Below, piece by piece: positions 1 to 64,000 of a stretch of 64,000 nucleotides of DNA. A program made the translations under genes and the position numbers. Origin of the DNA: Negaprion brevirostris (Eukaryota). The notes below the pieces were generated by a model. It did not search any database and was not told where the DNA came from. It saw nothing but the letters and a program-made list of their open reading frames with translations. The DNA lies in NCBI GenBank assembly GCA_030324005.1, contig JARDVH010000073.1, positions 56,226,870 through 56,290,869 of the forward strand, in the 5' to 3' direction. Each line of letters opens with the position of its first letter. Position 1 is the stretch's first letter.

Positions 1-159
1 CTGCTATGTCGGAGCGAGGAAATCATATATCCTGAGCTCACGTAGCACAAGAGATCTGCACGTGCGCAATGGCACCCTGTGTTGCTATCAGCTGGCCTTC
101 TGCCAAACTAGACTCCACCCCCCGGTGGCCTGCAACTATATCACTTGATCACAAGACCA

Positions 160-320
160 TCTTGACCTGGAACTATATCACTTGTCCCTTTACTGTTAAA
201 ATCCTGAAGCTCCCTCCCTAACAACAATAGTGGTGGACCACAACATAGGGGCTATAATGGTTCAAGAAGGCAATTACCATCACCTTCTCAAGGACAATCA
301 GAACTGAAGATGAATGCTGA
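160..320 (+). mobile_element. Degraded CR1-type LINE 3' end fragment
   Basis: 'aaaatcctgaagctccctccctaacaac...ggttcaagaaggcaattaccatcaccttctcaaggacaat' is related to the reverse complement of the 3' ends seen at ~39510-39660 and ~56110-56220. Confidence 0.55.
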
Positions 321-518
321 ATTTATCTCATTATGCAATTATATCTGTTCACACTACCTGTCTACAAAATTGTGTTTCCTGTTTTTAAACTTTTGTCACT
401 TCTTTGGCTCAATTTTTCCATTTCCAAAGATTCTAATACCCACCTTTATAATGAAATTACTCATCAAATAATTTCACAACTTCATCATTAATAAATGCTG
501 TAAAAAAAATCACTCAAA

Positions 519-636
519 GGATGGGATTTTCCAGCCATGCTCGCTGCAAGGCCAGACAATCCCACCTGAGATCAATGTGACCTTTGTATGGTCCCACTAT
601 GATTCCCATGGCAGGCAGGATGGGAAAATTCCACCC
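519..636. mobile_element. Harbinger-type MITE (~118 bp)
   Basis: Imperfect TIRs GGATGGGATTTTCC / GGAAAATTCCACCC and a 3-bp flank duplication aaa/aaa. The TIR resembles that of 30449-31407. Confidence 0.65.
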
Positions 637-1372
637 AAAATACTTTGAGAAAAAATTTAGGCACTATTTTTCCTCTGAAACTGAAATTTCTGTGCACCTA
701 TGGCTTCGGACAAAGTAAAACATTGAACAATCCATTTACATCCAAACAACATGATTGCATTTATTCACTGTACAATGTTTTGCAACACTAAACACTTTAA
801 AAATCTTATCATCTGCAGAAAACTTGGGTTGCAATTGGTACTTTTGGCCTCAGCTAAGGTACAACGTGAACTTAATCTGGATTGCATACTGTATGGACAC
901 GTGTTGGTGTCTAACTTCCTAGAATTTAATAGCACAGCTCAGTGAGTTGTACTAACGCAACGTTTTTTTCCCCCTTTGCCCTCAGCAAGAGAAATAATGC
1001 CGCAATTTATTTCAGACTGCTTCCAGCAACTTAATTTAGTGGATCTTCCATTTTAGTGTCTTGCAAACTTTCCAATTTCATTACATTCTAATGGCTCGTG
1101 AGGAAATGTCTATTCCATTTATTCTCATGCCATAAAAAGGGTATGTGCAGCTTCAACTCAAAAAGTGCACAAGCAATATATAAATTCCGGTATTACTGAT
1201 ATTCACATCAAAAAGGTTTTCTTTTTCCTTCTTACCATCATATCTGTAGCAGGAGATACAGCAATCCCTATTTCTGAGATTATTAAAATAGGGATCATAA
1301 TGTGCCTTATATATATTAAAGGTATCACAGTGTGCCTCACTTATATATCATACAAAGATATTGTCTGTATAA

Positions 1373-1540
1373 TTTGATTTGATTTATTATTATCACATGT
1401 ATTAGCATACAGTGAAAAGTATTGTTTCTTGCGAGCTATATAGACAAAGCATATCATTCATAGAAAAGGAAATGAGAGAGTGGAGAATGTAGTGTTACAG
1501 TCATAGCTAGGATGTAAAGAAAGATCAATTTAATGCGAGG
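1373..1540 (-). mobile_element. 3' tail of Rex1/Babar-like LINE
   Basis: Closely matches 46830-46965 (tttgatttgatttattatt...catacagtgaaaagtattgtttctt...gaatgtagt) with a short (atttg)n tail. Confidence 0.7.
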
Positions 1541-2273
1541 TATACAGATAATATAGTCATGTTTGAACAAGGGTTATAGAGTTAAACTGTATTTTTGTAT
1601 TTTCTTGTGAATTTTGGCCGACAGACAATTCATCCCTAAAATGGCAAGTAAGTTTAATTAGACAGCCCACATACTTTTGGAACAATGTAGCATAGAGCAT
1701 ATACCCTATTATCAGGAGTAGCTATAGGCAACCAAGGTTACTAATATGAATAGAAGGATTCAGCTCTTAGCTGTAATAATAGCTGCAATTCAACCTCTGC
1801 TGATAAAGGGACAGAAAACAGCCCAGAGAAGATAACTCCCTTCTAGTTCTCAGGATTGCAGGTGTTAGGGGTGATCCTTGAACTTATTGGATTTGCATAA
1901 GTAAGGTTACTAGGCAACGGGGGAAAGAACTAGGTTCAGTTGACTGAAGAATTCATAATTCTGCCGATAGGTGGAATGCTATTGGCCAAAGTAAATATAG
2001 TGTATTAATGTAATTAGACCATCAGCTTAGGTGACAGGTTGGGTGGGAGGGTCAAGTCTTCAGAAACATACATAAAAACAAACATCTGTTATGCTCATAT
2101 GTAATGTCAGAGGGAGGTTAGAATCCTCTGACCATCTCTCTCCCAATGTCAAATTAAAACGTTTTTAATGGCATATTGTCTTTTCCATGTCATTGTGTTA
2201 ACCTAAGATCAGCTAAATGCAAGACCCCCCCAGAGAAAGTTCCAGGAAAATCCCCTTACAATCCACCCCCCTG

Positions 2274-2422
2274 ACATAGTCCCTTGCAGAGGAAAGCCCA
2301 TCTGCATTGTCCAGGCAGGAGGGAATTGCATAGTCTCTTGCAGAGGAAAGACGATCAGCATTGCACCTCTCCCACCCCAGACATCGTCTTTGCTGAGTTA
2401 ACCCAATCAGCACCCTTGCAGA
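2274..2422 (+). repeat. Degenerate ~55-bp direct repeat next to a gap
   Basis: catagtcccttgcagaggaaagcccatctgcattg / catagtctcttgcagaggaaagacgatcagcattg, plus a partial cccttgcagag. Confidence 0.6.
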
Positions 2423-2912
2423 GTATATCTNNNNNNNNNNNNNNNNNNNNNNNNNNNNNNNNNNNNNNNNNNNNNNNNNNNNNNNNNNNNNNNNNNNNNN
2501 NNNNNNNNNNNNNNNNNNNNNNNNNNNNNNGTATATCTTATCCCCCCAACCTCCCATTAAAACCAAGCAGCTTCTACATTATTCTCCCTGAAATTGACTT
2601 AATGAGCACATGAGTGGCCCAAACCGACTGCAGCTGGACTCCCTTAATAAGGTAGAGCTCTATATAAGCTGGAAGGATGCTCACACAGGCAGTCATGCCA
2701 GGAAGATGACATAGAGAAGAAGCACACCAAGTTGCAGATGCAGATCAGGCACAGCTGCTGGAGGCAGGAGAGGAGAGGAGAGGCGAGGCGAGGCGCAACT
2801 TGCCTTACCCCAACAAAGGTTGTGGGCCCTGGGGTCGGTCAGCCAATGTAGCCTAGGAAGCTGTGGCTGTAAGTGCCTATATACTGGCATGTAGGATCAG
2901 CAACCAGTGCTG

Positions 2913-3200
2913 GGGAAGGTGATGGCCTAGTGGTATTATTGCTAGACTATTAATCCAGAAACTCAGCTAATGTTCTGGGGAAACTGGGTTCAAATCCCAC
3001 CACAGCAGGTGGAGGAATTTGAATTCAATCAAAAATATCTGGAATTAAGAGTCTATTGATGACCATGAAATCATTGTCAATCGTCAAGAAAAATCCATCC
3101 GGTTCACGAATGTTCTTTGGGGAAGGAAACCTGCTGTCCTTACCTGGTCTGGCCTATACGTGACTCCAGAGCCACAGCAATGTGGTTGACTCTCATTAAC
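2913..3200 (+). mobile_element. tRNA-headed SINE-like repeat
   Basis: A-box-like tggcctagtgg and B-box-like gggttcaaatccc, followed by a body I recognise as a common shark repeat; related reverse-strand text near 44470-44540. Confidence 0.6.
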
Positions 3201-3679
3201 ACTGCAAAGTTACGGTGAAATTCCACTTTGGCACCTGTTCGAGATTGGCCTAGTGCTTCATGTCGTTAGTGTGTGCCTAAACTGGACNNNNNNNNNNNNN
3301 NNNNNNNNNNNNNNNNNNNNNNNNNNNNNNNNNNNNNNNNNNNNNNNNNNNNNNNNNNNNNNNNNNNNNNNNNNNNNNNNNNNNNNNCAATGAATGAATA
3401 TAAAAAGGAATTAAATGAATGACCTCCTTCAGGCAAAAGGGTGCATGTCCATTCCATTCTGAAAGCAGTTCCATGTATAGTGCCTGCAGACACCCAATGG
3501 CCTTCCACGTCTTGACTCTCTCTAGGTGATACCACCAATTCCCATAGCATCCCCATTCACAACCCAGAATGGAGAGGAACAGCCCTAATACACGCCATCC
3601 GGGTGCCCCCATCCCCAACACACTCTACAACCCGTGCACTTCCATACATCATGATTTCAATTCCCTCTTAAGTCTTCAC

Positions 3680-4152
3680 AGGAGAAGTAGAAATGGTCAA
3701 GAGCTTCAAGTTTTTAGATGTCCAGATGACCAACAACCTGACCTGGTCTTCGCATGCCAACACTACAGTTAAGAAAGCTCACCAATGCCTGATTCCTCAG
3801 AAGACTAAGGAAATTTGGCATGTCAGCTACGACTCCCACCAACTTTTACAAGACAGCAAGAAACCACAACAGGTTGTGAATGTAGCCCAATTCATCACCC
3901 AAACCAGCCTTCCATCCATTAACTCTGTCTGGACTTCCCTCTGCCACAGTAAAGCAGCCAGTATAATTAAGGATGCTATGCACCCCAGACGTTCTCACTT
4001 CCACCTTCTTCTGTCAGGGAAAAAGATAGAAAAGTCTGAGGTCATGTACCAACTGACTCAAGAACAGCTTCTTCACTGCTGCCACCAGACTTTTGAATAG
4101 ACCTATATTGCATTAAGTTGATCTTTCTCTACACTTAGCTATGGCTGTGATG
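3680..4152 (+). mobile_element. Rex1/Babar-like LINE 3' fragment, decayed
   Basis: VKSFKFLDVQMTNNLTWSSHANTTVKKAHQ and KAASIIKDAMHP motifs of the RT C-terminal region; 3' part matches 50570-50850. Confidence 0.75.
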
Positions 4153-5039
4153 TAGGGGGGCTNNNNNNNNNNNNNNNNNNNNNNNNNNNNNNNNNNNNNN
4201 NNNNNNNNNNNNNNNNNNNNNNNNNNNNNNNNNNNNNNNNNNNNNNNNNNNNNNNNNNNNNNNNNNNNNNNNNNNNNNNNNNNNNNNNNNNNNNNNNNNN
4301 NNNNNNNNNNNNNNNNNNNNNNNNNNNNAGAAACGCCTGTCCGCGCCCCTCACTGTGGAGTGAGGGACTGAAACTTCAGTCAGTGACAAAATACAGCAGG
4401 GCCTGGTGGGAGAGTTAAGAAACAATAGATTCACTGAGAATAGTAATGCAGTGATTAGCAGTGATTAGGAACAAAATGGCTACCAATGCTGGCCTTATGA
4501 ATAGGTTCATACAATTCCAAAAGATAACGCAGGTGGCAAGCAGACATAAAGAATTTCTCAGGGTCGTACAAGTCATGTGCGTTCAATTCATTAGGAATCA
4601 TTCTCCCATTTCACTGTCCAGCATCCCATATGGCTGGGCAGGAGAAGGAAGGTAGAGTCTGTAATTAATGACAAATGAAAAATGAAATCCCATGAGGTCA
4701 GGACATGTATTGTCATTGGCTGGAACTAATGACAGGATAGATATTGACTCATTTGTATCAATGTTTACTGGATAATACCCACCAAAGAGGACAATCTGAT
4801 TTTGAGAATGTATAATTGCCTTCACAGTGGTATTATTCTTCAGACTGATATCCAGCTGCCCGCGTTCTACACATTGAGTGCAGGGTTTCCTCATATTATT
4901 CTCCCAATCGATCGTTTAGATAAGGTCACATCTTCAACATCAGTACACTACATTTTGAGTCGCTGTATTAGCTTAAGTCTGAGCAAATACATAGCCTCAA
5001 GAGGAAACTCCCATCTACAAATTTGTAACACTACAAAGC

Positions 5040-7953
5040 CCTAAAGAATCCTGTGAGGTCAGTACCAATGATCTGGCACAGGCTTCCACCACACAATCCA
5101 CCAATGCAGATACTATCACCATGGTGGGACATAGTATTGGTGAGGCTTCTGGGTCATTTACTGGGGCGCTTAGCACAGCAGTTGATGCACATCGGGTGGA
5201 GGCAGGAACGTCCAAGGACTCAAGCACACGCAAGTCTGCTGGAGGCAAAGATTCAACTGGCTCCAAGCCAGATGCCAGATTTCTGGAATCAGTCGTCCTG
5301 AAGCTGCTAGAGATACATTAGCAGAACCGGGTAATGGCGGAAGAGTTATCAGCAACCGTGCAGAAACTGCAAGGCTGTTTGGAGGAATCCAACAGGAGGT
5401 GGTGCTTGCACAGTGTAGTACCAAGGCTAACACTGCAATGGTGGTGCCCACAATGTAAAGTCTGGATCAGGAAGTTGTCCCCATAGGTGACAGGGTGCAG
5501 GTCATCCTCGAAACTCAGCAGGTCAGGGTGGAAACACAGATGGCCATGGCTGGGGTTCTCGCAGTCATTCTGGGGACACAGCAGACTGGCTGTGGACTTC
5601 AACAATTTAGCACGGGCTCATGGAGCTCATGCAAAGGGGCTCCAGAGCTTGGCCCAGTCTCTGAAAACCAGCACTGAGGGATCACACACCATGGGACAAA
5701 CACATCTGGGCCTCCAGGACTGGCAGNNNNNNNNNNNNNNNNNNNNNNNNNNNNNNNNNNNNNNNNNNNNNNNNNNNNNNNNNNNNNNNNNNNNNNNNNN
5801 NNNNNNNNNNNNNNNNNNNNNNNNNNCTCCCATCAGAAAATCACTGGCCTTCCCATCTCCCAGTGCCCCAGACATCACTGTAACTGCAGGCTGTTTAGGG
5901 GAGTCAAGCAGAACACTGCTGCAGGAGGTTGTGCCAACACAGCGTGGGAACCAGGCCAACACCACTAGGGTGGCAACCGCAGTGGAAGGTCTAGCACAGG
6001 GATCTGGCATCATGGGTGATCTAGGCCATACTGAATATACAATGGTCCGTGGCCACGCATGTCGAGGGCAATTTGGAGACACTGCTGGCCATGGTTGGGA
6101 CTCTCACTCGCGTTCTGGAGACACAGCAGGCCGTGTCTGTGAGCCTCGACAGGCTCAGGTTCAGGGATTAATGCTGAGGGGCTTCAGAGCCTGGCTTCCC
6201 CACTGAATTCTGTAGCAGAGGGACTCCAGAGCTTGGCCCAGTCTCAGAGGGCTGAAGGATCACACATCATGGAGCAGAGTCATCTAGGCCACTAGAACTG
6301 GCAGAGCCAAGTGACGCCGGAACTTCTGGAGCTCAGTCCAGCTACCCTGGCATCCCATGGAGTGTCTCTGGGGCCAATGGGCACCCTGAGGGAGGAGGAA
6401 GGGCTGGACTCATACGAGGCCTTCCAGCCAGGGGATCCCAGACATCCCCAGACTTTCCGATTCCCCCCTTCCTCATACAGAAGCATCTCACAGGCAGTGG
6501 GATGAACAGGGTGGCACAGCTGCATCATCTGCCAGTCAGTCAGGCCCTCCATCCCAGGCTGCCTACTCCAGTGACTAGTGCCCTATGATTGGACATTGGT
6601 AACCTGACACCATCCAGGATGCAATGCATCATCTCAATGGGTTGCCTATCGCTGACATCCTGGCTATGGCAGGCAGGAAGAGCATATACGTAGGTGTGCG
6701 GGAGCACCCATTGCAGACCCTTGAGCCATTGACATGAGTTCTACCATTGCATTACCTTTCAGGCATATGTTGCAATTCAGTCACACGAGGCAGAGGCATC
6801 CTCCTGACTATCACAAGATGGATTCCCATTCAAAGCAGGACTGCTGCATCCATGCAGTATGAGGAGCTGTGTTAACACCTGGTGAACTCCCTTGCTTGGG
6901 GCAGCAGCTGCCAGATCTGTTGCCTGTTACTGTTAGTGGGACCTGGTTCTAAGTTCTGGAGTCAGCCACAGTGCATGTTCAGCAGGCGAATAGCTGGGAA
7001 GCAGGTCAATAATCGTGGAATGGGTGGTGGAAATTGTGTGACATCTCACAGATCTTTCTGTGGCCAGGGTATTGCACCAAATAGAAGTCTGTGGACAGCA
7101 TCCCCCCACCCAGCCCCTCCCACCGACCTGCAGAGACCTCAAGTGGCACATCGGTGCTCTTCCCCCACCCCCACCTCATCCAGAATCCCAGCACCTATTG
7201 GGGTCTCCCACCTCACCTCACAGCCAGGACAATGCAACATCTCTGGGTCTGGGACAGAAACCCCAGCAACCATTGCAGACCCCCTCCACCACCAACCCCC
7301 TCCCCCCCCGGCCACCCACACACCCCACCCCCCACCACCTCACCCACAGCCAGAACAATGCANNNNNNNNNNNNNNNNNNNNNNNNNNNNNNNNNNNNNN
7401 NNNNNNNNNNNNNNNNNNNNNNNNNNNNNNNNNNNNNNNNNNNNNNNNNNNNNNNNNNNNNNCCCTGGGCCTGGGAATAGCAGATCCCCAACCTGCACAG
7501 CCCTTAAGTGGTACATTGACCATTCTCCCCACCCCACAAAATCCCAGCATCCGTGAATCCTCCACCTCATCCACCACAAGCAAGTTTGCAGCAGCTGGGT
7601 TCCCCCCCAACACCCCTTCACTCTGGGGGCTGCAGCTCCATTCAACCTATCTCCTCACTCCTCTTCACTGCTGTCACACCAGAGCCAGACTTTTATGGAT
7701 CAGTTGTAAATGACACCAGCCTGACATCACGCTGGACGGTGGGAAAACACAAAGGAGGGTGAAAATGCTGAACTGAACTTGTTAATGAGGTGAAAGGTAT
7801 GTGCTGCCCATTTCTGGCACCGACCCAATTGTGCTGAAAGAAAAAGGCCTGGGCAACTCATGGGGGGGTGCATTCCATGTTTTTGGCCTATCACTTAAAT
7901 TTCCCAGCCCGCTACACTACTTGATCAGCACTGCAGACTGGCAAAATCACTTC
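5040..7953 (+). mobile_element. Fragmented Harbinger-derived sequence: Myb-like gene 3' exon pieces (5040-6560), possible transposase remnant on minus, GC-rich subterminal region and terminus
   Basis: 5100-5250 and 6290-6550 resemble 23910-24030 and 24620-24880. 5635-5726 recurs, diverged, at 6220-6305. Terminus-like ggcaaaatcacttcc at ~7940-7953. Confidence 0.55.
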
Positions 7954-8065
7954 CATAGTTTATCCACAAGAATACAATCAGGTCAAGGATCAAATTTTAT
8001 ATCAAGGTTATTCAAGGAGGTTATGGATAGCTTAGGAATAAAACAATTTAAATCAACTGCACACC
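7954..8065 (+). mobile_element. Gypsy LTR-retrotransposon integrase core fragment
   Basis: LSTRIQSGQGSNFISRLFKEVMDSLGIKQFKSTAH matches the rve pattern I.SDQG.NF.S..F......LGI....S..YH. Confidence 0.75.
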
Positions 8066-9506
8066 GTATAAAATTGCGGAGAACATTAAGAGCAGTCGCA
8101 TCCAATTCGATCACTAGCCAGCAAAGCAACCCTGCATTGCTGCCCCTCTGATCCTCNNNNNNNNNNNNNNNNNNNNNNNNNNNNNNNNNNNNNNNNNNNN
8201 NNNNNNNNNNNNNNNNNNNNNNNNNNNNNNNNNNNNNNNNNNNNNNNNNNNNNNNNNNNNNNNNNNNNNNNNNNNNNNNNNNNNNNNNNNNNNNNNNNNN
8301 NNNNNNNNNNNNNNNNNNNNNNNNNNNNNNNNNNNNNNTCTCCTCCACCTGTGACCCCACTGCAGAGCGTGACCCATCACTTATCTCCCCTCATGAGCCC
8401 CACCCTCTGACCCCACTCCTTGGCACTGTCCGACAAATACTAGAGGGCCTGGAGACTTCAGTCCCAGGCCAGCTAATGGGATTGAAATTAAAAGAGCTGA
8501 CGACGCCAAAAAACTTGGAGTTGAAGATGCCTTGAAGCCATGAGTCTAAGTGGCCTCCACTGATGTCTCCCGGCATGCTGCGCTGATACAGCAGAGCAGC
8601 GAGTTGGGAGAATCACTCCCATGATGACTAAGTGGTTGGGATTGAGTCATGAAAAAATAGAGGCCCAATAGCACTTTTCTCTTGTTAAAATTCCTTGTGA
8701 CTGACAAATATAATTTTAAATAAGCAAAGAAAGCAAAGAGTGTGCAACATTTGTGTTCTATTTCCTATGCAGTTTTAACAATCTTGCTGTATACTTTTCA
8801 GAATTCTGTCAAAACCTAAGAAAACATGAAACATTATGGCAGCTGTGCAACTAGTTTACTGAATAATAAAACAATGCCTGATTTGCCCAAATTAATATTC
8901 ATGTTATATTTATACTTCCACATCATTCATATTTTATATATGAACAGTCTTACCTTTCATATTCTATTTATTGTGGCTTTGCTCATAATTAAGAGCATGT
9001 CACTGACCAGGGATGCAACTCCTTCATCCCTACATCATTGAGCAAATCCTCATGGCAATTGAAGGAGTGTAGGAAACTTAATAAAACAGATCCATTATCG
9101 CTGTCAAATACCAGATAAGCTATTCCAAGGCTCACCCCATCTTTCACACTAACCTGTTTTGTTTATCCAATTTTTTCTTGTTCCCTGAGGGCATTTCTGT
9201 GACAGTTCATGGGTTTTAGGCACTCTACAGCAGTGGTTCCCAACCAATGTGCCGTGAAGACTCCACACGAGAAGTGATACAAAATTCATGTAATTAACTA
9301 AAACTAACCTTCCTCTTTAGTTCTGTGCTTTGCATCTCCAAAACCCAACAAATCTTGGGCTGCCTGTGTTTGCACAGGCTGGAAAAGAGCCGCACATGCA
9401 TTACATGTTTTACGCACATGAATTGGAGCTGAAGACAAAGGTCCCATGCACCTGCACAAAAAGCGGAAACTCAAAAAGGGTGTAAAAATCCTGGGAAAAG
9501 TGAGAG

Positions 9507-9699
9507 ATGATGTGGAGATGCCGGCGTTGGACTGGGGTAAACACAGTCAGAAGTCTCACAACACCAGGTTAAATTCCAACAGGTTTATTTGATAGTAAAC
9601 GCTTCGTCCTGATGAAGGAACAGCGTGTTCTGAAAGCTTGTGGCATTTGCTATCAAATAAACCTGTTGGACTTCAATCTGGTGTTGTGAGACTTCTTAC
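9507..9699. mobile_element. Short palindromic Penelope-type element, copy 1, nested in the hAT element
   Basis: ~54-bp inverted arms 9546-9599 / 9646-9699. The unique head atgatgtggagatgccggcgttggactggggtaaacacagt is the exact reverse complement of the end of copy 2 at ~32561-32601. Confidence 0.75.
9606..9643 (+). ncRNA. Minimal hammerhead-ribozyme-like motif
   Basis: CTGATGA (9609-9615), an extra A, stem II GGAACA-gcg-TGTTCT, GAAA (9632-9635), then GCTT. Stem I is poor in this copy. Confidence 0.5.
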
Positions 9700-10345
9700 A
9701 GAAGCAAGAGAGACAGGGAGATGTTAAAAAACAAACAGGTGAGAGGACAGGGAGAAGTTAGAAATTTAGTTCCAGTAAGGGAAGAAGACAGAGAAAATGC
9801 CTCAATTTTTTCATAGTATAGAGATGTGCAATGACATATAAAAGGTCGGGAACCAGTGCTCTACAGCATGTGAATACATTTCTATGTGAAGCTAGATAGT
9901 GGGTGACTGCAAGACATTACATTTTACCTTCCACATGCTGGATCAACAGAGAGATTCTGAACTGATTGTTCTTCTCCGCAGTAACCAAACCAAATGCCTC
10001 AGCTGAGGTCAGTTAACTAAACACAGACCAGAGAAAGGCCAGTTGACTCTACAAAGAACACAAATTCATGTTTTGTCTTAGAAATTTCTAACTATCTACA
10101 TTTCTCTGTGGCCACTGACTAAAATTGCAGATACTTCGTATCCTGTTTCTCTTATGATAAATATCTAGTTTGATAAAGTGCTGGAGGGTAGGAAGAATCA
10201 AATACTGGCAGAACAAGAAAATTAATATTATGAAACCATAACACTGTCTTTAATAGAGAAATGGTAAGCTTACCTCATTAATTTTCCAGTGTTAAGCTGA
10301 AGAAATACATAATTATGAAGAATTTTCTATGATAACAAACATAAA

Positions 10346-11035
10346 GGAGGCTATCTTACCAGCTTGTCACACCGGTAAGATCGCAAGAGAGGTGACTAAA
10401 TTGCTCCATGCCTGGTTTCTCACCTCTCGCGATACAACCAGCACTGTAAAGCCAGCCTCATGCCCGGGAAGGGTGCAAGGTGATTTTAATATTTATAAGA
10501 TTACTTGAATATCATTGGTGAGTCCCGATGCTATCGTCCGGGTTCACTTGCCTTAACGACCTCAGTGGTGGAAGTCTTCACTGGTGAGAATCATGTATAG
10601 TACCCCAGCAATGGGCACCAGATATAATGGTCTCACCGGTGGGGCCAGAGATCTTTGAAGCTCCCCAGGTGGTCAGGGGAAGGGGTGAGTAGTGTCAGCA
10701 TGGCACTGCTCACTGGGCACCAGGTAGTGCCAAGGGGCAGCACTTGAAAGGGAGGCAGGTAGGGGGGGACTGAGCACTCTATAGTCAGTGATTGGCCAGG
10801 GAAGGGGGAAGCAGGCTATCAGAGCAGCAATCAACTAGGGCAGGAAAGGGGGGGTATTAGGGCAGCAGTCAACCAGGATGGGGATATCAGGGCAGCAATC
10901 AGATGGGACGGCCAGTGATAAAAGTGGGGGGGGGGNNNNNNNNNNNNNNNNNNNNNNNNNNNNNNNNNNNNNNNNNNNNNNNNNNNNNNNNNNNNNNNNN
11001 NNNNNNNNNNNNNNNNNNNNNNNNNNNNNNNNNNN

Positions 11036-11086
<51 letters not shown>

Positions 11087-11319
11087 AGAGCGAGAGACAA
11101 GGGAGTCGGGGAGTGACAGATCTCAGTGTTCTGTGTACACTTGAGAGATCAGTGCATGTGCAATGGCACCCTCTGGCTGTCAGCAGCCAGTTTTCCAGTG
11201 AGAATGGACTCCATCCTCTCCTCTTACTGGCGTGAATCACACTTTACCTCTTCTTTTGCACTAAATGGCATGAGATACCATCTCAGAGCTCACTGAGAAA
11301 AAAATGGATGCGATTCTCT
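10346..11319. mobile_element. Non-autonomous Harbinger-like element with the right end lost in a gap
   Basis: Starts ggaggctatcttacc with a subterminal hairpin (atcttacc...ggtaagat). 11225-11319 resembles 31245-31360. Confidence 0.55.
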
Positions 11320-13599
11320 NNNNNNNNNNTTTGGCAATATCATCACCATCATTCTTTCTGAATCCCAGCTGTCCTTGTTTGTAGACACTGAATTCCCTCA
11401 ATTTTTTAATATAGAGATGATTGTCTACAAACAAGATATTTATTTCAGAGGGGATAATGGAGGTGATTAAAATTCCATTGTGATATCATAGATTGAAGAC
11501 AGAATGTAGAGCACAGTAATGAATACTTCCTGCAGAAACAAATGGCAATCAATTATGTTTATACGTTATCTTAAAGACACTTAATTCAAATTATCTGATC
11601 ATTTGTATTTGTTTTTACTCCTTGTTTTCTGTATTACCGTGCATATGTTATGTTTTTGGTGATCTGGAATTTTTGATTTCCATTATAAAGGATAGATTAC
11701 AAAAGTAAATTTTGTAGGCTTCTTTAAAAGAAATGTTTACATGTCGGTGAAAAATGCTGGGGATGACATATTTTATACTTTGAATATGTAACAGCAAGAA
11801 CCGTAGAGCAAATACTGTAATCACTTAGATGGATGGACATAAATAAATTGTAGACAATGAGGCCCTTGCTATGTCCTATTTGTCCAGTTCAAGCTTCACA
11901 TAGGGACAGCCATTAAGACTTGATGGACATTGTTCAATGGTTGGTGTGTAAGAAATTAGGTCTTGAATAAACAGGTATTTTCTGCATAATAAAGAACCCT
12001 TATAGGATTTGCTCAACAGCACTCTCTCTCTCTTTTTCCAGAAAAAAGGACTTCTAAACACTTTAACTTCTAAATATTCTGTTTGCACTACCACGTTGAC
12101 ATACCTAAGCTGTTAGGATGGCTTCCTTTGCATTGCCTTATCTTGCAAGTGTTTAGAAAGGACTATGACCCTCATCATGAGGTAGACTAAAAAGGTGATC
12201 TTGAGCAGGATGAAAACAAGGAAGGTGGTAACCACCCTGACAGTTTGGATACTGTTCTGTATCCATTGGTCAGAATAATTTGGATAGATGATTTACACTG
12301 AGCAAACTATCAGCCCCCAGAAAAAAGGATATATTAACAATGCTAGAGTACAGGGATAATATACTGCCATGGGTACAAAATGGAGTGGTCCTGGCGAGAC
12401 CTTGGTGAGGTTTTGGGGTGGTTGCAGTACCTCATCAGTAGCCACCCTCTTAAGCTGGATGAGGAGAGGGAAGATGATAAGATCAACACTCTATACCAAC
12501 TGCCTATTTGTCACCCAGGATCAGTAAATTGTTCTCAACTGTTATGGGTCATTCGTTTTTTCTGTCAACTTACTTAACATATCNNNNNNNNNNATGAGTT
12601 GACAGCCTGCTTAGATATCTTGGCACCCAAAGCCAGGAAAGTGGCTGTGGATCTTAAAACGAACAATCATGGAGAAGTCTGCACAAGTAATTTCTGAATA
12701 CAACTATCCCCAGTTTCCGTTCAGCTGAGGAAATTTGTTTCAGAAGAATATCTCTTTTGTCAGGTACCATGGCAGCTGCTATGTCCCTGTCACAATGAAG
12801 TAATTCCCCAGTGAGGTGGGGGAGACTACTTCCACCATGCCGATGATCCTAGGACAGCTATAGTTTGCTAGGGTCAAGGTTGCATAGTGGACAGAAGTCC
12901 TGTCTGAGATGCCCAACAAAAGGAAAATTTGACATGAGGTGAAAGGTAATTATTTTATGTACAATGCACCTCAGTTCTGCTGGATATGCTTTTAAATTGT
13001 TTTCTTAATGTTGCAGCTGCCCCCTGATTAATTTGTATCATGGGGCAAGAAGGATAATTCTGATTTTTCCAACATAATTTTCTTTGGTATTCCTCGTTAG
13101 TCATTTCAGTGATTACCTCTGAAGAAACCTAACAAAAGTATGCTCTGCTTCTGGAATCATCAGGCCTGATTAGATCCCACCTCATCGGAGTGAAAGTAGC
13201 ACGTTTCAGGATATTCTTTACTGAGATGGGTCTGACTCAAGCTATCCATTTGGTGACCAAATCTAGTCTCAAGAATGGAAGTTTCTGTCAATTCACTGAT
13301 TACTTAGAAATTCTATTCTTTGGGGGTGAGGGGAGGCAACATCAACTCAACTTTAAGGGAAACAAAGAATCATTGACAGCAGCTTCTGAAATTCCTCATT
13401 ATTTTGCGTGCACAGTCTCCTGTGGCTGCAGTCATTTTCAATGGTGCAGTGAATGCTGACACTTTAACTGTCATTACCAACACAAAATCAGAACAAAACT
13501 TTCCATTAATTATCTTAAAAAATGGAAATGTTGCAAATAAACTGTTCCTTCAGTTTCTCATTCCCAAGATATTCTCAAAGCAAGGGGTCACCCAATTAA

Positions 13600-13852
13600 G
13601 ACAGTGATGAGAAAACATTTATTTGCTCAGAGGATAGTGAATCTGTGAAATTCTTTTCTGCACAGAAATGTAGAGGCTGAGTTGTTAAGTATGTTCAAGG
13701 ATGAGAGGGACAGATTTTTAATCTGTAAGGAAATCAAAGGTTAAGGGAATGCAGTAGGAAAGTGGAAATGAGGATTATCATATCAAATCAGACATAATCA
13801 CTTTGAATCGGCTGATGGGCTGAATGGCCAATTTTTGCTCCTCTGTCTTATG
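13600..13852 (+). mobile_element. CR1 LINE 3' end fragment
   Basis: gatgagaaaacatttatttgctcagaggatagtgaatctgtgaaattc (R..F.QRVV..WN motif) and the CR1 3' UTR gggctgaatggcc...ctcct...tcttatg. Confidence 0.75.
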
Positions 13853-16704
13853 GCAGACAGGAACATAAAGTATCACAAGAGTATCANNNNNNNNNNNNNN
13901 NNNNNNNNNNNNNNNNNNNNNNNNNNNNNNNNNNNNNNNNNNNNNNNNNNNNNNNNNNNNNNNNNNNNNNNNNNNNNNNNNNNNNNATCAAAATCATTTT
14001 TGTGATGATGTTGTAAAACTAGTCTGCATTAGTGTTGTAAAGAATCCAATGGTGAGCCACACTTCCAGCTCCACAACACTGGGAATGCATTTAGCACATT
14101 TTTGAATACAATATTGCTCATCAAAAGGGTTCCTCACCAGGACCTTGCCCCCTATGCTCAATCTATAGGCCACACCACATATAATCTCGCCAATGTCTTT
14201 CACAACTATATATGTGTCATGAACCTAACAAGTCACACTTGTCTCGAGATGATTTGTTTGTCTACCTTGTGTAGAGTTCCCTGCACCACGCAATGTTTCG
14301 TCAACCACCAACAGCACTTCGCACCTGGGATGGAGAGGGATGAAGCAGTGAAAAGGCAGGGGTGAAGTGCCGACTTTGGAAATGGGCATTTGGGCTGTGG
14401 CAACACTAGAGGTTCCAGGATGAAGTTCAGCTCGGGGAATTGGCAAGATTCAGATTTCAGTAACACAAGAATTACTGGGTGAGGCCTGCACTGGGGTGGG
14501 AAAAGGAATGCTCACACATGACTAGAGCACTACAAGAAGGTGAAGGAGGAGAGCTTCAATATCACACTATTCCAGAGATCTCAAGATGGGGATGATCAAG
14601 GGCCACTTGGGTGATTGGCAGATTTGTGTTCACAGCGGGGCCAAGGTTTAGTGTTATGAGTGAGAGGTCATGGAGTGAGAGACAACTCAATGTCTTGCTC
14701 CATCAGGGGTTTGGGAGGATTTTGTGCATTCACACTGGGAGAAGCCAAATTGGGCGAGCACTGTGATCTCTGCACCACCATCTTGTAACATGGAGTGACT
14801 GGGCAACAAAGGATTTAACTGAGGGCAAACTCAACTGGTGAGTTCCCTAGTGCATCGGCCAAATAAAGGGTCACCCAACAGATAAAAATAAGGAGAAATA
14901 CACAGCTGGGATATGTCATGAGCCCTTTATTCACAATGCAGGAAATCAGGAGAGGTATCAATGAAGGGCATTCATGTGAGGTTAATACCGATAAATGGCA
15001 CAAATAAATCATCTTGCCTTAATCCTTTGGTAACAGCCTCAAAATTGCCCAGGACAAGAAGGGAATGAGAAGCAACTGGGCAACTTAACCTGTCTCACAT
15101 GCTGATTACAATTGTTCTGCTCACAGGTACACCCATGGGATATAATTAATATTTTCTATTGGGTACATTGTCACGAACCACCCCCCACCACCACCCCCTC
15201 CCCCCCCCACCCCANNNNNNNNNNNNNNNNNNNNNNNNNNNNNNNNNNNNNNNNNNNNNNNNNNNNNNNNNNNNNNNNNNNNNNNNNNNNNNNNNNNNNN
15301 NNNNNNNNNNNNNNNNNNNNNNNNNNNNNNNNNNNNNNNNNNNNNNNNNNNNNNNNNNNNNNNNNNNNNNNNNNNNNNNNNNNNNNNNNNNNNNNNNNNN
15401 NNNNNNNNNNNNNNNNNNNNNNNNNNNNNNNNNNNNNNNNNNNNNNNNNNNNNNNNNNNNNNNNNNNNNNNNNNNNNNNNNNNNNNNNNNNNNNNNNNNN
15501 NNNNNNNNNNNNNNNNNNNNNNNNNNNNNNNNNNNNNNNNNNNNNNNNNNNNNNNNNNNNNNNNNNNNNNNNNNNNNNNNNNNNNNNNNNNNNNNNNNNN
15601 NNNNNNNNNNNNNNNNNNNNNNNNNNNNNNNNNNNNNNNNNNNNNNNNNNNNNNNNNNNNNNNNNNNNNNNNNNNNNNNNNNNNNNNNNNNNNNNNNNNN
15701 NNNNNNNNNNNNNNNNNNNNNNNNNNNNNNNNNNNNNNNNNNNNNNNNNNNNNNNNNNNNNNNNNNNNNNNNNNNNNNNNNNNNNNNNNNNNNNNNNNNN
15801 NNNNNNNNNNNNNNNNNNNNNNNNNNNNNNNNNNNNNNNNNNNNNNNNNNNNNNNNNNNNNNNNNNNNNNNNNNNNNNNNNNNNNNNNNNNNNNNNNNNN
15901 NNNNNNNNNNNNNNNNNNNNNNNNNNNNNNNNNNNNNNNNNNNNNNNNNNNNNNNNNNNNNNNNNNNNNNNNNNNNNNNNNNNNNNNNNNNNNNNNNNNN
16001 NNNNNNNNNNNNNNNNNNNNNNNNNNNNNNNNNNNNNNNNNNNNNNNNNNNNNNNNNCCCCCCATCCTCCTCCAGTTACACATACCCAGATTTCACGTAG
16101 TAGTGACCAGTGTTACTTGAAAAGTCCTGAGATTGCAACACTACCACTTTAAAAGGCTTCCAGCACATTCCCTATCTGCAATGGTGCTGTGTGCACTAAA
16201 ACCCAGCAGAATCCCTTGGACCTAGGTCCATGCTGAAAATCAGACACTGTGATCACATACCTGCACACCCCTCCCGATCCGAAACACGACTGCCACAAAA
16301 TGACCCTCTCAGCACCACAGAGCTGTCCAACACTTGCCTCCTCAGAAGATGACTTTTAAAGAGGAGGTGTTTTCCAAGCTGATTTGGATGGGACGAACGA
16401 GGTGGTAAAGGCAGGCAGGCTGGTAAATTGGAACGTGCAGCTCACTAATTGCATTGAGATGATGCAATAATATTTAAATTGATGTTGTGCCCATTTTGAG
16501 AAGGCCCCCGATCGTGCTGATTTTCTTCCCTTCATAAAGTAGGAACTGGTGCGAAAATGTGCGTAGATTGCACTAATCTCCTCATGCCCCACTTCATCAC
16601 ATTTTCATGCCTGGAAATGGGTGCAATGCAATGATAAAATTCCATCCCTTGCCTCTTGTCCTTCTTCTTCTACATTCAGGCATTTTTTATATTTTCCTGT
16701 TCTC

Positions 16705-17009
16705 CATAGAATCCCTACAGTGCCAAAAGTGGCCATTTGTCTTATCGGGTCTGAACAGGTTCTCCAGAAGAGCACTTCCAGGCTTCCCTTTCCACCCTAT
16801 CTCTATAATTCCATCCATTTACCATTGCTAATTCACTTCTTCAGACACTAAAGGACAATTTAGCATGGTCAATCCACTTACCCTGCACACCTTTGGATTG
16901 TAGGTGGAAACTAGAGCACACTAAGGAAGGCCGTGCATACACAGGGAGAATGTGAATCGAACCCAGGTCTCTGGTGCTGTGAGGCAGCAGTGCTAACCAC
17001 TGTGCCACC
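16705..17009 (-). mobile_element. HE1/V-SINE-like tRNA-derived SINE, partial
   Basis: Reverse complement gives ggtggcacagtggttagcactgctgcctcacagcaccagagacctgggttcgattc (A and B boxes) and ...ccatgctaaattg. Confidence 0.8.
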
Positions 17010-17770
17010 TGTTGCCCTTTGTGCCCCTCTGCTGCCCTTAGTGCAACTTATTGCCACTCCTGGCTATGGTCCATTTCATACGCTTGTACTTTACAGCATT
17101 TATGTTACCTTTGTGCCTATTCCAGTTAGACTCCCTTTTGGACAAATAGCATCATCCTGCGTCTCAGTATTATTTTGTCCATAGTCTGTTTCCTGTCATC
17201 TGCTCCTGATAACTGCTCAGTCCATGTTTATGAAGTGCACAGTGCCTCCTCATTTGGTATGTGTTGTTCAGGGCCTGTGAATGTATACCCAGTACCAATT
17301 AACCATGAACAATCCGATTAGCGTGTTATACTATTACTACTTGCAATTACTCCCTATTACATTGTCAGGCCATTTCCACTCTTTTTGGCCATCTCTTTCA
17401 TAATATACCATATCTCCTTCTCGAAATTCTATTCCTGATGGCCTTATGCAGTGTCAAATGGACGACCAAATTCTTTCTGAAAACTCAGCTTTGATTAAAG
17501 CTTTTCTGCTTGCATGCAAGGCATTCAAATGAGCAGCAAAAGTAGAGCTAATGCTGCTCCCTTCTAGAGCTGGGGGAGCCTCTGATAGCACCCTTGGATT
17601 TTTTCCATACACCAACTGGTATGAACTGTATACACCCCAATCATTTGCAAAGAGTTCTTTGTATGCATTGTCCGTGCCAATTTCATGTGCAATTTACAAT
17701 CTGCTTGACCAACTAATATTTTATGTAACATGTCATCTGTTATTTCATGGTCTCTTTCGCAAAGATCATT

Positions 17771-18085
17771 GGGCGGCATGGTGGCACAGTTGTTAGCACT
17801 GCTGCCTCGCAGCGCCAAGGATCTAGATTCAATTCTGGCCTCTGGTGACTGTCTGCATGGAGTTTGCCCAGTCTCCCCATGTCTATATGGATTTCCTCCA
17901 TGTGCTCCAGTTTCCTCCCACGCCCCAAAGATGTGTGGGTTAGGTTGATTGGCCATGCTAAATTGACCATTAGCGTCAGGAAGAGTAGATATAGGGGGTT
18001 ACAGGGATAGGGCCTGGGTGGTATTGTTGTTGTTTCAGGCCCAATGGGCTGAATGGACTCCTTCTTCTATAGGGATTCTATGATT
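17771..18085 (+). mobile_element. HE1/V-SINE-like SINE, near full length
   Basis: gggcggcatggtggcacagttgttagcactgctgcctc head, central ggatttcctccatgtgctccagtttcctccca domain, CR1-like tail gggctgaatgg...gggattctatga. Confidence 0.85.
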
Positions 18086-19574
18086 ACTAAAGAGGCTCTG
18101 ATTTGCAGTGTTACTTCAAAAACACCCTTCACTGTGGACAGTTTGTTGCATAATGATGTTGGGAATCATACCAGAAACAATAATTAACCATGCATTGTGT
18201 ACGTTTGTGGTTTAAATGCCTACAGTCAACATCCCAGGCATGCTTTTTGTCCCAACTTTCAAACTGGCTAGAGTAACATCCATTTTCAAACCTCCTGTCA
18301 TTTCTGTATTTTTGTATTGGAATTTTCATCTAATGTTCAGTTGACCTTGAAATTGGGCCACCATTGAATCCTTTTTCCTTTGTTTCATGGTATTTTTCTT
18401 TGTATTTGCTAAGATTTTACTAGCAATTCTCCTAACAAGGTGATTGCCACACTCTGGTTAGTAGCACATTGACATTACATGGACATATCCAGTGGTAGGT
18501 CACTGCAGTATAATCCAGAGAGGATGTTACAGATCACTTTGGCCTTAAGTGTATTTCACAAGCTGACAATCTGCAGGTCTCACCCAATAAGGAGAGCAAT
18601 GAAGGGGATGAGGTTAGTGAGGCTGAGGAAACCAAGGCTGCAGGCAAAGAGGCCATAGCATGGGCCAGGCAAGGCAGATGTGCATGTGAGGCCTTCACAG
18701 CCACCAGATTCCCAGAGGGGAAGGATAAGCAATAGTGAGATCATGGGAGAAGGCATGCTTCCTGAATTGGGGTCAACTAGAATAGGTTGTCCTGGAGACA
18801 GACGCTGCCCTTTCCAGTTTCTTGCATACATCCCAGTCGCATTACAGCCTACAAGCAGCAGCAACTGGTCTACTACCCATTGTGAACTCAGCACTTCATG
18901 CCTCCAATGTTATGTAACACATAAGACATGAGATTCAACAGCAGCAAAACTCTGTGTCATTTTGGGGATTCAACATAGGCACTATACTAGCATCTATCTT
19001 TCCTGAAAGTAGACAAGCTGGGTGTATACCTATTAGACTCAATCTTATACAGGCAAGAATTAACAATGCATGATCCTGCAAAGCATGTGAACTTGCTTCT
19101 CTCATGAGGGAATCTTACACAAAGGATGATGCGTCACTCATACTGGCAATTATATGCGAATGGGCACACACTGTTGTGCAATGGAAGCAAAGCACAAAGA
19201 CGGAGGCACCAGAAACCGACATTTGTGATAAGTAGAGAGAGGGATCACGGTATCATGATACCATCACGACACAGCTTGTCATAAAAATTGATGTGAAATA
19301 CATATTGTTGAAAATTATAAGCATGTGGTTAATTCCCATGCCATTGGTGCTCCTAGTATAGGTTCCGGCCGATAAGCATGCCTGGCATGTGTTGTGAGTG
19401 CAGCCACGGATGGGATGAACACCCAGCTCAAGAGGATATGAACCTGATGGAAGTAGTATGAAGCTGTGTGTCAAAATGAGTGGTGACATCCCTTTAGCTG
19501 GAGGTAGGTAAGATAATGTGAATATGTGATGGACCGGTGAGTGTGTGTGTTAGGAGTAATGAAATGTTGGACTT

Positions 19575-20035
19575 ACTCTGATGGCATAGAATGAGATCAT
19601 TCAGCATCTTCCTGCACCAGGTGGCAGCAGACCTCTTGTATGTGGGTTGGCACTGACAGCCGTTTCCACCGCCTCCCAAGCTGAAGTAGTGAGGGGTTGG
19701 AGGAGCTCCAGCTAACGCAAGATGGAGAACACTCTACTGCCTGCCTGAACTTCGAGACAACTGTCTTCTTGGCTTTTGGGACCATCTCATTGATTTGCAG
19801 CAGTCTTGAATTGCATGGAGTGATGCGGGTGTGTGTGGATGCACTTTAAAAATGGCACCACGGAGAGGCAGCGGCTGGCCAGTCCACCAGTGATCTGACT
19901 TGTTTGCCGTGTTTGAATATTTAATGAGCTCTGCAGTGGAGGATATGCCATGAAAACTCAGCATTGCGCCAACGGTAAACCTGCCATTTTTCAAGCTGCA
20001 GCAGCACTTAGTGTGCAAATTAGAAAATGCTGCCT
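19575..20035 (-). pseudogene. Harbinger Myb/SANT-like gene exon 1 remnant plus element end
   Basis: Minus strand reads MVPKAKKTVVSKF...SAWEAVETAVSAN, then after a frameshift KRSAATWCRKMLNDLI, followed by gtaagt. Homologous to 22789-23018. Confidence 0.7.
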
Positions 20036-22788
20036 TCAGTGCCTGTCTATAGACTGTACAAAAGACAACAAACAAGTGTTTTGAAAAGACACTTCAGTTT
20101 CTGAGAATTGTTTTCCAAATTCATGCTGAGTGGCTTGATATATTTTCATTTTTTTCACATTAACATTAAATTTTATTGGTCAATTCTCCAGGAAGTCAGT
20201 ACATACGTCAGCGACACAGTAGAGAGGTAAAAGTCTGTTTTGTCATCTTGATTGAATAAACAGTTAATGAATGAGCTAGACTTCATAGGCAGGATGCAGA
20301 GCCTGGGTCTCAACTCTTCATCAAGCTCAAGCAAGACCAAATAGAACACAAGAATAGCTGCAGAAGATGTAGAGGTAGAACAAATGTTGGAGACTGGGGA
20401 TTAGAGGATATGGAAAATGACTGAGCAATTGTATAGAAAATAAGAATCAAATTGTGGAAGTAAGTAAAAATAAAAGTTTGCAAACCAGAGAAAAGATGCT
20501 TCAAACATAGAATATGAAGTGTAACAGCATCACCCAGTGTTCAGAAGACAGAAAAGTAAGTGTGCCGAGGACATTCTGCAAAACCTGTCTTATTTTCTTC
20601 TTAAAAATTGTACCCAGATGTGACATCTGCTATTGATACAATGAGCTCATTTGTGACTCAAACGTCATAGTATAGGAAGTAGGCTTACTATGTCCAGGTG
20701 TGTGCTGTAAGAAACATTTAATATTTTATAGAAAGATAATATTCAACCCACCTCTGAACTTTCTTCATGTTCTGAAGTTACAAATGTACAATCATACAAA
20801 TTTCCTCTCTTCCACCTCTGCATTGTGCTAAATTCAAGGCTAATCACAGGTTCATAATGGAATTCATTCATTTCTTAAGTAGCCACTTGTATTTATATAG
20901 CCCTTGTAACAGAATTATGTAACAGAATCTCCCAAGACTCTACATACGTAAGTTATAAAGCAAAATTTGACATTAGGAGAAAAAGGCTAAAGCACCTGAC
21001 TGAAATAACACAGAAGCATCTTTTTCATACTTCTGATTTCACAAAAATAGTTCAGGCCTCTGGCCATTGGCATTGTCCAGCACTGCCATCAATTCCCCGT
21101 CTTCNNNNNNNNNNNNNNNNNNNNNNNNNNNNNNNNNNNNNNNNNNNNNNNNNNNNNNNNNNNNNNNNNNNNNNNNNNNNNNNNNNNNNNNNNNNNNNNN
21201 NNNNNNNNNNNNNNNNNNNNNNNNNNNNNNNNNNNNNNNNNNNNNNNNNNNNNNNNNNNNNNNNNNNNNNNNNNNNNNNNNNNNNNNNNNNNNNNNNNNN
21301 NNNNNNNNNNNNAAGGGTGTGATAGAAGTTTGGGACTGATTCGCCGACAGAAACCAAATGAAGCAAAGTGGACAGTGATAAAGGGCTTTTGAATCAGCTC
21401 TTGGGAAATTCTCATGTATCAGACAATTACAATTGCAGTAGGTGCCATGAGAAAGTGGTCTAAATGGGCACATTATAAGGTCAATTTGAGATTAAACACT
21501 GAGGAAGGCTTGTAGAAATTGGTAGTTATTGGTAAATCTTTTCTTCCTGTTTATCACTGTTATTTTTTCACTCTTGTTTGGTTGAAAAACCAGCAGGGAA
21601 TTGTTTTTCTATTTTTAGTATTTTGAAATGCGATGTCTAAAACGTGAGGGTTGGATCCTTGACAGAAGACTATTAAATGTAATTGGATCTCCCATCATGG
21701 GAAATGTAAGGTGATGAGAAGTTAGTGTTTGCAAGAAGCAAAGACAGTGGAATATTGTTGGTAGTAATTGAAAGGCTATGATGTTTGAGAGGGAGTATTG
21801 ACTTTGCGTTGATTTTGCAGTAGTGTAGGAAACTGAAAAGTGAGATATATTGCAGGATAATTTAGTGAGAATAATAGTGAGTAGAGGAAAATGAAAGGAT
21901 TTTAGGAGAGCAACTGATGTAAAGCATGGGGTCAGCAGAGGAAGTAAATGATGGAATAGGGAAGAAGAAAGGAATGAAAAAATATGTTTTAGACTTGCCT
22001 TTGCTTCATTGGGATATACCAACAAATGTCTTCGTCAGAAAATTACTTTGAAATATAGGGACCTATTTTATCATTTTGATTCTAAATGCTGGGTGGAATT
22101 GGAACTGGGAGTGTTTCAGATCCAATTTTTAGACCCATTCTGAGATGACCCCATATGCACTCTGGCTACAACAATATCAGCGAGTCCGAATTGCACTGCA
22201 CAAGCCTGTGGGCAGGGGTTAATGTGCCCGAAACCCTGCAGCTCCAATTGGTGTCTCCAACTGTGCAGGCACAGAAAATAAATGATAGAATGCTGTTCCT
22301 CCTGCCACATCCCTCCCAGGCTGGATAATGTGTCCCCCGGCCCCCAACAGACATTGCCCCACCCATCCCAACATTACTGACCCACTTCCCAACCCCCCAC
22401 CACCCAGATCGATCCCTTTCCCCCACCAATCTCAGGCTCCACACTCCCCCTTCCCCCACCGATCTCAGGCAGAGTGGCAGTGGATCTCCCCCTCGACACC
22501 AGGCCCCCATCTCCTCCTGAAATTGATGGCTGTATGACACTTCTCTTTCTCTCCTCTGTCCCCAATCATTGAGGCACTGATCCCCCACCTACCCCCATCT
22601 TCCCGCATCTTCCCTCCCACATCAGCACGGCTGCAAGTGTGCACTTGCCTTCCCCGCAATGCTAACAAGCAAACTGTATGTAATTTGCTGGAATGCCCTG
22701 CCGAACTGCTGCAGTTGACCTGAGCTAACGAGGGGCAGCTCCATTAAAAACACAACAATGGTCAGGCACACAAGCAGTACAGGAAAAA

Positions 22789-25025
22789 ATGACTACACGA
22801 CCAGCCCCCTGATTTACTGAGGGCAACCTGGGGAGGCTACTAGATGCGGCAGAGGCGAGGCATCCCACTCTCTTCCCCCCAGAAGGAAGCAGACCCGGGG
22901 GGCTGTTGGCAAAGCAGTCTGGGAGGCAGTTGTCGCCTCGGTCAGTGCTTTGCACTGGCCCCCAGAAACAGGAGGCAGTGCCGCAAAAAGGTTAAATGAC
23001 CTCATCCGGGCAGCAAGGATGAGTGCTGAACTCCATCCTGCATCTTTCCCTAAATCTTCCCCCAGATCCTTCAATCCCCAGCACCCTACATGTTTCCAGC
23101 ACCTGACACACAAGCACCTCCTTCCTATCCTCCCCAAGAGTTCCACTGCACTTGCCCTTTAAGGGCCACCACGTGATACTCTGCAGAAATCACGCCATCA
23201 TTTTTTCATGGCTCCTTGTGTCTCCATAGGAGAAGACTGGGGGTGGTGAGCCAGACTTCTGGGTCCTCACCTCCTTTGAAGAGCAGGTGCTGGAGATATC
23301 CTGGGAAGAAGTGGTGAAAGCTCTCAGTGACAGCATGGTCAGGCTGGAGTCAAGAAGTGAGCACCTGTCAATCCTCCACTGAATTTGAGGGAACTTTTCG
23401 GGACATGAGTTTTGGGTGTGAGAGGCAAGGTTTAAAGGAGATGTAAATGTTTATTTGCACAGTGAAGGGTGATGGGTGCCTGGAACTTGATGCTGAGGTC
23501 ACGGAGGCAGATACGATATTGACTTTTAAAGGGCATCTTTACAGCTACGTGAATGGGATGGGAATAGAGGCATATGATCCCCAGAAAGGAGAAAGTTACA
23601 ATTCAGCCTGGTTGCTGCAGGCTTGAAGAGGCAAAGGGCCTGATTCTGTAATGTAATCTTCTTTGTGCTTTGCTTAATGGTGAAATGTGAATTGCATCAT
23701 TTTTTGTACCCCAGATTCCTCTTCCTCCCTTGTGTCCTGTATTGCAGGGACAGATCCGGATGCTCCGGGACCATCTGGCATCATGGTCCCCACTGCAGCT
23801 CCCACCCATACTGCTCCAGCCAGCTCGGATTAGTCCTTAGATGACATGGGTGAAGGGACCTCTGAGGGTGGCACTGTTTTGGAGTCAGCTTCCACGTTGC
23901 AGTTCACCATCCAGATACTGACATGCTCGTGTGTCCAGTTGTGGTGAGGCTTCTGGTCACTCTCTAATGATGTATATCAGGTGGAGGAGGGAACGTCCAA
24001 GGCCTCTGGCATGCAGAGGCCTGTTGGAGGTGAGGATCAGCTGGTCCCAGGCTACATGCTGGGCCTCTGAGATCACTTCTCCCTCAGCTGCTGAAGATGC
24101 AGCAAGAGCCAGGCTGTCAAGAGAGTCTGACAGCCATAAGCGAGGCTGTTGGGAGGAGTCCCAAAGCTTTCAGATGTGCCAGCTATTGCCTGTCTTGTGT
24201 GGTGCCCAGGCCAACACTGTAAGGATGGCATCTGCAGTGGAAAACCGTGACAGGGGATCCTCACCATGAGTGGCAGGCTCCAAGCGAAGGCCGAGTCACA
24301 GCGGGCCACAGAGAAGTCCCAGAGGGTTGCGGCCGTGTTACAGCGGGCCAAGGCTGAGAGGCTGAACAGGGTTCTTGAGGTTCTGCAGTCCCTGGCTGAG
24401 AGGCTCAAGAGCTTTCAGAAGACCCAGCGGGACAGTGCTGAGACACAGCAGGCTACATCAGCAGTCCTTGAGAATGTGGTACAGTTGCAGAGGGCCGTGG
24501 CTGAGGGGCTGCAGAACATGGCCGAGTGTCAGACGGCACTTGCAGCAGCCATTGATAAGACGGCCCCAACTCAGGTGGCCATCGCAGAGGGCTCAGCCAC
24601 CATGGGTAGGACGCAAGTGGTCCTTCAGGACTAGCAGGACCAGGTGATGCCCAAACTGCGCAACTCACCGCAGAAGCACCATCATCCCATGGAATGACCA
24701 CAGGAATCCCAAGGGACAACGAAAAACTCGAGCCCATGCCAGGGCTGTCCAGCCAGGAGACTGTGGCAATGGCTATACCTTCTGACTCCCCCCTTCCTGA
24801 CACAGGGCATCTCAGGGGCAGGAGGATGAACAGGGTGTCATAGGAACGTCCCAGACACCTGGAAGCTGGCCAGGGCCCTCAAAGTCCAGGGTCTCCAGAG
24901 GATTCCAGTCACACGCATCATAGGCAACAGAGCAAGGTAGGCAGCTGGCTCCCTCCACCTCTGATGTACATTCTGAGGAGACACTGAGATTGAGTGGCAG
25001 GCCACATAAGGTTAGGGAGTTGTAG
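22789..25025 (+). pseudogene. Harbinger Myb/SANT-like (MSANTD/NAIF1-like) accessory gene; three inferred exons 22789-23018, 23230-23356, 23748-25025
   Basis: MTTRPAP*FTEGNLGRLLDAAEAR...WEAVVASVSA...QCRKK..NDLIRAAR across frameshifts; degenerate donor agg|atgagt; acceptor ccatag|GAGAAG then TGGGEPDFWVLTSFEEQVLEI; acceptor ttgcag at 23747. Multiple stops and frameshifts. Confidence 0.75.
23405..23665 (+). mobile_element. CR1 3' end inserted in intron 2 of the Harbinger Myb gene
   Basis: Closely matches 60430-60710 (aggtttaaaggagat...gggtgcctggaactt...gacttttaa.gg.catctt). Confidence 0.8.
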
Positions 25026-25606
25026 TTGGACTGAAATGGCATGTGTGAAGGATTGCACCAGTTAGATAGATATTTAATCAGCTTACTTTTTTTGTTAGAA
25101 CTTATTTAAACAACGTTATTGTGATCATTAAATGCTTTTTTCGCCACCCACCTGTGACGAATTTGCCTCAGATTTGTCTCAGATAGGAATCCTTTTCTAC
25201 TGACAATCGCTGGAGGGATGCTTCATGTTGATGTCAGTTGGGGAGGCTCCTCAATGATGTGTCATTGAGAAAAGGAAGCCATTGGATCCCCAGATCCCAC
25301 AAGCAATTCCCTTCCCTCCCCTACCCCACCTGCCCCAGGATCCTGTATGAGGGTTTCAGATCCCTTACCCACTACACAGACATGGGCTCAGGTGCCAACA
25401 TGCATGCAGAGGTCAGGTAGGAATCAGACCGGTTTGCACCAGGGCATCATCACAATGGTGCTTAGCGAGTTGTCATCACCCTCCTGCCTGCCATAGAAAT
25501 TTACTAACACAGCATACTCAGGCCGATCACCCTGGTGTGACAATGTTGCAGGAGACAAAAGGATTTTGGGGGTGCAGGGAGGGATGGAACCCACAGACAC
25601 AAGCAC

Positions 25607-25765
25607 CTAGTGACTGAACTGCCTGGTAATCAAGGCCTCCCTAGCTGCTCTTGCATGCCTCATTCAAGCTGCCAGCCCTCCACTGCCTTGGTGGTATTGC
25701 TCGGCATGCTGCCCTTCCTCTTCCTTCTCGTCCTGCTGGATAGCCTCCTCCCCAGCGAACTGGAA
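25607..25765 (-). pseudogene. HARBI1-type transposase C-terminal remnant
   Basis: Minus strand gives an acidic stretch (QDEKEEEG) followed by HARAAREALITRQFSH*. Confidence 0.6.
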
Positions 25766-25769
25766 TACA

Positions 25770-27245
25770 TATTTTTCCCTTTTTAGATCTATGGCTGCCT
25801 TGGAAAATAAACTTAGGATTTCCTTTAGGTTCTCTAGGTGTTCCTCATTTGTTTTTCATGTTATGAGGACATCATCCAGATAAATAGCCACCTGAACTGG
25901 GTCTTGTGAAATGTTTTCTATCATTTGCTGGAAAATTGCACAGCCTGATAATGCCCCATATGCAATCTTGTGTATTGGAAAAGGCCTTTATGCATGTTAA
26001 TTGTTGAATATCTCTGGGATTTCTTGTCTAGCTATAATTGTAAGTATGCATGACTCATATCAAGTTTTGGAAACCAGAGTCCTGCCAACTTCATATAAAT
26101 CCTCGATCCAAGAAATTGAGTATTTATCCAGCTGTGAGAAATGGTTTATTGTCTGTTTAAAATCCCTGCAAAGGCGGGCTGATCCATCAGCTTCAGAATT
26201 GGTATGACCAGTGCTGCCCGTTCCACAAACTGGACTGAACTGATGATCCTTTCATATTCCAGCCTCCAGATTTCAGTTTCAACCTTTTCTTGTAAGGCAT
26301 ATGGCACTGGGTGGATCTTGCAAAATTGCAGAATCACTTCCTGATAAACATATAAGCTTGCCTTTGTTCCTTTGAGTGTCCTTGGGCCTTCCTGGAAAAC
26401 TTTAGGGTACTTAAGCAGGACTTCACTAAGACAGCCATTCTCTTATTGAAAAATGTTGAGCCATTCCGAGTGGATCTCTTGCAAAAAATTTTGCCCCATT
26501 TGGCTTGGCCTTGAGCCCTCCACTACAATCATTGGTAACCAAACCAGTTGTCTTTCATAGAAACAGGGAAGGGATTGTACACACAATTTGTAAAGTTTCC
26601 TCTGTATAGATTCACAGTCTTACTGAGGTCTTGGTTAAAGGGAAGAGTGGGAGTCCAGAGCAAATTTTATGGAACACTGCTTCTCCAACCACTAATACGG
26701 CTGCACCCGTATCAACCTCCATTCATGCTGAATGTCCATTTAACCATTCTGTTATCTTAGTTGTGTCTCATTTGGACATCATCATTCAATTTAGTTGCTC
26801 TAAATCAGATGTAGGTGGACCTTCCAGGGTGTTCATTCTTTTGGATACCAGTCTTAAGTGTTGTTTTTCTAAATTTAGGTCTCAAAGGCCTGCTTTGCTG
26901 TTTCAACTCCGCATGCTGGTAACAATTAATGCATTGCCAGCGGGATTCTGAAGGGACTTGTAAATGTTTGGTCAAAGTTTGGCTTTGCTTTGGGGCTGCG
27001 CTGTGAGCAGTCCTGGAGCTACATATATCTACATACTTCCTGAGTGAAGCCATGTCATCACCTGCATTCAAGTGGTGGTCCCCTAACTCAGTTGAACTGG
27101 CATGGGTATCCAGTTCCCCTGGAATATCTTGCAACTCCTATGCTCTACTTGCAGTATTTTCCAATGATAAGGCCAGCTGTAGTGCTTGTTTGAAATCCAA
27201 TTGGGATTCAGCCAATAGGCGTTTCTGAATAGTTACGTTATTTGT
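25770..27245 (-). mobile_element. Gypsy gag-protease-RT internal fragment without LTRs
   Basis: Minus strand: NNVTIQKRLLAESQLDFKQALQLALSLE (gag), PVPYALQEKVETEIWRLE, INMHKGLFQYTRL, IFQQMIENI...VAIYLDDVLIT (RT YxDD). Confidence 0.88.
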
Positions 27246-27247
27246 AG

Positions 27248-27800
27248 CACCCAAAAGTGATTCAGCGTGCAAGCCTCATGACTGCTCCCTGAGAAACACA
27301 AACAACCATGCAGGGTCTGTTTGGTGTGATCACATATCAACTGCACATTCAAAGAATGGAAACCTTTCCTGTTGATGAATGTGGCTAGCTGATGCCACTT
27401 GTGTGCAGTCAATAGTCCTTGCGCTTATCCTGGTACACTGTCCCCTTCTAGATGCCCTCGTGCATCAATGACTGAGAAATGCCACACAGTTCTGGAAGGA
27501 GACACTGGCAAAGAAATTTAGGGCTGTGGTGACTTTTAATGCATATGATTATCTCCAAGTCCTTGCAGGCATAGGTCTTCATGGAGCACCTAGTATTTGT
27601 GATTAACCACATCCCAGCACCTCTCAAGGTGCTTTTTGCATTGTCTTTCGCTTGACTGCAAGCAGTTACGCCATCTGCTATATACCTAATTTCAGGCCAA
27701 TGTTCACAGTTGCACTAGTCAGGTAGTCAGCATCTTGACCTTCTTGACACTTGGCTGCCTTTTGCTGCTCTCACCATTGCTGTTCCTGGTTGTGTGCCAA
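27248..27800 (-). pseudogene. HARBI1-type (DDE_Tnp_4) transposase N-terminal and central remnant
   Basis: Minus strand: ALKVTTALNFFASVSFQ, IDCTQVA, FINRKGFHSLNVQLICDH and GSSHEA (for GSxHDA). Confidence 0.85.
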
Positions 27801-27934
27801 TCTGCACCAGTTCCTCCTCAACTGGACCAGAGCCAGAAGATTGTCTGAGTCAGGCATTATTTATGCTTGAATGGATCTGAGAACAAATTGCCTCCAACTC
27901 TGAATCTTTAAGTCAATGCCTGGCATCTATCTAA

Positions 27935-28005
27935 TAAGAACATAAGAACATAAGAAATAGGAGCAGGAGTAGGCCATCTAGCCCCTCGAGCCTGCCCCGC
28001 CATTC
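27935..28005 (-). mobile_element. CR1 3' terminus running into a gap
   Basis: taagaacataagaacataagaaataggagcaggagtaggccatctagccc; near-identical to 59050-59106. Confidence 0.75.
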
Positions 28006-28125
28006 NNNNNNNNNNNNNNNNNNNNNNNNNNNNNNNNNNNNNNNNNNNNNNNNNNNNNNNNNNNNNNNNNNNNNNNNNNNNNNNNNNNNNNNNNNNNNNN
28101 NNNNNAGAAGAGGAATTGAGAACTG

Positions 28126-30042
28126 GGGGGCTATTTTACCGTCAAGTTGCCCCGTTTTTGGTTGCAAAAACCTGGCTGACGTGAGGAAAGTAATGCAATC
28201 TACACCTGTCTCCATGCCACTTCCCCCTTTAGCAAGGCCCAAAAATGGCTGCGATCAGGAATGCGCCCAAAACAGGCGTTACAGCCATTTAAATGTATTT
28301 GCATGCACTTCGATCCACTTAACAAGCTGTACGTCCAACTGTGCTGGCATGTCCTCCTTTACCACTGCGTTCACCCATCCAGAATCGGCCTGAAACAGAT
28401 ATGCTCCATAAAAGTGTGATTCGGGCGCTCCATCAGAGGGTTAGTGAGGAGGTAAGTGACTAGAGTCTGACGGCTCTGTGCTCCTTTTGTTGCAGCCATT
28501 TTGTTTCTCAGGTTGGGGTTTGCTCTGCCACTGTGTGGGGGGGGGCTGTTGCACAGCAGGGTGTCTAATGTCTGGTTTGCAGCACAGACCTGGGTATCAG
28601 CACTGACCTTGGATCTTGTGGTGCTGCTGAGTCCTAGTGCACTCAGCACTCTTCCAGCTGAAAGATGTGCACAAAGCCCTTGGAAATTGCAGTCTGAGAC
28701 CTTTTCAAGGAGCTGTGATTCTGGGGAGCATGTGGGTGGGGGAATAGGTAATATATGTTGCTGGCTAGTGGCAAGCAGTGTTGTTTAACCTCTTCATGTG
28801 TTCCTCTCCCTTGCCAACCCATCCTCCCATTCAGAGTGACGAGATGGCTTTTGCGATGCTACTGATTGATCATGCTACTGGAGCTGAGGAGGAGGAGCAG
28901 GAAGAAGAAATGCGAGCACAGGAGGCCCAGACTTAACACTTGCAGGTGAAGAGGGAGACAACCACCAGAGGCAGGAGGTGGTCACCACTTGCCCGGAGAT
29001 GGGCATGCAGCAGAAGGAGTGGACACCCTGGCAGTTCCATGTACGAATATCATTTGAACAGATGTATTGTACAATACAGCCACCTGATCTTTTCCTGCAT
29101 TGTGGTGGTATGTTGTGCCTGCACAATCTGGAACAGCAGAGAGGTAGTAGTTTGGAGGAGGAAGAGGAGAACGTGGAATCTGATAAGTCAGGTGTTACTG
29201 GGGAGGAGGCCGCCTAGTAGGAGGAGGAAGAGGAGAGCACACCAAGCAAAAAATCGTTCGTGGGTTCTGGGGAACCAATGGCTTCACTTTTTTCAGTGAC
29301 ACAGCATTGAAGGTCTTTCCCAGCTCTCATCAACATGAAGCATCCTTGCAGTGACCATCAATGGAAAAGGATTTCTATTCCAGACAAATCTGAGACATAT
29401 TAATCACACGTGGGTGGTGAAAAAACATTTAATGATGACATTAATGGTGTTAAAATAATAAGTTCTAACATAAAAACGTGTGAAAACATTTAGGTGCTTA
29501 AAGATTTATCTAACTAACGCAGCCCTTCAGTTGTTCCATCTTAGTGCAACTATAACTTCCTAACCTTACGTGGCTTACCACTACATCTCAGTGTCCCCTC
29601 AGAATGTACATCAGGGGTGGAGGATGCCAGCTTCCTACCTCTCGTCGTTGCCTGTGGAGCCGCTGCCACTCTATCTGTGATCGGTGCGGGTCAAAGGGCA
29701 TCTGCTGCCACACTGCCTGAGTTCAGTGGGAGGGGAATGGGGTCCGCTGCCACTCTGCCTGAGATCAGTGCGGGAGATGGTGATGGGGGATCAGGAGCGG
29801 GCTGTGATCAGTGTGGGTGGGGGCATATTAAGCCCCGCCCAGAAGCATCTGCAGTGGGGTTTGTGGACGGGGCATATTAAAGCCCACCCAGAAGCATCTG
29901 CCATGCGATTCGGAGTCACTGATATTTTTGAAGGTAAAGTGCACATGGGGAGCGTCTCAGAACAGGCCTAAAAGTCAGATCTGAAACACTCCCAGTTTCA
30001 AATCCACCCAGCACTTCAAATGAAAATGGTAAAATAGGGCCC
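28126..30042 (-). mobile_element. Internally deleted Harbinger element, opposite orientation to the 22058 copy
   Basis: TIRs GGGGGCTATTTTACC / GGTAAAATAGGGCCC with flanks ctg/ttg. Transposase remnants on + (RISFEQM joined to QYS..IVVVCCA.HNL, then an acidic tail). 29370-29660 matches the reverse complement of 24915-25200. Confidence 0.8.
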
Positions 30043-30448
30043 TTGAGGTTTAAAGGAACAACTCCATATAGCGTTGTGAAACCTGTAACTTAAGCAGTGG
30101 TAAATAGATTTACAATTTAAAAGCACTTCTATACACCAATGAATGAATGTTCAGTTCAATAATACTTATTTTGTATTACATAAATGGTATGCTGCAGATC
30201 ATTCAAGGAAGCCAAACTGTCATGACAATAAGCACATCTACATACATGTTGTAATCTGGAGCTATGGATAGTGATGGTAGAGTGAACAACTTTCTTTCTG
30301 TTACAATCTTACCAGGAATCTCTCCTATTCTTATTACTTGCCATTGGAACAATTTCATCAAATCATTTCGCCATGTTATAAACATACATTCTTTGGTCTT
30401 CAAGTCCTGGAGTGGACTCAGATACAGAACTTCTGGTTCAGAGACAAT

Positions 30449-31407
30449 GGGGGTGATTTTCCCACACCACCATGCTAATTTTCTAGCGCAGTATGGTTGG
30501 GAAAATCTTGTGTCTGGGTATGCGGGATTCGTGCATGCGTTCTCACCATGCTGGAAACCAATGGGAACACCTGTTAACTACTTTACATCTTATTTTAATG
30601 TGATTAGTGGTCCCGGGCCTGAATTCTCTGGACCCGCTAGCATCTCCCACCCCGCCAGGAGTATTTCAGTCCAGCGGGGTTCAGACCAGCTTCCCACTTT
30701 CGGGGAACTGGCAGTCTGACCTAACTGGAGTGAAGGGGGACAAACTGGGCCCCCTGGGGGTCAGACAATGGGGAGGGGGGGTTCTGTCCCCTGGGCATCC
30801 TAGCAGTGTCAGCCTGTGCGAAGGAGTGAGGTCTTTAGGGGATAGAGGTTGGTGCAATCAGTGGGGGTCCCGCTGCCACTCTGCATGGGTGTTGTGAGAT
30901 TTCTTNNNNNNNNNNNNNNNNNNNNNNNNNNNNNNNNNNNNNNNNNNNNNNNNNNNNNNNNNNNNNNNNNNNNNNNNNNNNNNNNNNNNNNNNNNNNNNN
31001 NNNNNGGGGTCCCGCTGCCACTCTGCATGGGTGTTGTGAGATTTCTTACTATGCATGGAGATTGATGGTGGCAGGAGGGAGGGCAGCGGTTGGGATGGGT
31101 GGGGTTTGGGATTGCTGGAGGGGGTGAATTTGTTTTGTAGGGGTGGGCTGGGAGGCTCTGTCGGAGGAGAGGGGGTGTTACTGGAGACCAGCACTGCGGG
31201 GATCCCGGGCTCGCCACGCGCAGAGGCCCACTGGTTTCAGCCTCTCTGGCGTGAATCAGCCCCACCCCCTGAAATATCATGCTGGTGGCTCTGCATTGCA
31301 CAGAGTATGGGTGATTCTTGTGCGAACTCCCACTGAAAGAAACAGTATGATTTACTCGTTTTCCCGTGAATTCAACACTCAAGAACATTTTTGGGAGAAT
31401 TCCACCC
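30449..31407. mobile_element. Non-autonomous Harbinger element
   Basis: TIRs GGGGGTGATTTTCCCA / TGGGAGAATTCCACCC and a perfect 3-bp TSD AAT (30446-30448, 31408-31410). Confidence 0.8.
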
Positions 31408-32009
31408 AATGATGTACTTATTGCGCCACAAGACCTCTTTACCAGCAAGGACAAAATTTGGATTTAAAGGCTTGACAATATTTTCACACATAGAGACTGT
31501 AAACCAGATACACGACTTTAATCTATCAGTCAATAGATGTAAAACTAGGAATTGTTGCATGGAATTTTTCCATATTTTCTTTGGGTATCAGTTCCAGTAA
31601 GAAAACCAGAGAATCTCGACGGTAGGAACTCTAACCGAATACTCGCCTCTTTGATAATTTAATTTTTCTTCATATGGATCATACGCACTTGTGGCAGCTT
31701 GCCTCTGATTCGCTCACATCATGAACTTGAACATTTAATCTTTGCAATCAGTGGGACGCTCCTTTTAAACAGTTCCCAGCACTTGTTCCTGATCCAGGGA
31801 ATGGCTGCCAGGAAACCAGCACCAAGGTCCTCTGAAGGAGCCCTGTCCAAACTTCTGCATGGTGCGAATCAGAGGTGTGACATCTTATAGCCATTTTCCC
31901 ACATATGCANNNNNNNNNNNNNNNNNNNNNNNNNNNNNNNNNNNNNNNNNNNNNNNNNNNNNNNNNNNNNNNNNNNNNNNNNNNNNNNNNNNNNNNNNNN
32001 NNNNNNNNN

Positions 32010-32875
32010 CACCAATGCCCTATACAGCTGCAGCAAGACCTCCCTACTTTTATATTCAATCCCCCTCGCTATGAAGGCCAGCATCCAAATACATAAAAAA
32101 GTCTTCCTGGGCTTTAGTAATCTGAAGAGTCTTAGTGAAACTCAATTTGGAGTACTGCGTACAATTTTGGCCACCATAGCCTAGAATGAATTTATGTGCC
32201 TGAGAGGAAGTACTACAAAGGTTCATCAGAGGGAGTCCTGGGATGATTGGATTGGCCTATGAAGAAAGATTGAGTAGATTAAGCCTATATTTCCCAGAGT
32301 TTAGAGGAATGATAGGGGATCTTATTAAAACAATTCTTATGAGGCTTCTGAGAGTAGATGCTGAGAAAATATCTTCCCTGGCTTGAGAGTCTAGAACGCC
32401 AGGCTGAAGTCCAACAAGTTTGATAGTTAAACCCACTAGCTTTCGGGGTCTGCTCCTTCATGAGGTGAGTGTCACCTGACAAAGGGGCAGACCCTGAAAG
32501 CTTGTGGGTTTACTATCAAATAAACTTGTTGAACTTTAACCTGGTGTTGCGAGATGACTTACTGTGTTTACCCCAGTCCAACGCCGGCATCTCCACATCA
32601 TGGGAGTCTAGAACACGGTAACAGAATAAGTTTAGAACTGAGATGAGCAGAAATCTCTTCTTTCAAATTATGTTTTGGGTTCTGTCTCACAGAGCCATGG
32701 ATGTTTAATTATTGAGCGTATTTAAGACAGAGGTATTTTGCACACTATATCCCAGAGATGTGGGGATACTGTGTGAAGACAAAGTTGAGCTCAAAGGTTA
32801 GCCATGATCTGTGAATGGCGAAACAGGCTTGAAGCTCTCAATAGCTTACTCCTGCTCCTGTTTCTTGTGTTATGA
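32010..32875. mobile_element. CR1 fragments (32010-32087 minus; ~32110-32875 plus, 3' end) interrupted by the palindromic element
   Basis: MLAFIARGIEYKSREVLLQLYRALV on minus; LEYCVQFWPP and RGDL.-type motifs plus a CR1 3' UTR on plus. Confidence 0.8.
32400..32601. mobile_element. Short palindromic Penelope-type element, copy 2, with two divergent hammerhead-like motifs
   Basis: Fold-back centred near 32470. Flanked by a ~15-bp duplication gagagtctagaacgc (32385-32399) / gggagtctagaacac (32602-32616). Motifs CAC-CTGACAA-AGGG..CCCT-GAAA-GCTT-GTG (+, 32473-32506) and CAC-CTCATGA-AGGAG..CCCC-GAAA-GCTA-GTG (-, 32434-32467). Confidence 0.78.
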
Positions 32876-34723
32876 TTTTGTCTGTCAGCACACAGACATC
32901 CAACTGGTCCAGTGCCCCAGGTATTTATTTTCCTAACCCTAGAGAAAGTTTGAATACCTAGTCTACATCATCCTGGCTTTCACTTGTACCACTTGACACA
33001 GTGAGCTATGTTGCAATCAGCATTCCAAAGCTTAAGATTCGGGTGGACTGGTTGAACCACTTCTACTGTATATCTCATTTCAAATCTAATTGCATGAGGT
33101 CCTGTGCTGCTGCTTACCAACACATTAGACAAATGAGTCCAATATTGTTAGTTGAGTTGTTTGTATTGATTGATGAAGGTGGCTCCTTGGTTGATATCTT
33201 TCAACTCTGGTCATCTCACTGCCATTTGTTTGTGACATTGAGTTGGGAATGTGATGGATAGTGATTTACCTTTGGCTGGGGAATTCCTCCCTTTCAGAGC
33301 TCAAGCCTATAGTCCTTCTGGAGAAGGATGGGTATGGGTGCTTCCTTTTTTAAACTGCTCCCTAGGACCTTTTGGGGGAGGAAGAAAGGGACAAGAGTCT
33401 AAGTATCTCCATTATTTACTGTTGATGTGATTTTCTTCTGTTTGCTTCTCATCCACCCTAGATTGTCAAAAAAAAGGATTATCATGTTGGTATGACACAC
33501 AGTGTGAAATCTTGTTCTCATAGTGTCTGTCTTGTGGTCTGTGATGAACAAAATAAAGCTCTACCACTGCTCTCCAGTGAAATATTGTTCACTTGGGAGC
33601 TGCTTCAATCTTGCCTTTACTGGGTTAATGGATTGGAATTTGGTTTTGATCCTTAGGTTTTTATTTGTGATGACTAACTTGGCTCTTGAGTCATCCCAGA
33701 TAAACAGTGATTTTTTTTTAATAAAAACACTTGATGCAGTTCTGCTTAGAGTGTGAACAAGATACAGAGTGTATGTGTTGAAATGGCATTTAATCCCTCT
33801 CATTTAAGAGATATCAGAGGTTGTATGTATCAGGCAGAGGTCGAAGTATTATTGATGATTAGCTGCTTGCAAATGGTGACTGAGTCAGGTCGTTTTCACC
33901 GAGTAAAGTTCTGTAAGTAAGTATTTTGGACACCTATTTATTCAAACGTGTTGTTACTAGCCAAAATAGTAAATCAGCGGCCTTATTAACTTGTTAATTT
34001 GCTATTCCTGTGGTAGTCAATGCTTAGCATGGGAACCCACACAAAAGCTCGTTTTCAGAATCACAAACATATTTGCTTGTAGGATTTATTTGAAGGATTC
34101 TGTTAATTATTGGGTAAAGTTGGCTCCTTTCACTTTAGTCAGTGAAATATCAGTTCTACCACATGCTGTTAAAGTTCACGTCTTTGGATCATGAGTTGGA
34201 TGTTTCTTTTTAAAAATGTAATCAATGTCAATTTAACTACCATAATTAAATAGCTTTATCTATCTTTGTCATGTTAGTTCATGATCTTTAGTTGTAGAAC
34301 AACCCATGTTTTTATGAGACATCCATGATAATCAGCTGAGTAGTCATCTTTGACCATATCTATCTGGTTCAGCTTCACCAATGCTGGCGTAAACAGTGCT
34401 TGCTTTCTCAACAACTCAGGTACATCTTTTTTTTAACTTTTCAGTTTCTATTTAAATGATTTCCCTAGTCTCAGAAATTTTAACAGAATTTTGCTACATA
34501 TATTGGGTACTACAATATTACACATGCTGCTGTGTATATTTTCAGTCTTTTTACAGAAGGCACATTGAAAATCATTTTATTGAGCTAAGACAAGTGCAAA
34601 CCAACAAAGTGGTTTATACATTACTTATTCATTAAAATAACTGATATGCATCTTGCTGCCACTTTTGAGCTGACTACCTACAAGTTTATTGCTGAGTTTT
34701 TGTTATTGGCTGCTTAAATTTAC

Positions 34724-35948
34724 TGGATGAATACCATCAAAAAGACATAACAGACTATCCTGATTATCGCATTATGACAGAATAACAGGTATGAAACGCC
34801 TCTGTGCTCATTATCATACATGTTGTCAGGCTAAAGACAACATCACAAAATCACGATTGTAATCTCAGGATTAATGAAGTGCAGGATAAAATAACCAGTC
34901 ACTGAGCTTAAAAAGGCCAAAGCACGGCTGTATCATTGAGCAACATTCAGGATCCATCCAGAGTTTCACTGAAACCTCTGCACCACCACCACTTTGTCGT
35001 CCCGAATCCCCGTCAAAGATAAGCCTTTTCTTTTGGGTGAAGGGGAGTTGAGATAAGTTGAGAAAGTTCTTGTTTGATTGAAGTGGTTGAAGACAGCCTG
35101 GGTGGGGATCAGTTCAGTGGTGGTTCACCAGTGATGCTGCTGGTGTTGATATAATGGCTGTGATTATGCATGAAGTTGCGGACAACTGTCACTGCTCCCC
35201 GGCATAGATTATTGGTGCCCATATTGATGAACTGCAAAATTTCCTAAAGAGAATGGATGAAGCAGAGAAGTGAATCAATGGAGAGGACAGTTTCCTTGAT
35301 GGGAGCTCACCTTGAGTCCTTGGAAATCCTGCGGCATGGTGTGTCATGCACACATCCTGGCTGACTCAGGGAGATGAGGCTGGCAAAGGCATATCCATGG
35401 GCCTAGTCTCCCAAGGGGTGCTGGGGTACAACTCCCAGCCGAATTTAAAAATGTACCACTATGTCTTCGCAGTCTTGATTTTTAAGGGCTGGAGTTCGAT
35501 TGAAGCACATTGTATCTGGTCTTCAAGGCTTGGGGTCAGTTAAAGCCTCCATTCACTGGTCTTGTAGTGTTTGTCGAGAAGGGTTGGAGGCAGCTGGACA
35601 TGTCTGATCCTTGCCACCCACCAGGGCCTGAGCTTTTCTTTGGGCTTTGGGACGGCAAAATGGTGGCAGTGCAGAGGCTTTGGTGAAACTCTGGATGGAT
35701 CCTGAATGTTGATCAATGACACTGCCATGCTTTAGCCTTTTTAAGCTCAGTGGGTGGTTATTTTGTCCAGCAATTCATCATTAACCTGAACTTTGCTCCC
35801 TTAAGATTATAATCCTGATTTTGTGATTTTTATTTTTATCCTGACAATATGTATGATATCTGGGCACAGAGGCATTTTATACCTGTTATCCTATCATATT
35901 CTGATTAATTAGGATAGTCTGTTTTGTCTTTCTGATGGTATTCGTCCA
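34724..35948. repeat. ~300-bp diverged inverted repeat (arms 34724-35024 and 35632-35948, ~600-bp spacer)
   Basis: For example caacattcaggatccatccagagtttcac vs gtgaaactctggatggatcctgaatgttg, cactgagcttaaaaaggc vs gcctttttaagctcagtg, and acagactatcct vs aggatagtctgt. Confidence 0.92.
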
Positions 35949-36499
35949 CGGCATGCCCTGTTTTGTAAGTCTCCTTCTTTCCACTGAAGTGTATGCTGAG
36001 TTGGTTGTATGATATGAGGGTTATGTTGCATTTACTTGGATTTTTTTTGTGTTGTAATTCTTGTATTTACGCTGAGGGAGTACAACTTTTAGTACCATTC
36101 ACTTTATTTTTTAATTAAGATGAGTAGTGGCACAGTAGGGTGGTGGATTGGTGCAGATATGTCTGGTATGGCATTAAGTCTTTATGGGCGAAGAGAATCT
36201 CATGTTAGAACGATTGGGGTTGCAATTTTTTTTGTAACTTTGTTCTGGGATTTAAGAATTCGTGCTTGTTCCCTGAGACAGTACAGGCTGATCATGTATC
36301 CTAGAAAAGACTGGGCACTTTTTTTGTTGTTGACATCTTTGGTGTTGTTGGCATGGGGGAATTATGCTCTGGTGCATGCCTGGTTGTACTTGACTAAGCC
36401 TTGGATATCTAGTCTTGTTAGGTTGGTCTACTATTTTGATTTGGCTGCAAGAGTAGTGGCAGTGGTTACTTGATGATTTATGGACTGTATGGTGGGCAT

Positions 36500-36630
36500 A
36501 TCATAGGATTCTTACAGTACAGGGGGCAGCCATTCAGCCCATCGAGCCTGCAATGACAGCAATCCCACCCAGGCTCTATCCCCATTATCACACGTATTTA
36601 CCCTGCTAATCCCCTAATACTAAGGGCCAA
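36500..36630 (-). mobile_element. SINE 3' tail fragment
   Basis: cataggattcttacagtacagggggcagccattcagcccatcgag matches the tails at 48125-48220 and 61030-61140. Confidence 0.65.
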
Positions 36631-38569
36631 CAACTAATCAGCTATGGCTAGTTCTCCACTTTCGCTGGATGGTAAAATCTTGGGAAATGGCGTGTCTGTG
36701 TCATTGTTTAAAACAAGTTAGAATGGCTAGTTAGTAACGTTGAATGAAAATGACCATTGCTAGTAGGAAAGGACCTTGCTGTTCAACTCACCAACCCTGG
36801 CATCTTTTCCATTGTTCAAAAACTACAGAAATATCGATAAACTGTCACATGCTCACTTTTTTTATTCAGCAACCATCCATCATATGAGGCTGAGACATTC
36901 CATGTGAATGAGTGGTATCGTAATTTAAATAGAAAGGACTATGTTGTTGATTTTTTTAAATTCCTGTTTGCAGGTTTTATTTTAAATTGCAACTGCAGTA
37001 GGATTTCTGAAACAAACCTATATGAGATGTGAGCTTTTGTGTTTCGAATTCTGATGCAATTACTGGTGCTTCTTGCCACGAGCCTCTGAAGCTTCAGTCT
37101 AAGCTGTGCCAGATTTCCCTTGTACAGGGCTTTTCTTTAGTTGACTGAACATTTGATTGTATCAATCTGATTCTTCTTTGGGTTGCATCAGAAAATGTTC
37201 AGTTTTCTCAATTAGCTGGATCATTTTCAGCTTTTTATTTTTATCACACTGGCATTGCTGGCTTCTGCAATGTGGGCTTTGTACAGCCAACAGCTGGAGT
37301 AATTGCCTGATTTACTGCAGCTGGTAAGAAGTTATTTACCTCCACCCCTCAAAAAGAAAACTTGCTTGTGGCCTCAAGTTTTTTTTGGTATCGGTATTGG
37401 GCTCTTGAAACCTGTATGCAGGAGCTGGTGGTAGATATTAGCTTATAAAACAAGTGACTAAATTCGATTTGGTATTCTTCTCAGCAGGAGCTGTATTGTT
37501 CATCATGCAGATTTCATGCTCTCCTACAACGAACAATTGATTAGTCACTCTACTTTAGGATCATCACCAGATTACCGTGAATGTTTGTCCTGGCTTCGAA
37601 GTAAATTTCCAATTCTGTTTTGAAGTTAAATGGTATATTACAAATTCCTACCTGTGTTCATCTGCCAGGGGAAATAGCAGTATCACTGTAAAATACTTTT
37701 TGTTACTGGCCAGGTTTTGTGCAAAACCAAGAAGGGCCACTGCTTTCACCAATCTTCCTATGAACTGGTGGCAAAAAGTAAAAACAGATCCAGGCTGCTT
37801 ATGTTATTTTGGTCAGTACGTACCAGCTACCTGTGCCATTTTGGTCAGCAGCTACTAATGGAGTATTGATGTTACATCAGACTATTAGAGAAAATTGATT
37901 GCATGACAGATCACTGAATAGCATGTGCGCTAGTTCTAGTTAGACCAGTGGCAACCAAAAAGACCCAGTTAAACTAGGATTTCCTTGTCACCACTCTGCA
38001 AATAAAAGCTTGACATACTTTTGTTGATGAGACTGTTAGCAAGAGGCTGTAAATGCATTTTTTTAAAAAATCACTGATGAAAATGATGTACATTTTTTAA
38101 AAAAAAAAACCTCTGGTCATTTAAATAAAACTTAAATATTTAGGAACTGATTGACACAGTTTAACGTTTGGGATGTTGTGGACATGGAACGGACCTTTGA
38201 CTTTTAAGTGAATAATTGTCCTGTAGAAAGTGCACACTCCCAGTAGATTTGAGTTCTAAACATCTAGTTGTTGAGGGTAATGCTGTTGGACTTTCAACTG
38301 CTGTATCATATTTCACGTTATTCTGGATATTGGCCTTTGTGCATGTGTATATTGTACAGAAGATAGTGACTTTGAGAAGGCAGCTACTTGTTTTTAGAAA
38401 AGGAAGGCGAACAAATTTATTATGAAATATTTAAAACCTAACAAAAATTGATTGCTTACAAAAATGCAACTGAACCAGTTCAGTTGTTTCTTTTTATGGC
38501 CAGAGACAATGTGATGCCAGGCAACAATTGTGTTATTTAGAACATACTTGCATTTGTGGATAAATAAAC

Positions 38570-39065
38570 AAATTAGGAGTAAGAGTAGGTCTTTGAGCCT
38601 GCTTGGCCACTCAATAGAAGCATGGCTGATGTGGTTATAACCTCAACATCATTTGCCTACCCCTGATGACCTTTCATCCCTTGCTTCTTAAGTTTTTTCA
38701 ACAGCGCCTTAAAAATTAAGAGACTGCTGTCACCTCATTGAGGTAGAGATCTAATGACTCATAACCCTCAGAAAAAAATCTTCTTGTCTTTGTCTTAAAT
38801 GGGCAACCCCTTATGATTAAACAGTGACTCCTAGTTCTAGATTTGCCATAGAGGATAACATCCTTACCAATTCCATTCTATTATCATTATTGAATAGCAG
38901 GGCAGGCTCAAGGGGCCAAACAGATCCTGAAGGGTCATATGAACATACAAATTAGGAGCAAACCAATCAAGTCATCTCTTGCTCTTGAGAACTCCAGGGA
39001 ATACAAGCCAATGTTCAACTTTTACTCATAAGACAATCTGCTCATTCCAAGTAACCATCCAGTAA
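38570..39065 (-). mobile_element. Degraded CR1 3' fragments
   Basis: aattaggagtaagagtagg...gagcctgc...catggctgat; similar to 53318-53600 and 54310-54660. Confidence 0.65.
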
Positions 39066-39509
39066 AGTTTTTAATATACAATTAGTATGAATCCAGGAAA
39101 TATTGGAAGAAAATAGCAGACTGGAGTGAATCAAGTGCAGCTTCTAGAGATTTGCTTATTAGAAAATGATGCTAGTCATTATGCTATTATTTTTCCTGCA
39201 AGATCTGGCCTGTTAGAAGCATTTTTTAAAAAACCCATGCTTGATTGTATCCAAGCAGTGTCAGCAAATGGAGCCCTTAACTTCAGTTTGGGTATGGATC
39301 ATTTGTAGTTAACTGCTTCAAGTTGGAATTCTTGTAGTTTTTGTGATCATTTTGAGCTGTTTTGGCTGTTGGCAGAAAATTGTCCACTAATGCTGTTTTT
39401 GGAACTGAATGAATGATAACTTTCCCTCATAAAATCTTGGAGGACATGGTTAATTAGAGAGCATTTATGTATGATACCTTTGATGGATATTGTATATGTA
39501 ATTTGTTTT

Positions 39510-40060
39510 TTTTTTCATTTATGGAATGTATACATTGCTAGCTTGACCAGCATTTATTGCCCCTCTCTAGTTGCTTTTGAGAAGGTGCTGATGAGCTGCC
39601 TTTAAACTACTGCAATCCATGTTGTGTAAGTACACCCATAGTGCTGTTGAGCAGGGATTCCAGGATTTTGACTGGATGACATGGTGAAGGAATGGCATAT
39701 ATTTCCAAGTCAAGATGGTGAGTGACTGGGAGGGGAACCTCCAGGTGGTGGTGTTCCTTGGTCTCTGTTGTTTTTGGCCTTCTAGATTATAGTGACTGTG
39801 GGTTTCGAAGATCCTGTCTAAGGAACTTTGAGTTTTTGCAGTGTATCTTGTGGATGGTGTACACTGCTGCCACTGTTCCCTGGTGGTGGAGGGAGCGAAT
39901 GTTTGTGGAAGGGGTAGTAATCAAGCGTGCTGCTTTGTCCTTGATAGTGTTGAGCTTCTTGAGTGTTTTTGGAGCTGCACACTTCTAATTTGCACCTTTG
40001 TAGATGGTGGACAGGTTTTGGGGAGTCAGCAGATGAGTTACACTCCACAGGATTCCTAGC
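39510..40060 (-). mobile_element. CR1-type LINE 3' fragment (second family)
   Basis: Shared with 42930-43190 and 56110-56240 (gagaaggtg.tg.tgagctgcc, gaaggaatg..tatatttccaagtcaagatgg). Confidence 0.7.
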
Positions 40061-42929
40061 CTGCGTGTGTGATCTGATACTGTCACTGCAAGGGAAACCA
40101 GATATCAGGATCTGAGTGAACAAGCAAGCATGCCTTTACTGATGAGATTGAAGGATTATGAAATTAACAATACAAAGATTGAGAAGGAAGTGTAAATTAG
40201 AGGTGGTGAATTCAATGGAAAATCAGCTCAGGGAAGAGCAGGAAAGATTTATGAAAGGAAAAGGAAACTGAAAACAAAAGGTGACTTCACACTTGTAATA
40301 GTTAAATTCAGTGCAATAAAGTTTTGGCAATGATTAACACTTTGTTAAAGGAGTACTTGGATTGAAAGGAAGGAACTTAACTTTCAGTGGTGAATTTAGT
40401 TTGCATCTTTTATCAAAAAATACTGTAACCTTTCCAATCTGGAAACCTATCGTTTGGAAACATTAGCTGTCCAGTAATTTTTTTTGCACATTCCCTTGAT
40501 GTCATTGGTATCATTTTAGTACAGTACTTTGGGAGCAGAAACATAGAAATATAGTATGTTCACAAGTGAAACATTTTTTATTATTGCTTTATAATATTTT
40601 CAGTTTTATGTTTGAGGCAAATATTTATATCTACGGTGTCTTCCAATTAACACACTTGTGATGAAGTATTCTACTGTCATTCTATAATGTAGAAAATTCT
40701 CAAATACAGAAATGACTTAGTCCCAAGTATTCTAGACTTGAGATGTCACTGTCTTCAGTATATTCATTCAGCTGAATGGTGAGGCAAACTGCAACATGCT
40801 CTTTTCGCAAAACTAACCTCCAAGTGTTGCACCTCAGCTGGCAACTTTTGGTTTTCTTGTTTAACAATGCGTCTGTCCTCACCTGAAATTACTGTAACAG
40901 TTATGGCGAACATCATTAGCTTTGCCATTACTTTGTAAGTTATCGGTCTGTTTCTTGCTGTCTTCTATCACTATTGGCTCTGTCGCTAAGGCTGTTCTAC
41001 ATCTTTCCACCGTATTTCCCTCCCTACATTCTGAAGGTTGCCTCCCGCATTCTGGCTTGTATTTTTTTCCCCTTGGCCTTCAAAAGTTGCCTTTTTAAAA
41101 ACCCTACAAACTTTGTTTTCTTTTATCCCCTGCTTCTCACTGTGTATACTGTTTTCTGCTCTATGCAGGACGCACAAAATATCTTAGTACACACAAAGAA
41201 CTCTAGGCATTATTGGCTAAGTGTAGTTTTTGATGTCATTTGAAGTAAACTGTTGATTTCTCAGAAGTTGGATCTCCTTTAGCCTTTTTCTTAATGACAG
41301 TATTCTAATTAATGAGTTGCTGTTTTGTGTCCCTGGAAGAAGCAAATAAAGTACTACTTGCATGGTAACTTCGGTTCACATTTGTTAGTAATAGCAGTGA
41401 CAATGCATATTGGAAGGAGCAAAATGACTCCAAGCAATTTGCAAAAAAAAATGTTCTTGGAGTGCAGTGGTCTTTATGTAGGAAATGAGAAATTCTTTGG
41501 TACCAGCAACAACTCACCATCTCCAATGAGATGAATGACATTGGTACATTTTCTTTGTAATGTTGAGCATTAGCTAGGGTCCTAGTTAAACGTTCTTGCC
41601 TTTTGAATAGTGTTTTGCTGGTCTTTGTCTATTGAAAAGTAGAGGAGGCCTCAGTTTAACTGCACCAGGATACTGAAGTGAGTGCACCATGTGCCTTTTG
41701 TGCTCCTATTTTCTGGCGTAGGTGAGTTGGTTTCTTCAACTGCTCATTTTAAGCCAGAAATTTTATTTTTACTCTTTCTTAATTCAGCCTCCTCAAGTTG
41801 CCACTATTTTCTAATGGTGAATTTGTGCCATTTTCATATTGACTTTAGAATACTGGGAAACAGGTCAATTGGAAGCAGTTTGGGAATATAAATTCTTAGT
41901 ATTGCAAGTTGAATTTAAGAGTTTGGACACTATGTAATTGGGGGAAAGAAACTTTCTGTGTATGGTTGTTTGCAAAGGTTGATAAGTAAATGAAAGTCTT
42001 GTCCGTGCACATGAGTGTGAGTAAGCAAAGGATTTTGTTAATAAAGGCTCTTTGAGAAAGAGGACTTTATCCACAGATGGCATCCAGATGTGTGACTATT
42101 CAAGCACATACCCAGGAGACATCTAGGCAGACTGTCTCAAGTGAATGAATAAAAACTAGTTGTTTTTGCATGCTGGACTGTACAATTCCGATTAGTGTGT
42201 TTCTCTGTCATTAAGGGCAAGTCAGATTATAGATTTTGAGCAAGTCTTAGAATTGTAGTGCAGCATTTCCTTGCTGGGATTCTAAAATAATATCACATAA
42301 TACTTTATATTTTCATTATTTTAATGGCGAAATTGCCATACTGAATCCTATGAGCATAGTGTTTGTTCTTGTGTTGCAATTAAGTAGCTGACTTTGTGAA
42401 AATGGAATCTGTTTGCTAGCAAATTCCGATTCATAATCTTGTACTTTTGTGCTGGAGGCTGCTCAACCTTTATTATTGTACAAATCAACCACTCTTGCTA
42501 TTCTAAGTAAGGTTATTGTGCAAGAGCTGCAACAGGATATCTATTCTCTGGAGATGGGAGAGAAACTACATTTCATGACAGTTCCCTGGCAAATGTCCTT
42601 TTGATACAGCCTTGAGCAACCTTAATATAAATATCTCAGCTAACATCTTATTTCCCCAGTTATGCAATTCTGAAGATTGTGCTGCTAATAGCACACCCCC
42701 CTGCTTCTTCCATCCTCTTTACCCACATCTTCCCATAATTTTTCACATTTTATTTCTCCAATTCTCTCAAAGACAGCTATTTGAATTTCTGTCACCTTTG
42801 TTCTATTCAGGAAAACTGTGGCACGAAGTCATCAATGATCCATTTGTATGGCCTACCTTGACACCAGGTGCCTTTTATGTACTTGGGGTTAATTATGAGA
42901 GGTAATTTGCAGGTGGTCAGTATTTTTAA

Positions 42930-43315
42930 AATTCATTCATGGGATGTGAGCTTTGCTGGCAAGACCAGCGTTTCTTAACATGTCTAATAGCCTTTGAAAA
43001 AGTGGAGGTGATCTGCTGCCATCTTGAATCGCTGCATTTCATGTAGTGTAGGTAAACTCACAGTGCTGTTCAAAGTGCCAAGATTTTGACCCAGTGACAG
43101 TGAAGGAATGATATATTTCCAAGTCAAGATGGCTTGGAGAGGAATTTGCAGATGGCGGTGTTCCCATATATCTGCTGCCTCTTGTTCTGAGAGACTAAAT
43201 AGACTAGGTCAGTACTCGTTGGAGTTTAGAAGGATGGGGGGGGGATCTTATAGAGACGTATAAGATAATGAAGGGGATGGATAGGGTAGAGGTAGAGAGA
43301 TTCTTCCTGCTCAGA
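42930..43315. mobile_element. CR1 fragments (42930-43190 minus, 43195-43315 plus)
   Basis: Match to the 39510 region; RGDLIETYKIMKGMDRVEVERFF-type motif on plus. Confidence 0.7.
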
Positions 43316-43415
43316 NNNNNNNNNNNNNNNNNNNNNNNNNNNNNNNNNNNNNNNNNNNNNNNNNNNNNNNNNNNNNNNNNNNNNNNNNNNNNNNNNNNNN
43401 NNNNNNNNNNNNNNN

Positions 43416-45135
43416 GAAATAGGCCATCCAATCCATCGATCTGCTCCACCATTCCATGAAATCATGACTGACCTCAACTCCACTTTCCCACCATATCCCC
43501 ATAGCCCTTAATTGCCTTATTGATTCAAAATTGGTCTATCTTAACCTTGAGTATAACAACTCAGCCTCTCCAGCTCTCTGCAGTAAAGAATTCCACAGAT
43601 TCCTATCCCTCCTGAGGGGAAAAAAAATCCTCCTCATCCCTGTCTTAAGTGGGCAGCCCTTTACTCTGAAATTATGTCCTAGATTCTCCCACAAAACAAC
43701 CTCTCAGGATCTACCCTGTCAAGCCTGAGAATCATATGTCTCAATAAGGTCGCCTCTTATTCTTCTAAATGCCAATGAGTGCAGGGTCAACCTCTCCTCG
43801 TAAGAAAATCCTGCTATATTGGGGTCAACCTATTGAACCTTCTCTGAGCTGCCTCAAGTATCATTGTATTTTGGATGAGGGGACTAATGTTCAGAGTATT
43901 CCAAGTGTAGTGTAACTCGCATTTTTCATAGTTTTGGCAAGACTTTCTATTGTTATACTCCATTCCCTTTGAAATAAAGTTCAACATTCCATTTGGCTTC
44001 CCTATTATCTGCTGAACTTGTGTATTAAGTTTTTGCGATTTATGCATGAGGACTTCCAATTCCTCTGTGGTATAGTTTTCTGCAGTCTTTCTTCATTTAA
44101 ATAATATTCAGCTTCTTTACTCTTATGAAAGTGCCTAACTTCACATTTTCCAACGTTATATTCCGTCTGCCAATTATTTGCTCTCATTTAACCAGTCTAT
44201 AGACTGTCATTCTCACCACTTGCCTTCTCACATATTTTGTGTCATCCACAAACTTGGCAATAATGCCTTCACTCATCTAAGATGCCTGCATCTTAGTCAT
44301 TTATTGTATGTTGTAAATAATTGTGGCCCCAGCATTGATTCTTATTGCATTCCACAGGTTGCCATCCTAACAATGTCCCTCCTATCCCAAATCTTCATCT
44401 TCTATTAGTTAGGCAATCTGCTGCCCATGCTAATGTACTACCCTAGCACCATGGGCTCAGCCTTGACCTGTTCTTGTAGCCAGCTAGTTTATATGATTAG
44501 TCCAATTAAGTTTCTGGTTAATGGAATCTCCCAGATGATGATGATGATGATTAGGGAAATTCAGCAATAGTAATGCTGTTGAATGTCATGGGATGATGTT
44601 TAAAACTCATCTGTCCAAGCCTGAGTGTTGTCTAAGCCTTGCTACGTGCATGTTTGGACCACTTCCGTATCTGAACATCCTCACTTTAGGGCTTATGATG
44701 GAAGGTCGTTAATGAGATAGCTGAAAACAGTTGAGCCTAGGATACTGCTTCAAGGAACACTTGTACAGTGAAGATGATCAGCCTTGAAGAAGCAGAACCA
44801 TTTTAATTTGTGCTAGGTACAACACAAATTACTGGAGAGTTGCAAATAAGTCCCAGTGAATTCAGTTTTGCTGTGACACCATGATGCCACACTTAGTCAA
44901 ATGCTGCACCACTTTTACCTCATTGCACTTTAATCCATGTTTGGATGAAGGTTATCTTGAGGCCTGGAGCTGAGTGGTCCCAGCTGAACTGAAACTGAAC
45001 AGGTTATTGTTGAGGAAGTATTGATTTGAGTGTATGATGCTTTGTAATTTTGCTGATCGAGAGTAGATTGGTAATTGGTTTGTGTTTGTCCTACTTTTTG
45101 TTGACAAATACGTGGGCAATTTTCTCCATTGTCAA
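43416..45135 (-). mobile_element. Degraded CR1 RT-to-3' fragment (43416-44460) followed by older LINE fragments
   Basis: WQTEYNVGKCEV.HF, QVQQIIGKPNGMLNFISKGMEY and LEAAQRRFNRL. Confidence 0.75.
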
Positions 45136-46829
45136 GTGGATCGCAGTTTTGTAGCTATACTTCCTGATTTGTATTTACAGTAATGAAGGAGACCATTCGA
45201 TTTATCAGGACTATAGCACTCCAAAACTAATCTCGTGTGCCTGTTGTCTCCTAATAACCTCGTTTCAGTCCAAAATGAAACTCCTTTTGTAGCGCTCACT
45301 TGCATCAACTGCAAACTAAGCTTTTCTTCCTTTCTAGTACGAGAAAGGGAGTGAAGGCTTCTGGGAGTGTCCTGGATGCTGAACACAAATATAATGAGTA
45401 AAACTCGAGCATAACAGACATTACGTGTTTAAGACAGATGTTTCAGATTCTTTCAAAGCTGCTAATTGAGGTGGTCTGTCTGTAGTTTGAACTTGTCCAC
45501 AGAGTGCCAGTAGATATTCAGAATTTAACTTGGCTGTAATTCAGACTGTTAACCATACAAACTGACTGCTTGTTAGGCTCTATAAAACTGCAAATGGTAA
45601 TGGAAATCAATTTGTTGTTTGAATGAATTGGTGATTGGAATGGATGCATTTTATTACAATCCTAATGCTGACCCCTTCCCTTTTAGCTAGAGAGTGACAC
45701 ATTTGTTTACTTTGATCTAAAATACGGAAGTTGAAGAAAATTAATGATTTAGCACAATAGGCTAAAATCTGTTTGAAATTGTTTGCTTGAATTACAGCAA
45801 GGTTCCAGTTTAAATAAGAATATGTTTTCGTGTGCAGTACTTTCCACTTTGTCATAGAGTAGAAAAATGAATTCCCTCAAACAAATGTTTTTCATACCAG
45901 AGAATACAAACTTGTACCTTTTGGAGAACTATTTAGATCAACAACTTATGGAGACATTATTTTTTGATTGATAAAGTTATACATATGGATCAAATGTAAG
46001 CTGTAGTTTATCTTCTTTCAACTGATATAAAAATAGTGTTAATTTCCCAATATCTGCTTGAATAATTTTGAGAAGGCCATCCTTTTTCATCCTCCACAGG
46101 GAGGCCATATAGCATTGTTTACTTTTTTCCAAGCTTGCTGAAGATTCAGTTCAGCTTTTCATTAGCTGTTTAAATACTGAAAGTTCTTGCTTATTTAGCT
46201 GAACGTTTCTTCATTACTTTGGAATTAAGTTTGTGGGGCTGCAGTTTGATGGGATAACTATTTGTGGAAGAACGTGCAAATGAGGGGGTGGGCTTTGTAA
46301 TTGTCCCTCCTACTTTTTGGGAGGGACAAGTTTAAATGTATTAAGAAATAAAATGAAAGTCTACATGGTCATTGTGCTGCTATTATTCCCAAATTGATAA
46401 TTGTGTGGAATTTGAAAAATATCAAAGGTCCCATTGTCTACTTTACCTGGGTTTTCATCACTGCATGTTTGTCAAAAGTTTCTTCAATGCTTGCATTCTT
46501 TCCTCCTATTCCGCCGTTAGAAAGGTTCACTCACATTTCGGAACGAGTACTTTTGGTGCTGCTTTGTAGAGGGGCTGATGCAATGAAATAAAATGACCCA
46601 GGAGCAAAGTATATTTCACTACCATCACTATTTATATAATCAAAACTTGAAGACAGTAGGTAATCCAATTCAGGCCATGTAGTTAGTAAAATGTCCAGAA
46701 GTTTCATAATTGTACACCAGCACATTGTTCACGATGTGAATATCTTTACGACTGGCCTGCAGTGTTAGTGTTGAAGGCTCAAAGGGTTAATTTGTGGGAC
46801 TGGAGGAACAGTACCAACCACATGATGAT

Positions 46830-49378
46830 ATGATTTGATTTATTATTGTTACATGTATGAGCATACAGTGAAAAGTATTGTTTCTTATATGTTATACAGA
46901 CAAAGCATACAGTTCATAGAGAAGGAAATGAGAGAGTGCAGAATGTAGTCTTACAGTCATTGCCAGGGTNNNNNNNNNNNNNNNNNNNNNNNNNNNNNNN
47001 NNNNNNNNNNNNNNNNNNNNNNNNNNNNNNNNNNNNNNNNNNNNNNNNNNNNNNNNNNNNNNNNNNNNNNNNNNNNNNNNNNNNNNNNNNNNNNNNNNNN
47101 NNNNNNNNNNNNNNNNNNNNNNNNNNNNNNNNNNNNNNNNNNNNNNNNNNNNNNNNNNNNNNNNNNNNNNNNNNNNNNNNNNNNNNNNNNNNNNNNNNNN
47201 NNNNNNNNNNNNNNNNNNNNNNNNNNNNNNNNNNNNNNNNNNNNNNNNNNNNNNNNNNNNNNNNNNNNNNNNNNNNNNNNNNNNNNNNNNNNNNNNNNNN
47301 NNNNNNNNNNNNNNNNNNNNNNNNNNNNNNNNNNNNNNNNNNNNNNNNNNNNNNNNNNNNNNNNNNNNNNNNNNNNNNNNNNNNNNNNNNNNNNNNNNNN
47401 NNNNNNNNNNNNNNNNNNNNNNNNNNNNNNNNNNNNNNNNNNNNNNNNNNNNNNNNNNNNNNNNNNNNNNNNNNNNNNNNNNNNNNNNNNNNNNNNNNNN
47501 NNNNNNNNNNNNNNNNNNNNNNNNNNNNNNNNNNNNNNNNNNNNNNNNNNNNNNNNNNNNNNNNNNNNNNNNNNNNNNNNNNNNNNNNNNNNNNNNNNNN
47601 NNNNNNNNNNNNNNNNNNNNNNNNNNNNNNNNNNNNNNNNNNNNNNNNNNNNNNNNNNNNNNNNNNNNNNNNNNNNNNNNNNNNNNNNNNNNNNNNNNNN
47701 NNNNNNNNNNNNNNNNNNNNNNNNNNNNNNNNNNNNNNNNNNNNNNNNNNNNNNNNNNNNNNNNNNNNNNNNNNNNNNNNNNNNNNNNNNNNNNNNNNNN
47801 NNNNNNNNNNNNNNNNNNNNNNNNNNNNNNNNNNNNNNNNNNNNNNNNNNNNNNNNNNNNNNNNNNNNNNNNNNNNNNNNNNNNNNNNNNNNNNNNNNNN
47901 NNNNNNNNNNNNNNNNNNNNNNNNNNNNNNNNNNNNNNNNNNNNNNNNNGCCAGGGAGATGGCGTCTGCTGTGGACCTGTTGGATGGTAGGCACACTTTA
48001 GTAGATCTAGGTAGTCTGGGATATTGGAATTGATTTGTGCCATGACTAGGCTTTCAAAGCTCTTCATAATGATGGATGTTAGAGCCACTGGATGTTAGTT
48101 ATTAAGGTACGCTGCTTGGCTTTTACATAGAATATGTAGGATCCTTACAATGCAGAAGGAGGCCATTTGGCCCATCAAATCTGTACTGATAACAATCCCA
48201 CCCCAGGCCCTATCACGACAACCTACACATCCCAGGGCAATTTAGCATGGCAATTTCACTTAATCCTCACATCTTTGGACTGCGGGAAGAAACTGGAGCA
48301 CCTGAGGAAACCCACACTGGGACTGGGATGATGGTCGTTGTCTTGAAGCAGATGCAGGCCTCATTGTTGTAAAGAGAGGTTAACGATCTCTGTGAATACC
48401 CCCACCAACTGATCTGTGCAGAACCCAGATATTCCATCTGGGCCAGTTGCTTTCCCTGGGTCAACCTTTGAGAAAGCTACTCTGACATTTGCAATGGTGA
48501 GCTCAGATTCAGGTTCATCCAAGGATTCCAGGGTAGAGGGCTTGCTCTCGCTGACCTCTTGCTCAAAACGGGCATAGAATGCATTGAGCTCATCAGGGCG
48601 GGGTGTGTTGCAGTGGCAATTTTACATGCCTTCATCTTGACGGGAGTCTGTGTGGCTAGCCTGAGATTCCTAGCTTGGTCCGGTGCTGTCTTTTGGCATC
48701 TTTGATGAATCTCCTTAGATTGTGTACCTGGCTTTCTTGTATAGGTCAGCATTGCCTGAACTGAACACCTCAGACCTAAACTTCAGCAAGCAGGGGTACT
48801 CCTGTTCATCTGTGGTTTCTGTTTGGGAAATACGTGGATTTACTACTTTGGCACCACAGTCTTCTACATACCTACTGATGAAGTCAGTAACTTGTAGTGT
48901 NNNNNNNNNNNNNNNNNNNNNNNNNNNNNNNNNNNNNNNNNNNNNNNNNNNNNNNNNNNNNNNNNNNNNNNNNNNNNNNNNNNNNNNNNNNNNNNNNNNN
49001 NNNNNNNNNNNNNNNNNNNNNNNNNNNNNNNNNNNNNNNNNNNNNNNNNNNNNNNNNNNNNNNNNNNNNNNNNNNNNNNNNNNNNNNNNNNNNNNNNNNN
49101 NNNNNNNNNNNNNNNNNNNNNNNNNNNNNNNNNNNNNNNNNNNNNNNNNNNNNNNNNNNNNNNNNTCTAGCAGAACAGGAGGTGTGTTGGTGGTAACTTG
49201 GTAGTACAATCTTGAGCTTGGCCTGGTTGAAATCCCCAGCCATGATGAGCAAGGCCTCGGGATGTTTCATTCAAGGCTATTTGTAGTTATGCATATCTTG
49301 TCCAGCGCGATCTTCACATCCACATGGAGTGGAATGTAAACTGCCATCAGGATAACTGAGGTGAACTCCTATGGAAGC
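46830..49378 (-). mobile_element. 5'-truncated Rex1/Babar-like LINE (APE endonuclease + RT), gapped, with a nested SINE at ~48125-48320
   Basis: HPEALLIMAGDFNQAKLK.VLP.YHQH (endonuclease), DFISRYVEDC, KTTTIIPVP and VALTSIIMKSFESLV (RT); (atttg)n tail at ~46830. Confidence 0.85.
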
Positions 49379-49699
49379 TGCACGATACACGTAAACAAGA
49401 GTAAAGAGAGAATGTTAATGGCTTAGACTGAGTTACAGCTCGTTGTGTGTATCTGTATATAGTTACGTTCATCACTAAACAGCTATACTTCAAGCATACC
49501 TTTGGTTGTGATTATTCCAGTAATCGTTCCTTAGTCAATGCGCAATATGCGGGTTAGAGCTATATGAGCATTTTTACTTGTAAATGACCCCAAAATCCGC
49601 GAAAATCAAATTTAAGGAAAGGCCAAGGGATTGATTACATCAAAATAGGACTAAGAGGTTGATTCTGAAGGAGGGAAAAAGAGTACGAGAGTAAGCTTG

Positions 49700-51082
49700 C
49701 AGCGAACATAAAAACTGACTCTAAATGTTTTTATAGGTATGTGAAGAGAATGATTGGTAAAGGCAGATGTAGGTCCATTTCAGTGAAAAATGGGAATTTA
49801 TAAGGTGTAAGAAAGAATAACTGACCAACTAAATAAACACTTGGTTCTGTCTTCCAAATGGACAAATAACATGCCAAATGTTGGGGAACATGGGGTTTAG
49901 TGAGAGGGAGGAATTGAAAGAAATCAAGATTAGAAGAAAAATGGTTTTGGGAAAGTTGATGGGGTCTACTGGCCTTCAGTCCCAAGATCTGATGGTCTAC
50001 ATCCTAGAGAACTTAAAGAAGTGGTCCTAGAAATAATGGATGCATTGGTGGTCATCTTCCAAGATGCTATAGATTGTGGACCAGTTCCTACAGGTTGGAA
50101 GATAGCCAATGTAACCCCACTATTTAAAAAGGGAGGTACAGAGAAAACGGAGTTATTATTGACCAGTCAGTCTGATGTCAGTACTGGGGATTTTATAGCC
50201 AAACTTGGAAAACAGTGGCTGAATTTAATAGAGTCAGCATGAATTTACGAAAGGGAAATCAAGCTTGACAAATCTACTATTCTAACCCACAGACTGCAAC
50301 AGGCAACCACACCACCACAATCATCGTCAACATAGCGGCCCACAAGGCTGCGTCCTTAGCCTCTTACTCCGCTCCTTAAAAACTTACGACTGTGTGGCCA
50401 AATTTCCCTCCAACTTGATTTTCAAGTTTGCTGATGACACCACTGTAGTGAGTTAGATATCAAACAATGACAAGATGGTGTCATCAACTTTGACAGTTAC
50501 ACAAATAGGAAGCATTCTTTCTGGTTGTATTTACGGTTTGGTGTGACTCTTGCTCTGTCTAAGACGCAATAAACTACAAAAGGTTGTGAATGAAGTCCAG
50601 TCCGTCATTCAAAGCAACCTCCCACCCATTGAAGTCTACACTTTCTGCTGGCTTGGAAAAGCAGCCAGCATAATTAAGTTCCCCATACACCCTGGACATT
50701 CTCTCTTCCACCACCTTCCATTGGAAAAAAGATACAAAAGCCTGAGGATGCCTACCAACTGACAAGAACAGCTTCTTCCCTGCTGCCATCAGATTTTTGA
50801 ATGGACCTATCTTGCATTAAGTTGATCTTTCTCTACACCCTTGCTATGACTGTAACATTACATTCTGCGCACTCTTTTCCTTCTGTACGAATGGTATGCT
50901 TCGTCTGTAAAGCGTGCATGAAACAATACTTTTTGCTGTATACTAATACAGGTGACAAATCAAATCAAATACTGGAATTCTTCAAGGATGTAACTAGAGT
51001 TGATGAGAGGGAGCTGATGGATATGGTTTATTTGGATTTCCAGAAGGCTTTTCACCACTCCCACAGAAGAGATTAACATGCA
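49700..51082 (+). mobile_element. CR1 RT fragment split by a Rex1/Babar-like insertion at ~50279-50970
   Basis: WKIANVTPLFKKG...KGKSSLTNLL, then the insert (KFADDTTVV, KAASIIK.P.HPGHSLF, (aaatc)n tail), then LEFFKDVTRVDE...DMVYLDFQKAF; 'act' is repeated at the junctions. Confidence 0.85.
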
Positions 51083-51083
51083 A

Positions 51084-52783
51084 TGTGACATTACTGTATC
51101 TTTAAGAACTTTTTTTATCATTGCCACAGCTCTCGAGCTTTTGATTTCTTAGCTCACAGCCTCAGCTGATGTCATTTGTTACTGGCTTGTAGGAAATGTC
51201 CTTTCATTACTATCTCAATAGCTTAACTGGAGGTTGTTTGTTTATCATGGAATTGGTTTTATGGCCCTGCAATGTTACGAGGCAGGTAATGGATTCTGGT
51301 CAGGTTTATTTTCCCCCTCACGAATTCAAGATTTTTTCTGTTTTTGGCTGGCAAGTGTTTTTGTTTAGACGGAACTGGGAATCAGGCTGACGATAATGTT
51401 TAAAATGTTTGTAAGTTTGACCTCAAAGTGCCAAAACTGAAGACTTTGATAAGACAGTTGCAGATCTCCCAATAGAATGCTGTAGAAGATGAGGAGGTCT
51501 ATTGGCATACAGTGTGTTAAGGGCTGCATCATAGCACATGGTGGTCTGTAAAACAATCTGATAGTAGAGTCAAAGAACCAAGCGACAATTAAAGGAAGTG
51601 GGTAAACCTTGAAAAAAGCTGAAATCTTCAACTTAATTGTCCAAAAAAAAACAGGCAGCACTTGACAAATTTCAATGTTAGTGAGTATAGGTTTTGATAT
51701 ATCCAGTAGTAAGGGTCTGAAGTTGGTGCCATTACTCTGGTGACTGTAAGGCTGCAATTGGGGAGGTCAAAAAAGCTAATTGCTTAAATGTGATTCTCCA
51801 GTGGGAAGAAAGCAGTGAATAGCACTTAATAGTAATTTCTGGCAATTAATTTTAAAACTCTGAAGCTTAGAAACACTTACCAAAAAGGGTCATTGATCAC
51901 AGTGAGAATCTGTGAAAAGCTCGTCAGCGCAGAAAACCTTCATGACTATGACAGAAGTTTAAAAAAATCAGGGCAAACTTTCTAAAAGCTATGGATTCTA
52001 AATTCATTTTGCCAGAGATATTTGGGCATATGGATGGACCAAATCAGACAGAACTGGGCACAATAGAGGGATACATTTTTAAGATTCTGAATTGCTCCAG
52101 GATTGGACAGTAAATCTGAGGCTGGACAAATCTTCACATCAGAATCAACTCAGCAGTCAAGACTAAGGAACATGTCAAACGTAGGGATATACTCAGTAAA
52201 TTCAGTTTGGGAGAGGAAAACATGAATTGAAAAGCCCCTTCAGACTGGGGACATCCTCCCCTCAGAACTGGGAGCTCCAGCCCTGACACACCTCTCCCTC
52301 AAAGACCCCTGGTACTAACCTGAAGTGCGATGTCAAGACTTTGATGCATGCACGTGCTGCAGTACTACTTCTGGCTTCTACGGTTCTGTGCCTAAAGTTT
52401 CTGAAGAGCTGTTGGCCAACAACTCTCGAACACAGGACTTCTGTCCAAATTCAGATGGCAGTCCTGCCAGCTGCCATCAATGTTCAGTGTGTGAAATGGC
52501 TGCAGGTTTGTCACAGTTGGCAGGGATGCATTCCCCACCGACTCTCGGGGTAACTGGCGCTGAGTGCTTGCTGTCCTCGTGTGGGATTGGGGAAATGGTA
52601 CTTTGCATAGCTGAGAGACACAATGTTCATGACCTGAATTACAACTAGTTTTGCTTTTGTATATAGTCAAGTTCATCCAATAACCAGTTATAGTTCAGCA
52701 GTGCCTATATCTCATCCCTTGATCAATTACAGTCAGCATGCAACAGTGGTTACACCTGTGTACAATAGGTCAGGGTCTTGACC
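51084..52783 (+). mobile_element. Possible solo LTR or LTR-derived segment
   Basis: Begins TGTGACA directly after the CR1 fragment and ends ...cagggtcttgacca; non-coding, composition differs from the flanks. No second copy is available to confirm it. Confidence 0.35.
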
Positions 52784-53317
52784 ATTCTTCATCTGAGGCT
52801 CCCCTCTTATGACAAATCTGCAAATGAAAATTATTTTTCTATATAACATTTAGCTACAAAGTACAAAAAAAAGCATTGCTTGCCTTTATTACCAATCCAT
52901 ACTTGGTTATCAAATCTTCCTGTATTTTGTTGGATTTTAAAGATTGGTTGGAGAATATTGCACAAATAGGTTAGCTATATAATCACTTTTAGTGCAAAAG
53001 AATCCAAAATTCTTTGTAACTCGCTTAATTCTTCATGGTTAATAGTGGCTTTATTTTTTTGTCCACACACTGCTCAGTGTTCTTTAGTCCTTAACCTGAC
53101 GGGGAAATTTCTGGATCATTGCTCTGTGGATTTTGTTGTTAGAAGCTAGTGATCAAACTAAACATTTAACTATTCCTGGTATTTTATTATGTGTGTTAAC
53201 TGCAATTTTTAACTTCTTTGTAATTTATCTTGCTCTCACTGAAGTTACACCTCATGTAAAGGGAGAATGTGTTACATAATCTGAGAACATGTTAATAGCT
53301 GCGCACTTAGCCCATAC

Positions 53318-53970
53318 GAACATAAGAATTAGGAGCAGAAGTAAGCAAGTTGAGCCTTCGACCCTGCTCCACTATTCATCAGATCATGGCTGATATTTCC
53401 TTAGTCTCAAATCCATCTCTCCACCTGTTTCCCATATCCCTTCATCCTTTTTTATTAGGAATACAACTATCTCCTTGAAACCATTCAATGACTCAGACTC
53501 CACTGTGCCATGGAGCAGTGAGTTCCACAGATTCACCACTCTCTGTGAGAAGTAATTCCTCCTCATCTCAGTTTTAAATCTATCGCTTCTCAACTATACT
53601 TGTGAACTCTTGTTCTATAAGATGAAAATTTGGTCTACATTTATTTTATCAGTCCCTTTTTAAAATTTTATACACCTCAATCAGATCCTTCTAAACTCCA
53701 GCGAGTACAAGTCCAAACTGTTTAATCTCTCCTCAAATGTCAACCCCTTCATCCCCAGAATCAATCTGGTTAACATCTTCTGAACTGCCACCACATTCTT
53801 CCTCACTAAGGAAACTAAAACTGAACATAATACTCCAGATGTCGCTCACCAGCCAACGCCATTCAATTGCAACAACACTTATCTACTTTTGTACTCTAGT
53901 CCTTTTTCAGTAAATACCAAAATCCAATTTGACTTTTCTTATTACATGCTGTACCTGCATTCTGACTTTT
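53318..53970 (-). mobile_element. CR1 3' fragment
   Basis: RFKTEMRRNYFSQRVVNLWNSL and a gaacataagaa tail. Confidence 0.85.
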
Positions 53971-54304
53971 GAGTGGGAGGTGTCTATTTTCGAGTAGATG
54001 CTTAAAAAAAGGTATTACTTTGGCCTACAGAGCCCCTGAGTCATTCTTGGTTGAGAATCTTTGCAAGAATGTATGCAAAAGTCTGTTAACAGTTGGGGAT
54101 TGACACTGTGGTGCTTGATGTGAATGTGTTTCAATTATAGGTTAACTCTGCTAGATGTACTTGGTGTGACTGCAAACAATTTGAGCTCCAATAAACTAAA
54201 ATAACATTACTGCAATCTAATTGTTTTATTTTTGTGCCAATTTAAATTATTTCACACAAAAATAGAATACTTATCTTGGGGATCCAGTCACTGTAAATGT
54301 TATG

Positions 54305-55320
54305 AGCGTACAAAAATATGGAATAAGAGCAAAAGTAGGCCAATTGGCCCCTTGAGCCTGCTTTGCCATTCAATGAGATCATGATTGATCTGTTTGTGTT
54401 ACAAATTCCACATCCCATGTACCCCTGATACCCTTGACTAACAAGAACCCAAGGTTATCAACCTACCTCCATCTTAAATATTTACTGATCCTGCTTCCCT
54501 TACTTTGAGGCAAAGAGTTCCAGAGTTTCACAACCCTGAGGGGGGAAAAACTACCCATCTCCTTCCGAAAAGAATGATCCCTAATTTTAAAACTGTGTTC
54601 CCAAGTTCTTGACTAGCCCTCAAGAGAAAACATCCTTTCTACGACCAACTTGTCAAGACTTCGGAATCCTGTATACCTGAGATGGTGTGATGACAGCCAT
54701 GAGCACTGATGCCGCATAGTACCAGGGATCCAGGTTCAAATCCCAGCTTGGATCACTGAGTAGAGTTTGCACATTCTCCCTGTGTCTGTATGTGTTTTCT
54801 CAGGGTGTTCTGGTTTCCTCCCACAGCCCGAAAGACATGCTGGTTAAGTGCATTGAATGACAAAGCTGGGATAAATTCTCCGTCAGTGTACTGAACAGGT
54901 ATCGCAGGGTGATGTTGAGGGGATTTTCTCAGTAACTTCATTACAATATTAATGTAATCCTACTTGTGACAGTAGTAAATAAAATACCAATGCTCACTCT
55001 TCTAAACTCCAGTGGAAACAAGCGCAGTATGTCTAACCTATCCTCATATGACAACCCGCTCATTTCAGTTATCAATCTAGTAAACAACCTCTGACCCACC
55101 TCTGATACAATTACATAGGAGATCAAAACTACACACAGCATTCAAGATATGGTCTCAGTTGAAGCTTGACATCCTTTCTTGTGTTCAATTCCTCTCATAA
55201 TAAAGGATAGCATTCTATTAGCCTTTTAAATTACTTATTGTACCTGCATGCTAACTTTTTGTAACTCATGCACCAGAAATCTAGATCCTTCTGTATCTTG
55301 GAATTCTGCAGCTGTTCTCC
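54305..55320 (-). mobile_element. CR1 3' fragment split by a plus-strand SINE at ~54681-54983
   Basis: GLSYEDRLDILRLFPLEFRR on minus; the SINE has B-box ggttcaaatccc, a V-domain-like core and an aaataaa end. Confidence 0.8.
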
Positions 55321-56109
55321 CAATATTGTTTTACTGACAGCTGAGTCTCTCATCTGTGTGGTTAATTTCACCATGTTTGTTGACAGAAGTCAGGTGGTTT
55401 TAAGGATTTGAAGTTTACCATTTTTCAAACTTTGTAGTGCCTGAATGACAAGATGGACAGAGCCAGCAATACCCATATCCCTTGAAAGGGATAGGAAATA
55501 TGACTAACATTGGAATTAATTCCCAGCATTGTTCAGAGACCTTGAAGTTATCTGATGTTCCAACTCCCATATTTTTGCACATCAATACTTAGGATTCTGG
55601 ATGAACCTGTACAATCTTTATCTTTTTTAAATAAGATGTTCAACAGTTCAAGTAATCTGGCATACTTTAACATTGTATGATACTTAAATTGGTCTTCTAA
55701 TTAATAGTTTATCATTTCTCCCACCAGTGNNNNNNNNNNNNNNNNNNNNNNNNNNNNNNNNNNNNNNNNNNNNNNNNNNNNNNNNNNNNNNNNNNNNNNN
55801 NNNNNNNNNNNNNNNNNNNNNNNNNNNNNNNNNNNNNNNNNNNNNNNNNNNNNNNNNNNNNNNNNNNNNNNNNNNNNNNNNNNNNNNNNNNNNNNNNNNN
55901 NNNNNNNNNNNNNNNNNNNNNNNNNNNNNNNNNNNNNNNNNNNNNNNNNNNNNNNNNNNNNNNNNNNNNNNNNNNNNNNNNNNNNNNNNNNNNNNNNNNN
56001 NNNNNNNNNNNNNNNNNNNNNNNNNNNNNNNNNNNNNNNNNNNNNNNNNNNNNNNNNNNNNNNNNNNNATTAACTTTCTCTTGAGCAAATATGTGAAGGG
56101 TTTCTTCAG

Positions 56110-57800
56110 CTTTCTTAAATTAAGGGGTGTGAGTGCTGCTGGCTAGGCCAACATGTATCACCCATCCCTGATTGTCCTTGAGAAGGTGGTGGTGAGTTGC
56201 CTTGAAATGCTGCAGTTCCTAAAGTGTAGGTACATACCACAACCATCTTCAAGGTATGACACCAACCAATGGAGGGCTCCTGGTTCCCATTGACTCCAGT
56301 TTTGCCAAAGCTCCTTGATGCCAAATTCCACTAAACACTTTTTTTTTGTCAAGGGCAGTCACTCTCACCTCACTTCTGGCATTCACCTCGTTTGTCCATG
56401 TTCCAGNNNNNNNNNNAGGTTGTAAATGAGGTCAAGAGTTCAGTGACCCTGATGGAACCCAAACTGAACACCCATGAGCAGGTTATTGCTGAGTAAGTGC
56501 CACTTGACAGTACTGTTGATGCCTTCTGCCACTGTACAGATTATAGACTGATGGGGTGGTAATTGGTCAAGTTGGATTTGTCCTGTTTCTTATGTACAAG
56601 ACATGCCAGAGCAATTTTCCGCATTGCTGGTTAGATGCCAATGTTGTAGTTGCACTGGAATAGGGTTGCTGGGGGCACAGCAAGTTCTGGAGCACAAACT
56701 CATACGTACGATTGCGGATATATTGTCAGGGCCCATAGCCTTTGCAGTATCCAGTGCATTCAGCCATTTCTTTATCACTTGGAGTGAATAGAATTGGCTG
56801 AAGGCTGACATCAGTGTCACTGGACACCGCCAAAGGAGGCCGAGGTGGATCACCCTCTCGGCACTAATCACTGGCTGATTATTGCGAATACTTTAATGTT
56901 ATCTTGTAGGGCGGCATAGTGACTAGCACTGCTGCCTCACAGCTGTGTTCAATTCCAGCCCTGAGTGATTGTCTGTGTGGAGTTGCACTTTCTGTATCTG
57001 CATAGGTTTGCTCCAAAAGCTCTGTTTTCCTCTCAGTTCAAATATTGTGCAGGTTAGGTGGATTTGCCATGGTAAATGTATGGGTTCACAGATATAGGAC
57101 AGAGCAGAGGGCCTGGCTAAGATACTCTGTCAGAGATTCAGTGCAGACTTGATGGGCCAAATGGCCTCTTCTGCGCTGAAAGGGACCGTATGACTGATAT
57201 TTTGCACTGACGTGCTGGGCTTCTCCACTGAGGGTGGAGATATTTGTGGTGCCTCCTCATTCAATGAGTTGTTTTATTGTCCACCACCATTCAGGACTGA
57301 GTGTGGCAGGACTACAGAACTTAGATCTGATCTGTTGGTTGTGGAATTGCTTAGCTCTGTCTATAACTTGCAGCTTGGCAGCATGTAGTCCTATGTTGTA
57401 ACTTCACCACCTGGCTGATACCTCATTTCAGGTATGCCTTCCTGCGCTCTTCATTGAACTAGTGATGATCCCCAGGCTTGTTGGTAATATTAGAGTTGGG
57501 GACGTTACAGATTGTGTTCGAGGACAATTCTACTACTGCTGAAGGCCCACAGTGCCCTCTAGATGCCCAGTCTTGAATTGCTAGATCTGTTTAGTCTATC
57601 GATTTTTAGCACAGTGGTAGTGCCAACACAACACAGAGGCTGTCCTCAATGTGAAGATGGTCCTTTGTGTCCAAAAGGACGTTACAGTGGTCACTTCTAC
57701 TTATGCAAATGTGGCAGGCAGGTTGGTGAAGTTGAGGTCATGTTTTTCCCTCTAGTTGATCCCCTCGTTACCTGCCGTAGTCCCAGTCAAGCAGCTAAGT
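56110..57800 (-). mobile_element. CR1-type LINE fragments with a nested plus-strand SINE at 56909-57195
   Basis: IKKWLNALDTAKAMGPDNI.A.V (RT N-terminal motif); SINE head gggcggcatagtgactagcactgctgcctcacagc. Confidence 0.8.
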
Positions 57801-58314
57801 GAATGCATTTATAATTTGGATCCATTAAGAATTTCTTCAATCAATCCTTGTACACAGTGCTCCTAAGTTCCAGATGACTGCAGCAAATAAGTTCACGTAA
57901 TACCAATAGCAGATTCAATGTTTGCAAATACAGCTGATCTTTTGGCCTCATGCATCCTTGGTGGCTGAATCCTACAGCCACTTGTCAACCTACATATCAA
58001 TAAAACAACCGTTCTCAGCAATAGTTTACTATTTCAGCCCCTCTGGCCCATAACAGCTTTACTTTAGCTTCACTGAGCAATGTCTTGTTGCTATCATCCG
58101 CAGTCGCCTGCCAGAAAAAAGCAGTCCCTAAGTACATTTCGTAACACAACCACTAACATTGGAAAGAACGGTTGTATACATAATTTTTTTAATTGCCATG
58201 ACTTTTGACTGTTTTTGCTATTTATTTTCCTGCAAAGTGTTAACAATGTCAAATTAGTTATCAGACATAGTTTCAAGCCTCAAACTTGTTTTCTTATTTT
58301 GCATATTTCCTCAG

Positions 58315-58522
58315 CACTTCACAGAGATATTGGATGAGCTTTCTAAGGATATGCTGGGCCACCTCTTCAATGATCCTTTCCTTTCTGATAAATGTGAACT
58401 GATGGATGCAGAACTCTCACCCGCTCCACACATTCAGGCTGAACACAGCTACTCTCTGGCGGGTGATTCTCGACCACAGTCTCCACTTACACAGATCTCA
58501 GTTGAAGATGACTTTAATGAAG
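58315..58522 (+). CDS. CREB3L2: Internal coding exon (exon 2 equivalent) of a CREB3L2/CREB3L1-family ER-membrane bZIP transcription factor, N-terminal transactivation region
   Basis: Polypyrimidine tract and cag acceptor (ttttcttattttgcatatttcctcag|CAC); donor G|gtattt at 58523. Translates HFTEILDELSKDMLGHLFNDPFLSDKCELMDAELSPAPHIQAEHSYSLAGDSRPQSPLTQISVEDDFNE, with the family's DPFL and IQAEHSYSL..QSP motifs. Phase 0 start and phase 1 end, as I recall for vertebrate CREB3L2 exon 2. The family call is firm; L2 versus L1 is less certain. Confidence 0.88.
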
Positions 58523-59047
58523 GTATTTATGTGATGTATTTATTTAAGGATTTGATTTGCATTAAATGCATTTTTTAGAAAACATACGAGATCCTGATTT
58601 TAATTTTGTATTGGAAGGCTCCTGATATGGATCCTGTAAGTAACTTCTCAGCTCCAGATTAAAAAGAAAATATAACTGGGTTCCCCTTCAAGATACTATC
58701 CAGTCATCCTTTCTATAGGTTCACATGTCTGTTACTGTCTGAGGACCAAACTGGGCTCTGATAAAATGATATATATGCTTGAATAACCTATTGATTTCTT
58801 GCGTAAACTGAAACTCAAAGGATAGTGATTTTTCTGTTTTGGCTATCTAGAGTGGTTGGGACTAATTCTTGGTCTCGTTGATCAATGTGATATTTTACTG
58901 TAATAGATCTCTTCCAGTCTTGAAGAGAAAAATCACCAGAGACGCATCTTGTTTCACTGTTAACTCGCAGCCAGCCAACTAACAAACTGATTTTATTTTC
59001 TTCTTTGTTCCCTTCTTCTACCACAAGGTGGTGGAGTATTACACCTT

Positions 59048-59340
59048 ACATAAGAACATAGGAGCAGGAGAAGGCCATCTAGCCCTTCGAGCCTGCCCCG
59101 CCATTCAATAAGATCATGGCTGATCTGTCGTGGCTCAGTTCCACACTCNNNNNNNNNNNNNNNNNNNNNNNNNNNNNNNNNNNNNNNNNNNNNNNNNNNN
59201 NNNNNNNNNNNNNNNNNNNNNNNNNNNNNNNNNNNNNNNNNNNNNNNNTCTTCCTTTTTATATATTTATAAAAACTCTTGCTATCCTTTTTTATATTAAG
59301 CGCTAGCCCAGCTTCATGGTTTCTCCTACCCTTCTTTATC
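59048..59340 (-). mobile_element. CR1 fragments around a gap
   Basis: 3' tail cataagaacataggagcagg; LALNIKKDSKSFYKYIKRK. Confidence 0.75.
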
Positions 59341-60261
59341 AACTTACAAGTTTGATGTTGAGGTACTGTCCATCTAAGAATTTAACAGATTGTGGGACAG
59401 CATAAATTACCAACTCTTCTGTTAAATATAATGGTTTGCCAATGTCACATGCAGGAATAAGTATTTTTGCTGTGACACTCATCAGGAAGAATGGTGAGCT
59501 GCAGCGTGTCTCATTAACTTGGTGCACAACTATTGCAATTAGAATATCTGGACTTTATCCGAATTGCTTCCTTGTGACAAGCTCCCAATTACATAGTGGG
59601 CAATGGGAGCTTCTGCAATGAGCATGAAATTTTAAACCATTGATATGGCCATTTAAAGAGTTCCAATTTGACATAACCAGAAGGCAAAATAATTAAATCT
59701 GTATACTGTGTGGTGAAAACATGATGACTGGCACCTATTTATGCTGAAGATGTTTGGATGCTGAAATCATAACAGGACTGAAGGCTTGAAGCCTAGCATA
59801 CATTACTTGGACCACATGCCTCCTTGTCTGTCCCATTAAGGACCCAGTTCAATTTAAGGTGATTCCCCAATAATGTAAGTAGAACCCCAGATTCTTGAAG
59901 CTGATTTGGGAGTGAGGAATTTTCTATTGGCCTTTCCTAATAATTGGTAACCTTTTAATTTTATTCCAATGTTTCCTTTTGCCCTTTAGCTAAATCTATA
60001 AAAGGGATACAAGTTCTTCACAGCAGTGTACGGACAATCAGCAGCTGTACACTGTTATTTTTCTGATACCAGCCCTTATCACAGTCCCGTGCATTACATA
60101 GGAGACATATGTTCTCTGATGGACTAGCCTTGATTATTGTGCATCATCAGTTCATTTTGATACAAGTATATTATCTCAGCCATGTTATTTGTGACCAAAA
60201 GATCATTCCTTGAAGTGCATGTGCACTTTTATGGATGGTGTTTTTACTGAGCTGAAGCATG

Positions 60262-60710
60262 AAATGTGCCAATGCAAGATTATGGGGAGAGGCTGGAAAA
60301 ACTTGGTTTGTTCTCACTGGAACAACAAACTTTGAGGACTGACCTGATAGAAGTCTACAAGATTGAGGGGAATGGACAGAGTGGATAGTCAGAAGCTTTT
60401 TCCCAGTGTGGAAGAGACAATTACTTGGGGGCATAGGTTTAAGGTGTGAGGAGCAAGGTTTAAAGGAGATACACGAGGCAAGTTTTTTTAGAGAGGGTGG
60501 TGGGTGCCTGGAACTTGCTGCCAGGGGATGTAGTGGAAGCAGATATGATAGTGACTTTTAAGGGACATCTTGACAAATACGTGAAGAAAATGGAAATAGA
60601 GGGATATGGTCCCCGGAAGGATAAGGAGCTTAAGTTCAGTCGGGCAGCATAGTTGGTGCAAGCTTGGAGGGCTGAAGGGCCTGTGCCTGTACTGTAATTT
60701 TCTTTGTTCT
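60262..60710 (+). mobile_element. CR1 3' end
   Basis: LEKLGLFSLEQ..LR.DLIEVYK.-type motif; 3' UTR gggctgaagggcctgtgcctgtactgtaattttctttgttct. Confidence 0.85.
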
Positions 60711-61544
60711 ATTACCTTAGCAAATCACTGAACTAAATCTTTCTTAGAGAAGAGTAGTCCAGAATATTTTGCAAGGAGCTGACAACATGTTCCCCTCAAA
60801 TGCAAAGGACCATGTGATTCCAAATGTGGGAAAAAAAATGGTGGATTTGAGGAAAATGTGCCATGGTAAATGTCACAAGTATGCAGTAACACCACATATC
60901 TTTTAGCTGGCATCTGCCAAAGCTGTCATACCATCTTGCATCCTTTTAATTAAAATGAATGGCATTCAAGTAATTTGGCATACAAAACTTGTTACTGAAA
61001 CTATTGCCACACTGAAGCCTACCATAAAATTCTACATTTGCAGAAAGGAGCCATCCAGCCCATTGAGTCTGCACCAATTCTTCGAGAATGTCCCACCCAG
61101 GCCCTCCCCTGCACCCTATCCCCATAACCCTGTGCATTTAACCACTCAGTCACTTGGATCGTGCACAAAGAGGGGTAATCACCTGAAACTGACACCCCCC
61201 TCACCCCTTCCCCCATAAGATAGGTAAAAAATGGAGAAGATCATTGATTCAAAAGTAAAGTGAATAGGCACTTAAAGGAATTAAACTTGCAGGGCTATAG
61301 GCATAGATTGAGGGAATGGGATTGACTGGATTGCCCTACAAAGAACTGGCATGGACTCGAGCTGAATGGCCTTTTGTGCTGTAAATAATTTGACTGTGAC
61401 CAGAACTGCAGACCAATTGTCTGTACGCAGTTTAAAAATACCTCCGTGTTCCTATTCTCCTAGATATGAACCCCCAGTGCTTGTTCACCGTTAATGACAA
61501 TTGTCCAATGGTTCTGATTGTTTCTGCCGAAGGATCTTTTCAAA

Positions 61545-63628
61545 TGCAGACAATAAAAATATAGAAAAGCTTACTTCAGCTTCTAAATCAAGAAGTGTTT
61601 AATAAAGAAACTTCAGTACTCCAAACTTGAGGCCTTGCCCTGGGCCACTCCAAGCTCTCCACAATTCCCACATGTTCTTACCTATGGTGAGTAGCTGACC
61701 ATCACATCATTCTATAAATGGTTCCATGGTTTACTGGGTCAGCTGACCTTTAACTTGTTACCAATGGTCACATTACATCCTAATCAAAATTATCGCTGGT
61801 TATATTCTAACAGATACCCTTTATTTAAATTATTTTGAAAAAAAATTAAAGATATCAATCCTCCACTATTCTTAACTTAACGGTACCTGTACCCCTTTTT
61901 ATAAAAAAAACCGGATACTTGTAGATTTGCACCAATCCAGTTAAATTGGAAATGTCATTGTTTTTCAGCATTTGTTTAATGCTGGCCAAATCAATTCTTA
62001 GTTGTTTTTCTGTTACACTTTTTGCTGATTGAACATTGTCCACATAACACTCAGTTGGTACTTTTCATATCCGAAGTGCCCATAAAAATAGTTCTATTAA
62101 TGTGTCAGACAAATATATCCCCATATCCAACACCTCCACTAACGCTAAGGTTCCAGCCGCCAATGTACTTTCAACTGCCCTTTTTATTTTCTTTGCATCC
62201 TAGGCCAAGGGGGCAACATTTTCTTTCCTTACCAGGAATATTATGAATCCAACACCACTTGAATGTCCATCTGATAGATTGGCATCACTAAACAAACCAA
62301 CTTCATATCTTCCGGTTCTCCTAGTACTAGGAATTTAATCACACATTCCTCTAATTTTAGCTTTTTTTAATGTCTTTCAAGATCTGTCTGCGTGTGGTGC
62401 ACCTCAACGTATTACTAGGACATTATCTTTCCTATCTGGTCTTGTCTGTGTGCATAGCCAATTTAGCTGTCTTATCATCCCCCTCAACAGTTTTTTTTTG
62501 TTAGCCTATTCCTCTTTTTCCATTGACCAACCCAAGGTGATGGGAATAGGATCAATACTATTCAGATATCCCTCTTGACTCACTGTTACACCAGAGGTAC
62601 TTTGGATACCAAGACCAAGATATCAAAGTGTTAGCTGCTTGAATTGCTACTTTTGAATTCTGTTTTCAGCTTCTCAATTATCCTTTTTTTTCAAGTTCTT
62701 CTATGCCATCCCATAGGAAATCATCCATGTGCATCACAAAAATTCCAGCTAATTTTCCTTTAGCCTTCAGCAAAACGTTGCTGGATCTGCTTTTAACTGG
62801 ACACAGCCAGTCTTCAGCAATACAGATCGTGCAGAGAAATTCCAAACCCTTGATGCATCACTTAACTCAGGAACATATTTGTTCAATTTTCACAAATGCC
62901 CCTGTTATTACTACTTTGGGTGGCCTCAAAAAAAACTTTTCTCTGAAATGTTTCACCCTGCAGAAATGCTGCTTTGATATCTATTGACTTACACATTCAA
63001 TATTAGATGCTAGAACAGTGAGAAAAATTTTCAGTGTCACTTTCACTGCCGTGGATGAGTCAACCCTAATGTTTCTCCCATTCAAATGTTCCTCATACCC
63101 ATGGGCTACTCACCTGGCTTTAGCTTTATACGTTCCAGCTCGCAAAACTTTCTTTGTAAGCCCCCATGGAACAAAGCAGGCCGCCCTTCATCTGGTACCT
63201 CTGTACACCCCAAAATTTTTTCCAACTGTCCAGCTCTCTTTAGCCTCCCTCTCTTCCGCGAGCTGCATTTTGTTTGGAGCCATCCCTTATCATGGGGGCT
63301 TCTAGTCCCATTCCCAGCCTTCCTTGTTAAACTCCGGCCTCTACAGTTACGTTTGTTTTTGACAGGGCTGCTACTGTCAGACTGCTGTTTTCTGTTGACA
63401 AATCTGGTCACAGATTTGTGGCTTTTTCCTGGGTTCACAATGCTTACTGTCTCATCCTGTCCACTCCATTTTCCCAATCTATAGCTTTGGCTCATTGTAC
63501 TAGTGTTTGCACTTTCCTGACGCCTTTCCTGATTATAGTGGTATCCTTCCACCTGCTTGACCCTTTGTGTATGTATAGCGCTGTGCCTACTTTGGTATCT
63601 AAGGAAGGATGTGCTGGCCTTGGAAAGG
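61545..63628 (-). mobile_element. Decayed Ty1/Copia LTR retrotransposon (GalEa-like): RT-RNase H and a probable 3' LTR starting at 61812
   Basis: Minus strand: RVDSSTA, IDIKAAFLQGETFQRKVFLRPPK, GIFVMHMDDFLWDG, LFSDANLSDGHSSGVGFIIFL, KKIKRAVESTLAAGTLAL and VTEKQLRIDLASIKQML; then purine-rich aaataaaggg followed by TGTTAG. Confidence 0.85.
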
Positions 63629-63638
63629 NNNNNNNNNN

Positions 63639-64000
63639 TTATCGTTTGAGGACTGTGGGTATGTACAGGGTGGTGTTTAGAAAAACGAGGGGGGGATCTT
63701 ATTGAAACTTGCGGGATACAGTGAGGCCTGGACATGGAGAGGATGTTTCCACTGGTAGGAAAATCTAGAACCAGAGAGCGCAACCTCGGTTTGAAGAGAT
63801 GATTCCATAAAACAGATGAGGAATTTCTTCAGCCAGAGAGTGGTGAATCTGTGGAATTCTTTGCCGCAGAAGGCTGTGGAGGCGAGGTCATTGAGTGTCT
63901 TTAAGACAGAGATAGGTCCTTGATTAATGAGGGGATCAGGGGTTATGGGGAAAAGGTAGGAGAATGAGGGTGAGAAAAATATCAGCCAGGATTATGCCAG
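63639..64000 (+). mobile_element. CR1 3' fragment
   Basis: RGDLIET and gaggaatttcttcagccagagagtggtgaatctgtggaattc (RNFFSQRVVNLWNS). Confidence 0.85.

Follow-up and report, generated by a model that had tools for sequence, protein, structure and literature searches.

A 5'-truncated head-to-head insertion of Penelope-like terminal repeats with decayed hammerheads in Negaprion brevirostris

In a 64,000-nucleotide stretch of Negaprion brevirostris DNA (contig JARDVH010000073.1, positions 56,226,870 to 56,290,869; hereafter the window), the insert at 32395-32603 is best explained as a 5'-truncated, head-to-head insertion of two terminal repeat (pLTR) ends from an abundant Penelope-like retrotransposon that probably bears an endonuclease, likely assembled on site from two separately primed cDNAs and not copied as a palindromic unit; we put the probability of this reading at roughly 0.88. 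The parentage of the insert, its duplicated target site, a tail that reaches an ORF ATG on one side only, junctions that vary between copies, and decayed hammerheads were observed directly, and from these we infer the mechanism.

The insertion and its target site

An inverted-repeat search located a fold-back of 154 bp (32395-32548) inside the insert of ~208 bp, with arms at 32395-32471 and 32472-32548 that contain inverted-repeat segments of 41 nt at 85% and 27 nt at 85%. The folding z-score of the insert was -11.8 on the + strand and -11.1 on the - strand, and 0 of 200 shuffles equalled it on either strand. A preliminary description of this DNA, made from its letters alone, had called the insert nearly fully self-complementary; the fold-back is real (z ~-11), but only 154 of the ~208 bases pair, and the 55 nt at 32549-32603 are unpaired and present on one side of the fold-back only. 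The left arm (32395-32471, - strand) is an inverted, tail-less pLTR arm covering model positions ~331 to 416-422, and the tailed pLTR arm (32472-32603, + strand) covers model positions 334-468. The unpaired 3' part of the latter includes the Penelope-like element (PLE) 'tail' of ~35-40 nt, which starts at ~32566 and ends at the ORF ATG (32600-32602).

The insert is flanked on the + strand by a target-site duplication (TSD) of 11 bp exact (32387-32397 and 32604-32614), or 13/14 in an extended form (left copy 32384-32397), and the last 3 nt of the left copy overlap the arm end as microhomology. The flanking duplication of ~15 bp reported in the preliminary description is genuine but shorter. In uninterrupted paralogs of the host repeat the target site is present in single copy (6 shown, L367 being the clearest). 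The host itself (32130-32386, resuming after 32614, + strand) is a decayed LINE ORF2 C-terminal fragment, which 40 of 40 scored candidates matched at 68-82% identity with the self-match excluded; by one motif it is CR1-like, and the CR1 label is an assumption on that basis.

A contig from an independent DNA run spans the left junction and the hairpin centre (32200-32505) with 0 differences, which rules out an assembly artefact. Contigs from a second organism code, ~5% diverged, span both outer junctions, and because contigs span its junctions the insertion is real and predates the split from the ~5%-diverged organism. The run contigs part ways beyond 32599-32603, i.e., at the tail end. A MITE was also considered and was ruled out by the asymmetric termini, the long and variable TSD, and a sequence that is the end of a reverse transcriptase (RT) element. 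The window also holds a second insertion of the same family at 9507-9699, whose tail lies on the - strand; in one of its arms the first box looks intact and stem II is of a longer subfamily type, and the other arm is truncated below the ribozyme. A short piece of the same pLTR end (31030-31053) adjoins an assembly gap.

The parent element and its abundance

A search of the shark's own genome (2.69 Gb) returned 3758 first-look candidates, and among the best 40, which were scored, 29 other loci matched nearly the whole insert at 80-93%. A 25-nt tail motif had 1645 exact matches in the genome and 0 in the reversed control; the exact motif was present in only 4 of 125 tails of other loci, and scaling by these counts gives, very roughly, 50,000 tail-bearing copies.

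The tail continues through the ATG into the N-terminus of an ORF in most of 30 loci picked by that N-terminus, and following tail-anchored copies upstream led to a stop codon ~215 nt before the CTGA box. Translations of the sequence upstream of the pLTR in L043 and 29 further loci contain a linker Cys motif and a C-terminus that appears, by its motif, to be of GIY-YIG type. Long copies align with an 881-aa homolog over the RT and the C-terminus and terminate in this pLTR, and the closest protein relatives are shark proteins with RVT_1 at 75-78% identity (13 hits among 940 candidates). Since the tail leads through the ATG into the ORF and long copies carry the ORF upstream, the insert represents a terminal repeat that belongs to a coding Penelope-like element. 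Furthermore, the family contains pLTRs at both ends of the ORF, an inverted 5' copy, a one-sided tail and a TSD.

The Penelope link drawn in the preliminary description therefore holds. RT motifs are present in L119, where the Pfam RVT_1 match (E = 5.6e-5) lies below the cut-off; GIY-YIG-type motifs appear in translations, Pfam gave no GIY-YIG match for L110, and PF01541 was matched on one distant homolog. A PDB sequence search with the L110 ORF gave 0 hits. A CxxxxCxxC motif lies between RT and endonuclease (EN) in L110, L112, L128 and others, and this linker points to the Neptune or Nematis clade, to judge from the sequence; in the accessible part of PMC8557442, a Zn-finger-like Cys motif between RT and EN is a criterion for Neptune and is shared with Nematis. 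Pieces of the element ORF also occur in predicted shark host proteins (P0004, P0006, P0008 and P0010; NOXP20-like, septin 5a, XRCC5 and PPP1R12A-like isoforms), likely as gene-model read-through into repeats and possibly as exonisation. Separately, presumed-RNA contigs were aligned with the window and with L190 to look for an intron in the pLTR, and no GT-AG joint was present among the 15 joints listed, 72 more lying beyond the listing.

Minimal hammerheads in the copy and across the family

Both arms possess the parts of a hammerhead: stem I, a stem II of 4 bp preceded by an unpaired A, a palindromic and vestigial stem III, a box resembling CUGANGA, the GAAA, and a base at the cleavage site. 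The right-arm hammerhead, identified by sequence and alignment as minimal type I (32472-32508, + strand), has its box at 32476-32482 with G8>A at 32481 (CpG decay), a shortened stem I, and U as the cleavage-site base (32503). The left-arm hammerhead, identified likewise (32432-32471, - strand), has its box at 32464-32458 with G5>C at 32462, an A-C mismatch in stem II, and A as the cleavage-site base (32437). Neither arm keeps an intact core, in agreement with the earlier account of two hammerhead-like cores, one per strand, both substituted; that account judged the copy probably inactive, and with a core substitution in each arm the ribozyme is very likely dead here. In predictions, the isolated right arm misfolds and the isolated left arm folds weakly, and either hammerhead is predicted to be buried in a long hairpin in a read-through RNA. 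The two hammerheads lie on opposite strands and therefore do not dimerise in cis; dimer cleavage by a hammerhead was reportedly the subject of a 2017 RNA Biology paper.

Across the family, 570 matches were obtained with a pattern whose anchors lie outside the core; 100 of them were listed and 90 analysed, the 10 omitted being mostly longer-stem types plus one locus already included. Among the 90 copies analysed from the matches listed, the majority in every length class was CTGACGA-A-stem II-GAAA-GCT-(T/A); every core position was intact in the majority, 35 copies were wholly intact, and losses were concentrated at two CpGs. Within a length class, core positions were no better preserved than loop positions, as expected of copies that decay neutrally. 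An alignment of 48 of the 90 copies with the two window arms revealed stem II covariation: two pairs changed from G-C to A-U in 17 of 48 distinct rows, a level reached by 0 of 500 shuffles, and more compensated stem II types were found. Stem I is uninformative on covariation because it was fixed by the search anchors. The evidence for selection lies between subfamilies, where the core stays constant while stem II changes in compensated pairs, with few independent events.

The preliminary description had proposed conservation of CTGANGA/GAAA, stem II covariation and an Rfam match as checks on the hammerhead; the first two came out positive, and on these sequence features the motif is a minimal type I hammerhead, as proposed. 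The third did not: at E<=10, neither the part of the window that was searched nor 5 intact-core loci matched any hammerhead family in Rfam, and the only matches were to miRNAs, under the gathering score and driven by the hairpin. The ribozyme appears to be a passenger in the 32395-32603 insertion and would be functional in source elements. In one subfamily, whose stem II is 14 nt long, 1234 exact intact-core matches were counted, and the cleavage-site base is T in 99 of the 100 listed. T is the least favourable base for hammerhead cleavage at this site.

Truncation, templates and relation to known elements

A tail-anchored sample was drawn from the first 100 listed tail matches, of which 24 with an assembly gap at the junction were dropped and 76 kept. 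The 5' ends of the tailed arms at these 76 gap-free loci formed a continuum from model position 1 to 441. An adjacent inverted arm was present at 42 of the 76, the two arm lengths varied independently, and two complete hammerheads were present at 3 of the 76, a lower bound because gapped loci may conceal longer palindromes. Inverted arms mostly ended at model 424-438, short of the tail, and the left arm of the 32395-32603 copy stops ~10 nt before this usual site. Over all loci, a TSD of 8-17 bp flanked 50 of 120 head-to-head pairs. At the centres of L032, L245 and L047, ~20-50 nt of extra non-element sequence lies between the arms, which suggests end-joining with filler DNA.

Among loci not picked by their tail, exactly one arm carried a tail in 36 of 43 pairs (21 expected, P = 4e-6); the exceptions to this one-tail rule include L003, L010, L338, L349 and L353, where each of the two arms has all or most of a tail. 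The 5' ends piled up at model 317-332 (28 of 66 gap-free loci; 2.8-3.2% per nt versus 0.7-1.0% upstream), a zone that lies immediately before the CTGA box and follows a TATA-like box by 17-32 nt. In the tail set, 12 ends fell within a pile-up interval (329-337) that was set after seeing the data, versus 10 in four-fold wider flanks. The ribozyme cut site was not enriched for 5' ends (4 versus 10, P = 0.30). The 32395-32603 copy contains two whole hammerheads because its arms start at model 331 and 334.

The preliminary description had read the insert as a non-autonomous, retrozyme-like mini-element, a ribozyme-bearing palindrome transcribed and mobilised as a unit by a Penelope RT. The 29 loci that match nearly the whole insert would fit such a unit, as would 5' ends that cluster near one place, so that many copies resemble each other, and pLTRs are able to act in trans according to the accessible part of PMC3846280. 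However, the 29 loci were chosen by likeness to the query, and the tail-anchored sample puts the two-hammerhead form at 3 of 76 loci. The centre junction is different in essentially every copy shown, arm lengths are independent of each other, and the hammerheads here form a head-to-head pair only, with no head-to-tail tandem monomers, the layout that defines retrozymes in the part of PMC7229834 available to us. Ends and junctions form a continuum, not a fixed unit propagating apart from the coding element, and the two-hammerhead palindrome arises when truncation falls close to a favoured stop zone. The mini-element reading is highly improbable for this insert and is largely refuted for the family.

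The preferred reading, assembly on site from two separately primed cDNAs, would proceed as follows. The GIY-YIG endonuclease would cut both strands 11-14 bp apart, and each 3' end would prime reverse transcription inside the RNA, one near the ATG at the tail end and the other ~35-40 nt upstream. Both cDNAs would pass the uncleaved hammerhead and halt at its front edge, which is likely to be either the RNA 5' end, ~30 nt below the TATA-like box, or a point of RT drop-off, and the two cDNA ends would then be joined. In some insertions, possibly including the one at 32395-32603, the two cDNAs may have come from different templates.

The number of templates was approached through differences between arms. 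The cleavage-site base differed in 13 of 57 pairs, the 32395-32603 copy included, where 1.1 were expected from decay (P = 6e-11), and site 393 was discordant in 9 of 72 pairs (1.1 expected, P = 2e-6); the excess was less clear at sites 392 and 403, and discordance was at the decay level at sites 417 (1/92), 378 (3/58) and 391 (7/67). Among TSD-validated pairs, 6 of 18 were discordant at the cleavage-site base, again including the 32395-32603 copy. Switches at several sites were seen in five pairs: a TSD is visible only in L030 and partly in L245, L234 looks nested, L351 has a flank gap, and L278 shows no TSD. Arms of different subfamilies, with a different stem II or several downstream differences, were seen at L351:321-543, L278:1049-1605 and L030:1498-1732, with a TSD visible only in L030. 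These data hint that two templates, whether separate RNAs or both pLTRs in a single tandem transcript, are the best account of arm discordance; gene conversion could also be a source of arm differences.

A single template, copied either by the self-primed fold-back proposed in the accessible text of PMC3846280 or by two RTs copying one RNA in turn, with arm differences arising by later decay and gene conversion, is a minority possibility that we nevertheless take seriously. The arms are concordant at most diagnostic sites, site 417 being the extreme, so that one template per insertion fits most pairs; symmetric junctions exist (330/330, 321/321, 375/375), and the one-tail rule suggests coordination on one complex. 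Decay alone, however, does not explain the excess at the two transversion sites, which persists at the cleavage-site base in TSD-validated pairs, and many junctions are strongly asymmetric (e.g., 333/383 and 430/335). It is very unlikely that the A/T mismatch at the cleavage-site base reflects RT error at a cleaved and religated junction of a circular RNA template. Discordance does peak precisely at the nucleotide predicted to be cleaved, and both A and T are present in several stem II classes, but the subfamily with the 14-nt stem II has T almost throughout its listed copies, A is tied to one downstream haplotype (26 A/CTTG, 2 A/CTGG, 24 T/CTGG), further sites are discordant too, and ends are not piled up at the cut site. 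A more speculative form of the two-template idea, which we consider rather doubtful, is that head-to-head Penelope insertions derive from two RNAs: an RT-endonuclease dimer would hold two transcripts starting at the ribozyme front edge, one would be primed per cut strand at different start sites, and the run-off cDNAs would be joined, with the palindromic AGCU of stem III as an RNA-RNA pairing signal that unites the templates. The 32395-32603 copy, whose arms carry A versus U at the cleavage-site base, would be one such product.

The layout itself, inverted pLTRs with a tail and opposite-strand pairs of hammerheads, is already published, and the 32395-32603 insert is a truncated insertion, probably of an EN+ PLE, that carries minimal hammerheads. 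As far as PMC8557442 and PMC3846280 (Pen2a_Av) could be consulted, complex insertions of EN+ PLEs consist of an inverted 5'-truncated pLTR, a one-sided tail of 30-40 bp and a TSD; the shark insertion shares the head-to-head pLTR ends, the single-sided tail, a TSD of ~10 bp and a pLTR/tail reaching the ORF start. It differs in that the stub keeps no ORF, both arms stop at the ribozyme front edge (208 bp), and the family has tens of thousands of copies. The accessible text of PMC4209133 (2014) describes dual minimal hammerheads that lie on opposite strands at spacings of 100-700 bp and are associated with truncated PLEs, and the present motifs resemble these in CUGANGA, the unpaired A before stem II, the G-C closing pair, GAAA, the vestigial palindromic stem III, the short stem I and covarying families; here, however, the two motifs are almost adjacent and both are mutated. 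That text contains no shark example, and its supplements may have one.

In the portion available of PMC11167929 (Frangieh 2024), Poseidon of Anolis carolinensis (PAc) was studied in vitro: both strands were cut and extended, two internal start sites bracketed the tail, and ribozyme cleavage was not needed. The shark copies point to the same features, namely two internal RT start sites around the tail, cutting and extension of both strands, and an uncleaved RNA template. The PAc ORF begins at stem II and encloses the tail, whereas the ATG of the shark element follows the cut site by ~100 nt, where the tail ends, and its protein has a Cys linker motif like that of Neptune/Nematis. Animal non-LTR retrozymes, as described in the parts of PMC7229834 and bioRxiv 10.64898/2026.07.22.740005 that were accessible, are likewise non-coding and pLTR-related, with a type I hammerhead and a long TSD; they consist of head-to-tail tandem repeats with canonical motifs and circular RNAs, whereas the arrangement here is head-to-head, the motifs are minimal, and the sequence is that of a coding element's end. 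A title and abstract search, whose scope left most subscription journals and Repbase/Dfam outside, found no paper on a shark Penelope hammerhead or on twin priming in Penelope. The ribozyme of this shark family was not found described in the texts consulted, and the supplements of PMC4209133 and of bioRxiv 2026.07.22.740005, which includes one chondrichthyan, may contain it.

How PLEs form inverted ends is stated as an open question in the accessible part of PMC8557442. With roughly tens of thousands of relatives, the insert at 32395-32603 is a single dead stub that is of value as one entry in a large natural data set. If the two-RNA proposal were true, stem III would resemble a retroviral dimer-initiation site and would give a poorly cleaving ribozyme a job. 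Altogether, the one-tail rule, the front-edge stop zone and the disagreement between arms make the one-template and two-template models directly testable in the Anolis in vitro system.
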